Program-made: the position numbers and the translations under genes
Shown here: one piece after another, positions 1 to 64,000 of the stretch
Numbering within the stretch: position 1 is the stretch's first letter
Layout of the letters: each line of letters begins with the position of its first letter
The notes under the pieces: generated by a model
Databases searched by the model: none
Told to the model about the DNA's origin: nothing
The model's input: the letters and a program-made list of their open reading frames with translations, nothing else
Assembly: GCA_951406725.2 (NCBI GenBank)
Contig: OX597828.1
Span: 32,178,001 to 32,242,000 of the forward strand
DNA: 64,000 nt
Reading direction: 5' to 3'
Source of the DNA: Octopus vulgaris
Lineage: Eukaryota

Positions 1-1016
1 AATCGAGATAATAAAGTCTTCGATTGAGGCAAACTTTACGTATTTATTACACTTAAATTTTGCCTGAAATTGTACATAATCCTAATATGAGCTGCTGAAT
101 TTGAGCTTTAGAAAACTAACAAAATAGCTGAAACTCCATAAATATTGCAATAGAGAACATGGTAATAATTCTAGTTTTCAATTTCTAGTAAGAAATATTA
201 TACCACCGTAGTTGAATATTTTTTTTTATTTGTATGTTGAAAGAAAGTAGAATATACCGAATATTGGATTGAGCCACTTAAATACTGGATTGATGTGTGT
301 TAAATGCGTGGGTTTATACAAAAGTTATAAATATGTGTGTCTATATGCGAAGACTTCTGGTGTACTTTTATGCATGCATAGATGGTGAGAGCTAGCAAAC
401 GCAAATGTTAGGCTGTGTCTGTGCTTATATGCGCACTTGTGTATGGTTTTATATCAACACCTGCTAAAGCACAAGCAGTCAGGTGAACATCGAGTATGAA
501 AAACGAACAGTATATAATCGTACTAATATATGAATGCTGACTATCAACGTACTGAGAGGGAGGAAATAGTGTCTATAAGATAATACTTTCTGAAGAGAGT
601 CCATAGCTAAAAGGCTGAAACAGTGAATAACGGAACGCATTAAATATTGTATGTTAGATGATGAATATTTTACATTTAAGAATAATCATACTTACAAATA
701 CAAAAGAACAAATATTAATATATATCACACATACCAACACATACACTCCACATACACTCCGCACACTGGCATACACACGCATACACACACACACACACAT
801 ATACGTATATATGTGTGTGTGTGTGTGTGTGTTTGTGTGTGTATGTGTGCGTTTATCATAAATTCTAGCAGATACTTATCTGTCTTGGAATATAAGAATG
901 ACATTATATTTATCAGACTCGACATATCATCAATAATTATAGACACAAGATTATTTTACTCGTATCTCAGAGACTTACATGAACGTAGGTATGCATTTAT
1001 GTGAGGTTGCTTTTGC

Positions 1017-1021
<5 letters not shown>

Positions 1022-1078
<57 letters not shown>
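1022..1078. repeat. (TA)n microsatellite
   Basis: Pure TA run; representative of dozens of similar runs in the window. Confidence 0.95.
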
Positions 1079-1080
<2 letters not shown>

Positions 1081-1390
1081 TTTAAGGGAGACAGAGATAT
1101 GAGGGTAAAACAAGCCGATAGACAATTGATATTCTTCGTACTTTGGATGCAATATTTGCTTACACCTCACCCATGTTCTTATAAAAAAAAAGAAAAGAAA
1201 CTACAGCAAAATATCAGAATTTAAATGGAAGACAACTTTCTAGAAATACGGAGGTATCGAACGAGACATTTTTTTTGTCTATGCAATTTTCTAAAGTTGT
1301 TTTTCAGCTGATACGATCGCATCTTGATATGCAGTGTCTATGATAGATAACTTGTCTCTCGTCTCTCGTCCGTAATAAATAACTTCCTCT

Positions 1391-1582
1391 AGGATGGCGA
1401 GCAGGCAGATTCTTTAGAATGCTGGGCGAAATGCTTAGCTGTATTTCGTCTGCCGTTAGGTTCCTTTCGAAGTCGATTAAATAAGTACCGGTTACCCTCT
1501 GGTGTCGATCTAATCGATTTAATCCCTTTGTCTGTCTTTCTCCTGTCTGTTTAGCCACACCCTCGCCTGTGGGCAATAAATA
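1391..1582 (+). mobile_element. SINE family A copy (internally deleted, tail type 1)
   Basis: Head ggatggcgagcaggcag..gaaatgcttagctgtatttcgtc matches other family A copies; perfect 17-bp TSD aataaataacttcctct at 1374-1390 and 1583-1599. Confidence 0.9.
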
Positions 1583-1883
1583 AATAAATAACTTCCTCTT
1601 CCAAATTACCATTACAAATAACATGAATGCAATCGCTCGATTAGTAAGTAGCTTTGTCCCTTTCTCCGTGCACTATCATTAAAATTGCGACTCGGGACGT
1701 ATCAGCCGAAAGGCAATGAAATTATAACTGGCATATACATGCAAGCGCGTACAAACAGAATATAGGTACCATTTTCAACAGTGGGCTTCGCGCACCTAAT
1801 TTATTATTCATGTAATTCATAGAAAGTTTCAAATGATTTGCATTCATGTAGTAAACGAAACTGTTTCAGTATTACGTATATTC

Positions 1884-2088
1884 GAAGGCGGAGAGCTGGC
1901 AGAAGCGATAGCACACCGAGCGAAATGCTTAGCGATATTTTCGTCTTAATTTACGTTCTGAGTTCAAATTCCGCCGAGTTCGAATTTGCCTTTCAGCCTA
2001 GCAATTTGCTTTTCCTGCCGGGGGGTCGAGCTAATCGACTTGCCCACTCCTCCAGAATTTCGGGCCTTGTTCCTAGAATCGAAAAGGA
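1884..2088 (+). mobile_element. SINE family A copy (tail type 2)
   Basis: Box A-like tggcagaagcg and box B gagttcaaattcc; 14-bp TSD tattacgtatattc at 1870-1883 and 2089-2102. Confidence 0.9.
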
Positions 2089-2309
2089 TATTACGTATAT
2101 TCAAGCCGGAATGAGCTAAGATTAACTGACAGCTACAATAACTAAAATCCACTTTCATCATCAGTGAATACTTAAATTCTTTAATGTAGGTTTTCCTCTC
2201 ATTGCTTAGAATGTAACTTCATGAGGTAGAATAGTAGTAATGGAGCAGCAAAACTAATTAAAATTTCAGGTATATTTCATAATTTCCTGCGTGTCAGACC
2301 AAAAATGTT

Positions 2310-2496
2310 GTCAGAGGATCTGAAATGTGAAGTGGGGACTAGTCAATTACGTGGACCCAAGTGTTTCACTGCTACTTAATTTATCGGCCCCGAAAGTACG
2401 AAAAGCAAAGTAGCACATGGCGGAATTTGAAAACTCAGAACGTAGTGACGAGCAAAATACGGCTAAGCATATCCTGCAGCGTGCTAACTATTCTAC
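2310..2496 (-). mobile_element. SINE family A, degenerate
   Basis: Reverse-complement match: acttaatttatcggccccgaaag..ggcggaatttgaaaactcagaacgta..gctaagcat..gtgctaac. Confidence 0.8.
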
Positions 2497-2499
2497 AAG

Positions 2500-2570
2500 G
2501 AAGAAGAAGAAGAAGAAGAAGAAGAAGAAGAAGAAGAAGAAGAAGAAGAACAACAACAACAACAACAACA

Positions 2571-2619
<49 letters not shown>

Positions 2620-2620
2620 T
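2500..2620. repeat. Compound trinucleotide microsatellite (GAA)n(CAA)n(TAA/TGA)n
   Basis: Directly visible; source of the poly-K/N/R/I ORFs. Confidence 0.95.
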
Positions 2621-5600
2621 CGCTTCATGCAAAAGAGAATTTCTACAGTTAGCTATCAATTTTTCAGATTAAAATTAGCAACGTAATAACTTTAATTTGA
2701 AAGATACTTCTCTATGAGTAATACTTTCCTAAACCTGGTTCGTAGGCGTGAGAAAATGACTCTCCAAATCCGTTTTTTTCCAGCTTTTAGTCTTATGCTG
2801 ATGCAAACAGAAAACGTATGCAACGCTTGGACTTTAGGGGGCCAAATTTTCCATAGAGTCAGACTACAGAATTGTATATTTCAGTCCCCGATGTGCATAA
2901 CAGAATATTGTTTATAAGAAAGAGAATAAATGGGAGGACAAAGAGTATAAGTTTCGGGGTGCTACAGCTCTTCCTGACGTGTACTAGGTACAGCAAAACC
3001 AGCACAAATACTAGAAGATCAATGGATACCATGTTGTATGTGTAATGTTTTTGTGCATATTTCCGCTAAGGCTTTGAACTTATATTGCACCGTTTATACG
3101 ATATCATTAGCAAGTGTATTGAATTTTATTTTTACACTTCATAAAGTCTCAGTTTCATTCGTGAGGTCATATTTTACGGCAACATACAATGACACAGTAT
3201 GTATACTATTTCTTTATTAATGACACAGTATGTATACGCTGCGCGATGGTCTCTGTAAGCAATATTACAAAATTGATGTATTTGTAATACACAACACGTT
3301 ACTGTTCTGGTTTATAATCTATGCGTGTGTGAATAGTAAAATGTAATCTAAAATATTTTCCAAGACGTAGGCGTACTTGTGGTAGTGGAGAAAATTTCCA
3401 AATAGCACAAACATTGATTTTTTTGTATATTTATCTCGGCATCGTTTATGAAAGAAGTTCTTTTAATACACCGAGTGAATCGCCTATATGTCATTTCATT
3501 AAAAAACGTGTTTTATTTTTATTGGAGTTATTGAATATGTAGACGAAAGAAATAAATAAGTACACGGAATTTGAGAGAATGAAAAATGTTTGTAATAATG
3601 TTCTTGAAATTTATTTAACAAACTATCAATCGGTCGGACCACTAGAAATACTGCTGGTATTAATGTCCATCGTGTTCATAGAATGTAAAAAGATAACTGC
3701 TGTAAAAAAAGAATTTTAATGAGGATTAAAACATTATTTCTGTAATCATTGCGGGGGAGAAAACCGTAAAATTGGAACTGAATCAAACAAGATAATTAAA
3801 TAATGGATTTCTCAAATGATTATGATGACATTTAAAGTTCATTTTTATTTTGTTAATGTTGACATTGTAAGCCAAAATATTAATGTGATATGAACCTTCC
3901 ATTCCGAAATGTGTAACCATTTAACGAATACTTTTCAAAGGCAAATTACATGCAATGAGCGTTTTTTCTCATAAGTAATTACTTTAATGTAATTTCAAAA
4001 GTCATTATAAAACAGGGATTCAAAAATTTCTTGAAGAGATTAGCACACTGTAGGATTAATGCTTTTATTTAGTTATCCCATTATCGTCTCCATTATTAAA
4101 GCTAAATCTAAGGATAAAGGGAAATTTGACAGTAAAGATATTTCATTCTATATCTCTTCATTCCTATTATATGCACAATGGCGTCAACCGAACACTGCAT
4201 AACTACGTACTTCTCATTATACCAACCATAACTTTTGTATAACACATTTGCAACATTTTATTACATTTCACTTTTTCAGTTTGTTCTCTATTTTGATAAA
4301 AGCTTCTTATTCAAAACGTCGATGGTGATTTTCATTTGCACATGGCTTAATAACTTGAATGTGTTTATTGCTATATTCATTTGAATTACTCTCACGCACA
4401 AATTCCTACATTACTCTGATTCTGAGTATCATATTCCCACTTAGCTTCTTTGATATATTTATAATGTCATCATAACTCATATAAATTGTAATGTAAACGA
4501 CAACAAAGCCCTGGTTTCTACCTTTTATAATAGAGATCCCATTTGCTTTTAAGTTAATATTCAGATCACTTGCTTCAAACTAAAAACCGTTCATTATAAA
4601 CTTATCAAATTATATGACTCGGCAAATACATTCTTACTGATAAATATTTCTAGCACTCAAACACTCAAATGCAGCGTAACGTTTTTGGTTTTTTGACACA
4701 TGCTGTGAATAACGTGGATATTCTTTACGCAAGCCTTCAAAGTGTTGAGAATATCAATCAAGTCTCCCTCAATTCATGTGATATCGCCTGAATTGAAAAT
4801 GAACTTCTTGATATTGATGATATAGCGGACGATACAACCTGAAATATCTTTGAGATATCTTTCAAATATAAGGTTTTAGCAAAGCCGATTTTACTGGTGA
4901 GTCAGTTTTCGCAGGCATGGCTAATGGTGCTCCATCTTGCTTTATCAATATATTGGCTGCTTCCTAAAATATGGGATTCTTACCTGAATAAAAGAAATCA
5001 AGGGAAAGCCTAACTATATGTGTTTGTGGTGTTTGCATCCCGAGCTAGTTATATTTAATTAATTTTCCTGCCATTATGTCCCTCTTAGCAAACGCGTACG
5101 ACTTATGCCATGCAACTTATAAACCATAACTGAATACGTGTTTATACTGTCTGTATCATACTTTACACACGTATTAACTCATGTTCTTACAAACACTGGC
5201 AGTAGAAAGTGTGGCATACTATTTATCAAGCATCTAAAATAGAGTTAGGACCCTTTTTCTCGCAGCCAAATATCCGCCTGCGATCAACTTTAAATCCCTT
5301 GGCTGAAAAAAACTCATTAGAAACACGTACTGAAAACAAAACATGATTTAATATAATTTCCATATATATGAGTTAGTAAGATTAAGGATTTAACATTTTT
5401 CTCGTCGAAAGCCTGCCTCTACAAGTGCCATTATCCGCATAGTCTGCTCCTGCTATTTAAGGCACTCTACAACTTTGTATAAACCATGAAATAAAGATTC
5501 GTAACTAAATACTGTTTCTGTCACTCACTGTCTTATAGATGACTATAATATCATGGTTATTTAGATTTACAATCTTTCCGCAACATCCTTCCAATTTCAA

Positions 5601-7344
5601 GTAAAATAATGGGATTTTTCATTTGGAATTGTACTCTTTGCTTACAGTTCTATTATAGCATTGTTGTACATTCTTATAATACAGATTTTCCTAGCATCAA
5701 ATCGCAAATGCTTCAGAATAAATTCCAGTTGAGAAAGGAAAGAAAAAGAAACAATTTTTTCTTTTCTTTTCTTTCTATTTTACAAATGTGAATCCAAAAC
5801 AAAGGAATACATACAGGAAAAATATATGAAACAAGCAAGTAAAGGAAAACTACATACTGCATCAATTGAGAATTGAGCGAGAATACATAGCATTTATTGA
5901 GCGGACCAACAAAATAAATAAAATAAAAAGATGTATAAGTAAATGTTTTACGCTGATGCAGTTTTTTTTCTCAAAACAATGGTATGTACTCTCAAATTAT
6001 CGAGACATGCCGTCTACACTACCGCTGGGAAAAGCACGATATTGTAATCAGGAAAAAAAAAAACGACAGCCACAATAGCAGCAAGAACAAAAGCAATGAC
6101 AAAAGGATACCTGATATCAAGAAAGAAAATGTCTAATGCTTATCAACAATAGAAACAAGAATGTGAAAGACTATGACATCAACAATAAAATGAAAATGAT
6201 CAAAAACAATATTATTACTGAGCTCATCAATCTATTCCGAGATGATATTGCCAGGAAGAAACCATAAATACATGTTATTTTTGTTGTTGATTGCATTGTT
6301 TTCTGCCATCGACAACATTGCCTTTGGCGTCGGTGGACTGCGTTTCCTTTATTCTGAGAATGCTTTTGAAACTCTGACAGCCCTCGGACATTCGCAGATC
6401 AGTTACTGTAGAACAGATGGGCATCGCAAGTTCGATACCACTGTCCTCCTTCTTGAAATCCCATGTAGCTGTCCATTACAATGCTCGGAATATTGAAGTA
6501 CTGTTCGATTACAAATTGTTACAGATGCCACAATTCACTGCATTTAGTCATGATTATTTCGCTTATTGCATGATAGGATATGATACCCTAAGTGGTTGTA
6601 TTGAAAGCTTAGGAGTTATTTGAGATCAGAAAGCAAAACAGCAGGAAGGGATACTACATGCTATCTCATCCATCTTCTATAAACTCCCCCTTGCTAAATT
6701 GGAACTGTATCAATTCAATTCCATTGGATGAAGGATAAGGTTAACATCCGTGCTCAGACGATTTGCCTCAACTCAAACCTTTAGAGTAATTGATTTTGAC
6801 TCAGAAAGATCGAACAAATAACCTTCTATCGACACTATTATTTCACTATCCATAATGTTGTGGAAACCCGGAAATTTTGTAATCTATGACTAAAAACATG
6901 CAGAGATGCAAATGTGTGGAGAGACGCTGAAGATGCAAACGAATTGTACAATTAAAATGTATAAAGGCATGAGTCAGCATTTCATTTTATTAACTTCACT
7001 TTCGTAACACAAACACAATATACATGTCTTTAATCGCTTAAATACTTTATGATATTTTATGTTTGGTACGATTTAAGTTTAATTCCAGCCGAAGGTATTC
7101 CATCCATCCTTCTGTTTGATTAAATAAAATACCACTGGAGTATTGTCGTAAATTGCTGGTTTTGGGTCTAAATTAGAAATATTTATTATAAAAATGACAC
7201 TAGGTATCTCGAAATCAAGTCAAAATGATTGACGTCTTTTATAATTGTTTTTCTCGTGTCATAAGGCATCACACCCAACAATTATGTTTCCACAAACCTA
7301 CGTTAAGTGATGTAGTAGCACTTCTAACACAGTAGAACACAGTA

Positions 7345-7723
7345 TTCTTTTCTCTTCTAGGCATAAGGCCCGAACATTGGGGGGGAGGAGTCAGTCGATT
7401 AGATCGACCCCAGTACGCAACGACCCCAAAAAGATGAAAGACAAAGCCGACCTCGGCGGAATTTGAATTCATAAAGACAGAAGAAATACCTATTTCTTTA
7501 TTACCCACAAGGGGCTAAACATAGAGGGGACAAACCAGGACATACATAGGTATTAAGTCGATTACATCGACCCCAGTGCGTAACTGGTACTTAATTTATC
7601 GACCCCGAAAGGATGAAAGGCAAAGTCGACCTCGGGGGAATTTGAACTCACAACGTAGCGTCAGATGAAATACCGCTAATCATTTCGCCAGGTGTGCTAA
7701 CGCTTCTAATAGCTCACCGCCTT
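7345..7723 (-). mobile_element. Dimeric SINE family A (full monomer plus 5'-truncated second monomer)
   Basis: Two tandem cores (gacccc..gatgaaag..cgacctcgg..gaatttgaa); TSD cagtagaacac at 7330-7340 and 7724-7734 encloses both. Confidence 0.88.
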
Positions 7724-7952
7724 CAGTAGAACACCATATTGACTTATGAATGTATTTAAGGTAATTTATAGTATATAATGTTTGTATAACAAAATACGAT
7801 GCCACTACAACACATTAGAACCTACGGCAGTTGAGCAACAAAGTTGCGTACGCTTCCAGCGCTGTGGAATGTAACAAAATGATAAAAATCTTCTCATATA
7901 ACTTTATTTAAATTAGGGGTGGTGTGAACCTCAGTGTTCCTAGTACTTTCTA

Positions 7953-7956
<4 letters not shown>

Positions 7957-8013
<57 letters not shown>
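7957..8013. repeat. (TC)n microsatellite
   Basis: Directly visible. Confidence 0.95.
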
Positions 8014-8017
<4 letters not shown>

Positions 8018-8037
8018 CAATATTATGATGTCATAAA

Positions 8038-8250
8038 AGGCGACAAATTGAGAGAATCGTTAGCACGTTAGGCATGATGGTTATCGTCATTTCGGTCGTA
8101 CTTATGTTCTGAGTTCAAATTCTCCTGTGGTCGAATTTGCATTTCATTCTTTTGGGGTAGATAAAAATGTACCGGCTGGACACTCGAGTCGATGTAAGCA
8201 ATATATCTCTCAATATTGCTGGCCTTATGCCAAATTTTGAAATTATTATT
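8038..8250 (+). mobile_element. SINE family A, diverged
   Basis: ggcgacaaattgagagaatcgttagcacg..gttctgagttcaaatt..gctggccttatgcc; degenerate TSD tattatgatgtcat / tattaagatgtgat. Confidence 0.82.
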
Positions 8251-8508
8251 AAGATGTGATTAATTTAGAGTTGTTTTCCCATTATACACACGCTCAAGAT
8301 CGAATCTTATACTATTTATTATGAAGACAGGTTGGGCCGTATTTCCTTAACATATTAATTCAACGTCACTTTGTTTATATTTCTGAAGGATTTCAGTAAA
8401 GCTATGTTTTTAGAAATGAATTTTGTCGATCATTGAATCTTGTAAAATGAATGCATAATACATTATCCATGCAGTGATTGAGATGCAAGATATATTTGGG
8501 AAAATTTT

Positions 8509-8720
8509 AATGCGACGAGCAGGCAGAAACGTTAGCACGCCGGGCAAAATAGTTAGCTGCATTGTCTTTACGTTCTGAGTTCAAATTCCGCAGAGGTCGA
8601 CTTTGCTCTTCATCCTTTCGGGGTCGATAAATTAAGTACAATTTGCATAGTGGGGTCGAACTAATCGACTGGCCCCCTGCCCCAAAATTTTGATCCTTGT
8701 CCCTACAGCAGAAAATTTTA
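8509..8720 (+). mobile_element. SINE family A (tail type 2)
   Basis: ggcagaaacgttagcacgccgggc..gagttcaaattccgc..catcctttcggggtcgataaattaagtac. Confidence 0.88.
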
Positions 8721-10199
8721 TTGGAGAACATTTTTTGACAACTGATTTCGTCAATCATTTCAGGGAACTTGAGTTTTCTATCCTTCCTCTCATTCCGTGA
8801 TCTGTATAAAGATTAAATAGTTACAGAGACCATTTCAACATAAGATAAGTTTCTTTTCTCTATTTTTATAAACTACATAGGAGCGAATGAAGTGTTTATT
8901 ATTTAATTTTGTTTACTTACGTAAAAATAACAGAGAATTTCTTTTTAGTTTTTCAACTCAATAAACAAAAAAGGAAAAGGTGGCCAAGAATATATTGCAT
9001 GAGAGTATCATGAAATGATTAACAAAGAAAGATAGTGTAGCAAAATGGCACAAATGTCTTTTAAATATATAAATATATCATGTTAACAACACAAATAAGT
9101 TTGCCGTTTCTTTTTCTTGTAATTTTTTTTTTTTTGCTTCTTCCGTTCACTTATTGTTGTTGAATATTTCTCTCTTTTTTCTTCCTATCTTTTTTGTTCC
9201 ACTTTAACATTACCCTTGAGGTTACCAGACTGCAAAGCTAGTAATTATATACCGGCTTATTGACGTTCGCCATCTATAGAGGGATAATTTAGAGCAAGTT
9301 CTCATCTTTTGTTTCGTTGATTGGTTGCTTTTCTCTGTGTTTTCTTTAATGTGTCTGTCGTATTTTCTCAAATATTTTACTAGGTGTAATTATGTAGTAC
9401 TTATTTTGAATTGCGAATCAATATATTCCATGACAATCTGATGCAGACGGAGGTTTTCTATGTGAAGTATATCAAAATAGACATGAATAACATACAAACG
9501 CACATACTGCTTCATATATCACGGAGGAATCAAATACCTGATTGCATCTACAATTAAATTTATAGCTTCTGAAGAAGGGCGGGAGAAATACGGTTCGATT
9601 AGTGGTGTATATTAATAGTCTCATGCATCCGCTTGCTGAGTCATTAACACATAACTAGCCTGAAACTAAACACAAGATTCAACTTAACCTTAATTCTTTG
9701 GGCAAGAATGCATTGAAGTCGATATATTCCGGACTTTTTGAGAAGGAAAGAAATGTGATAATCGAATCTAAATACCATATTTATCAAGGAAAACCATCAG
9801 CGCATAGAGAAGAAGGAGCAATTTCTTTTGTGTTCAAAAAACTATTCCTAAACTTTGATAGACATGGAAGTAGCAAACTTACAAGATATTTGTCAAAAAC
9901 AATAATTCATACTATTGAAAAAAAACAGGCACGCGGGCAGGGCAGAGAGTATATAAATACATATACATATATGCATTTATGTGTGTGTATACAGACACAT
10001 CTAGTAATGTGCGTGTATGCATAAGAGTTTTTCTTTCAATTTTATTTAAGTATTTCTTAAGACGTTAAATAAGCGAAAGAGCACCCGGTGTTTGTAAATG
10101 TCGTTGGGTAGCTGTGTTGTTTAAGCTTCAAATACGCACAGACTAAACAGTGTATGCATCTATTCACTGTATGAATTTCTGATCGAGAATCTCTGGAAC

Positions 10200-11600
10200 G
10201 TGTTACAAATCTTCACTGTGCCACTAATAATTTGGATTTGGAGAATCCGGGTTAGCTCCGTTTAGTATTCCCAAGAAGAACCTATAATTTTTTTTTCCGA
10301 ATAGCTTTGTAGGTACATAGATTATGTACCTTGATGATAGGTACAAACGAGAATTCATAGTCAGGTTACAAGAGCTGTAAGTTTTGCATCAATTCACCAT
10401 AACTGTTCTCATTTTCCTGGACTTTTAATAGCATATTCACAACCGCTGTACACTGGCACTCTATAGCATTGCATTATTTTTGTCCCCCATTCCATACAAC
10501 CATATCTGCTCTGCTATGCTTGCATTGAATTGCTGTATTTTCTGGAGTGTTGCGCAAGCATTCCTTGTTTTTAAAGGTATGAATAACTGCAGGTTATGTC
10601 ATGACGTTGATTTATACGTCTGGGAAATCCTTCTTGCGGTCAGCACTGCAAATTCTCTTTGCAACTATATTATACATCTGTAACAGATATTAACTGGTAG
10701 ACATTTTGAGCACGCTGCTGGTGATATGAGGGGTATCCTTTACACTGGTATAGCAGAGCCAACATTTTCTAACACATCATGGATATTTGGGGGTATATTT
10801 GTCTCTTTTGTTTATCGGATATCTAGCAGTTATTACTTCCTAGGTGGAAGTAATGTATCTATCACAAGTCCTGGGGAAGCTCCTCTTCCTTTCAATGCTG
10901 TTGTCATCCTCTAGCTTATATATGTACCCATGCACTGCTTTTTGCTCGTATGACGCCTGCTTCCCCTATAAATGTCTGTTCAAGTAGGCCAGTCTAGCCT
11001 CCTTTGGGTGTCATTTGGGTGATAGTTTTATACTCAAATTTCCTCCTGTGTACTCCTTCCTCATCTCTTAGGATGTTGTGGCTTTCACATTTGAGCATGC
11101 ATGTAATGTACTCATTCCTTTATTTACTGCCCAGCAGTTGTCTCAGTGATACAATGCGAAATTCACAGTATGACTGCTCTTATTTACCGCTATCACTTCG
11201 TCTTATATAAGTCCTATCAGTATCGCTTTTAATGAGAACGTTTCTAGCTGTAGATCTCGTTAAGTGTGCTATCCAATATCCCAAATGTCGGAATTACCAT
11301 GGATAACAATGCCATTGAGAGATGCGGACATGTTAAAGGCAGACAGCTCGGAGTATCCACATCCAACAGAAGTACTCTCTTGCTAAACTGACTGTAGTGA
11401 AAACACCAATGCATGCAATATTCTCATCGATCGCGAGATACTTGTAGTATTCATCATTAGATATAGAGGGGATAGACAAACCAGTGATGCACATACTGTC
11501 TGTCTGACAGTCGTTCCACGGTTGACTGCTATGTATGAGCATTTATCTTGCCCAATCTCCATTCTTCTGTCTCCAGAGAATGTGATTTTGATCGTATTAT
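10200..11600 (-). mobile_element. Decayed non-LTR retrotransposon, R4/Dong-type (RT C-terminus to REL endonuclease)
   Basis: Minus-strand remnants TFSGDRRMEIGQDK (cf. FSxDIGMxFGxDKC), DEYYKYLAIDENI (cf. YKYLG), RHD and SYGELMQNLQLL.PDYEFSFVPII; many stops and frameshifts; ends approximate. Confidence 0.7.
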
Positions 11601-11668
11601 TAGAATATATATTTAAGTCACGAGCAAAAATGTGTGCGGTGACATTTTATTCTTTTTTCGTATCCCAG

Positions 11669-11762
11669 GTATGTATGTATGTATGTATGTATGTATGTAT
11701 GTATGTATGTATGTATGTATGTATGTATGTATGTATGCGTGCATGTATATATGTATGTATGT
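11669..11762. repeat. (TATG)n microsatellite
   Basis: Directly visible. Confidence 0.95.
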
Positions 11763-11872
11763 AAACAAGAGCGGAGCATCGAACCCATGCTGTCCACACG
11801 GATTATAGATTGACTTTTCAGCCTCAAGTATTTTCTATAATCTCCCATTATTGCATGTCTATGTGGGCCCAC

Positions 11873-11938
<66 letters not shown>

Positions 11939-11990
11939 ATATATATATATATATGTGTGTGTGTGTAAATATATACATTTATATACAGTC

Positions 11991-12022
<32 letters not shown>

Positions 12023-12032
12023 TTATATACAT

Positions 12033-12064
<32 letters not shown>

Positions 12065-12070
12065 GTCTAA

Positions 12071-12193
12071 GAGGGACATATATGTTGAATAAAATCATGT
12101 GTAACTCTTTCACTTGTATTTCTTATTCTAAAAGCCAGAAGCTTTTCATTACCCACTCGTATGATATACAAGAATGCTATGTAACTTAGGTCT
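12071..12193 (+). repeat. ~120-bp direct repeat, copy 1 (copy 2 at 16121-16240)
   Basis: gagggac..tatgttgaat.aaatcatgt.taact.tttcacttgtatttctt..ccagaagcttttcattac..ctcgtatgatata.aagaatgc.atgtaacttaggtct in both copies. Confidence 0.9.
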
Positions 12194-12261
12194 TCAGTCT
12201 CCCTAGCAAAGATCTTTCTGGGCTTTCTTCATTTTCTGTTTACATATCTAATCGCAAATAC

Positions 12262-12345
12262 TTGCCCAAAGTGCCACAGACTTGGACTGCCCCCGAACTA
12301 CTTGCTTGGGAAATAAGATTCTTGCTAGTCAGCCACACCTGCGCT
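12262..12345 (-). mobile_element. SINE family B head fragment, old
   Basis: cttgcccaaagtgccaca..cagccacacctgcgc is the reverse complement of the family B 5' end. Confidence 0.65.
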
Positions 12346-13381
12346 TTATCACAGTTTTCATTGGTTTTATACATATAAAACTGAATTTTCCCAATATCCA
12401 TACGCACACCCTCGTTGGTCTCTGATATTTCTAATATTTACATATGAGTTTCTTGTCAAATCTACTTTGTTTAACGCAATGAATTGAAATGTGTGTTTAA
12501 ATTTTATCATGTCACGTACGTGCGTGATCATACTCGAGTACACACAGATTTCACGTATATACGTATTCATGCATGCACTGAGGCCATGCTTGAACACTAT
12601 GTGCAACTGTTTCGTTGATATCCATCTTATCTCGCTCTCAGTTACTCCTAAATTGCAGAATATAAAATGAATAGATCAGCAAAATTCTCAATAGTTTCAT
12701 TCTAAATTTCTACTTGAAAAATGTAGTTAAAATGATAAAACTCTGCAATACATTACCCCAGGCTATCATGCTGTTTGATCCATCTCAAATTACATGATAT
12801 GTTCAGGGAACTTCTGTTGTACGGAGCCATATACTATCATATGTAAGCATATATCTCAGCGCACAAGCGTTTCCGCTTTATAAGCAGCTGTATGTATGCT
12901 TTTCGACTTAGAGATAACTTTGAGAAAATATGATTACTTACGCCTTTAATTGCAGTATTGCTATGGGTAACTGTGTGATGCATTAATCATAAATGCATTG
13001 CTATCGTTTTAAAACGAACCTTTCAGAAGGCCTTGCATGATTATCTCTTGGAAAGTATTGCACAAAACAAAAATTCATTTAAAAATGCATGTTTCGTATA
13101 TGCTCTCGAGGCTTAGTATTCACCGTTTTCAACACAAAACGCCTACATACAAATTACTCACTAGCAACTTTTCGCTTATACACATATAAATGAAAAAGCA
13201 TACAAGCATATATGTACATACATATGACAATATATTTATTGGCTCGCACATTCATAAATATATATATGCATACACACCCATATATATATATGCATAAACA
13301 TATATGTGTGTATCTTTGTATATATATATAAATAGATAGATAGATAGATAAATATACATGTATCTATCTATCTATCTATGC

Positions 13382-13432
<51 letters not shown>

Positions 13433-14393
13433 CGGTGGTCATATCAAGACAGGTTCTTCAGAAAGTTTAAGATTCGGAAATATTACGGCTAGCAGTAGTG
13501 ATCTATCTAGAATTAAACATCAAAATAAGACACAAACAAAAAAATAATAAGACATATTACACAAGGAATGTTAAAGTTTGATATCACTCTGGGCAAAAGC
13601 AATAAATTTCCTGAATATACATAAAAATATGAAGAAACTAATACAAATTGTCAATAAAATAAAAAAATGTATATAGTGACATTGAACAAAGTATCAATCA
13701 ATAGAATGTGAAATGGAGACAAAAATTAATAACCAAGATTAATTGAACAAAGAAAAAGTGCAAAAAGCAAAATATGTAAAATAAATGTGTAAAAAAATAT
13801 CAATAACGTATATTGAAATGGCTCCAAAGGAAAGGGAGATAAAACTGTTCATATTGATTTCATCGAGGTGAAATCATTAATCATTCTTATATTCTTACGT
13901 CATATCTTGATATTTTTGTTGGCCGTTATTTGTTTATCACGCAAACAGGAATCGTGCTGGCTGGAAAACTTGTCCATATATAGATATACACTTAAGACAC
14001 ATACACACACACATACGTATAAATGGCTATGTATGTTTACAAATATACATACACAAAGCAAACACGTACGCGCACGCACATAGATAATTGTATATGTTTA
14101 TATACATATATACATGTATATAGATATACGCAAGTAAATATATATATGTATATATACATATAGATATATCTATATAATTACACACACATACACGTACATA
14201 TTCATTTAGATATTTATACAAAAGTTGTATACATATATATATACATATATATATATATGTATGTAAGTATGCATATATATGTATGTGTGTGTGTAAATGT
14301 ATACATATATATAAATGTATACATATATATATACATATGTAAATATATATCTGAGCATATATTTGTATATTTGTATATATATATATATATATA

Positions 14394-14685
14394 TACTTAT
14401 TATATCGATTTACTATTGCCGAACCGCTAGATTACGGGGACAAGCACAGGCACACAACCCCCCCCCGCACACACACAGACACACATACACACACGCACGC
14501 ACACACACAGTTATATATATACACAACAAGCTTCTTTCAGCTTCCGTCTACCAAATTCACTCACAAGGCTTTGGTGGAACGGCAGTTATTGTAAAAACAC
14601 TTGCCCAAGGCGCCACACAGTAGGACTGAACCCGGAAGAATGTGGTTGGTAAGCAAGCTACTTACCACAAACCCACTCCTGCGCC
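14394..14685 (-). mobile_element. SINE family B (CORE-like), 3'-truncated, left palindrome arm
   Basis: Reverse complement of ggcgcaggagtggg..ggttcagtcctactgtgtggcgccttgggcaagtgt. Confidence 0.9.
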
Positions 14686-14749
14686 TATATATATATTTGC
14701 ATACATACATATATGCATGGGCTTGTATGTATATATCTATGTATGTATG

Positions 14750-14783
<34 letters not shown>

Positions 14784-14965
14784 AATATTTGCTCATATAT
14801 ATATTTACATATGTATATATATATATATATATACACACATATGTAAATATATATATGAGTAAATATTTGTATATATATATATATATATATATATATTTAC
14901 ATACATTCATATATATATACATACAAGCCCATGCATATATGTATGTATGCAAATATATATATATA

Positions 14966-15248
14966 GGCGCAGGAGTGGGTTTGTGGTAAGTAGCTTGCTT
15001 ACCAACCACTTTCTTCCGGGTTCAGTCCTACTGTGTGGCGCCTTGGGCAAGTGTCTTTTACAATAACTGCCGTTCCACCAAAGCCTTGTGAGTGAATTTG
15101 GTAGACGGAAACTGAAAGAAGCTTGTCGTGTATATATATAACTGTGTGTGTGCGTGCGTGTGTGTATGTGTGTGTGTGGTGGGGTTGTGTGCCTGTGCTT
15201 GTCCCCGTAATCTAGCGGTTCGGCAATAGTATATCGATATAATAAGTA
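14966..15248 (+). mobile_element. SINE family B, 3'-truncated, right palindrome arm
   Basis: tRNA-like head with box B-like ggttcagtcc and CORE-like gccttgggcaagtgtc; shares private variants with 14394-14685. Confidence 0.9.
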
Positions 15249-15483
15249 TATATATATATATATATATATATACAAATATACAAATATATGCTCATATATA
15301 TATTTACATATGTATATATATATTTATATATATATATATATATGTATACATGTACACACACACATACATATATATGCATACATACATACATATATATATA
15401 TGTATATATATATGTATACAACTTTTGTATAAATATCTAAATGAATATGTACGTGTATGTGTGTGTAATTATATAGATATATC

Positions 15484-15514
<31 letters not shown>

Positions 15515-15555
15515 TTACTTGCGTATATCTATATACATGTATATATGTATATAAA

Positions 15556-15909
15556 CATTCTCCCGGGTTCAGTCCTACTGTGTGGCGCCTTGGGCAAGTG
15601 TCTTTTACTATAATTTCCGTTCCACGAAATCCTTGTGAGTGAATTTGGTAGGCGGAAACTGAAAGAAGCTTGTCGTCTATATATATAAGTGTGTGTGTGT
15701 GCGTGTGTGTATGTGTGTGTGTGTATGTGGGGAGTTGTGTGCCTGTGCTTGTCCCCGTAATCTAGCGGTTCGGCAATAGTAAATCGATATAATAAGTACT
15801 GGGCTTACAAAAAATAAGAGCTGGGGGGCGATTTGTTCGACTGAATGCGGTGCTCGAGCATGGCCTAAATCAAATAACTGAATCAAAAAAGAATAGACGA
15901 ATAAAAGAA
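15556..15909 (+). mobile_element. SINE family B, 5'-truncated third copy with intact 3' end
   Basis: Starts mid-head (cattctcccgggttcagtcc) and runs to the A-rich tail gaataaaagaa. Confidence 0.9.
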
Positions 15910-16120
15910 CATATATACACACGTACATACATGTGCGTTAGAAAATGTTGCACTGCACAACAAGTTTCTAATTTTTTGAGATATAATGCTGCAGAAAATG
16001 CACTAAGCCATACTGAAAAGTTCCTATCTTTAAGAGTATCGTGAAAGGCCTGCTTGGCGTCCCAACCTTTTGAATTCTTTTACAGGTCTTAGAAAAACTG
16101 AAAGATGTGTGAGAGTGCGA

Positions 16121-16240
16121 GAGGGACGTATGTTGAATTAAATCATGTTTAACTGTTTCACTTGTATTTCTTTTTCTAAAAACCAGAAGCTTTTCATTAC
16201 TACTCGTATGATATATAAGAATGCAATGTAACTTAGGTCT
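16121..16240 (+). repeat. ~120-bp direct repeat, copy 2
   Basis: Matches 12071-12193. Confidence 0.9.
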
Positions 16241-16413
16241 CAACTCTTCATGTGTATGTACCTGTATACCCATTCAATATATCTGTTTCTCTATCTATTT
16301 GTCTGTCTATCTGCCTCTGTGTCTGTCACACACTTCTTCTCTATGTCTAGCGCATTCTGTATACACATGTGTGTATGTATGCAGCTATGTATGTATGTAT
16401 GTATGTATGTATG

Positions 16414-16450
<37 letters not shown>

Positions 16451-17256
16451 GTGTGCGTTTGAATGTGAACGTGAGTTTGTGTATATACGTATTTAGGTAT
16501 GCACTTAGTCTTTTTCAATGCGTTTAAGAGATACTAACTGTGCATTGAGTTCAGCTGCTACTCATTCCATACGATCGCAACAGGAAGAAAATTCCAAAGA
16601 TATTTGAAGATGGTGTGCATGTCGAACCAATCCATATGATTATAAAGCCAAGTTCTTCTAAACGTACACCCATCAAGGCGAGCTAATTCCCATATATATA
16701 TAACGATTTATCTAAGTGTAAAATACACCTAAGGGATGTTACATATCTGAAAATCTTGTTTATATAGTACATCGCGATGCCTTAATGTAAAGCTGTAAAT
16801 GAGGCAATGCGTACGTGTTATTGCTCATAGCTTTATGCGTGCGTGCTTCGAGTTATAGATTCAAATCAGAAATATTTCAATCCCTCTGGAAAGTTTACAA
16901 ATTCCCTATGCAATCAACAATATTATCATGTCGATAAAGTTTTATTACACTACTGCTGCTTGTATTTCATATTTATTCTTACGTATGTATTTACCGGACC
17001 AACAATCACAGAGTTTCACATTTATGCATATAAACAGTGGACTGGTCGTTTGATTCACTCTTAGTGCCTGATATTGATAAGCCACAGGAATAGCGAAACA
17101 TCAGTTTCCGTCACTCCTGACAAATTTCTGGGCAGTGTTGTTTCGCCTGTCCATGATTTTTAGATATTTAAACACCCGGCGCTTTGAGTAATTTCCGGCA
17201 AGTAGCAGCATATTGGCAAATAATCTTTTCTACTCGATGAGAATGTATTGTCGATA

Positions 17257-17299
<43 letters not shown>

Positions 17300-17429
17300 C
17301 ACAAATTTCTTTGTGATTGCGTTTGTGCGAATGAGGTCGTGTGTGCGTCTGTGTGCATATATAGATACATATACAGAAATACACAAACATATATATTTGA
17401 TTCAAATTTTCAGAAAACAAAAGATAGTT

Positions 17430-17670
17430 GAAGGAACAACAACTAGTTATATTAGTTTAACGATCGGGAAGAAAGGAAAAGTGTGTGCAGTTAGGAGCCT
17501 ACGCTCTTCTACAGATAGGTTTTAGATAAAAAGAAAACGGGGAGAGAAAAAATGTGTGAGGATTAAGGGTTCAGCATGATGAAATGGCCAGAAGAAAGAG
17601 GAACCGAGAGAGAAAGGGAGAGAGGAAATTATGCGGATATACAAATAAAATATATAAAAAACAACAGCTT
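17430..17670 (-). mobile_element. Penelope-like non-autonomous remnant with decayed HHR motif
   Basis: gagcctacgctcttctacaga matches 62597-62617 and the reverse complement of 43622-43641. Confidence 0.6.
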
Positions 17671-18127
17671 CGGTATGAATTACAATATATGTTTTGTGCG
17701 TGGGTGTTTGTATATGTGTGCGTGTGTGTGTATGTGCGTGTGTGCAAGTGTATAAATGCAAAACAAAAGTAAGAAGCGTGGAGTCTTTCAAAAGAGGAGT
17801 ATTGAAGAATATATATATAGATATTTATATTACCAAATGCAGCTTATCCAGAGTACGAACGACAAAGAAAATTCATGGGGAGGTAGTAAGGTGTTAAATC
17901 AAGTATCTTATTCTGGCCGCTCGGAAAGCCATCGTAATGTTAGTTGACGTAGGACATTAAATATGCAGTCCTTTAACCATTCCACTGTTGAACTTCTCGG
18001 CATTATGATCTGAAATGTAAGAACATTACTTTCCTGACGACGGAGGTTCGGTTTAAACAATGTTGATTGCTTCCTTCACGACCTTAAATTTATAAATTTA
18101 TAAAATTGTACATGTCTGTGTATATAC

Positions 18128-18178
<51 letters not shown>

Positions 18179-18700
18179 TTTGGGTGTGTGTGTGAATCAT
18201 ATGAAATCACATGAGAATTGTAATGCCCAAATAGGTAATGATCTCGGACACGAACTGCTTCTTACGACTTGTGTCGTATGACAAAAAACTTTCAAGAAAA
18301 TATCTTGACTTAAAAGATAAGCTAGTCCACAAAAATATTCCTTGAGAATCAGATTCCAAAGGGCAAAGCTGTTTAAGAGAGTTGAATAATATCTATCACT
18401 TGTGTTTTAAACTCCTTAAAGTCATTTAAGGTTTTAACGGAATGATTGTGCTGAGTGACAGGGGTGTGGTGTGCGTGTTGATGGGATGGCTATCATCTCT
18501 CAAGATGAAGCAATCATCATCATTATATATATACATATACATGTCTATCGGTAGATAGAAAGATATACAGATAATTAGATAGATAGGTAGATAGATAGAT
18601 TTTTATGTGTGTATATATGGATTTTTGATTGTGTCTGTATCGTTGTACAAATACATGTTTCCAGAGCATATAAATATTTGTTTCGGCATATATCTATACA

Positions 18701-18840
<140 letters not shown>

Positions 18841-19642
18841 AAAATGCACACATCCCTATCACTCTCTGTCTCTCTCTCAATATATGTGTGTGTACTTAAA
18901 TTTATGCTCGTACATGCATGTATGTATGTGTGTATATATTTTTGTTCGTTTATATATAAGACCAAATGGTCTGGCAGCGTATATACCTATTGATGTATCT
19001 TTAACGTATGTAATCATGGAAAACAAATACGCTGTGGTGCTCTTAATAGGTTTTCAATATTCTATCTTTGTTCAATTTCGCTCCAGCTGATACTGTTCAA
19101 TCTTGTCCATAACCATAAAAATATCTTGTTTCCTTTCGTTTTGCTAAGCCTGTTATTGCAATAGATCAACTGTCGCGTACACATACGTATAGCAAGCATT
19201 AACATACACTTGCATAAATTCACATCTTCACATAAAATGCAGGTGATTATGTGTCCAGAACTCTGATTGTAAGCATGTTTATGATATGTCAGTCCTAGTT
19301 TTTTTCGTTGCGGACTTAACTCCCAATACGCAAGTTATATTTTTTTATGGAAATAGGAAGGGAAATATATAATAAGCATTTGTCAATTACCTCGGTCTGA
19401 GCATTGATTGTTTTAGATATTCACAAAATTATCCATGTTTCTTTGCACGTCTTATGATGCCCTCACATTCTTAATGGACGAATAAGGAATGACTAATGCC
19501 GAAAAGAACATATAATCATGCATTTATACATATATACACACAAAGACATGCACGTGAGCATCGCCGCAGGCAACTGCGATTTCCGAGCCCGTCCGAAGCT
19601 CTCGGGTTGGAAACAGTAATAAACGATATATATATATATATA

Positions 19643-19850
19643 TTCTTTAATTCTTTTATTCTTTTACTTGTTTCCGTCATTTGAATGCGGCCGCGCTTGG
19701 GCACCGCCTTAAGTCGAGCAAATCGACCTCAGGACTTGCTCTTTTTATGCCTAGCACTCATTATATCTGGTCTTTTGCCGAACCGCTAAGTTACGAGGAC
19801 GTAAACACGAAAGTATCAGTTGTCAAGTAGTGATGGGAGGACAAACACGG

Positions 19851-19893
<43 letters not shown>

Positions 19894-19894
19894 A

Positions 19895-19942
<48 letters not shown>

Positions 19943-20091
19943 CGGTCTGCTTTCAGTGTCCGTCTACCATATCCACTCACAAAGCTTTGGTCGGCTCGAG
20001 GCTATAGTAGAAAACACCCGTCCAAGGTGCCACGCAGTGGGATTGAACCCGGAACCATGTGGTTGCAAGGTACTTACCACCGCTCCTGCGC
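19643..20091 (-). mobile_element. SINE family B, full length, with internal (CA)n/(TA)n
   Basis: Tail ttcttttattcttttacttgtttc, gccgaaccgctaagttacg, head ccaaggtgccacgcagtggga..ctcctgcgc; (TA)n on both flanks. Confidence 0.92.
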
Positions 20092-20129
20092 ATATATACA
20101 TACATAAAAAATATATCTGTATATATATG

Positions 20130-20181
<52 letters not shown>

Positions 20182-20319
20182 GAGAGAGAGAGAAATGTAT
20201 GCGTACATATATATATATATATATATACGTGTGTAAGTATGTATAACTATATAATAAAATTTTGTATGACTACACATAAACACACGCTCACACGCATACA
20301 TATGCTTACACACGTATAT

Positions 20320-21250
20320 ATCAGCTTCAAACCACCGGCCGTCAACAATCCAGATATACTCCTTTAAAATCGGTTGTTCCACAAGACGTGTTGCTCCACG
20401 ATCAAGGATAGTTTTAGCACGAGTTTACATATACTTAGCTTGTTCTATGCTTGTTTCAAGTACGTCTAAGTCTGGGATATGTTGTATTTGGAATTTACTT
20501 AGATTTTGTTTTTTCCTGGTTTGTTAGTGAGTACAATGCCTTCTTGTTTTCATGCTTTAAGACAAATTTTAACGTCCAGTCATCGGATGTTTCCATGTAG
20601 GTGTTTACGCCAATTGTGGCAATATTCAGTGTTATTCCAGTTGTAAAAGTCCACGACCGCCCTCTTGGCAGGAAAAATCGTTCTATATCTGTCTTAGTGT
20701 GGTGCATTCTATACAATGTCATCAATTTTCGTATTTTTTCTGTCAATACTACATATTTCAGTAATTGACCGGTTAATGGTATTGAAACTAAGTCATGGCC
20801 GGTATGGCTAAAGTATTGATTGCTTCGATCCTATTACTTGCATTGAGCTCTGTCTTTAATATTTCCATAACCTTGAGATACTATTCTCTTCCGATCCTAG
20901 GTATTTGTAGCTCTCCGCTGCTTGTAACTCCTTTATGTTTAACCATTCTACCGGTCAAGTTCAACGTTGGATGTTTCTGTCATTTTTTTCTTCAAAAATG
21001 TGATTTCTGCACATTTACCGAGACCAAATTGCCTTCTGATGTCATCACTGAATTGTTTAACAATTGCCAGTAAGTCCTGTAATTGTTGGTCATTTTTAGC
21101 AAAGGGCTTTACATCATACATGTAAAAGAGATTATTTATATCATTATCAAACATTGTATAGCCATATTGTACATCATCAAGCAATTTCCAGACAGGTATT
21201 ATGGTTAGACATCAGAGAAGTAACAGAGAGTCACTCAGCAAAATGCCACA
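20320..21250 (-). mobile_element. R4/Dong-type LINE RT fragment
   Basis: ORF 20948-21184 NNLFYMYDVKPFAKN..FSDDIRRQFGLGKCA (cf. HLLYMDDLKLYA..FSxDIxMxFGLDKC); ORF 20495-20746 KIRKLMTLYRMHHTKTDIERFFLPR. Confidence 0.85.
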
Positions 21251-21256
21251 TGAAAT

Positions 21257-21384
<128 letters not shown>

Positions 21385-23199
21385 ACATATACATAATGTA
21401 TATACTTTGTGTATTTTCCACTTGCTGGACGTACGTACATTCAGACGCGTATTTATTATACATGCTGCTCATCCTATAAGTAAGGGCAGTATAGTTAACT
21501 CTATGCCTGTCGGGTATATTCCACTAAGATCTACACATTTTACTTCCATCAATTACCAAGTCAAGCACAGTAGTGTGTTCCAAAGGAGCCTTCCTGCGGA
21601 CTTGCCTATACATACAAGCGTATTTTGAGGCATGCGAATGAATGCCATCGGTTGTTAGTCACGTGTTTATGGCTATAGAAACTTCATCCTGCTGTCACTT
21701 TCAAGAACGAAAATAAGAAAATATATAGATATCATATATTGAGTACACACACGCATGTGTGTGTGTGTGTGTGTGTGTGTGTCTGTGTCTGTGTGTGTGT
21801 GTGTGTGTGTGTGTTTGTGTGTGTGCCATATATTGGTCATCGAATAACGATTAGATTAGTAATTCATCATCGTAAATTCAAGTAGTTATTGCTAAAATGC
21901 GCACTTAAGTAAAAATTTAAGAAAGAAAGCAAGAAGAAATGTACGGAAATATATATAAAAAAAGAGAATAGAACAACTTCCGTTGTATGCCGAAAAGTTA
22001 ATCCTGCAGCGAAAACGATAGCAGATGGAGCAAATCTGATTGGCAGCGCAATAACAGTAATTACAATTAATTGCATCGTGTGTAAAATCGAACAACTCTT
22101 GGAGATAAATTTATGTTCTTTTACATTTTTCTTCACATTCCTTATCAGCGTTTACACTCTCTTACCCATATTTTGTTTTTAATAATCAATTAATTACTTT
22201 TATCTTATTTATGTCAAATATTTTAGAAATTTGTGGGCGTATTTTTGTTTTCCTTCTTTTCATATTATTTGGTTCGAACTTCACACGCTTTGTAATTAAT
22301 CTGATGTTTCTTAGTATTTGTCTATTTTATACACAACTTATCTTATCAGCAGAAATAATGTTTTCTTTCCATTTTACATTTTGTATAGTGTATATATACT
22401 ATAAAAAGTACAAGATGCTATTATGATTTCTTCTGCATCTGTTGATTATCGATATCTGCCAAATGTTGCGGCATTAGATCTACTGCAAAAACTGTCATAT
22501 TTACTCTGGTTAAAATTAAATGTCACATCAGATATATTAACTTATAAAATTTGAACAATATTCTGGTGTAGTTAATGACTTCTAAGAACAACCTTTTCAC
22601 TTTAATGTATTTCCATGTTCTAATCTAACTAAATTTGTGTGATATTTAATAAAATATGAAAGTAGATTATTATAGGTGTAATTGAAATACTCATAAATCA
22701 GAATGACTCAGAGCCGTTGTTACAATGGCTGTTTCGAATCTACCACCACTGTTTGACATATTAAACAAGTATCATTTAGCATAGACCCGCGTTGTGGGAG
22801 AAATAGGAAAATGGAATAAAGCGTAGAAATATATCCAATAAATTGTACTTGGGATATCCAGTTTTATTATATATTCTAATGTTGAATAACCATAAAGTTG
22901 TGAGTATTAATCTCTGGCTTAACGGCCATTTATCCTGAAAGAACAATGCATTGCTAGCTCGCTTGATCGAAAAAACATATTTATCCTTAAAATCGAAGAA
23001 TAACCAATTATCTTATATTCTACCCCTGTGACTAGATATTTTGACAGAATGTTAAAAGCAAGATATAACTCTGTTTTCCTTTCACTTATGGGAAATAGAT
23101 TGTTATAAAATCCGCCCAGCACATTGGTATTCCGGTATTGCACCGAAAACTGCTTGTCTAAACTTCGTGTGCATATAGAGTTCTAAGATCTTACTGACA

Positions 23200-23330
23200 T
23201 TCAGCTGTCTCCAAAATGTTGAAAAGTTTATTGGCTTGAACTACAAGGTATATACCAATATATAATCGAATACTTATATTTTTTCCTCACAAAACTAATT
23301 TTCATAACCTTTTGAAATGTATCCATGTAC
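23200..23330 (+). mobile_element. Possible mariner 3' end/TIR remnant
   Basis: tgttgaaaagtttattggcttgaac (cf. WxKCIxxxG) followed by cataaccttttgaaatgtatccatgta; very decayed. Confidence 0.3.
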
Positions 23331-24384
23331 ATTCAAGTATCTGATACTAAACACTTTACTTGCTAACATTCCCTTTCGATTCACGAAAAAATATGTAACT
23401 GAAAATGGCATTTAAACCTAACTAGGCATATGTAACATAAACCTGGGGAGGTAAATAAAAAAAATATAGGTAATGTTATAAAATTGCTGTCCAAGTTGAC
23501 TGATTGTTTCCTGAAGACTATCAACTGACATTTCAAAATCCTTATTCAGATGCATAAGTTAATTTAAATAAAAGATCTGTAGGAATTACATGCCAAAATA
23601 AATCAATATGTATTAAAATAATTCATAATATATACAGTTATTGATAACTAAATTATGTTGTAGAAATGCTAATTTTTAATTTCCTTTACGATCTCACGTT
23701 ACAAATATTCAAATTTTGTTGCCACATTTCATTGTGTTTCTGCATGGGAAATCAACACTAATTGCTTCCTTTCACTTAGCATACTTGAAACATTCTTAGA
23801 TTTCAAACTAACAGTAAACACATACCTCCAACTAATGAAACTTTTGCTACTAAATATGTTTTCTTTCAGGAATGACAAAAAGTAATTTATAATTTACGAA
23901 CGATTCGTCAATACATTTAAAATATTGTTAATTGAAATTGGGTTTTGTTGGGTTTTTTTATATCTGTTCCTCATTTTTGCATTGTTAATAATTATAGAGA
24001 CGATTGATTAGTGCTTTCTAATGTTTCAAAGAATGCTTCTTCTTTTTTTTTAAACATGTCTTCAAATTATGAGTTATATTTAGCTAAGAAAGATCACGCT
24101 TTTACTTCAAAGAATTTAATTAAGAAGCAGTAGAAGACATTAAAGTGATATCCATTTTAAGATAGCAGACAAAGTAAAGACGTTGACTACATAAAGCGCT
24201 AAAAGTACTTTGTGTCAGCGTACCCGGAGCTTACGGAAGAAAGAAAGAACGATCAGGATGTTTCTGAGATCATCGGTGAATATTCGAACAACTGCAACGA
24301 AAAGAAACGTAAACCTATATCATAAAGCACTGTATATACATACATATATGCATATATATATATATATATGTATGTATGTGTGTG

Positions 24385-24473
<89 letters not shown>

Positions 24474-24517
24474 GAATATATGTATGTATAATATATATAT
24501 ATACATATATATATATG

Positions 24518-24652
24518 TAGGTCCCGGGTTGATTCGGGGTTAACCACAGTAAATAAGGTACTCAATACATAGCAGAGTAAAATTAATTTATTATATAGAA
24601 GGAGCTTCTACAGGACTAGAACTGTTTCATTCAAGAGAAATCTTCAGGAAGC
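24518..24652 (-). mobile_element. Penelope-like terminal remnant with HHR-like motif
   Basis: Minus strand reads cCTGAAGAtttctcttgaatGAAACagtt; flanked by (TA)n on both sides. Confidence 0.5.
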
Positions 24653-24688
24653 ACATATATATATATATACATATATATATACATATAT

Positions 24689-24740
<52 letters not shown>

Positions 24741-24855
24741 TACCAGATCTGACTGGCCTGGTGCAGCCTTCGGGCTCCCTAGACTCCAGTTGAACCGTCC
24801 AACCCATGCTAGCATGGAAAGCGGACGTTAAATGAGGATGATGATGATGATGATA
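24741..24855 (+). mobile_element. 3' end of a SINE/LINE with (GAT)n tail
   Basis: gaaccgtccaacccatgctagcatggaaagcggacgttaaatgaggatgatgatgatgat; tandem-repeat tail typical of RTE/L2-mobilised elements. Confidence 0.65.
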
Positions 24856-26088
24856 TAGGTTTGTATTCTCTCAACCTACTCTCAACCGAAAGTCCGAATG
24901 GAGTAACATCCAGATCCCATTCAGAAGGACTATTCTATAACCACCCCTCTCTCTATCTCCCTTTTACCTGTAGTCCTTACATACAGGTTGCAATGCGTAT
25001 GTGCAGTTATATACAACGGTATGAGCGGACGTTGTTTAATACGTACAGTTGCACTTAGGCGTTGTATCCATTCACGGTTTGACGATGATGAGAGGAACAA
25101 ACACACACCCACATATATATATATATATATGTGTGTGCGTCTATACAAAGATATATGTGAATATGTGTACAACCTTCAGCAAAGTAACAGTCATGTACAC
25201 AACTTGGACGGACACATGCCAGTACACGGACATACGTTCACATACATATACACATGTACACACTGACACGTCTGCCCATTCTCCTAGACACTCACATACA
25301 TACGTAGCACATGGATACAAACATACATACATACCTACCTATGGGCATACACACGTACATACGCACGTACATGTACGCACACACATACATGGGCACATGC
25401 ATACGAGCGCGTATACATACATACGCACATGCGTACGTATGTACATACACACATACATACACACATACATACATACATACATACATACATACATACGCAC
25501 ATACATACATACATACGCACAATAGTAATACAATAGTTCTGTGATATAGAGATAAAGATCTGATAATAGATTTTAGGGTATAGTTTTGGGAGTAAGCGTC
25601 GTAAATCACTTTTCTAGCTCCGGCCGTAGGAAGTTGAAATTTGATAGCTTTGTGATGAGTGGTCACTCTACATCCATCCATCGCTTCAGGTTTATAGCTT
25701 TATGTTTTATAGAGTGTATGTGCGTGCATATACACACACATACATATATACATACATACATACATACATACATACATAAATACACAGGCGTATGTACGTA
25801 CATGCATACGTACATACATACACACATACATACGTACATATATATGACGAACTAACTGTTACTTTCTTAGATGCAGCACGGACTTTGTCAGTGAACAGGT
25901 CGCGGATTTTAGCGACGAAAATATTTTAACAAATTAAACTTAAATGTTGAAGTGAATCGAACGGCTTTTGTGTGTTTCTTAAATGGCTTATAAACACCTT
26001 CCACGCTGCAATTGTTTTCGTTTCAGCACACGATCTCAGATCAAATTACTTGCTATGCGAGTACATCTCCGTAATATATATGTATTAA

Positions 26089-26145
<57 letters not shown>

Positions 26146-26704
26146 GTATGAATCTATGTACGTATCCGTGTATGTATGTATACGTACTTTTGATAAATAG
26201 CTTAAGCATGTAGCTCTATCGTTTTCAATATGTATTTCTGAAAATCACATAACAATAATGTTCCGTTTTCAAAAGTACATTTAACATGTGACTAACATGT
26301 AAGATGATGATATATATAAAGCCGCGCCAATTAAATATATGAATAGCGGTTCGTTATGAAACGTATAATAAATCAACTAAATACTCATATAACACAACGA
26401 AGGAAAATAAGGAGTAAAAGACAGAGATAAACGAAATAAAATTGAGCCTCTAATAATGAGTACATTAAACTTCTATACCTAAAGGTGATATGTAATGCAG
26501 GTACTAATAGCAAAAGGGACTGGAGTTGAAAATAGCAGAAAGGAAATGAAATGTTAAAGGCTTAGACACCTGAATAGTTAATAACTGTGTAACAGTTCTA
26601 TTCTATTTGCGTTTACAGTGATGTAAAATTGAACTGAATTATATGATGCGCAATTGTATTTTAATTTGAAGGTATTTTGAATATTAGAGGTTTTGCGTTT
26701 AGAG

Positions 26705-28085
26705 ATACTTTGATACTTTGATTCTTTGAAAGGTTTCGGCCATTATTGGCCCAGGCCATATCTAACTTAATAGCACCACCTGGTGAAGTCTTTCAAGTTA
26801 GAATTTGGGCACTATGGCCCACTCAAGTAGAGAGTTATTGTTTACAGAGACATATCCTGGTGTAGGAGGTTTATCCGGGATTTCTTGAAGGAATCTGTCC
26901 AAAGACTTCTTGAACCCTATAGGGTCAGTTTCTGTTTTAATGTGTTTTTGTGTAATGTTAAAGAGAGTTGGACCAATTGAGGTGAAATAATTGTGCCGTA
27001 TTGTTGTTATGAGATGAGAGTGCGATTTTTGTTGTGGACGGATGGCACGGGGCCCAAGCCTTGGATGTACCTTAAAAGTGATGCCAACATCATTTGGGCA
27101 ATGCTGATGGAATATTTTCCACATCATGCAGATGATGTAGCGCTCACGGCGACGTTGGAGAGAATAAAGTTTTAGCTTTTCTAGTCGACCCCAATAGTCG
27201 AGGCCTGTCATGCCATCTATATTTTTTGTGATTGCCCTTTTGAGGTGCTTCAACTTTTATGATATTTTGTTTTGTGTGGGGAGACCACAGTGGATAACAG
27301 TATTCAAAGTGGGGTCGGTCAAAAGTGGAGAGGAGAATGATAATGGTGTGGATATCTCTCGACTGGAAAGTTCTGAGAATCCAGGAACACATTCTGCAGG
27401 CCATGTCAACTTTGGTGTTTATATGAGTGGCCCAGCTTATGTTGTTGTCTACAATTACTCCCAAGTCTCTGATGTTGTTGGATGCCACGAGGGTTTCACC
27501 TGAAGGAAGGGAGTATGGGAGTTCCAGGGCATTCTCTTTTCCAAAGTGGATTAACTTGAATTTATCCTCGTTCAGCAGCATATTGTTCTTTACTGCCCAT
27601 CGGATAACAACCAGTAGATCTGACTGAAGGCATGTCCGGTCACTCGCTTCATTTATGACCTTCTGGTGCTTGACATCATCTACAAAGATTTTTATGTTGC
27701 TGTGCTTGATGATGTCATTAATGTCATTAATGTAGATGTTGAAATGAAGTGGGCCCAGCACAGTGCCTTGCGGAACGCCACTACTGACTTTAGCTGGGCT
27801 TGATTTTACTCCTTCAACTACAACATGTTGAGATCTGTCTGTCAGGAAACACTTGATCCATTTCAGTAACTTTCTAGAGACACCAATGTTAGATAGTTTT
27901 TTCAATAGGATCTTGTGATCAACCCTGTCAAAGGCCTTGCTGAAATCAAGGTAGATGACATCAGTGTTGGAGCCCTCTCCGAAAGCTCTCAAAATGTCAT
28001 CAAAGTGATGCAGGATCTGCGTTAGGCAGTCCCTTCCATTACGGAACCCATGTTGGTTAGAGATCAGCCGTCTGTTGCTTTCCAG
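26705..28085 (-). mobile_element. 5'-truncated CR1/L2-group LINE (RT plus C-terminal region and 3' UTR)
   Basis: [41 protein letters not shown] (cf. YADD), RDLGVIVD; one frameshift near 27240 joins the C-terminal ORF (YWGRLEKLKLYSLQRRRER); tail (caaagtat)n near 26705-26730. Confidence 0.95.
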
Positions 28086-28330
<245 letters not shown>

Positions 28331-30610
28331 TGTGTTTGTGCACGCGCTTGTGTAGGTGAAGGGTTCTTGTGGCTCAGCTTTGATTAGCAAAATTATAGTA
28401 AACCAATAACCAATGGCATTTCACACCTAACAATTATAGTCTTTATTCAAGAAACGTACCCACTCTAGTAAAATCGCAGGATCGGCGACCAACGTATAAG
28501 CTGCATATGTTGGTCCACCAGTGTCTTTATGGTCTGGATTCAAATTATCCCTCATCAGCATTACCCTTTATCCTTCCGGCGTTTTCAAAATAACATATAA
28601 GTCAAGAATTTGGATCCATGGTATCCATCAGCTAACAATACACTCATCCCAACATGTTTTGTGCCTCAAAGAGTAGACACTCATTGATTTAACATAAATA
28701 CCATTTATACACTTTTCGCGTCTAGAAATTTGTAGTAAAGTAAAATTTACAGATGTTGAAACAGGATGTATTCCCGAAAAATATTATGTTAACTAATGTA
28801 GTGTTCAAAATACCTATCACCACTATTATAAGTTATCGTTAATGACGGACCAAACACTTTCTTTATTGTTGAAAATGACAATGTACTGTCTTAATGTGAA
28901 TAAAATTTTAATATAAAGTACACTGTAAATACTAACAGAAAAATTTCGATTATAGAACACTCGTAAATAATTACGAAAAACTGGATAATGGTAGTTCATG
29001 ATATTTCGAAATTCAACGAGACCAACAATATCGATTCGATTCACTTTCCTCTTCCCAAGTTCCAGTAAATAAAGCATGGAGAAGGACTATATTCCAATGT
29101 CTGTGGTTTTTAAAGAATGACCGTAGTGTGTAGTGCTGAGGAAGTTAGAGCTTGCTGTGTCACATTGGAGGCACGCTAAGACCATTTGGAGGTGGAACGA
29201 GCATCAAAATCCTCTTAATAACTGGCAGAAGTGTCAAAGGGATGAGGCTAGAAGTAAGAAACTATATGAAATCAGATTCATGTCTTTCAGTCAAATAATC
29301 AATAATGCAGTCGTTATCTGTGTAGCGGTCTCAACACTTCATATATGGGACCAATACTCTATAGTATCACTCAAATGTTGGTTCGAATGTTAGTGTTTTC
29401 TATAACTTTAAACCTTATTTGGTTTTGGATGAGAAATACGGTTTTCAAATTCAGCTTTTCCAATGTAAAATGTTGACGTCAATGAAAATAATAAGCAGCA
29501 TTTTAGTAGGTGGATATCAAAATTTCAGTTTGGGAGAGAGCGATAGTGTTGTCTTGATAAATTATTGACATAGTGTTTTTGTTATTAGAAATACGAAATT
29601 GGCCTGTTATCAAGAGAGGATATTTTTAAATATAAATATTCATACGACAATGCAAATTCGATGTGAGGTATCTAGGATGCTTTAAGATGATACTGGATGA
29701 GGAAGATTAGAGGAAAGTTGAGAGCAATATCAGCAAGATAGAAATTCATGATGTAATTCATGACAGGTAAGTCATTCACATAATTAGAAGGAAAATGTGT
29801 ATGAAATATAAACCAAAACACGGAACACATACGCAAGCACAGATACAATACACATACGCTCACATGCGCACATTCACAAACTAGTCAGCGTTAACAAAAA
29901 TCATATACCTAAATTTTGCGTGCTAGCAGGAAGCCACAGGCTAAACACACCAAAAGCTGAGTTTTAATATATTTCCGTTCCAAAGATGAACTACAGATCT
30001 GGTTATGCGAAAAGACTAACAATGGTTTCACGAATTTTATCGAGTGCATAGGCTCAAAGATGAATGGCAGAGTAAAGACGGTCTTTCAAGTCGGTTTTGT
30101 TTTTGGTTTTTCAAATCTAAGTCTTCTATTTAAGAGGAGTAATTCAGTGAATCAGTTCTATGGTGATTGTTAACTATGACTTTCTGCTGTGGTGTAACAA
30201 CACGGAAATTTGTTTGGAGTTATGGATATAGCTACAAAAGTACATATTAAAGCACTGCTAGTATAGTTTTATTTTATTGTTGACCAAACAAAATACAAAC
30301 GTTTCCTCTTTCTTTTTAAGAAGAATTCTCCTTTTACCAAATTTCTGATGGTGATAAATATAATTTTAATTGATTTAGATAAGCCTACGATTCTTTAGAT
30401 TAAGCATAGAAACCTGGTCTTAACTTAATATGATTTAAGCATAATGCATCCTTGAGAACATTGCTAATACCATTATTAAATATTCAGTGGGTGCATCAAA
30501 TCATATTTCATACTTTAAACTGTTACAAAATGATATTCCTATTCCTTCATATTTATACTCATGCATAAATATATGCATACACTAGCATATACATACATAG
30601 GCACACGATC

Positions 30611-30665
<55 letters not shown>

Positions 30666-30709
30666 GCATACATACATACATATATGTGTATATATATATA
30701 CGTATATTA

Positions 30710-30762
<53 letters not shown>

Positions 30763-32214
30763 ATATGCTTTCCTTAGAGTCCTATTTATGCATGTACATA
30801 TATATGTTACTGTATTTTTTTCCAGAGATTTCATACGTTTACTTTTAAGCTGCCCACTTTAGTTTACGTATTATTTCACAACATCCTATGATAGCTGACA
30901 TGCCATTTCACACTCAGATATGTTACTGACAAGCTAGCTAGCATATATTGGAAAATGCATTTCTTCATTATTTGCATTGTTCTTTTTCTTTCCTTTTTTT
31001 TTTGGGGGGGGGGGCAGTAGAACATGTTGTTTCAAATATGCCTACGTGTATTCTATTCGTTTCGTGTAGAACGAATGCAAATGTGAATGACACAAATGAA
31101 ATGAATGTAAAATAAATAAAAATTCCATTTTCCATTAGCATGTACAGTTCTGTGTGAGCTAAAAAGTTTTCGAACAATTATTCCCTATTAAGTTTTAATT
31201 CCCAACATAACAATTTCACTTACGTTTAAACTATTCTCTATTAATTACCATTTTGTTCGCGAGAATCACAACTCATTATTTGATTACATTTTAATTTCCA
31301 AGCTGCTAAAGCAGTGACATAATTATATTCCAATTTCTCATAAAAATTAGATAATTTTTTTTTTTTTCGTGGAGCTTAAAGTAATGCGTGTTGAAAAGGT
31401 TCTCTCTGCTGTTTAATTTCCCACGTTATATTTCCAGTTTCTTATGAAGCTAGAAATACAGTCGCAGACATCCATAAACATGACTCACACGAAAATTGTT
31501 TCTTTGCTTTTAAACAAACATTAAAATTAATCACAATATTGACGCACATTAATTAGCTATTTCTAAACAACTTGCCATAAAGTGTAATCTTAAGTTTTCG
31601 CTTAATTCTTCTCAATTCTATGTATCTGTAACCCATGCATAAACTGTGTTGTTGCTTTGCCTTCACCCTCATTAGTGTCCATGCTTTATCTGTTTATACG
31701 CTTTTAGTTGAAAAATAGAATCCAGATCTATAGATATATAGCATCGTAGAATTTGGATATATACAAATCAAGTAACGGAATGCAAAAGTTGTTTTTATTT
31801 TAATGCTTGTCTAGAATCAGAGAGACTACTTTCGAATAACACATCATTATGGATGTCTACGATAATATCTCCAAATCTATAAGAAACCAAAAATATAACA
31901 TGGGATATTAAATAACAGAGAGTACCTTTTCAACGCGCACTCGTTTAGTTTGTTTGAACAGCTGGAAAGATTAATAGATTGTATGTAAATTATAACGTAT
32001 AAATTTGTAAATCAGATCCAGGCGTTTATTTTCATAACAGTATTTTATCATAGTACCTAAAAGATATATTGTTATTGAAATTATTAAGATGTCACAACAT
32101 ACTACACCTCACTTGTTAGTACCATATTGATCTACGCTGCTTACGACTGTAATCTGTAACTATGTTATATATCCACTGACACGTAATATATCGGGTGACT
32201 ATAAACTATGTAGA

Positions 32215-32923
32215 CACTGGGAGAAAATGTCTTTGAAGACTCAAAATGTCGTTGAATGCTCGAAATGAGAAGTAGACAGCCAACAACTGATGAAGAGTCG
32301 TTCTCTGTGTTTTCCTGTCCTGTTTTCCATTTTTGTCTCGTTGTTTTTGTTGTGATCACTAATGATGGTGGTGCTAGGATTTCTGTTGATCTTCAGACAC
32401 GGATCAGAGTCAACACGGAGGCCTACATCAACTGCCTGGAGGAGATAGTCCTGCCCTGAGTCACATGGATAGCTGCTGGTAGAACCTGTGTCTGACAACA
32501 GGAATCTTCACCATGACACATAGTTATGAGAACCCAGTCATGGCTGTCAGACGATGTCTGCGACGACGTCACCACTATCATCTTCGGCAATTAACTCCCT
32601 AGATTGCAACTCTCTTGGTTATTATGTGTGGAGCGCAGTTTTGCGACAGACCAAAAACATTCCTTGTAACACCAAAGATGAATTGAAGGCAAGGGTTAAG
32701 ACAGCAATCGCCAACAAGGTGACCGTCCTGAAGAGTTGCAGGAGATTCCGAAGTCGTCTGGAGACCGTGTTTGAAGCCGATGACAGTTTAATGAATAAAT
32801 TTACTCTTGAGTATTTCAAAATATTTTAATGTAATTTTGATAAATATATCTGTTAAAATGAGATGTCAGTATTATTTTCATTTTTTGCATAATTTAGACG
32901 ACATTTCATTCACAGCACCATGT
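32215..32923 (+). mobile_element. Decayed Tc1/mariner transposon (maT/DD37D-like), 3' half
   Basis: RVNTEAYINCLEEIVLP, QQESSP*H (cf. QQDSAPxH), NSLDCNSLGYYVWSAV (cf. NSPDCNPLDYYVW), FRSRLETVFEA; TIR-like end cacagcaccatgta. Confidence 0.85.
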
Positions 32924-33806
32924 ACGTATGTATTTCTGCAGATGTATCTATGTATGGTTTTATGGATAGATGTGTGTGAGTAAATATACATGTATAATCA
33001 TTCACATATATGTAGGTGTATGTATGTGTGTGCGAGCGTATCTTCATATGCATGTATGAATACACACACATTCTTGCTCGTATAATCACTTTAACTCACA
33101 GAACTTCCACAGAGAATGTAGACCCACTGTTAAACTTAAACTTATCACCCACCATCTATACTGTTTCTTTCCTGACACTTTCATATTTCGCTGCATTCTA
33201 TCATATCTCTAAAGACATGTCTTTATTAAACCTTCATGTGAAGTTGTTCATTTGCTAAGAATTTCATTCACGCGTGTCGAATTTCATTAAAAACACATTA
33301 AATATGCATCAATATTTGCGATCTAAACAGAATGACTAATTAATTTAGATGAAATTGTTATAATTTTACATTCATTATTTCATATAAATTAACACACACA
33401 TAAAGAAAAAGAGTGAGCTTCAAAAAAAAACCATATGGATCGAATGAGTATGTGAGGACCTGCACATTTACTGACTGCTATTATATACAACAGCCTCGGA
33501 TACTGAGTGTTGGTATATCTTTAAACATAGGTTTCTCGATCAAAGTTTTAGAAAAGTGATCCCACGTATAGAGATTTCGTCGGGTGACTAGGAGTAAAAA
33601 TATTACACAAGATGTGATTATATGTGTATGTATACACACACGTGTATGTATGTCACACATGCACACACACATACACGCATATACATATACATGTGTGGTG
33701 TGCGTGTATGTCTGTGTGTATATATTTATGTATATCTTTCTCCCGATGTCTCTCTCTGTCGATATCTCCCTCTCTATACATATATATGCGTGTGTGAACG
33801 TGTGTT

Positions 33807-33861
<55 letters not shown>

Positions 33862-33863
<2 letters not shown>

Positions 33864-34161
33864 AGGCGCAATGGCCGAGTGGTCAGGGCAGCGGACTCGC
33901 GGTCGTAGGATCGCAGTTTCGATTTTCAGACCGGGCGTTGTGTGTGTTTATTGAGCGAAAACACCTAAAAGCTCCACGAGGCTCCGACAGGGGGTGGTGA
34001 TCCCAGCTGTACTCTTTCACCACTCTTTCTCTCACTCTTTCCTCTGTTGGCCTGCTCACTTAGTCAGCGAGGTGGCGTCATTCGAAGGCTAAAACAATGC
34101 GAACGGATTGTGACCAGCGATATGTAACTACATCAGATGGACTGGTCGGTCACGTGATCAC

Positions 34162-34164
<3 letters not shown>
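33862..34164 (+). mobile_element. SINE family C, tail type 1
   Basis: tRNA-like head ggaggcgcaatggccgagtggtcagggcagcggactcgc..gtttcgatt with box A/B; core gtttattgagcgaaaacacctaaaagctccacgagg; lies between (TG)n and (TA)n. Confidence 0.88.
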
Positions 34165-34226
<62 letters not shown>

Positions 34227-34438
34227 TATATAAGGATAAGATCAATATTTAAACACCGATCGTATCAGGTGACCAGCATGAGAATAAAAACCTTCATAGT
34301 TAAAAATGATTCAAAATTATAATTTAGGGTATCTAGGAGATACCACAACGCTAGAAATAGCAGTAAAAGCTTGACTCTAAAACAACATTTAATGTGGTTT
34401 TAGAATCAAGTTTTAACTTCTATTTTATCCTAAATTAA

Positions 34439-34529
<91 letters not shown>

Positions 34530-35379
34530 TATGTACGCATATTATTGTATTATGTTTATATATGTGTGTGTATACACTTATTTACTTTTTTTATTTCTTG
34601 CTACACCTATGTGTGTATTGTGTACATGATGTATGTATGTGAGTTTTTAATTATTGCGTATAGTTGAGCGTATGTGAGTATATAGGCTAAATTCTTATGC
34701 GTGTATATGTGATGTTTTGTTTATGTACGCACGAATTGTTATAAGCACATGAAAGGTCACAGTACTTTTGATGCCACCTGGAGCATTTTCTTATCTATAC
34801 TAAATATGCGAGGACGATCCATCACTTTAACCTTGATCCTTCTTTTTTTCTTTCTTTCTTCTTTTAATCACTAAGTTATGGTAACGTTCTATGAATTCTT
34901 TATTGTCCTTGATCCCTGCCTCAAATTTCAACAGTTCATTTTTATATTTACTGACTCGCTTTGATAACTCCTGGTAGGGCGGATCAAATTGTAATTTCTT
35001 CTCTAATGTAAGTTTAAATTCTGATGGAAGCAGCTTTTATATTTTTCGTGTAATCATAGTGATGGGATTTATTCATCAATTAAAATAAATTCTGCTGGAT
35101 CAGCTGTAGAGAACCTTAAATGCATTTGGGATCTTATTTTACGAAAATGCTATATCTGGAACCATCGCTATGTTGTATTGGATCTATAATTTGCATTGGA
35201 TCGTGAATCTATTTGTGAGCACTTATGCATAAATGTGTTGTGTGTCTGTATATATACGAGTTTATGGAGATGTGCATGGAGATATGCATATACGAGTATA
35301 TGGAGATGCGTCTATGCACATGCAGAACTAGTAACTCCCACGGCGTCGTAAATATTAAGATGCATTGATCATAGCGAGT

Positions 35380-35695
35380 GGAGACGACTCCAATGGCCCA
35401 TTCTTTAGAGCAGTGGACTCGCGATCGGACGATCGCGGTTTCGATTCCCTGGCTGTGCGGTGTGTGTGTTTATTGAGCGAAAACACCTAAAAGCTCCACG
35501 AGGCCCCGGCAAGGGGTGGTGGTGTCCCTTCTTGTACTCTTTCGCACCAACTTTCTCTCACTCTTTCTTCCTGTTTCTTGAGTAACTTTGCGATGGACTG
35601 ACGAACCGTCCAACAAGGGGTGGGATACATGCGACACAGAAACCGGGAAACCGGGCCCATGAGCCTTGCTAGGCTTGAAAAGGACGCATAAAAAA
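35380..35695 (+). mobile_element. SINE family C, tail type 2
   Basis: Same head and core; tail gcgatggactgacgaaccgtcca..gaaaccgggaaaccgggcccatgagcc; TSD gatc(a/t)tagcga(g/a)t at 35367-35379 and 35696-35708. Confidence 0.88.
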
Positions 35696-35802
35696 GATCT
35701 TAGCGAATCTTTTTGCTGATTTCAATAAATCATATTACTCTACCTCTAGTATTCGATTATACTTTCTCTACCATATTTCAAATTTATGTGATTACTCTGG
35801 TA

Positions 35803-35852
<50 letters not shown>

Positions 35853-36187
35853 TACATAATTGTAATAAATATAAATGGAAAAAGTCCCCACATGCTGGAA
35901 ATAGAAACCAAATGACTCTGAGCAACCTAAGTTATGCATATACGTTGGTCAATCTGAGGAAAAGGAGCAAGTAGAAATTTAGATTACATTTAGTGACTAC
36001 AAATCACAAATAATAAACAGATGATCTCATATTGATCGATTTCGGGCCCTGCATTAAATGCTTAGGATTTGTCAGTGAGATTTACTGTAAATTAGAATAT
36101 ATATACGTGGCTATACATGCATATATATACGTGACTATACATGCATTTATATATATATATATATATATATATAGATATATATATTTG

Positions 36188-36256
<69 letters not shown>

Positions 36257-36312
36257 CCATATATGTATATAATTTAAGATAGAAAATACTAAAATAATTT
36301 TATAAAAAAACA

Positions 36313-36354
36313 TTTCAGTACCGGTTTCAGTCATTCTGACTTTTTCAACCGTAA
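36313..36354 (-). ncRNA. Minimal type I hammerhead-like motif (U3-A8 core)
   Basis: Minus strand: ttacgg-TTGAAAA-agtca(gaa)tgact-GAAA-ccg-GTA-ctgaaa; perfect 5-bp stem II, palindromic ACCGGT stem/loop III. Confidence 0.55.
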
Positions 36355-37050
36355 GTATGAAAAACAATTAAATGTGGAAAAATTAAAAGAAAAGTTTTTT
36401 GAAAGAATATTTGCATAGCGTTCAAATATAAGTGGCATTTTCTTTGTTTCTGCCTGTCTCTGTTTACTCTTGTGGGTTCGAGGTCGTTATGTATATAATC
36501 ATTGTTGAAATATGATAAATATATGTGCTCAGACTTTTGCCAAATAAGAGATTAGCATACATTATTTTCTCTGCTGAAAACAATATAAGTTTGACGTAGA
36601 AATGTTATGTACATATACAGTGCGCTTACCAAAGGAGAGAATTGTATCCCGCTAGTTTTGGAGACAAAGCAACGATTTAGATTAATTTTTTATTCACTTA
36701 TTTAGTGTAGTTCATGCATGAGATTTGATCAAATTCTTCGTTTAATATTAAATCTGCCATCATTTTTTTCTATTTGTAAATTTTATACCATGATGAATGA
36801 TTAGAAAATGCATTTTAGATTAAATATTTGGCAATGATTTAGTTATGGATGGCGTTTGCAAGAAAGGTGCTTAGTTTAAGGGAAGTAATCCGTTGGGTAT
36901 TGGGTGAGGTTGTGATTTTAACATAATAATGCCCTTTCTATTAAATGAAACCATATATGGTTAATGATTTTCATTGTTATCATGATATCCATTAATAGAA
37001 ATGATTTATTATGATAAGCAGTAAGATCCATACATTAATAATGTATATGA

Positions 37051-37240
37051 AGGCTGTGGGCTGACAGAATCCTTTGCACACCGGGAAAGCACCTTTGTAT
37101 TCTGAGTTCAAATTCCGCGCAGAGATCATCTATTGCCTTTCGGACTAGATAATATAGATACCACCTGAGTCCTGGGGTAGATATTATCTACTTCCTCTTG
37201 TGCTAAATGTTGCCAAACTGTGAGTAAGAATGTATTTAGG
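37051..37240 (+). mobile_element. SINE family A, old and degenerate
   Basis: ggctgtgggctgacagaatc..ttctgagttcaaattccgc..ctggggtagat. Confidence 0.7.
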
Positions 37241-37783
37241 TATGAAGAATAAAGAAAAATATAAATTGGTTATAACACCCTTACATCTGAACATATGTAT
37301 GTTTATCGGATTATATGTAATTTATGTGTGTGCATCACTGTATCTGCCTCTCTCTCCCTTTCTCTCTCTCTCTCTCTGATTTCACATCTATCTATCTAGA
37401 TAGGTAGATTGATATACTTATAAATGGCTAAAATATTACTGCCGATTTTATGCCTAATATTGACACGGTAAAACACCGATGACTTCAGACATAGTGGCGA
37501 ACACTCTTTAGTATTTCCATTCTGACCAGTTATATGCCAACACCAGAAATATATTATTTGATGGTATGAATGTAAACCCAGTATATTATTTTTATTGAAG
37601 GTACTTTTGCTTCTGACCTATGCAGAGATAAATGATAATACACATATCAATACAACAAATATATAATTATGTAGTACTAGTAGTAGCAGTTGTACTTGTA
37701 GTAGTAGTAGTAGTAGTAGTAAACATTCACGCGTCAACAAGCATACAGACAGACATCTAATATATGTGTACATATACATACAT

Positions 37784-37950
<167 letters not shown>

Positions 37951-39149
37951 CGCACACACACACATACATATTTGTATATATGATATGTTCGATACATTTT
38001 TCTGTGTGTGTGTCGATGCATGTATGTTTGTTAATAAATAATCACATTTCTGATCTATTTCCCTCTGTTAAATCGTGATGCAGCGGAGCGAATTTCATTA
38101 TTCATATTCTTTTGTTCTTTTTGTTTATGTTGTTATCACACACATCAAAAAATTCACAAATAGCGTTAGTGTTCCTACTCTATGAATAGTTCCAGGAAAT
38201 GACAAAATATTCTTTGCCTATTATTAAATACATCTTTCTTTTTGTATATATAATTCATCTCATATTGAAAATTAAACAATACAAGAATATGTGTATCGTT
38301 TGCTATACTCTTATTTAATATTCTCCATATAGAAATATTTGCTTATGGCGTTGTATTATACGTCATGTCACTCACTACTTTTATTTTGTAAATTGTGAAT
38401 CAAAATATTTGGTATTATTTTCTTCCTCTCTTTCATTGTTTCTTTTTTTTTCTTTTTTTCTTTCCAAATATCAAATTTTGTCGTTCAAGAATATTATTTG
38501 CTTATGAATACGCATACACTGTAAGCGCAATTATTTTTTAAAGAAATTTGGCATTTGAACTCATTACTGACTGCCCTAAGACTATCGTGGTGATAAAATA
38601 TAATTACTCTAAAACATTTAGATCAATGTGTAGAATGCTAGGGTACATACGTTATGGTATCGAATTCTAACCATAATGTGCAAGTCTCAAATCACGTTGA
38701 TTGAAATACACATTTTTAATTCTTTTACCAACAATGTTTGATGTTGGCGATATTTTTCGTTTGCTTCTAGTCACAAAACATAATCAGAAAGTTTTTAAAA
38801 AGTTGTACCTTTGATATAATTTCGTATTGAGATTCAGAATATCGCAGTTATCTTTTGGGAAAAGAATTATAAATCAGAAGGAATATTTTAAAGTTACTCA
38901 TTTTAAGCCAATGAAATTTTAGCCACTGCCCTCATCGCAGAATTTAAAAATGTGTGTTGTCCTGGAAACTCTGCTTCAGCAAGTAATTAATTTGAATACA
39001 AACAAGGCTGCCAATACTGGAGTTCGTGTCTGTTAGAAGAAGTACGTGGTGGGAAGGGGCTAATCATAATTATAATTATTTAAGGCTGGGTGAAAGCAAT
39101 GACGACAAGTTTTATAAAGAAGAACTAAGGATTGATGCGGGAGCATAAG

Positions 39150-39700
39150 TCAGATCCAGAAAAAAATTCCCGCGAGATCCGTGAAGATGATCTGCGCAAT
39201 GTGACCAAAAGTTTTGATCCTGGCAGAATTGTTGAAATAGACGAATCAGTCTTTCCGAGAAGAAAATACATACGGGGTTGAATACTACTCGAAAATTGGG
39301 TTTTCGGTGGTGTGTATCACCAATTTCGAGACACCTTTCTTTTTGCCAACCTTCTTGACAATATAATACACTTGAACCTTGAAAAACCCATTCGCCAATG
39401 ACTTTTGCCAGGAACAGCTATTTATTTTGACCTATGGATTGCATACTCGTATATTCCTGAGATACCAGGATATCAGTTTCGCCATAGAACGATGAACCAC
39501 GGTAAACTAGCAGGTCGGGATCCACACTCGGCAAATAAGAAGCAATTGTGTCTGTCTGAAGGGAGGAAATAAACAGTTCTGAGACACTCATCATGTTATA
39601 GTAGACTCGTATCTCTGCGATCAATGAGGCACCGCAGGTCTGGAAAACGAGACTTCTTTAAAATAGATACTGCATTGTATTGCTACCTTCAATGTGTTTC
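39150..39700 (+). mobile_element. Merlin (IS1595/IS1016-like) transposase pseudogene
   Basis: From 39216: DPGRIVEIDESVFPRRKYIRG*ILLENWVFGGV, then LLPGTAIYFDLWIAY and GIHTRQI; matches Merlin motifs GPGxIVEIDES..KRKYxRGR..WVFGG, ILPGTxIxSDxWxAY and GxHTxxIE. Confidence 0.85.
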
Positions 39701-39949
39701 CGTTTCACTTCTAGTGGCAGTTCGAAGAACTCTCAGCATGGCAATGTATATAAATATAAATTTTCAAGTAGTAGGAAGAAAACAAAATGAAAAAATATCA
39801 GAGAGAAAATTCTGTTTTATTCATGTGACTTCGTTTTACTTGGGTTGTTATTTCAAACGGCATATCGAAGAAATCTAACTATGGCTATGGCAATAACGTT
39901 ATTATTAATTTTTTTCTTTCTATTTAACACAGGTTTTGTTTCAGCTCCT

Positions 39950-40268
39950 GGTGTCTTGCAAGCGTATCGTGGTTGCTACCTGCAGCCTATGTTGCCATGC
40001 TATACACTCCTTTTAGCTATCTAGTACTTTCCTGATTATTCTGAGGCAAAAAATTTGTAAATTCTCGACTGGACACTATTCCAATTTCATTTATATTCCT
40101 CTTGATGCTTTCTAGTACTGTCCCCAAAGACCCAACAATAACTGGCATTATCTTCACCATCTGTATTTTCCATAACCGAGTTATATCGGACTTAAGAGGG
40201 TTATTTTTGTCTATCTTTTAGACTTCCTTCTTGACTATTTGTAGGTAAAATTGTCATGCAACATCATG
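39950..40268 (-). mobile_element. R4/Dong-type LINE 3' fragment (REL endonuclease C-terminus)
   Basis: Minus strand KKEV*KIDKNNPLKSDITRLWKIQMVKIMPVIVGSLGTV (cf. KExEKxxKYxxLxxEIxRLW..IPVVIGALG). Confidence 0.8.
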
Positions 40269-40271
40269 CTA

Positions 40272-40273
<2 letters not shown>

Positions 40274-40360
<87 letters not shown>
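40274..40360. repeat. (ATT)n microsatellite
   Basis: Directly visible. Confidence 0.95.
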
Positions 40361-40361
<1 letters not shown>

Positions 40362-40499
40362 CTGCATGTTTGTTACAATCACTTGCTGAGACACATCCAG
40401 TGCCCTGGGCTAGTAAAATATAAGACATGTTAGAGTATGATTGAAGGCATGGGGACAAGAAGGGGTAGGTGCAGTAGTGAAGTATCATCATATATTACA

Positions 40500-41605
40500 A
40501 TACAGATATTTAAATTAAAAGGAATTTTCATAGGACGTGGGCAGTATTTATCAGCAGAATCTTTTGGATTTCTCTGAGACATGGTTCTCGCCGGATATTA
40601 TCTACATGTTTCTGACATCCTTTTCTTATCATAACTGCCCAGTTATAACCTACAATAATGGTATTAGTTCCTGCTTTAAGATGCCACACATTTTGTATTT
40701 CAATTTCCACGTCCTTATATTTAATTAATTCGTCACCTTTCTTTACAGATATATTATTGGCGGTGGGAGTACTTACATCTATTAGTGCAGAAGCATTTTC
40801 TTCCTTCTCTTTAATGACTCTCTTGTAGATTAGCCTGCACCATTCAGTCGGTGTTGACTGGAAAATCCCCGAGGATAGTGACATTTTTACATTCAACGAT
40901 TGACTCAGGATTATGTCCAGTAAGCAGGAGTTCTGATTTTGTAGTATTTACATTTTTTATAAATCCTGTCCTACATTATCGTAGCAATTATTTCTGTTCG
41001 CTTGGTCTCAGTACAGGACATCCCGAGACGAGATGCTCTATAGTTTCAACAAATTTATTGCAGAATCTGCATTTAGAGTGTGAACCGTTTTAAAGAATTT
41101 ACTCTGGTAATTTTTGGTAAGCAAGCTTTGATCTTGTGTCGCAAATAAGAAACCTTCATTCTCTGCATTCAGACCTTCTCAGCCACCAATGGGTTGTTGC
41201 TTGCTCTACATGAGCATTTCGGTTTCGAATTATATAATGTCCATGCAGAGGTGTCTGGCTCCACCTCTTCTCGGTTTGTTTCTGCCCATACTCTTTTGCT
41301 ATATGTTTGATTCGTTTGATTGTTTGGTGGAAGTGGATTCCGCTTCTTGTTCCAATTCAGGGTTAATGCCGCGTTCGCTTGTGGATTTGGAAGCTTCCTT
41401 CACAATGGAGTTTGATCTTTTGCTGATTTCGTGTTAGCACACAAGCCGCAGCATTCAGTCCCCTGTAATAGATAAGTACTTGTTCATTGCTATGATGGAA
41501 GTCTTGTAGCACAGTTCTACTCGAATCATTCATCTTCCCCCATTACTTGTAGGAAGGTACTGACGATCAACGTCAGATTATCGGTGGTGCATGTTTTTAG
41601 ATGTT
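40500..41605 (-). mobile_element. R4/Dong-type LINE 3' half (CCHC knuckle plus REL endonuclease)
   Basis: MHHR*SDVDRQYLPTSNGGR; CRFCNKFVETIEHLVSGCPVL (CCHC); IDVSTPTANNISVKKGDELIKYKDVEIEIQNVW..EIQKILLINTAHVL. Confidence 0.88.
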
Positions 41606-41669
41606 AGTTTTCTTGTTTTCCTGTTCAGGCGTATTCTTTTTCCTCTTCTTTTTTTCTTCTTTTTATTCT

Positions 41670-41897
<228 letters not shown>

Positions 41898-42149
41898 TGT
41901 ATTTAAATATAAATCTTCAAGAAAATATTCATTACTTCCTTATTGTGTTCCTTTATCATTTTAGAAGAAAAAAAACTTTTTGTCTGTTTTCATTTCTTTC
42001 ATTAAATTCATTTGAAAAGATGCCACATGCTTCTCTTCTTCATTTTGATCAATGTTGTCATGGCAATTAGGTTGCCATAGCAGCAAACAGCTTCGACATC
42101 AGCTTGAGAGGAAACAACTCGTTAATTGGCCCAAAACATATCTCTTTAA

Positions 42150-42326
42150 ATGTTTCTATGAGGTTAAAAACTTATTTTTTTCGAAAAAATGAATGCAATA
42201 TTCGTCATCAGCTTGTAAATCTACATCCGTAGAAAATTTTAAATCAATCCATTGAAAATTGAAAGAAAAAAATCTTCAAGCGTTTGGAAACAAACAAAAG
42301 CAATTCTGTGTTGGCACAACCTTGCC
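42150..42326. mobile_element. Putative right terminal region of the Merlin element
   Basis: Ends gttggcacaaccttgcc; its reverse complement aligns patchily with 38725-38870 (ccaaca..tttgtttg.ttc; gaatat(t/c)gca.t....ttt..gaaaa). Confidence 0.45.
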
Positions 42327-43599
42327 AAGTGAATTTTCAATATTTTGAAGTCAATATCTCCTTTGTACGTTATTTTTACTGAACTGAAAATGACGAAACT
42401 CAAACTTGAGTATGGCATGATATTTCATGAATAATATTTTCTAGTATAGAGAGGTCAGGGATCTTATCACAGGCTAATGAGAACTACTACATATAAAGCT
42501 CGGTGAATAAACATGTTTTTTGTTCACTTGGGTAATTGCTCTTCTTGTGAGGAGGGTTCTGAGCACCCTCAGGACTAAGAAGACTTGTCAAAGGTCGGAT
42601 GTACTGCTTATGAGCCAATGACCATCCAGTTCAAGAAGGCAATGGCAATCCACCCCATTATCACTGCCACTAGAGGACAATGCTAGTGCCAGAACGATGT
42701 AACGCTACCGCTTTATTCGATGGCAGATCGCACGCTTTAACGAGAAAACTTTCCTTGTAGTGTCAACAAAGTGATGCAAAATTGTACGAGGCATGGCGGT
42801 GACCATCACGAATACGGAAGCGATGGCGAGGCGATGGTGGTGGCGGCGACGTCTGCCATAGGCGCAAGACCTGGAGATTTGCGTAAAAGCAGGCTAATCG
42901 ATTACGTCAATTTCACCGTTCAAATGACACTTTTTTTTAGAGATAGAAGAAATAGTAGGTCAACCTCGACGAAATTTTAATTCTTCACTTATAGCCGGAA
43001 GTAATTCTGTGATACATTCTGTCCGTTTTACTAATTATTCTGCCAGCTTATCCAATTATTTAATGAAAGGTGTTCAAAACAATATACAACCTTACTTAAA
43101 TTAATCAAATTAGCAGCAAGTAATCTAATTATAAAGCTTCCTAATGAGGGACGGTCATATGAACATTTTTCAAGGAATTGGATAATCTAACAAAGAATAT
43201 AAATGCAATTTTTCAACTGTGCTGTTTAATACCAAGGTCAGCCTTTTTTGGACCGTGAAGCTGTGATTAACCAATGTTATTTCCAGTCATACCCTGGCCC
43301 TAAAATAATTAACGGTAAAATTTTAGGGTTTTTTTTGTTTGCTCTTTTGCTATCAGGCCGAGCAATTATACAGATATTACATTACTGGAACATTTCTACT
43401 CTTTCCACTACTTGTAAGATAGGATGAAACATAATCTATCCAAACAACTATAAATGTATCCTATATTTTATCCATTATTATTTCTTTGTTTCTCATTCTA
43501 CCTTCCTGGACATGTATTTATGTATTTATCTCTCTCAATGGACATGGGGATACATACACACACAAACACAAATACACACGCACATGCATATAATATATG

Positions 43600-43750
43600 T
43601 GTTTCTTTTCTGTGTATCTTTCTGTTGAAGAGCGTAGGCTCTAAACGTAAAAGACTTGTATTATTTATATTCTTGAGCGCCATACTAATACAATTGTTCG
43701 TTTGTATTCCACCTGCCTTCGTCTTTTGTTTATTTTCATAAGGCTTCCCG
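43600..43750 (+). mobile_element. Penelope-like non-autonomous remnant with inactive HHR motif
   Basis: tcttt-CTGTTGA-a-gagc(gtag)gctc-tAAAC-GTA-aaaga with stem I tcttt/aaaga; same family as 17.5, 62.6 and 63.2 kb; ends at (TA)n. Confidence 0.65.
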
Positions 43751-45352
43751 TTATATATATATATATATACGCTGCTGTAAGGTTGTTATAGAATCTTTTA
43801 TTTGCCGTGCATCAATGAATAACAAGGATGTATGTGTATGAAAATATTTGAATTGCAAAGCATCAGAGTGTTGAGACAGTTTACAAGTTGTATAATATTC
43901 GTCGTTTTCTAATTTCAGCTCTCCTTCTCGCTCGTTGTGGTATGTAGTTTAGTATAATATCTCGATTAATATGTTGTGTGCTACCTTGTACACGCACGTT
44001 TTCCAGTAATACAAAACCGCCTGAACGCAAACAAATAGGCAGAAGACTATAGTAGCCTTAAATACACATTTAGTTTTATTTGCATGTAACGTGAATTTTG
44101 TTCATTTTTCTAGGGTCTTTGTTTGCTTTTTAGACTTCACTTTGCAAGTGTGGAGAGAGCAATCAATGTGTATGTTTCTTTTTTCAATCGAAGCAATACA
44201 ATAAAGTACAATTAAAGGTTTCTTAATTAACTCCAGCGAACAAAATATTCCGTGCAACTGTCGATACTGAGACGCCTGTTAATGCCAGAAATATGTTGAT
44301 AAAGGAATGAAATCATTCACTGGTAAACAGAAATATCTGGCTATGCATAAGTGTCTGCTAGTATGACGTGACAATGAATTTAGCAGGGGAAAAAACATTT
44401 AGCAATAAAAAACCAAAGCTTTTCATATGAAAGTAAGTGAAACTAATATACAAATATTGCATTTTCTTTACAGCCATTTATTATTTTGTATGAATTCAAG
44501 ACGTTTTCTCAAATATATAGTAGGATATTTAATAACTATAGGTATAATCTACAGATAATATTATTGATATTAGATACAAAAGCGGAGCAGATTTATAATG
44601 GAATAATAATTTCTTTGGTGGGCATTGAATAGCTTTAGATTGTAATGTAAATTCACCATTGAGTGTCCAGAATATAACGGTGTTGTTATTACTTTCTGAG
44701 TATAGTATAGAAAAAAATGTTATTTTATTAAATCATTTAATACAAACTTATTTATCTATTGATTTAATCTTTCATTACTAGTGCTGCAATTCTTCAACTA
44801 CGCCAGCAATATGAATACGATTTTATAAATCTTATAATCTGGGCTACGTTGCGACGAACATGTAAAAATATTTATGGTGTATTTTTCTTGTAATAGATAA
44901 ATAAATATGGACGTGAGGCCGACCGTTATGACTAAAACGACTTACGAGACTTTTGGTTCAAACTCTAGAAACTAATACACATGAACAAAATCAAACATAA
45001 AGTGAAAAATGTTAGATTCAAATTCACACTAGTCAAATCACAATATGCATGAAAGAAAGTATCACCGAATTGAAATGTGTGTGTGTGCATTGTTATGTGA
45101 GAGTAACATATACAAGTATGCATATTTATATATGTGTTATTTCGCACGTTCGGATGACCTCTACATCACTCTATTCTGCTCTCGCCGCTACTCAACTGTT
45201 CTCTCTTCTAGTCTACCGACTGCTACTCTTGTGGTTTTACAACTGCTTTCAGTAACTCTTCCATTTCGGTACTATTCGAAACCTCGTCGCCACTGTGTAG
45301 TATTGCGACATAACAGTATGTGTGTATGTGTGTGTTTGTGTGTGTGTGTGTT

Positions 45353-45407
<55 letters not shown>

Positions 45408-45442
45408 ATGAATGTATATAGACACAGTTCGCGTACAGTAGT

Positions 45443-45778
45443 GTACAGCAGGGATCGACACCATCCCCTGCCGGAGCCTCGTGGAGCTTTAAGTGTTTTC
45501 GCTCAATAAACACTCACAACGCCCGGTCTGGGAATCGAAACCGCGATCCTATGACAACTTTCTCTCACTCTTACTTCCTGTTTCTGTTGTACCTTGTATT
45601 TCAAAGGGCCGGCCTTGTCACTCTCTGTGTCACGCTGAATATCCCCGAGAAGTACGTTAAGGGTACACGTGTCTGAGGAGTGCTCAGCCACTTACACGTT
45701 AATTTCACGAGCAGGCTGTTCCATTGATTCGGATCAACCGGAACCCTCGTCGTCGTAACCGACGGAGTGCACCCATCC
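45443..45778 (+). mobile_element. SINE family C, tail type 3, with 5' inversion
   Basis: 45443-45555 is reverse-complement head/core; 45556-45778 is the forward body; TSD acagtagtgt at 45435-45444 and 45779-45788. Confidence 0.88.
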
Positions 45779-46559
45779 ACAGTAGTGTCTATAACACACA
45801 ATGAAGAAAGCATAGATTGTAATAAAACGGTTTTGTACAATTTGGCGGAAATTGGTGGGGATTTTACGTTACTTCTGTATATCTTAATAGAGTTGTAATC
45901 ATTTCATTATTATGATAATTCTCAGAGGTTCTCTGCATATATTTAGTGGTCTCTTCATATAAGTGACAAGGAGCGTCGTTAAGAGAGGATTTGTTTATGT
46001 TGCTAAATTTGGTTGACATATGCACTTCAGTATTTGCAGAAATTAATTTCTCCGAAATTTGGCGCAGTAGGCACATCTGTTCAGAAAAGCGTGTTAAGAT
46101 AGACATTGTTTACTCTAGTGATGTGTTGTGTTTCAGTTTTGCAGTGTAAGCATGTATATTATTAAATGCTTGCCCGGGGTTTTATAATTTCTGGCAAAAG
46201 TTATTTTATCAGTTTGTGCGTCTATGTTCCCGTCACTGGACTACGGCAAATACAACATTAATTTAGCAGATAATCGTGACAACTTCTTTAGATCAATTAC
46301 CATATTGGTATGATGATCGAGTGAATATTATTAATGGTGCTAAAATATATACAAACTTACATGCTTACATACGTACATTGAAAAAGTTACATTCCAAAAA
46401 TAGCTCATGCTCTCATTGAAGATAATCCGGACTGAATGGTGTTTTGCATGTGGTCATTGCCAAAATTTGAAGAAATTGTATAATTGTTATCTAATTAGCC
46501 GGTAAAATTAGGCTTACTGGAGTTCTGAGAATCTGATTAGGACAGGGGAACATCATGTT

Positions 46560-47116
46560 TATTTATCAGAATTGACAGAATGGTGCGGCATATCACCAAA
46601 AGGATAAATATGAGCATTCATTTGGACGATACTATGACAGTTTACATTGAAGTGAAACTACGGCAACAATTTTATGCGAAGTATTTCAAAGGATTTTGAA
46701 AATGTAGAGATTTATCTCCAGCAAAATGGTACTTCTTCATCTTACCATATAACTATAAGTGCCTACCCTACCCAAATTTTAACATACAGGGGGATTACAC
46801 GTCCGATTTCACCGGACATCACGCGACTAGAATTCAATTTATTTATGGGATGTTTGAAACGTGAATTTTTCATAACACTCGAATGATTAACAAAAGCCAT
46901 TGCACGTAAATGTGCACATACACAGAACGAACTGCTTCGTGACTTTTGCGGTATTATTCCTTGGTATAATCACTTTGAATGGGAGTGGGGTTTCATAAAA
47001 GAGAAATAAATTACGCCTGTAGATTCTATTTTATTTTGAAAATTAAATGTATTTTCAAAAACGCTGATTTTATGATAATTCAATTAATGTCTACATATAT
47101 TTAGGTCACTCTGTAT
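46560..47116 (+). mobile_element. Highly decayed Tc1/mariner-superfamily transposase 3' part
   Basis: IYLQQNGTSSSYH (cf. FQQDGAPxH) and PISPDITRLEFNLFMGCLK (cf. PRSPDLTPLDFFLWGYLK); TIR-like end ggtcactctgta. Confidence 0.65.
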
Positions 47117-47994
47117 GTATTAGCCTCTGTGTATACATAGTAGTAGATACATATATAAACGTAGTTGATACTATTCACTAGTGAGTGACTAAATTTAATT
47201 ATCATCATGGTTATGGCCTTAAAAGTCATCTTGGTAGTCTCTGTTGATTGGTAAAGCCTTGTGCGATGGTGATAATTAACAATATGAAATTGCTTCTATT
47301 CAGGACATACACAGGAACAGCGCGCACACATGATTACACATGCATGCACACGTACACACATAAACAAAAACGCTCCCCTAATTATATATATACATATGTG
47401 TATATGCAAAAAATTAGCGTAGGTGTCTAGATATACTTATGTATTTGGTCATAAGTAAACATGCAGCATCAAATTTAGACTCTCTGCAGAATTCCACGAT
47501 ATGCTTTTATTAGAATTATGATTTTTTTCTATATTTTTTGGTATGGGTATCGAGCCGACACTTTTCGGCGTCTTTATGGCTCGTGATTATTTACTTGCAA
47601 CGTTTATATCGATACGAAAAATATTTGGGTATCATAACACATACAATTTTATTTGCATCAGATGTTGGATGGTTTTCTATAGTAAATCTTAGAAAAATAT
47701 TTGTATCTTATGCTTTTATCTTTTATATGTTTCAGTTATTTCATGAAGTCATAATTTGAACAAATCCACTGCCATTATCCTTTTGCTGGACTGCTAGATT
47801 GCGGGGAAGTAACACATATACACATGCATGCGCGCGCATATACACACACACACACATACGCACACACGCACGCACACACATTTTCATATTTATATATACG
47901 ATAGCATGATACGCATACATTTATAGTTTTGTTTGATTGTGTGTGCCGAAAATATCTGATAACTTGTACGATTTAGATAAAAATACATTTCGCC

Positions 47995-48430
47995 TCTTTT
48001 CATTTATTCGTTTCAGTCATTTGACTGTGGCCATGCTGGAGCACCGCCGTTAGTCGAGAAAATCGAACGCGAGACTTATTCTTTGGAAGCCTATTACTTA
48101 TTCTATCGGTCTGTTTGGACGAACCGCTAAGTTACGGGGACGTAAACACACCAGCATCCGTTGTCAAGCAATGTTGGTGGGACAAACACAGACACACAAA
48201 CATGCACACATACATATATGTATATATATACATATATGTACATACATATATACGACAGGCTTCTGTCAGTTTCCGTCTACCAAATCCACTCACAACGCAT
48301 TGGTCGGTCCGAGGCTATAGTTGAAATCACTTGCCCAAGGTGCCGCGCAGTGGGACTGGATCCGGAACCATGTGGCTGATTTACCATGTGGTTGGTAAGC
48401 AAGATACTTACCACAGAGCCACTCCTAGCC
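47995..48430 (-). mobile_element. SINE family B, full length
   Basis: cagtcatttgactgtggccatgctggagcaccgcc..gaaccgctaagttacggggacg..cttgcccaaggtgcc..gagccactcct. Confidence 0.92.
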
Positions 48431-48731
48431 ATTTAGAACGATTTGAAAAAATTATCATCTTACCTGAAAACCTGTCTATAAGAGGAGAAAAATCTTAGTA
48501 GCAGATGACTCATTATCATTTTAATACAAATCAGTAGACAAATACAAATGTAAATCAGCGAAAAACACAAATTTTCAAGGGTCTGAATAGGATTTGTAAA
48601 TATTGGTTTTATATTTAGGCACGAGGCAGGACTTTCCGTGGGAGAGGGTTAATCATTAACATTGACCCCCACCCCAAGGATACAACACTAGTACTAGTTC
48701 GAGGGTATGGTGGTGGAAGACAGCCGACGAC

Positions 48732-48806
48732 GTTGCCACGCAGTGGGACTGAACCACGAGCCATGTGGTAGAGAAGCAAGTTTCCTATCACTCTGCCAAT
48801 TCTGTG

Positions 48807-48810
<4 letters not shown>
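48732..48810 (-). mobile_element. SINE family B head fragment
   Basis: tgccacgcagtgggactgaacc..ccatgtgg..ctgtgcct followed by (TA)n. Confidence 0.75.
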
Positions 48811-48861
<51 letters not shown>

Positions 48862-49843
48862 GTATATATATATGAACATATGTTTATATGTATGTATATA
48901 TATCTACTATCCCCTCTATCTATATACATATATATATAAGTTAGTATTTGTTACGTTGTTACTTTTAATAGTCTGATGTGGAATAACAGCCCAATGCTTC
49001 GATGTCAGTGTGCTTAATCTCGTGAAATTTTAACATATACGTATATTTGCGCGTGCGTGTGTGTGTGTGTGTGTATGTGTGTGCATATGTGTGTGTGTTT
49101 GTGTGTGTACTGTTCTATTGTGGATGTCAGTCTGCCAAAAAATATCAAAAATTGCTTGCAGTCCATTCTTCAATTATTAATTGTTAATTGATTCATTTGA
49201 CAAACTTTTTGACCAAAACATTGTGGTTATGTCTTTGAATACTATATAATAGTCTCCAATGCGTGCGTCTGGTCTATTTATATGTTGTTGTTTCTCAGTC
49301 CAACTATGTGTATTATTGACTTCTAAGTATGATATTTGTTGTTGATTCTGATGCGGTATGTACGTTTGTGTCTGTTTATATGTGCGTGTATATTAACGCT
49401 AATAAATGTATAGCCAAAAGCAGTTATCTGTTTAGGAGACAAAAAAAATAATTCAATAAACAATAGTAACGAAATATATTTTATACATAATTGTGTGCGT
49501 GTAGACGTTTATAAGAATGCGTGTGTTTTGGTGAGTGTTGTATTTCTGCTGCTATTTTTTTTTATATCTGTTCCCAAACTTACTAACACATACTGCAACA
49601 TGTGTGTGTGCCTGTATATGTGCTTACATATACGTGTATGTGTGTCTGTGTGTATGTACATGTGTGAATGTATATATTTGCATACATATATTATTGCACA
49701 GCAGATATGTTTAAATATATACTTATATGTATGTCTAAATATATATATATATGTATATATCTATATATCTCTATATATATGTATATATATATAAATATAT
49801 ATATATATACATATATCAGTATATATATATGGGGGTGCGCGTG

Positions 49844-49884
<41 letters not shown>

Positions 49885-50018
49885 ATCGTTACGTATGTTT
49901 TATATATATGGTGGTTTTCCATATTTTGTTGTTTGTTAACAAAATAGATCGCAACTTTTGATACAATTTTATTGCAATGTATCTGTTTTTATTCGAAGAA
50001 TCGCGGCGTTATGTCTTT

Positions 50019-50075
<57 letters not shown>

Positions 50076-50256
50076 CATGTATATATATACAGAGAGAAAG
50101 AGAGAGAGAAATGTTCCTGGCTGCGTTCGTATATTCGATATCATCAACGTTCTCTGTGTGCAGCTAAGTTAAACAGAACCATATGACTCTTCACGTATTC
50201 ACTCAGAGTCACAACCGCTGACGCACATACACACAAACCTATATTCACACAGTAAC

Positions 50257-50297
<41 letters not shown>

Positions 50298-50614
50298 GAC
50301 ACAAATACACACATGCGCACGCACACATACTTGAAAATACCGGTACCCTCCACTGACCATTCTTCTACGCACATGTATAGGTAGACATACAAGACGCAGC
50401 CACTCCTACCAAAATTCTTATTATAAATTCTTCCTATGACCTTAAACGATGCTAAGCCAGTCACAACCACACACACGTACACACACGTGCTATCATTATA
50501 CACACACACACACAGACCTGCCCACTCGCACATACCCACACATACACACACTCTCCTGTCTTTGAAAGAACTTTTTCTTCAGCCATTCCTTTCCGGTCAT
50601 TTCAATAAGTTACC

Positions 50615-50795
50615 GCGTGTGTATCGTTGGCGATATTTTTCTATGTCTTCCCTTTCTTGGACTTTTCCTTTTTTTATTTCTCTGACGAAGAGCTCTGGTC
50701 GAAACGTTAAATCCTTCTTTCCTTTCCTGAGCATCCAATAACACTATACTTGTTCCATGTCCTTGCGATTTTGTGTTTTCTCTTTGTTCATGTTT

Positions 50796-50860
<65 letters not shown>

Positions 50861-51136
50861 TCAGCGGTTGTGACTGAGTGAATAAGTGAAGAGTAATATG
50901 GTTCTGTTTAACTTAGATGCACACATTGAACGTTTATGATATGTGTACCGTTGGCGATTTTTTTCCTCCGTCTTCCCTTCTCTGAATCTTTCATTCTGCT
51001 ATGTTTCCGACGAAGAGCTCCGCTCAAAACGTTAAACCCTCCTTCTTTCCTTCTTTCCTGAGCGTCCAATAATACCATATTTGTTCCCCGTCTTCGCGTT
51101 GTTGTGTTTGTTTGTGCTTTCTTGTTTCGATTAACT

Positions 51137-51140
<4 letters not shown>
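50615..51140 (+). mobile_element. Two tandem Penelope-like terminal units with HHR motifs
   Basis: Units 50615-50800 and 50943-51140 share gtgta.cgttggcgat..(c)TGACGAagagctc..GAAACGTTaaa..cctgagc.tccaataa; each ends in (TA)n. Confidence 0.7.
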
Positions 51141-51190
<50 letters not shown>

Positions 51191-51192
<2 letters not shown>

Positions 51193-51302
51193 GGGTCGAT
51201 AGAGTGAAGACAAAAGCACCAGTGGAATACTGGTTGATAAAATCATGCAGACCCTCTCCCCTAAAATTACCAGCCTTGTGCCTAGATTATAAATGATTAT
51301 TA
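51191..51302 (+). mobile_element. SINE family A 3' fragment, old
   Basis: cggggtcgata..caccagt..gccttgtgcctaga..tattact. Confidence 0.6.
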
Positions 51303-52267
51303 CTGGTTTTTTTTCATTTATTACTGTGTTTATTGTTGGGGCTCTGCGTTTTCATAAGTTACTTGCTTGGGATCCACCTGTTGAAGATATCCTCGTTGTT
51401 CCTTCGAACCACAGGATGATTCTACTATAGATTGAATCGTAGCTGCTTCATTGTTTGTTAGTCTCTGTTGTGTTTCATTTATAAACATTTTAGCAAATCG
51501 ATCCTATTATCTCTTCCAGACCTATGAATTAGCGACAGAACAGCAACCCCTAATAGCAGTTTGCTTCTAGAGGAATACACCTTTTTGCTAGCATATATAT
51601 GAAGTTTAGTCGTGATTATGAATCTTCAGTTTCTTTCTTTCTCTAAGTACATTATTTTGAGGTGGATATAAACAGGGCAAACTTTTTTGTTTACTTTAGA
51701 AAATAGAAAAAATATGTTTCTAAACTACTTCAGCTCAACTATAGGTTGTTTCTCTATAGACTTGCCTGTAACCTTCTATCTATAAAAAATAGTAATTTAA
51801 CAACATACATTTGTTTGGGCTTTTTCCAACTTATTCAGCTACACTTCACACAAAGTAATTTGTGTCATCGTAAGGATCGGCAAAAACATGATTTAATGGA
51901 TCTGTCACGTTTTTCTCGAATCGTTTCTTTGTAATTTCCTTTTCGTTAAATATTATACAAATAAGTAAGCTCGTTCAATTCTAAGTTTAGCGCCTACTAG
52001 TACTACATTATGAAATTTCTTGACTCTGCCAAGTGTCTATTTTTTTAGATTTCATTTATTTTCTTGTATTTTAAATTTAAATTATTTGGGGTTTTTTCGC
52101 TGATGATATAAAGGAAATATTCCCATGTTTTTATTATAATTGTTTGTAAACATTCTGACAGTGTTACTCACGTTCAAGTGCAGGAATAAATAATATCTCA
52201 GTTCAGATTAGAAAAGCACTTACACTCACAGACATTTATAATCAACTTAGCTATGAATTTTAGCAAA

Positions 52268-52453
52268 CTTTTTATTCTGTTATTCTTTTACTTGTTTCAG
52301 TCATTTCTATGTGGTCATGCTGGAGTACCGTTTTTATTCGAGCAAATCGACCCCCAGGACTTATTCTTTGTAAGTCTGGTACTTATTCTATCTAGTTCTT
52401 TTGCCGAACCGCTAAGTTACGGGGACTTAAACACACCAGAATTGATTGTCAAG

Positions 52454-52503
<50 letters not shown>

Positions 52504-52540
52504 CGAGCGTCTACCAAATCTACTCACAAGGCTTTGGTCT
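52268..52540 (-). mobile_element. SINE family B, partial
   Basis: ttcttttacttgtttcagtcatt..gccgaaccgctaagttacgggga..(TA)n..cgtctaccaaatctactcacaaggctttggtc. Confidence 0.88.
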
Positions 52541-53879
52541 TTTATATTGTGTATATATCTCTCTCCCTCTCACTCCCTCTCTTTACACCGTCGCTAGAAG
52601 GGGACTTAACTCATGTTTTGTAAACAATAATGACGTCAGTACAGTGGATTTCTCCGCCGTGAAAATTGAAGTTATGGCTCAAAATTATTTACCGCTATTC
52701 GGGGGAAAATAATTTGACGAAAATACAGCTAGGTTCGTGACGAATGTCCTCCTAAAATTTGAGCGACATGATTGCTAATTTTGGATGTTCATAAACTACA
52801 TTCATGTACACACACACACACACACACACACACACCTTGCCTTATATATATATATATACAGATGCTGGGAGCAATGGTCCGTCTTGAATAATATTTGCTC
52901 CTAACGTACTTTGGACAGTATTTATAAAATCGCTGCATTGGAAAATTTTCATATCAAAACATTCCCAGAAAAGCAAGCGGTTATTGGTGAAACTATTGTA
53001 TTATTCAAACCAATCGGATTCAAAAACAAGTAAATGATTTTAATGACTGGATTACATTTGAATATGTGCTGCACTATTAACGCACACAAAAACAATAAAT
53101 AGTGTAAATAGTTGATTATAATTTTGAGACAGTGTAAAGGAAGTGGACATGCATTCACTGAAACGAGATATGAAGTCATTCAGATTATCTTCTAGCCACT
53201 ACGTTCTCACTACCGATAAATCGAATCATACACCGTGTTTGTTTCTCTCCAGCTGAGAGCTAAATGAATTATCATTATGGTACGTACTGAAATACAGATA
53301 ACGACGTTGAGAATTAAATGTTTTCAATGTGTAAACAACGACAACACGCTGATGTTAAATGAAGCAAGGATACCATATATCACGGATGTGTCCACCTACA
53401 CCCGAAGCTTTGCAGATATATGTCCCCTCTTTCTGAATTACATTACATTAGTGATAACTACTTGACGTCAACCGCTGATAATTAGGGTTAGTCTAATATG
53501 AATCATATTGAAAACGATGAAGTCTTAATTTTCAACGTTACCGTTAACCCATTTGTGTATATCGCATTCATATCTATAATTAACAGGAACTAATTCAGCA
53601 AATGACATATGAGTACTTTATTTAACTCGTACAGGAGTACACAACTGTGTGAGCACGTGTATGCAGGGAAAGGAAGCAAATCTATAATATATCCACACCC
53701 GCACACGTACACACACAAACGGATACGCATGCACATACTCAAATACAAGAGCTCCTCCATCCATTTCTTCTGTTTCAATTTTATCCCCTTCATTATCTGC
53801 ATTGTCTTCCTAATGTTTGATGAAGGACTTTTTCGGAAACATTATCAATTACACTTATTCCTGTCAACTCTGAATTTGA

Positions 53880-54067
53880 TAGCGGTATTTCGTCTGCCGT
53901 TACGTTCTGAGTTCAAATTCCGCCGATGTCGACTTTGCCTTTTATACTTTAGGGGTCGATATAATTAAGTACTAGTTACGCACTGGAGTCGATGTAATCG
54001 ACTTAATCCGTTTGTCTGTCCTCGTTTGTCCCCTCTGTGTTTAACCCCTTGTGTGTAATAAAGAAAC
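53880..54067 (+). mobile_element. SINE family A, 5'-truncated, tail type 1
   Basis: tagcggtatttcgtctgccgttacgttctgagttcaaattccgcc..gtcccctctgtgtttaaccccttgtgtgtaataaagaaa. Confidence 0.9.
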
Positions 54068-54084
54068 ACACACACACACACACT

Positions 54085-54141
<57 letters not shown>

Positions 54142-54172
54142 CTATGTACAATCACACACTCACTCACGCACG

Positions 54173-54205
<33 letters not shown>

Positions 54206-54883
54206 TACCACTTATGTGTGCATATGTCTGATATAAATATGTGTACATATACATGCGCATGTAAGTGCGTGTGTGTGTGTATGCATATGTATTTGTATAT
54301 GTATGAACTGACACGCCACTAGTTGCCAGTTCGATATTTTGCTCATTAGGACAACGTACTGAAATTCATATTCATTATGAAAAATTGACCAGTAATGTTT
54401 TAATAAGGCTAGTAGAGACAAATGAAACAAGTGAAACATATTGTGACATATATAATATAAGGATATGTTCTACTGAGTATTATACAATATTTTTGAAATT
54501 CTTAAACGTTATCGTGAAAGGCGCAGTCTTGTAAAACAATGTTTCAAATATATCCTTACATTGACCTTTACTTTCAGATACACCCCACCAATCATAATGA
54601 ACACAAACACACACACACACACACAGACATACACACACACCTACACACATACGCACAGATCGACGCACACATATATGAGCGTGTGTGTGTGGTGTCTTCT
54701 TTTTGGCAGCCCCTGATTTGACAGTGTTCAGATTTTGCAAGCGAAAATGAAACATGTTATAAGTGGCTTCTAAGTTATCAAGTACACATTCTTCCGATAC
54801 TCAACATGAAACGGACGCATGTTTATGGGTATCTGTGTGTGCATGCTTGTGAGTGTATGTGTGTATACAAACATCGCAAAGTA

Positions 54884-54925
<42 letters not shown>

Positions 54926-55006
54926 TGTGCGTGCGTATATATATATGTGTGTGTGTATGTGTATATATGTATATATGTATGTATTGTATGTATGTATATG
55001 TATGTA

Positions 55007-55056
<50 letters not shown>

Positions 55057-55078
55057 TATATATAGTATATAATGTGTG

Positions 55079-55138
<60 letters not shown>

Positions 55139-55262
55139 CATTGTATATATAATAGAAATATATTTCCAAGTCTCTCTAAAATAGACTGCGGCAGCGGTAC
55201 TGGATATTAATAGTGTATATATATATATATATGTATGTATTGTATGTATGTATATGTATGTA

Positions 55263-55345
<83 letters not shown>

Positions 55346-55559
55346 CATTGTATATATAATAGAAATATATTTCCAACTCTCTCTAAGATAGACTGCGGCA
55401 GCGGTACTGGATATTAATAGTTATCGCCAAGCTAACATGGCAGTCCAGAAAATTAGGATGAATGCTGCCGTTGATTAGCTGCAAGAGGCCATCGCCTCTA
55501 GCTAGGTAAATGATCCTTCAAATACACGGTAAGTGGCGATCGCTGCCTGGTTCGGCTGA

Positions 55560-55602
55560 TTTACATTGATCAAGGGCAAATAACCTGAAACTAGTCTGTA
55601 GA
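55560..55602 (+). ncRNA. Minimal type I hammerhead motif, decayed copy
   Basis: tttaca-TTGATCA-agggc(aaat)aacct-GAAA-c-ta-GTC-tgtaga; 3-8 mismatch and weakened stem II. Confidence 0.55.
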
Positions 55603-55920
55603 TGCCAGACCAGCAAGGGGGAGCGACTGGCCTCCTCTGTTTGAAGGTTATAATTGAAGCAGGTTCGTGTGTCACATACCTAGCTAGAGGTGATGGCCTC
55701 TTGGAGCTAATCAACGGCAGCATTCGTCCTATTGTTCTGGACTTCCATGTTAGCTTGGTGATAACTACTAATATCCAGTACCGCTGATGTAGTCTCCTTT
55801 AGCGAGACTTAGGCGTATTAATATTTCTATCTTTGAAAACCAGTGGATGTATTCCACTGAATTTAGGAAAATAATCTTTGGTACAGACGGTCAGTAGCGA
55901 CGCTTGCTAGTTTCGGCTGC

Positions 55921-55963
55921 TCTACATTGATAAGGGGTAAATACCCTGAAACTAGTCTGTAGA
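55921..55963 (+). ncRNA. Minimal type I hammerhead ribozyme motif (U3-A8 variant)
   Basis: tctaca-TTGATAA-ggggt(aaat)accct-GAAA-c-ta-GTC-tgtaga: 6-bp stem I, 5-bp stem II with one G-U, palindromic ACTAGT, GUC cleavage triplet. Confidence 0.72.
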
Positions 55964-56154
55964 TGCCAGACCAGCAAGGAGAAACGGCTGACCTCCCCCT
56001 GTACGTAGGTTATAATGGTAGCGCGTTCGTGTGTTACATACCTAGCTACAGGCGATGACCTCTTGGGGCAAATCAACAGCAGAATTCATCATATTTTTCT
56101 GCACTGCCATGTTAGTTTGGCGATAACTTTTAATATTCTATATATATTCGTGTG

Positions 56155-56206
<52 letters not shown>

Positions 56207-58150
56207 TGTATGTATATTCATATACATGTCTACTTGTATTCTTATGTTTTATTTTTATATTTACGCATAAAATTCTGCGATGGAATATGCCTGTCTGGCT
56301 CTCTGTGATGGGGTGTGGGTCCATTATGCATGTTTAACTCTGTGTTGCTGTCTACCTCGATGTAAAATAAGTTGTAAGATATTGTGGGAGAATATTAAAC
56401 GTACATATTGCTTTTCACTTAATTGCTTCGTGTCTTCAGAGAATACTACTTCTTAAAGACCGTTTGATCATACTTGTTTAATAAACCGTCAAGTTTTATA
56501 TATTTTCGCAAACATTAATACCTACACGCTTTCACGCCATAACAATATATTTTGGGTTATTAATGAATAAACACACTAGGATATACAAATGCTAATATAT
56601 ACGTATATGTACATACGTATACTTATATGTATTTATGTGTGCATGTATTTGTGTATTTGTTTGTTTTTGTGTATGTGAGTGTGTGCGTGTGTGTGAGATT
56701 TGATTTTAATCTCAGTGCGAACATCTTTGAAGCTAACGATATTCTTTATTTTGCCTTCTTTACAGTGGACATCTAGCCGTCACAGTCGACTTGTACATCA
56801 CCAAGATACTTGTTGCAATGGTACGCTGGGATACGCGCGAAGTGACCCGCACGTGACATGTTCTGATATGCGGTGTTGTAACACAAGTGAGACTGTAGCT
56901 GTATACCCAATCAATGATGTACTGGGATTTCGTTTTCGCTGTGTGGTGAGTTTTACATTAATCCTAAAAAAATTATTTTTTCCGAAAAATAGCTCAGTAT
57001 ATTTAGAGGTATTTTCCTTCACTATCTAATGATAAATCTAATGATAAACCTTGATAAGTATCTGGGTGATTATTTGTATATGTATGTCTAATCGACATGG
57101 ACTTTTGTGTGATGTAACACACAAAAAACACTTGCATGTAAGCACACATACACATACGCATGTATAGATGACTTATGTGTCTTCTGATTGAAAGTATTGT
57201 CATCCCTACAATAAAATATCAAAACCTGACAAATCGGTACCGATGGAGATTACCAGATCCTTTTCATTAAAACCCAAGTACTGAACTATACTTCAGAATT
57301 AGGTTCGTTTTACACATACAAAATCTTCAAATCTCTATGGCGTTCCAAACCTATATATCTTCCCTACAGCTACATGTGACAATATCTCACACACATATCC
57401 CCAAAGTAAGGAAACAATGCTGATACTAATAATCCTTATAGAAGCAATCAACTCTGTCATTCCAAATTGCTTAACTGCAAACATTTCTTTGTTTCCAAAT
57501 TCAGGACAAAAAGAACGTCCATTTACAAAGAATGACGTAGTCCTGACCTGAGTTTACACCATTTCAAAGATACACTACTAGTTACACACCAAACCAAACA
57601 AAATTTCCTCACAAAAATTGTAATTACCCTACGCCTTACAAATACATACTTCCAACCATACTACTTTACAGGCTTCCAACCCATTTTCATCTTTAACCAA
57701 ATTATAATAAAAATCATTTTACATTGCTTCGACTACCCTCCCGCACACACAAGCACGAAATTAAAACACTTGTTGAAACAAAAGAAACACCAAAATTTAG
57801 CGAAAACGACAGAGTTATATCTCCGACGTCTACTCAATATTTTCTTGTAAAAGATTAATATAATTAAACTTTAAAATTATAGCGCAACCCTTCCGTTTAA
57901 CGTGAGATTGTTTTCTTTTCTACAACATGATATAAAAGAAACAAGTTAAGCAATCTACCCTGATATTCTGCTCCTCCATCTTTATGTACGCATTGCGTAG
58001 TTATATTTACATTTGTAAATAATGGTTGAACACTGCTTCAATGTATCCGCATTATGCATAAAAGCATGTATATGTATACGCGTGTTTGTGTGTGTATGAA
58101 AACGCATGTATCTTCACTGGGTTGTTTTGATGAGTATGATTCCTCTGTAT

Positions 58151-58193
<43 letters not shown>

Positions 58194-58491
58194 CATATGC
58201 ATATATCATTGTGAACAGATATATACAAACATAATGTTTTTTTCAAAAATTATGGAAAGTGAAACAACCATAAAGTGACTAAATGGTTAATTAATAAGTT
58301 AAAACAGTTAAACAATGCTTGGTTTCAGTGAAACCAAGTAAATAGACTTCTACGATTTTAATCGAACTTCAAAATAATGACACAAATTTAATAGGTGATA
58401 ATTGCGATTTCCATTACAGATTAGAGAAATTGAGAAATATTTCTATTAATCTTCAAATTGTATTACTAGGAAATTTGCACATATTTGATAA

Positions 58492-58537
<46 letters not shown>

Positions 58538-58588
58538 TACATACACATATTCATACATATATTCATATAAATATACATATATTAATAT

Positions 58589-58752
58589 GCGCAGACATGT
58601 CTGTGTGGTGAAAAAATCTGTTTCCCAACCAGGTTTCGAGGTCCAAACTCAGTGTGCCGCAACTTCGGCAAGCAACTTCTATTATAACCTCGCGCCGACG
58701 AATGCACCGTGTGTCGATTTGGTAGGTGGAAACTGAAAGAATCCCACCGTGT
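58589..58752 (+). mobile_element. SINE family B head, old
   Basis: gcgcagacatgtctgtgtggtg..cttcggcaagc..gatttggtaggtggaaactgaaagaatccc. Confidence 0.72.
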
Positions 58753-59111
58753 AAATATATATGTATATATATATATGGTCAAGAAAAAAAGAAAATGGAG
58801 ATAAATCAATTAATAAGAATATTTAACTGCAAAATACACGTAATCTCTATCAGCTGTTTCGATTCGTACTTTAAAGATTATAATCAGGATAATTCAAGCA
58901 TTTTATGAAGCAGAATCTCGTCAGAGGCAGAAAAAGGATATATCGTTATCCGATTAGGTGTTACGCCTACAGAACTTTACAGAAAACTGTTTATTGTTAT
59001 ACGGATAAATTTGGTATAAAACATTTAGGTGGGTTATTGGGTGTAAATTTAGAGAGGAAGCAAATATATAACAATATACTTTGCATAATAGTTAGAAGGT
59101 ATAGAGAGGCG

Positions 59112-59282
59112 CCATAAACTAAAGAAGTAAATAATAGTATCATCCACTCGATATGTGTAAATGTCAAAGTTTAAGTGGATTTAAGCAATTTATCACAGAG
59201 AAACTTAACAGAAACCCTTCGGTTACATAAAATTTGCTCTCCTATGAAGCGTTATCTTAAGTAGTATATTTTCTTTCCCAAG
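59112..59282 (+). repeat. Direct repeat of 60893-61092
   Basis: ataatagtatca..taaatgtcaaagt.taagtggatttaagcaatttat..cagaaacccttcggttacata..ctatgaagcgttatcttaagtag..ctttcccaag shared by both copies. Confidence 0.9.
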
Positions 59283-59329
59283 GGGACAAACTGAGGCACA
59301 AAAACATACAGACTTATATACATGTGTGT

Positions 59330-59946
59330 GTGTGTATGTGTAAGTATGTAAATTATTGTGTCTTCCTTTGTCCCCTACTACTACTTTACAACCGCTGCTG
59401 GTGTGTTTACGATCTTGCAACTTAGCTGTTCGGCAAAATAGACATTTATAAATAAGTATCGGTCTTCTGAAAATTATTTTAAGGCAATGCCCCAGCATGG
59501 CCGCAGGATACTGACTGAAAGAAGTAAAATATAGAAGATAAAAATTATATATATATACATACAGGCACAGGAGTGGATGCGTGGTAAGTAGCCTGCTAAC
59601 CAACCACATTGTTCCGGGTTCAGTCCCACTGCGTGGCATCTTCTGCTATGGCCCCGGGCTGACCAATGCCTTGTGAGTGGATTTGGTAGACGGAAACTGA
59701 AAGAAGCCTGTCGTATATATGTATATATATATGTGTGTGTATGTGTGTGTGTTGGTGTTTGTCCCCCCAACATCGCTTGACCACCGATGCTGGTGTGTTT
59801 ACGTCCCCGTCACTTAGCGGTTCGGCAAAAGGGACTGATAGAATAAGTACTGGGCTTACAAAGAATAAGTCCCGGGGCCGAATTGCTCGACTAAAGGCGG
59901 TGCTCCAGCAGTCAAATGACTGAAATAAGTGAAAGAGAGAGAGTAA
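59330..59946 (+). mobile_element. Old SINE B 3' half (59330-59543) followed by a full-length SINE B (59564-59946)
   Basis: Two successive 3' modules gctggtgtgtttacg..cttagc.gttcggcaaaa; the second copy has head ggcacaggagtgg..ggttcagtcccactgcgtggca. Confidence 0.9.
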
Positions 59947-60429
59947 GGAGTATATACTTACATAGAGAAACGTCCAGAAACAAATATTTATGCATTTATT
60001 TGAATAGAGATGCGTATACAGACGTATACCAAAGACTTGTTTTACGTTTCTTCTCTGTACGAGAACTCAGAAGAGCTAGAAAGCAGATTGCAAAAAATGT
60101 GGAGCCACAGAAAGGAAATGAGCTTGTCCTGTTTCTTCTCTATTTTTATATATTTTCGAGTTGTTTTAACCTGTTTATAAAAAAAATATTTCCTTTCAGT
60201 TCACCCAAAATAAAGGAAACCCACTGTCACGGTTCTATTTTCATTTCCTTCTGGAATTTTGCCTCGTCTTTCATCAATGTTTTATAAAGTTTTAAGCACT
60301 AATCATGGCTTCGTAAATGAATTCTGCACTATTCTTATCCTCTAACGTCACCTAAGCTTTCCGTTATATCAGCAGAAACCAAAATAAAGCACATTAGATT
60401 AGTAGGAGATGAGAAGATAGGATTATTAC

Positions 60430-61807
60430 TTACTTTCACAATTTAGAAATTACAAAAAGAAACAAACCAATGGTAATAAATGTCGTCATACACATTTTTT
60501 TAGCATAAACGACTGGAAATTGACATCCACGTGCAATGAGCATTTGAAAATCTGAAGGAAATGTTGTATGTTTGTGTGGTTGATACGTCAGCATGTCATG
60601 ACTCGCTTCGATACTGTCTATAGAAACTACACATCCCAATACATTAACGGGTAAAAGAAAGTATCAGAAATTGCTTAGCCATTTGTCATTTATTCTGAAA
60701 CATAATTTTTTGTTTGTTTTTAATGTTTAATCTTAGTAGCATGTGTGCAAAATACATCAACGTCTCTATCAGAATCTACAGAACATTTGAATTGAATTAT
60801 AAGAAGATGTAAATTCCTACATAATCTTCTACTGGATGCGATGTGGAATAGTTTAGAAATATATATCATGTAAAACCGATGTCACACAGGTACCATATAA
60901 CAAAGATACTGATAATAGTATCACCCAATAGGTACGAATAAATGTCAAAGTGTAAGTGGATTTAAGCAATTTATTATGGAGAAATATCACAGAAACCCTT
61001 CGGTTACATAGAATTTGTCTTGTGAAATGTTCGTTCGGGATTTCTGCTCTGCTATGAAGCGTTATCTTAAGTAGAGTATTTACTTTCCCAAGAATCTTAG
61101 CTTTATTCGTGAAATCACAATTTACTTCAAATGCATTATGCTTGAAGTAATCTTCATTTCACCAAAACCTAATCCAACTAGTTCAGTAGGTTATTTCAAT
61201 TTCCAATATCTGCTATCTTAGAAGACCCATTCTGATGATTAAAGCGTTTTATCAGTCCGTAAATGAATTCCGGGAAAATTACATTATGCAAACAATAAAT
61301 ATTATGAAACATATCTGGATAAGTGTTAGACATTCATATATAAATGGAGTTTTAGAATCAAATATTACCAAAAGTTGTTAAGACAAGTAGGATAGCAAAC
61401 GAAGTTGTCGCAGCAATATATTGGAAATTAGCACAAGAAAATTTGTTTGAATTTATTGGTGCATGTGATATTCACAACATATTGTATACTGAGAAAGAAA
61501 TCAACTATAAATATCTTAATGACATAACTAAACCAGTTTGAGTCTGCTTCGGATGGTAATAGGCGACGCGTGCACACGAATAAACTCACCTAAATTTCTT
61601 ACAAGATAACTCAAAGCATAAAAGTTTAAAATATCCAAAATGGTCGAGTTGAATCGTAATGGAGAAGGAATAGTAGTTAGAAAGAAGTGGTCGAAGCAGT
61701 CGAAACCTGATGCCGTCATGGATAAACCAAAGAGAATCATTGTTTATATATTGTGTACGTCAGAATTTCTTCTTGCCTTAAATAAAATGAATGCACATTA
61801 CAAATAA
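60430..61807 (+). pseudogene. Tentative decayed Cys-loop (nAChR-like/chemotactile-like) receptor
   Basis: Colinear fragments across frames: NDWKLT, SEGNVVCLCG*YVSMS*, FDT, KPFGYI, SFGISALL*SVIL, FPKN..ITIYFKCIM, KW..AVMDK..IIVYIL; the spacing requires large deletions. Confidence 0.35.
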
Positions 61808-61885
61808 ATAGATTCGAAGACTTAACATACATCAGCGTCCCAATTGCAACGCGTCTTATCACACTATCTGTCACAGTTTAACTCA

Positions 61886-62078
61886 TATTCTTTTCTACTC
61901 TACGCACAACTCCCGAAAGATTGGGCGGCGTGAGGCCAGTCGATTAGATCGACCCCAGTACGCAACTGGTACTTAAGTTATCGACACCGAAAGGAGTTTG
62001 AACTCAGAACGTAAATACAAACAAAATGCCGCTAAGCATTTCACTCGGAGGCTATAGTTTCTGCCAGCTTGCCGCCTT
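61886..62078 (-). mobile_element. SINE family A (tail type 2), internally deleted
   Basis: cagtcgattagatcgaccccagtacgcaactggtac..tttgaactcagaacgta..ttctgccagcttgccgcctt; degenerate TSD agtttaactca / agtttatctca. Confidence 0.88.
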
Positions 62079-62514
62079 AGAGTTTATCTCAATTGTCATT
62101 GACAATATTCGAGCGTGACAAAGGAATACGGCGTTAGAGTAATATCTACATGCGATCATCTATCAGTTGCATATCGATGGTTTTTATAGCGTTTCACCTG
62201 CCAATTATGAACGAACACTGCAGAGTTAAATTTTTTTTATTTGTGGATATGTATATATACATATATTTATATACTTGTCGATATGCGTTTATCTCCTGAT
62301 TATGTTTCCTTTCTGTAACTATATACATACACACACACTCACACACACACATATATATATATATATACATATATATGAGTATGCATATGTGTGTGAGTGC
62401 TTGTGTGTGTTTGTGTGTGAGAGATTATGTGCACGTGTATGTACGTATATATTATTCTAGTATATCAAACACATAAATAGATATGCATAGATAGAGAGAT
62501 AAGTATAGACGGTG

Positions 62515-63330
62515 AGAAACAAAAAAGATTGGTGTCTATGCAGCAAGCAGATGTATTAGTTTAATGCTCTGGAAATGAGAAAGACTTTTATGTTTCGAGC
62601 CTACGCTCTTCAACAGAAAGGAACACAGAAATAAACAGGGAGAGAAAATAGAAAAAAACGTTTATTGGCTAGCGATCTATCATGCAAGAAAAAGGGGTCA
62701 CACAAGAGAGCTAGAGAGAAGGGGAGATAATAAACTAGTGATGATCACAAAAGGAAAATACATCAACGTGCTTGTGTTTGTGACTGTGTATATGTGCGTG
62801 TGGAACGGGGTTGGTGACCTTGACGTGTGAATGTGTGCATATGTAGGTATGTGGACGATGGTGTAGGTGCTGGGAAGTGGTCAGTGCTAGTGTGTGCGGG
62901 GTGGTGTGATGTGGTGGGGTATTGTAATGTGTGGTGTGATAGTTTTAGGGTGTAAGGAGGCGAGAGTAGTGGAAGCAGGGGGTCTAAGTGATGGGGTGGG
63001 GTTACGAGGGGTAGGGTGACGATGGAAGGGAGTGTGTGAAAGGGAACTATGCATGTATATATATTATGTATATTCACTAATGTTCGCATATAGATAGATA
63101 CATACATAATTACATACATATATAGATATAGGTGTGTGTGTGTGTGATTCAAAATCTGCAAAACAGCAGACAGAAGGCAGAAGATAAAGGCAGGTGTGGG
63201 AATAACAAACAAGGTGTATTAATCCGATGCGCAGGAAAAAGTGGAAATGTCTTTGACCTTTGGAGACTGCGCTTTTCTACAGTAAGGAACGAAGAAGGAA
63301 AACAATGGAGAGAGGAAAGTAAACAGAAAG
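62515..63330 (-). mobile_element. Penelope-like non-autonomous element: two terminal units with a GT-rich spacer
   Basis: Minus strand cttt-CTGTTGA-a-gagc(gtag)gctc-GAAAC-ATA-aaag at 62585-62620; decayed second unit 63145-63330 matches the reverse complement of 43600-43750. Confidence 0.65.
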
Positions 63331-63765
63331 ATTAAAATGTAATTATTGTCTTGTTTAAGCTATCCCCAGACATACCTGCACACTTGTTCATACTAACACA
63401 TAAGCCATTTACGAATATGAAATAAAAATGTTTGACTGAAACAAATTTGAATAATGTTTTGTTCCTGGCATGTACGCCATGTTCTCAGCAAAAGTGAAAT
63501 TTTCCCATCGGCATATTTCTGCGTTCACCCACAGCACAAGCTTTTAATAATTGTTCGTGCACCCGTGAACATTCACACTAGTCTAGTCACGCAAAGTGAC
63601 CTAAGAATATTGTGTAGATCTGTAGGAAAATAGGTTTAGCGAGCATAAATGTGATAATATATCTTTGATCTCTAAATATAATTAAATGATACTATAACAC
63701 TGTATGTGTTCGTTAAGCGAAGCGTATTTTAACGTCCGCATATCTATGCATGTATTGAAGTATCA

Positions 63766-63799
<34 letters not shown>

Positions 63800-64000
63800 G
63801 TGTGTGTATGTGTGTATGTGTGTGTGTGTGTATACACAAACATACATGTACATATATACTGATGAGACAAAGCATTATAATATGTAATGGAAGAGGTTTC
63901 CTTTACTGGAACTTTGTAATATTAACGGTACCATTTTAATCAACATTATATAAGTCTAAATCAAAGGTGAGCGAGAATGGGTTTGGATACAAAACATAAG

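What the first reader, a model, noticed from the sequence alone, without database searches (positions are those of the whole stretch)
55150..56140. Retrozyme/Penelope-like hammerhead array with a 361-nt unit and an antisense arm
Seen: two minimal type I HHR motifs in tandem units, with GUC sites ending at 55596 and 55957 (361 nt apart). They are preceded by a ~150-bp inverted copy of the unit's 3' part, joined through a tagg microhomology. There is no ORF. Known: partial-tandem plus inverted termini and minimal HHRs with a palindromic loop III are hallmarks of Penelope-like elements, and metazoan non-LTR retrozymes are tandem HHR units of a few hundred nt processed into circular RNA. Inference: this belongs to a non-coding, self-cleaving retroelement family that could release ~361-nt monomers or circles through dimeric HHR pairing at ACUAGU. 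The inverted arm would fold a read-through transcript into a long hairpin with HHR1 in its loop.
Basis: partly seen in the sequence, partly recalled or inferred. Interest (0 to 1): 0.8.

Follow-up and report, generated by a model that had tools for sequence, protein, structure and literature searches.

The report
Old Penelope-mobilised hammerhead retrozyme insertion
This is a decayed copy of a many-copy, non-coding animal repeat whose 361-base unit carries a self-cutting hammerhead RNA motif; its kind is known, but it carries the insertion scars of Penelope-like retrotransposons, which points to those elements as the machinery that copies such repeats.

Summary
There are two type I hammerhead motifs (GUC ending at 55596 and 55957) in 1.76 head-to-tail 361-bp units, preceded by a 150-bp inverted, 5'-truncated copy, with no credible ORF. 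Corrections: the ribozyme has canonical, not minimal, geometry (6-bp helix I, 4-bp helix II, CAAAUA/UAAAUA loop 2). Its core is U3-A8, and copy 1 is damaged (U3.C8). The junction overlap is 6 nt, and the units are only 82% identical. Logan contigs from three organisms show a dispersed, many-copy family. Many copies end at this copy's 3' end (56136), 179 nt past the cut site, and run into TA-rich DNA. The head-to-head inversion, overlapping junction, tail-like extension on one arm and (TA)n target match the published Penelope-like element (PLE) insertion pattern, without the ORF. Best reading: an old copy of a non-autonomous, PLE-mobilised element of the non-LTR retrozyme kind. The antisense arm is an integration by-product. 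Cleavage, circular RNA and the partner PLE are untested. Verdict: new member of a known kind, interest 0.36.

The parts
55132..55218 (-). Duplicate of the outer end of the inverted arm, part of a roughly 250-bp local tandem duplication with the adjoining microsatellite. It is younger than the insertion, or two haplotypes placed in tandem; not part of the original insert.
   Evidence: 84/86 identical to 55339-55425; alignment with the microsatellite block
55359..55508 (-). Inverted, 5'-truncated copy of the unit (equivalent to unit 1 55677-55830), head-to-head with the direct copies
55359..55410 (-). Tail-like extension of the inverted arm beyond the family's main 3' end (56 nt in unit 1 coordinates, 55775-55830)
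   Evidence: 55411 = 55774 = 56136 in the alignments; loose ends at 55411; length. Calling it a PLE tail is inference.
55498..55508 (.). Inversion junction: 8-nt palindrome CTAGCTAG (55498-55505) and 6-nt overlap TAGGTA (55503-55508) shared by the arm and unit 1
   Evidence: bridged by X2 record 17 (55464-55612, 2 differences)
55503..55863 (+). Unit 1, one full 361-bp period
55554..55606 (+). HHR1, type I, damaged. Closing GGC 55554; internal loop UGA 55557 / U 55603; helix I 55560-65 with 55597-602; core UUGAUCA 55566-72 (U3.C8); helix II 55573-76 with 55583-86 (one pair broken); loop 2 CAAAUA; GAA; ACUAGU 55590-95; predicted cut after C55596
   Evidence: most laid contigs have C at 55559 and 55583
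55597..55957 (+). Predicted 361-nt cut-to-cut monomer; its two ends pair into a long rod
   Evidence: -118.5 kcal/mol, z -3.9 against 100 dinucleotide shuffles; existence as RNA not shown
55864..56136 (+). Unit 2, partial (273 bp), ending at the family's recurrent 3' terminus
55915..55967 (+). HHR2, type I, near intact. Internal loop UGC 55918 / U 55964; helix I UCUACA/UGUAGA; core UUGAUAA 55927-33 (U3-A8); helix II GGGG/CCCU (G.U at 10.1-11.1); loop 2 UAAAUA (family majority C at 55938); ACUAGU 55951-56; predicted cut after C55957
55870..56017 (+). Imperfect extension of stem I, about 60 nt per arm, carrying HHR2 at its tip (same arrangement for HHR1 at 55509-55655)
   Evidence: z -2.0 and -2.3; an 11-bp complementary pair of segments seen in other copies (tables 5c and 7)
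56137..56203 (.). TA-rich / (TA)n right flank; the left flank (up to 55358) is also TA/TG microsatellite

Best explanation
The locus is one old insertion of a non-autonomous, many-copy element: an ORF-less 361-nt unit with a canonical-type I hammerhead (U3-A8 core), of the non-LTR retrozyme kind, copied in trans by a Penelope-like element's RT and GIY-YIG endonuclease. Shown: the anatomy, the dispersed family, the recurrent 3' end and the TA-rich targets. Inferred steps: (1) tandem source copies are transcribed into multimers that can self-cleave, probably as dimers through ACUAGU, and may be circularised. (2) A PLE protein cuts AT-rich DNA and starts reverse transcription inside the RNA, 179 nt past the cut site. 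(3) The cDNA crossed two cut sites and covered 1.76 units, so the template was a circle or an uncleaved multimer, not a cut linear monomer. (4) A second cDNA, primed from the other DNA strand at a start about 56 nt further along (or a snap-back of the first), made the inverted arm, joined at TAGGTA. (5) The three segments then decayed independently, damaging HHR1. The locus is probably inert.
For: The motif is far beyond chance. Family: 3933, 1794 and 2821 contigs laid from DNA runs of organisms A, B and C at 80% likeness, most of them 90-99% or less alike. Recurrent 3' end: listed loose ends at 55411 (equivalent to 56136) in 46 X1, 35 plus 22 (at 55412) X2 and 45 X3 contigs, with heterogeneous AT-rich flanks (agreement about 0.5). 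Contigs of other copies form an overlapping chain through terminus, linker and hammerhead with no inserted sequence (X1 records 2, 6, 7; X2 20, 22, 23; X3 28, 30, 31), and only 0.01 of laid DNA runs on into unlike sequence. One master: of the 35 listed majority-letter rows that have a second local copy, 29 match it, and 98 three-way columns have 6, 10 and 2 private changes. At 55679 all three local segments share a letter that the family majority lacks, which fits one source molecule. The architecture equals Pen2a_Av minus the ORF (PMC3846280 passages) and Fig. 2 of PMC8557442. Internal RT start, extension of both strands, AT-rich targets and the tail were shown in vitro for PAc (PMC11167929). 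Canonical geometry and the tertiary-contact nucleotides of the Schistosoma motif are present (PMC4209133, PMC2632901), and canonical motifs in 150-450-bp ORF-less units define retrozymes (PMC7229834).
Against: No autonomous PLE sharing these ends was found: no genome is held, and the window's only RT fragment is 27 kb away and looks LINE-like (motif reading recalled). No laid contig spans a whole unit or a dimer, so long arrays are not shown. The tail is 56 nt against the published 30-40 nt and is seen clearly only at this locus. No informative target-site duplication can be read in the TA flanks. Six of 35 rows do not match another local copy, and only 40 of 129 rows were shown. The family's letters at core positions 3 and 8 are not directly listed. 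Only 1 of 9 predicted retrozyme dimers cleaved in the preprint's test.
Confidence: 0.8

Rival explanations
1. Ordinary pseudo-LTR debris of an autonomous PLE. The two units are the pLTRs of an element that lost its ORF by deletion, and the many genomic relatives are 5'-truncated PLE ends rather than an independently spreading short unit.
For: All PLE insertion hallmarks are present. Most PLE copies are 5'-truncated (PMC8557442 passages). In PAc and Pen2a the pLTR overlaps the ORF start, and here an ATG lies 5 nt after each cut site. Short contigs could hide rare ORF-bearing copies.
Against: The 55775-55863 linker is among the deeply covered parts in all three DNA runs and runs straight into the next hammerhead arm in other copies. 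The 61-aa frame finds only two unnamed singletons of 64 and 59 aa and no long protein among 1.84 billion representatives, and it is broken in unit 2. PLE hammerheads are mostly minimal, whereas this one is canonical (PMC4209133, PMC7229834).
Confidence: 0.11
2. A DNA-level product: local tandem duplication plus fold-back inversion of a dispersed repeat in microsatellite-rich DNA, with a vestigial ribozyme and no role for PLE enzymes in the arrangement.
For: The window shows such events elsewhere: a 98% palindrome at 14094-15558 and the 84/86 duplication beside the arm. The junction has a palindrome and a microhomology.
Against: The right end falls exactly on the family's recurrent terminus. 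All three segments are similarly diverged. The order inverted-direct-direct with an extension on one arm is the published PLE pattern.
Confidence: 0.06
3. A host-used locus: read-through transcription makes a 150-bp hairpin for small RNAs, or a ribozyme-processed regulatory RNA kept by selection.
For: The hairpin folds very stably and leaves both hammerhead folds intact (0.1 kcal/mol or less to force them). The same junction occurs in organism B with 2 differences in 149 nt. The longest identical run between units (35 nt) covers the cut site (P = 0.027).
Against: The arm differs from its partner by 12-14% and HHR1's core pair is broken. Compensation between the stem arms is not significant (P = 0.18). 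The P of 0.027 is one of several tests. Organism B may be a very close relative or the same species under another label.
Confidence: 0.03

Closest known systems
Metazoan non-LTR retrozymes (Cervera & de la Pena 2020, PMC7229834, parts 2-4 of 6 read; Li, Clavereau & Pollet 2026, 10.64898/2026.07.22.740005, parts 1-3 of 5 read)
   Same: ORF-less tandem unit of a few hundred nt (mussel 350-390 bp), one canonical type I hammerhead per unit, short palindromic helix III, self-paired monomer, GC under 50%, many copies.
   Different: U3-A8 core and a non-G-C pair at 10.1-11.1; only 1.76 decayed units here; an inverted arm and tail-like extension, not described for retrozymes in the parts read; RNA, cleavage and circles not shown.
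EN+ Penelope-like element insertions (Arkhipova et al. 2013, PMC3846280, passages; Craig et al. 2021, PMC8557442, passages; Frangieh et al. 2024, PMC11167929, parts 1-2 of 4)
   Same: Two direct repeats plus an adjacent, overlapping, 5'-truncated inverted copy; palindrome at the junction; extension on one end only; AT/(TA)n target; 3' end downstream of the hammerhead.
   Different: No RT/GIY-YIG ORF; extension 56 nt rather than 30-40 nt; canonical rather than minimal hammerhead. A hammerhead together with (TA)n preference would point to a Neptune-type rather than a Naiad partner (inference from PMC8557442 passages; untested).
Schistosoma mansoni hammerheads: the canonical Sm-alpha motif (PMC2632901, passages) and the U3-A8 variant of Cercyon PLEs (PMC4209133, parts 1-2 of 4 and part of the supplement)
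   Same: Loop 2 CAAAUA with 3' A, internal loop in helix I with 5' U and last C, as in the crystallised motif; U3-A8 covariation as in about 1,300 Schistosoma hits.
   Different: The published U3-A8 motifs were described with the minimal PLE hammerheads; here U3-A8 sits in a canonical, tertiary-contact frame. The internal loop is smaller (U:UGC against UCCA:GUAC).

Membership tests
Type I hammerhead ribozyme | Three helices around the conserved core, open at helix I, with an NUH cut site | tested here: met
   Descriptor scan: 2 hits, controls mean 0.025; anatomy
Type I hammerhead ribozyme | Watson-Crick pair at positions 3 and 8 (C-G canonical; U-A variant in PMC4209133) | tested here: inconclusive
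   HHR2 U3-A8 met; HHR1 U3.C8 not met. No change is listed at 55927 or 55932 among 40 of 129 rows shown, which is suggestive only.
Type I hammerhead ribozyme | Match to an Rfam hammerhead model | tested here: not met
   0 matches at gathering score in the window; no hammerhead among 30 matches up to E 10 in 55000-56300
Type I hammerhead ribozyme | Self-cleavage | not testable with these tools
   Needs in vitro assay
Minimal PLE-type hammerhead (PMC4209133) | Long helix II (7-8 bp in S. mansoni), short helix I, extra nucleotide before G10.1-C11.1, no loop 1-loop 2 signature | tested here: not met
   Helix II 4 bp, helix I 6 bp, U before GAA, CAAAUA/UAAAUA loop and U:UGC internal loop
Non-LTR retrozyme | ORF-less tandem units of about 150-450 bp, one type I hammerhead each | tested here: met
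   361-bp period, 1.76 units, no Pfam hit or long homologue
Non-LTR retrozyme | Two consecutive units with complete hammerheads ('active' criterion of the 2026 preprint) | tested here: not met
   HHR1 core pair and one helix II pair are broken at this locus; other loci not visible
Non-LTR retrozyme | Multi-copy family in the genome | tested here: met
   Thousands of divergent contigs laid in DNA runs of three organisms
Non-LTR retrozyme | Expressed as linear and circular monomer RNA | not testable with these tools
   Only contigs are held; they cannot show ends, strand or circles
PLE-mobilised insertion | Partial tandem with adjacent inverted 5'-truncated copy | tested here: met
PLE-mobilised insertion | 30-40-bp tail on one end | tested here: inconclusive
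   One-sided extension present but 56 nt; recurrence of this second end not established
PLE-mobilised insertion | AT-rich / (TA)n targets and a 3' end internal to the RNA | tested here: met
   Loose ends at 55411-12 into AT-rich flanks in three runs; 179 nt past the cut site
Autonomous PLE | RT plus GIY-YIG ORF between the repeats | tested here: not met
   Period is 361 bp; no Pfam hit in or near the element among 103 frames scanned
Autonomous PLE | A full-length PLE elsewhere sharing the terminal sequence | not testable with these tools
   No genome held

The most novel reading that the evidence does not exclude
A large, still-expressed retrozyme family with a canonical hammerhead carrying a U3-A8 core, invisible to Rfam and to CUGANGA descriptors. 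It makes circular RNA that a TA-targeting PLE reverse-transcribes by internal initiation and rolling past the unit length, so that its insertions record the PLE mechanism directly (two start sites, two primed strands). Retrozyme censuses would then be missing whole families, and this family would supply thousands of natural insertions for working out the template and the partner enzyme.
Probability: 0.3. Interest if true: 0.62.

Novelty: new member of a known kind. Interest (0 to 1): 0.36.

Why it matters
Which enzyme mobilises animal retrozymes, and from what template, is argued in the papers read from co-occurrence, shared hammerheads and pLTR phylogeny (PMC7229834; 10.64898/2026.07.22.740005). 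This locus adds structural evidence: an ORF-less retrozyme-type unit carrying the PLE integration pattern, with a 3' end inside the cut-to-cut monomer, which argues against a cut linear monomer as the template. The U3-A8 canonical core also shows how such families escape Rfam. The locus itself is a decayed repeat copy, and each of its features has precedent separately.

Tried and rejected
No whole genome was available, so copy counts and a partner search could not be run. Rfam gave nothing relevant; ARAGORN found no tRNA gene and a Pol III box pattern scan (patterns recalled) printed no match. Exact motif scans of metagenome, viral and prokaryote contigs gave 0 each. Earlier scan notes by sequence, genome, relatives and a long word list gave nothing. 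Expression: no RNA holder listed. The guessed-RNA run X19 laid 264 contigs, but it may contain DNA, no silent control stretch was laid and the junction bin was empty, so it is not used either way. Summed contig depth is not a copy number: the terminal-to-junction ratios (about 14,100, 5,400 and 4,500) are taken only as 'at least hundreds'. Compensatory change between stem arms was suspected by eye but is not significant (P = 0.18; the monomer pairing P = 0.042 is one-sided and one of several tests). The 61-aa frame was rejected as a gene: its two hits are unnamed singletons starting at the same ATG, and about 52% protein identity is what roughly 80% DNA identity gives without selection (arithmetic is my inference). 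An assembly artefact for the inverted arm was rejected (12-14% divergence; junction bridged in X2). The isolated 59-nt hammerheads do not fold better than shuffles (z -0.46 and -1.51). Literature: 'octopus' + 'hammerhead ribozyme' and 'retrozyme' + 'cephalopod' listed no description of such a family; 'U3-A8' occurred only in PMC4209133. These host terms rest on a recalled resemblance of the window's repeats, not on a test. Lunse et al. (PMC5785218) was not available, the PMC7229834 supplement could not be read, and Repbase and Dfam were not searchable; any of them may already hold this variant or family.

Full report
Setting. The window is about 34% GC and dense in (TA)n and (CA)n runs. Of 103 reading frames scanned (chosen by length and complexity out of 428 of 55 aa or more), one has a Pfam hit above cut-off: an RT fragment at 27147-28205 (-), 27 kb from the finding. 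It reads as animal non-coding DNA. The repeats resemble octopus genomes as I recall them, which I did not test. No genome is held.

Observation. The two GUC sites end at 55596 and 55957. A structural descriptor found only these two motifs on either strand, against a mean of 0.025 in 40 Markov controls. The direct part runs 55503-56136 (1.76 periods of 361 bp; 222/271 identical). The inverted arm 55359-55508 copies unit positions 55677-55830 and overlaps unit 1 by TAGGTA beside the palindrome CTAGCTAG. The piece at 55132-55218 is a younger duplicate of the arm's end (84/86). Rfam reports no hammerhead at either threshold.

The ribozyme. HHR2 has a 6-bp helix I closed by a U:UGC internal loop and three G-C pairs, core UUGAUAA, a 4-bp helix II with loop UAAAUA, GAA, the palindrome ACUAGU and C17. 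PMC4209133 (parts 1-2 of 4 read) defines canonical metazoan motifs by a 6-bp helix I, a 4-bp helix II and a short palindromic helix III, and minimal PLE motifs by a longer helix II, a shorter helix I and an extra base before G10.1-C11.1; this motif is the former. PMC2632901 (passages) gives the Schistosoma loop 2 as CAAAUA, with its 3' A pairing to the 5' U of internal loop 1 and a last C protruding. HHR1 has CAAAUA, most laid contigs have C at 55938 and 55559, and the U is present in both copies. The core is U3-A8, a covariation reported for about 1,300 Schistosoma hits in PMC4209133, and 10.1-11.1 is A-U or G.U rather than G-C. HHR1 has U3.C8, a broken helix II pair and A for the loop C. Stem I extends about 60 nt on each side (z -2.3 and -2.0) and the cut-to-cut monomer folds at z -3.9. 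Letters from other copies show the distal stem as a perfect 11-bp pair, CCTTCGAACAG with CTGTTCGAAGG (read by eye, tables 5c and 7, the first C of the latter taken from the window). Against this, the isolated 59-nt motifs are not more stable than shuffles, and no cleavage could be tested.

The family. One search listed 24 runs from 13 studies and four coded organisms; I laid four. At 80% likeness, 3933 (X1, organism A), 1794 (X2, B) and 2821 (X3, C) contigs lay on the 801-bp stretch, most less than 99% alike. The bin just inside the inversion junction has depth 52, 8.5 and 154, while unit bins reach 10^4 to 7x10^5. This is not a copy number, but it implies at least hundreds of copies and a locus-specific junction. 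The largest listed loose ends lie at 55411 (46 contigs in X1, 35 plus 22 at 55412 in X2, 45 in X3; 24 of 790 rows shown) and lead into varied AT-rich sequence ending in TA repeats. Position 55411 equals 55774 and 56136, so this copy's right end is a recurrent family terminus, 179 nt downstream of the cut site, and the arm runs 56 nt beyond it. Divergent contigs chain across terminus, linker and hammerhead without an insert (X1 records 2, 6, 7; X2 20, 22, 23; X3 28, 30, 31), although none spans a whole unit and only 32 of 9038 pieces were shown. Of 40 listed majority-letter rows, 35 have a second local copy and 29 of these match it; 98 three-way columns hold 6, 10 and 2 private changes. The segments therefore decayed separately from one master. 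X2 record 17 bridges the junction with 2 differences in 149 nt, so the inversion is real DNA and is shared with organism B.

Coding. An ATG 5 nt after the cut opens 61 codons in unit 1 and is frameshifted in unit 2. Among 1.84 billion representatives it finds two unnamed singletons of 64 and 59 aa from Logan contigs, starting at the same place. I read them as gene calls on other copies of the repeat.

Mechanism. Pen2a_Av has two direct pLTRs, an overlapping shorter inverted pLTR, a tail on one end and junction palindromes (PMC3846280, passages). PMC8557442 (passages) generalises this and notes (TA)n targeting. PMC11167929 (parts 1-2 of 4) shows a PLE protein cutting AT-rich DNA, extending both strands and starting inside the RNA at two sites that bound the tail, using uncleaved RNA. 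The locus fits this point for point without an ORF. Because the insert crosses two cut sites and does not end at one, its template was a circle or an uncleaved multimer (inference). The arm is then a second cDNA or a snap-back product. PMC7229834 (parts 2-4 of 6) supplies the retrozyme cycle, and 10.64898/2026.07.22.740005 (parts 1-3 of 5; supplements closed) argues that retrozymes are non-autonomous PLE derivatives while reporting cleavage for only 1 of 9 tested dimers.

Novelty. Searches listed no description of this family or of U3-A8 in a canonical retrozyme motif. Lunse et al. (title seen only in a reference list), the PMC7229834 supplement and repeat databases were out of reach. PMC6765202, PMC6155905 and PMC8967140 were seen as passages only. 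Earlier scan notes list 76 hammerhead/retrozyme findings in at least 32 genomes (unchecked), so the kind is common.

Verdict. It works like a non-LTR retrozyme moved by PLE enzymes (0.8). It is not an autonomous PLE, and this copy fails the two-intact-hammerheads criterion. New member of a known kind; interest 0.36.

Noticed in passing
window 14094-15558: A near-perfect palindrome: 14094-14810 against 15558-14841, 691/703 aligned bases identical, made of a dispersed repeat and microsatellites, followed by a further partial copy at 15585-15792. Either a young fold-back duplication or an assembly artefact.
   Followed up: partly
window 27147-28205 (-): Reverse transcriptase fragment (Pfam RVT_1, E 2.3e-23) starting in a microsatellite; its motifs look LINE-like rather than Penelope-like (recalled). 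No link to the finding seen.
   Followed up: partly
window 54960-55425: Local tandem duplication of microsatellite plus the outer end of the inverted arm, 84/86 identical in the complex part; it could also be two haplotypes assembled in tandem.
   Followed up: partly
window 55445 and 55732 (loose ends): Several contigs in X1, X2, X3 and X19 leave the unit at these places into AT-rich unrelated sequence, hinting at other elements or subfamilies that share only part of the 3' region.
   Followed up: no
window 1888-2086, 7347-7702, 8502-8630, 53880-53955, 61891-62085: Several 72-86% alike fragments of another dispersed repeat family, SINE-like by recall; ARAGORN found no tRNA gene.
   Followed up: no
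window 33869-34048, 35391-35575, 45459-45544; 48011-48161, 59783-59925; 59107-59236, 60888-61017: Further dispersed repeat pairs at 76-91% identity, not classified.
   Followed up: no
window 55841-55859: A perfect 7-bp hairpin in the linker that occurs only between units, just beyond the end of the tail-like extension.
   Followed up: no
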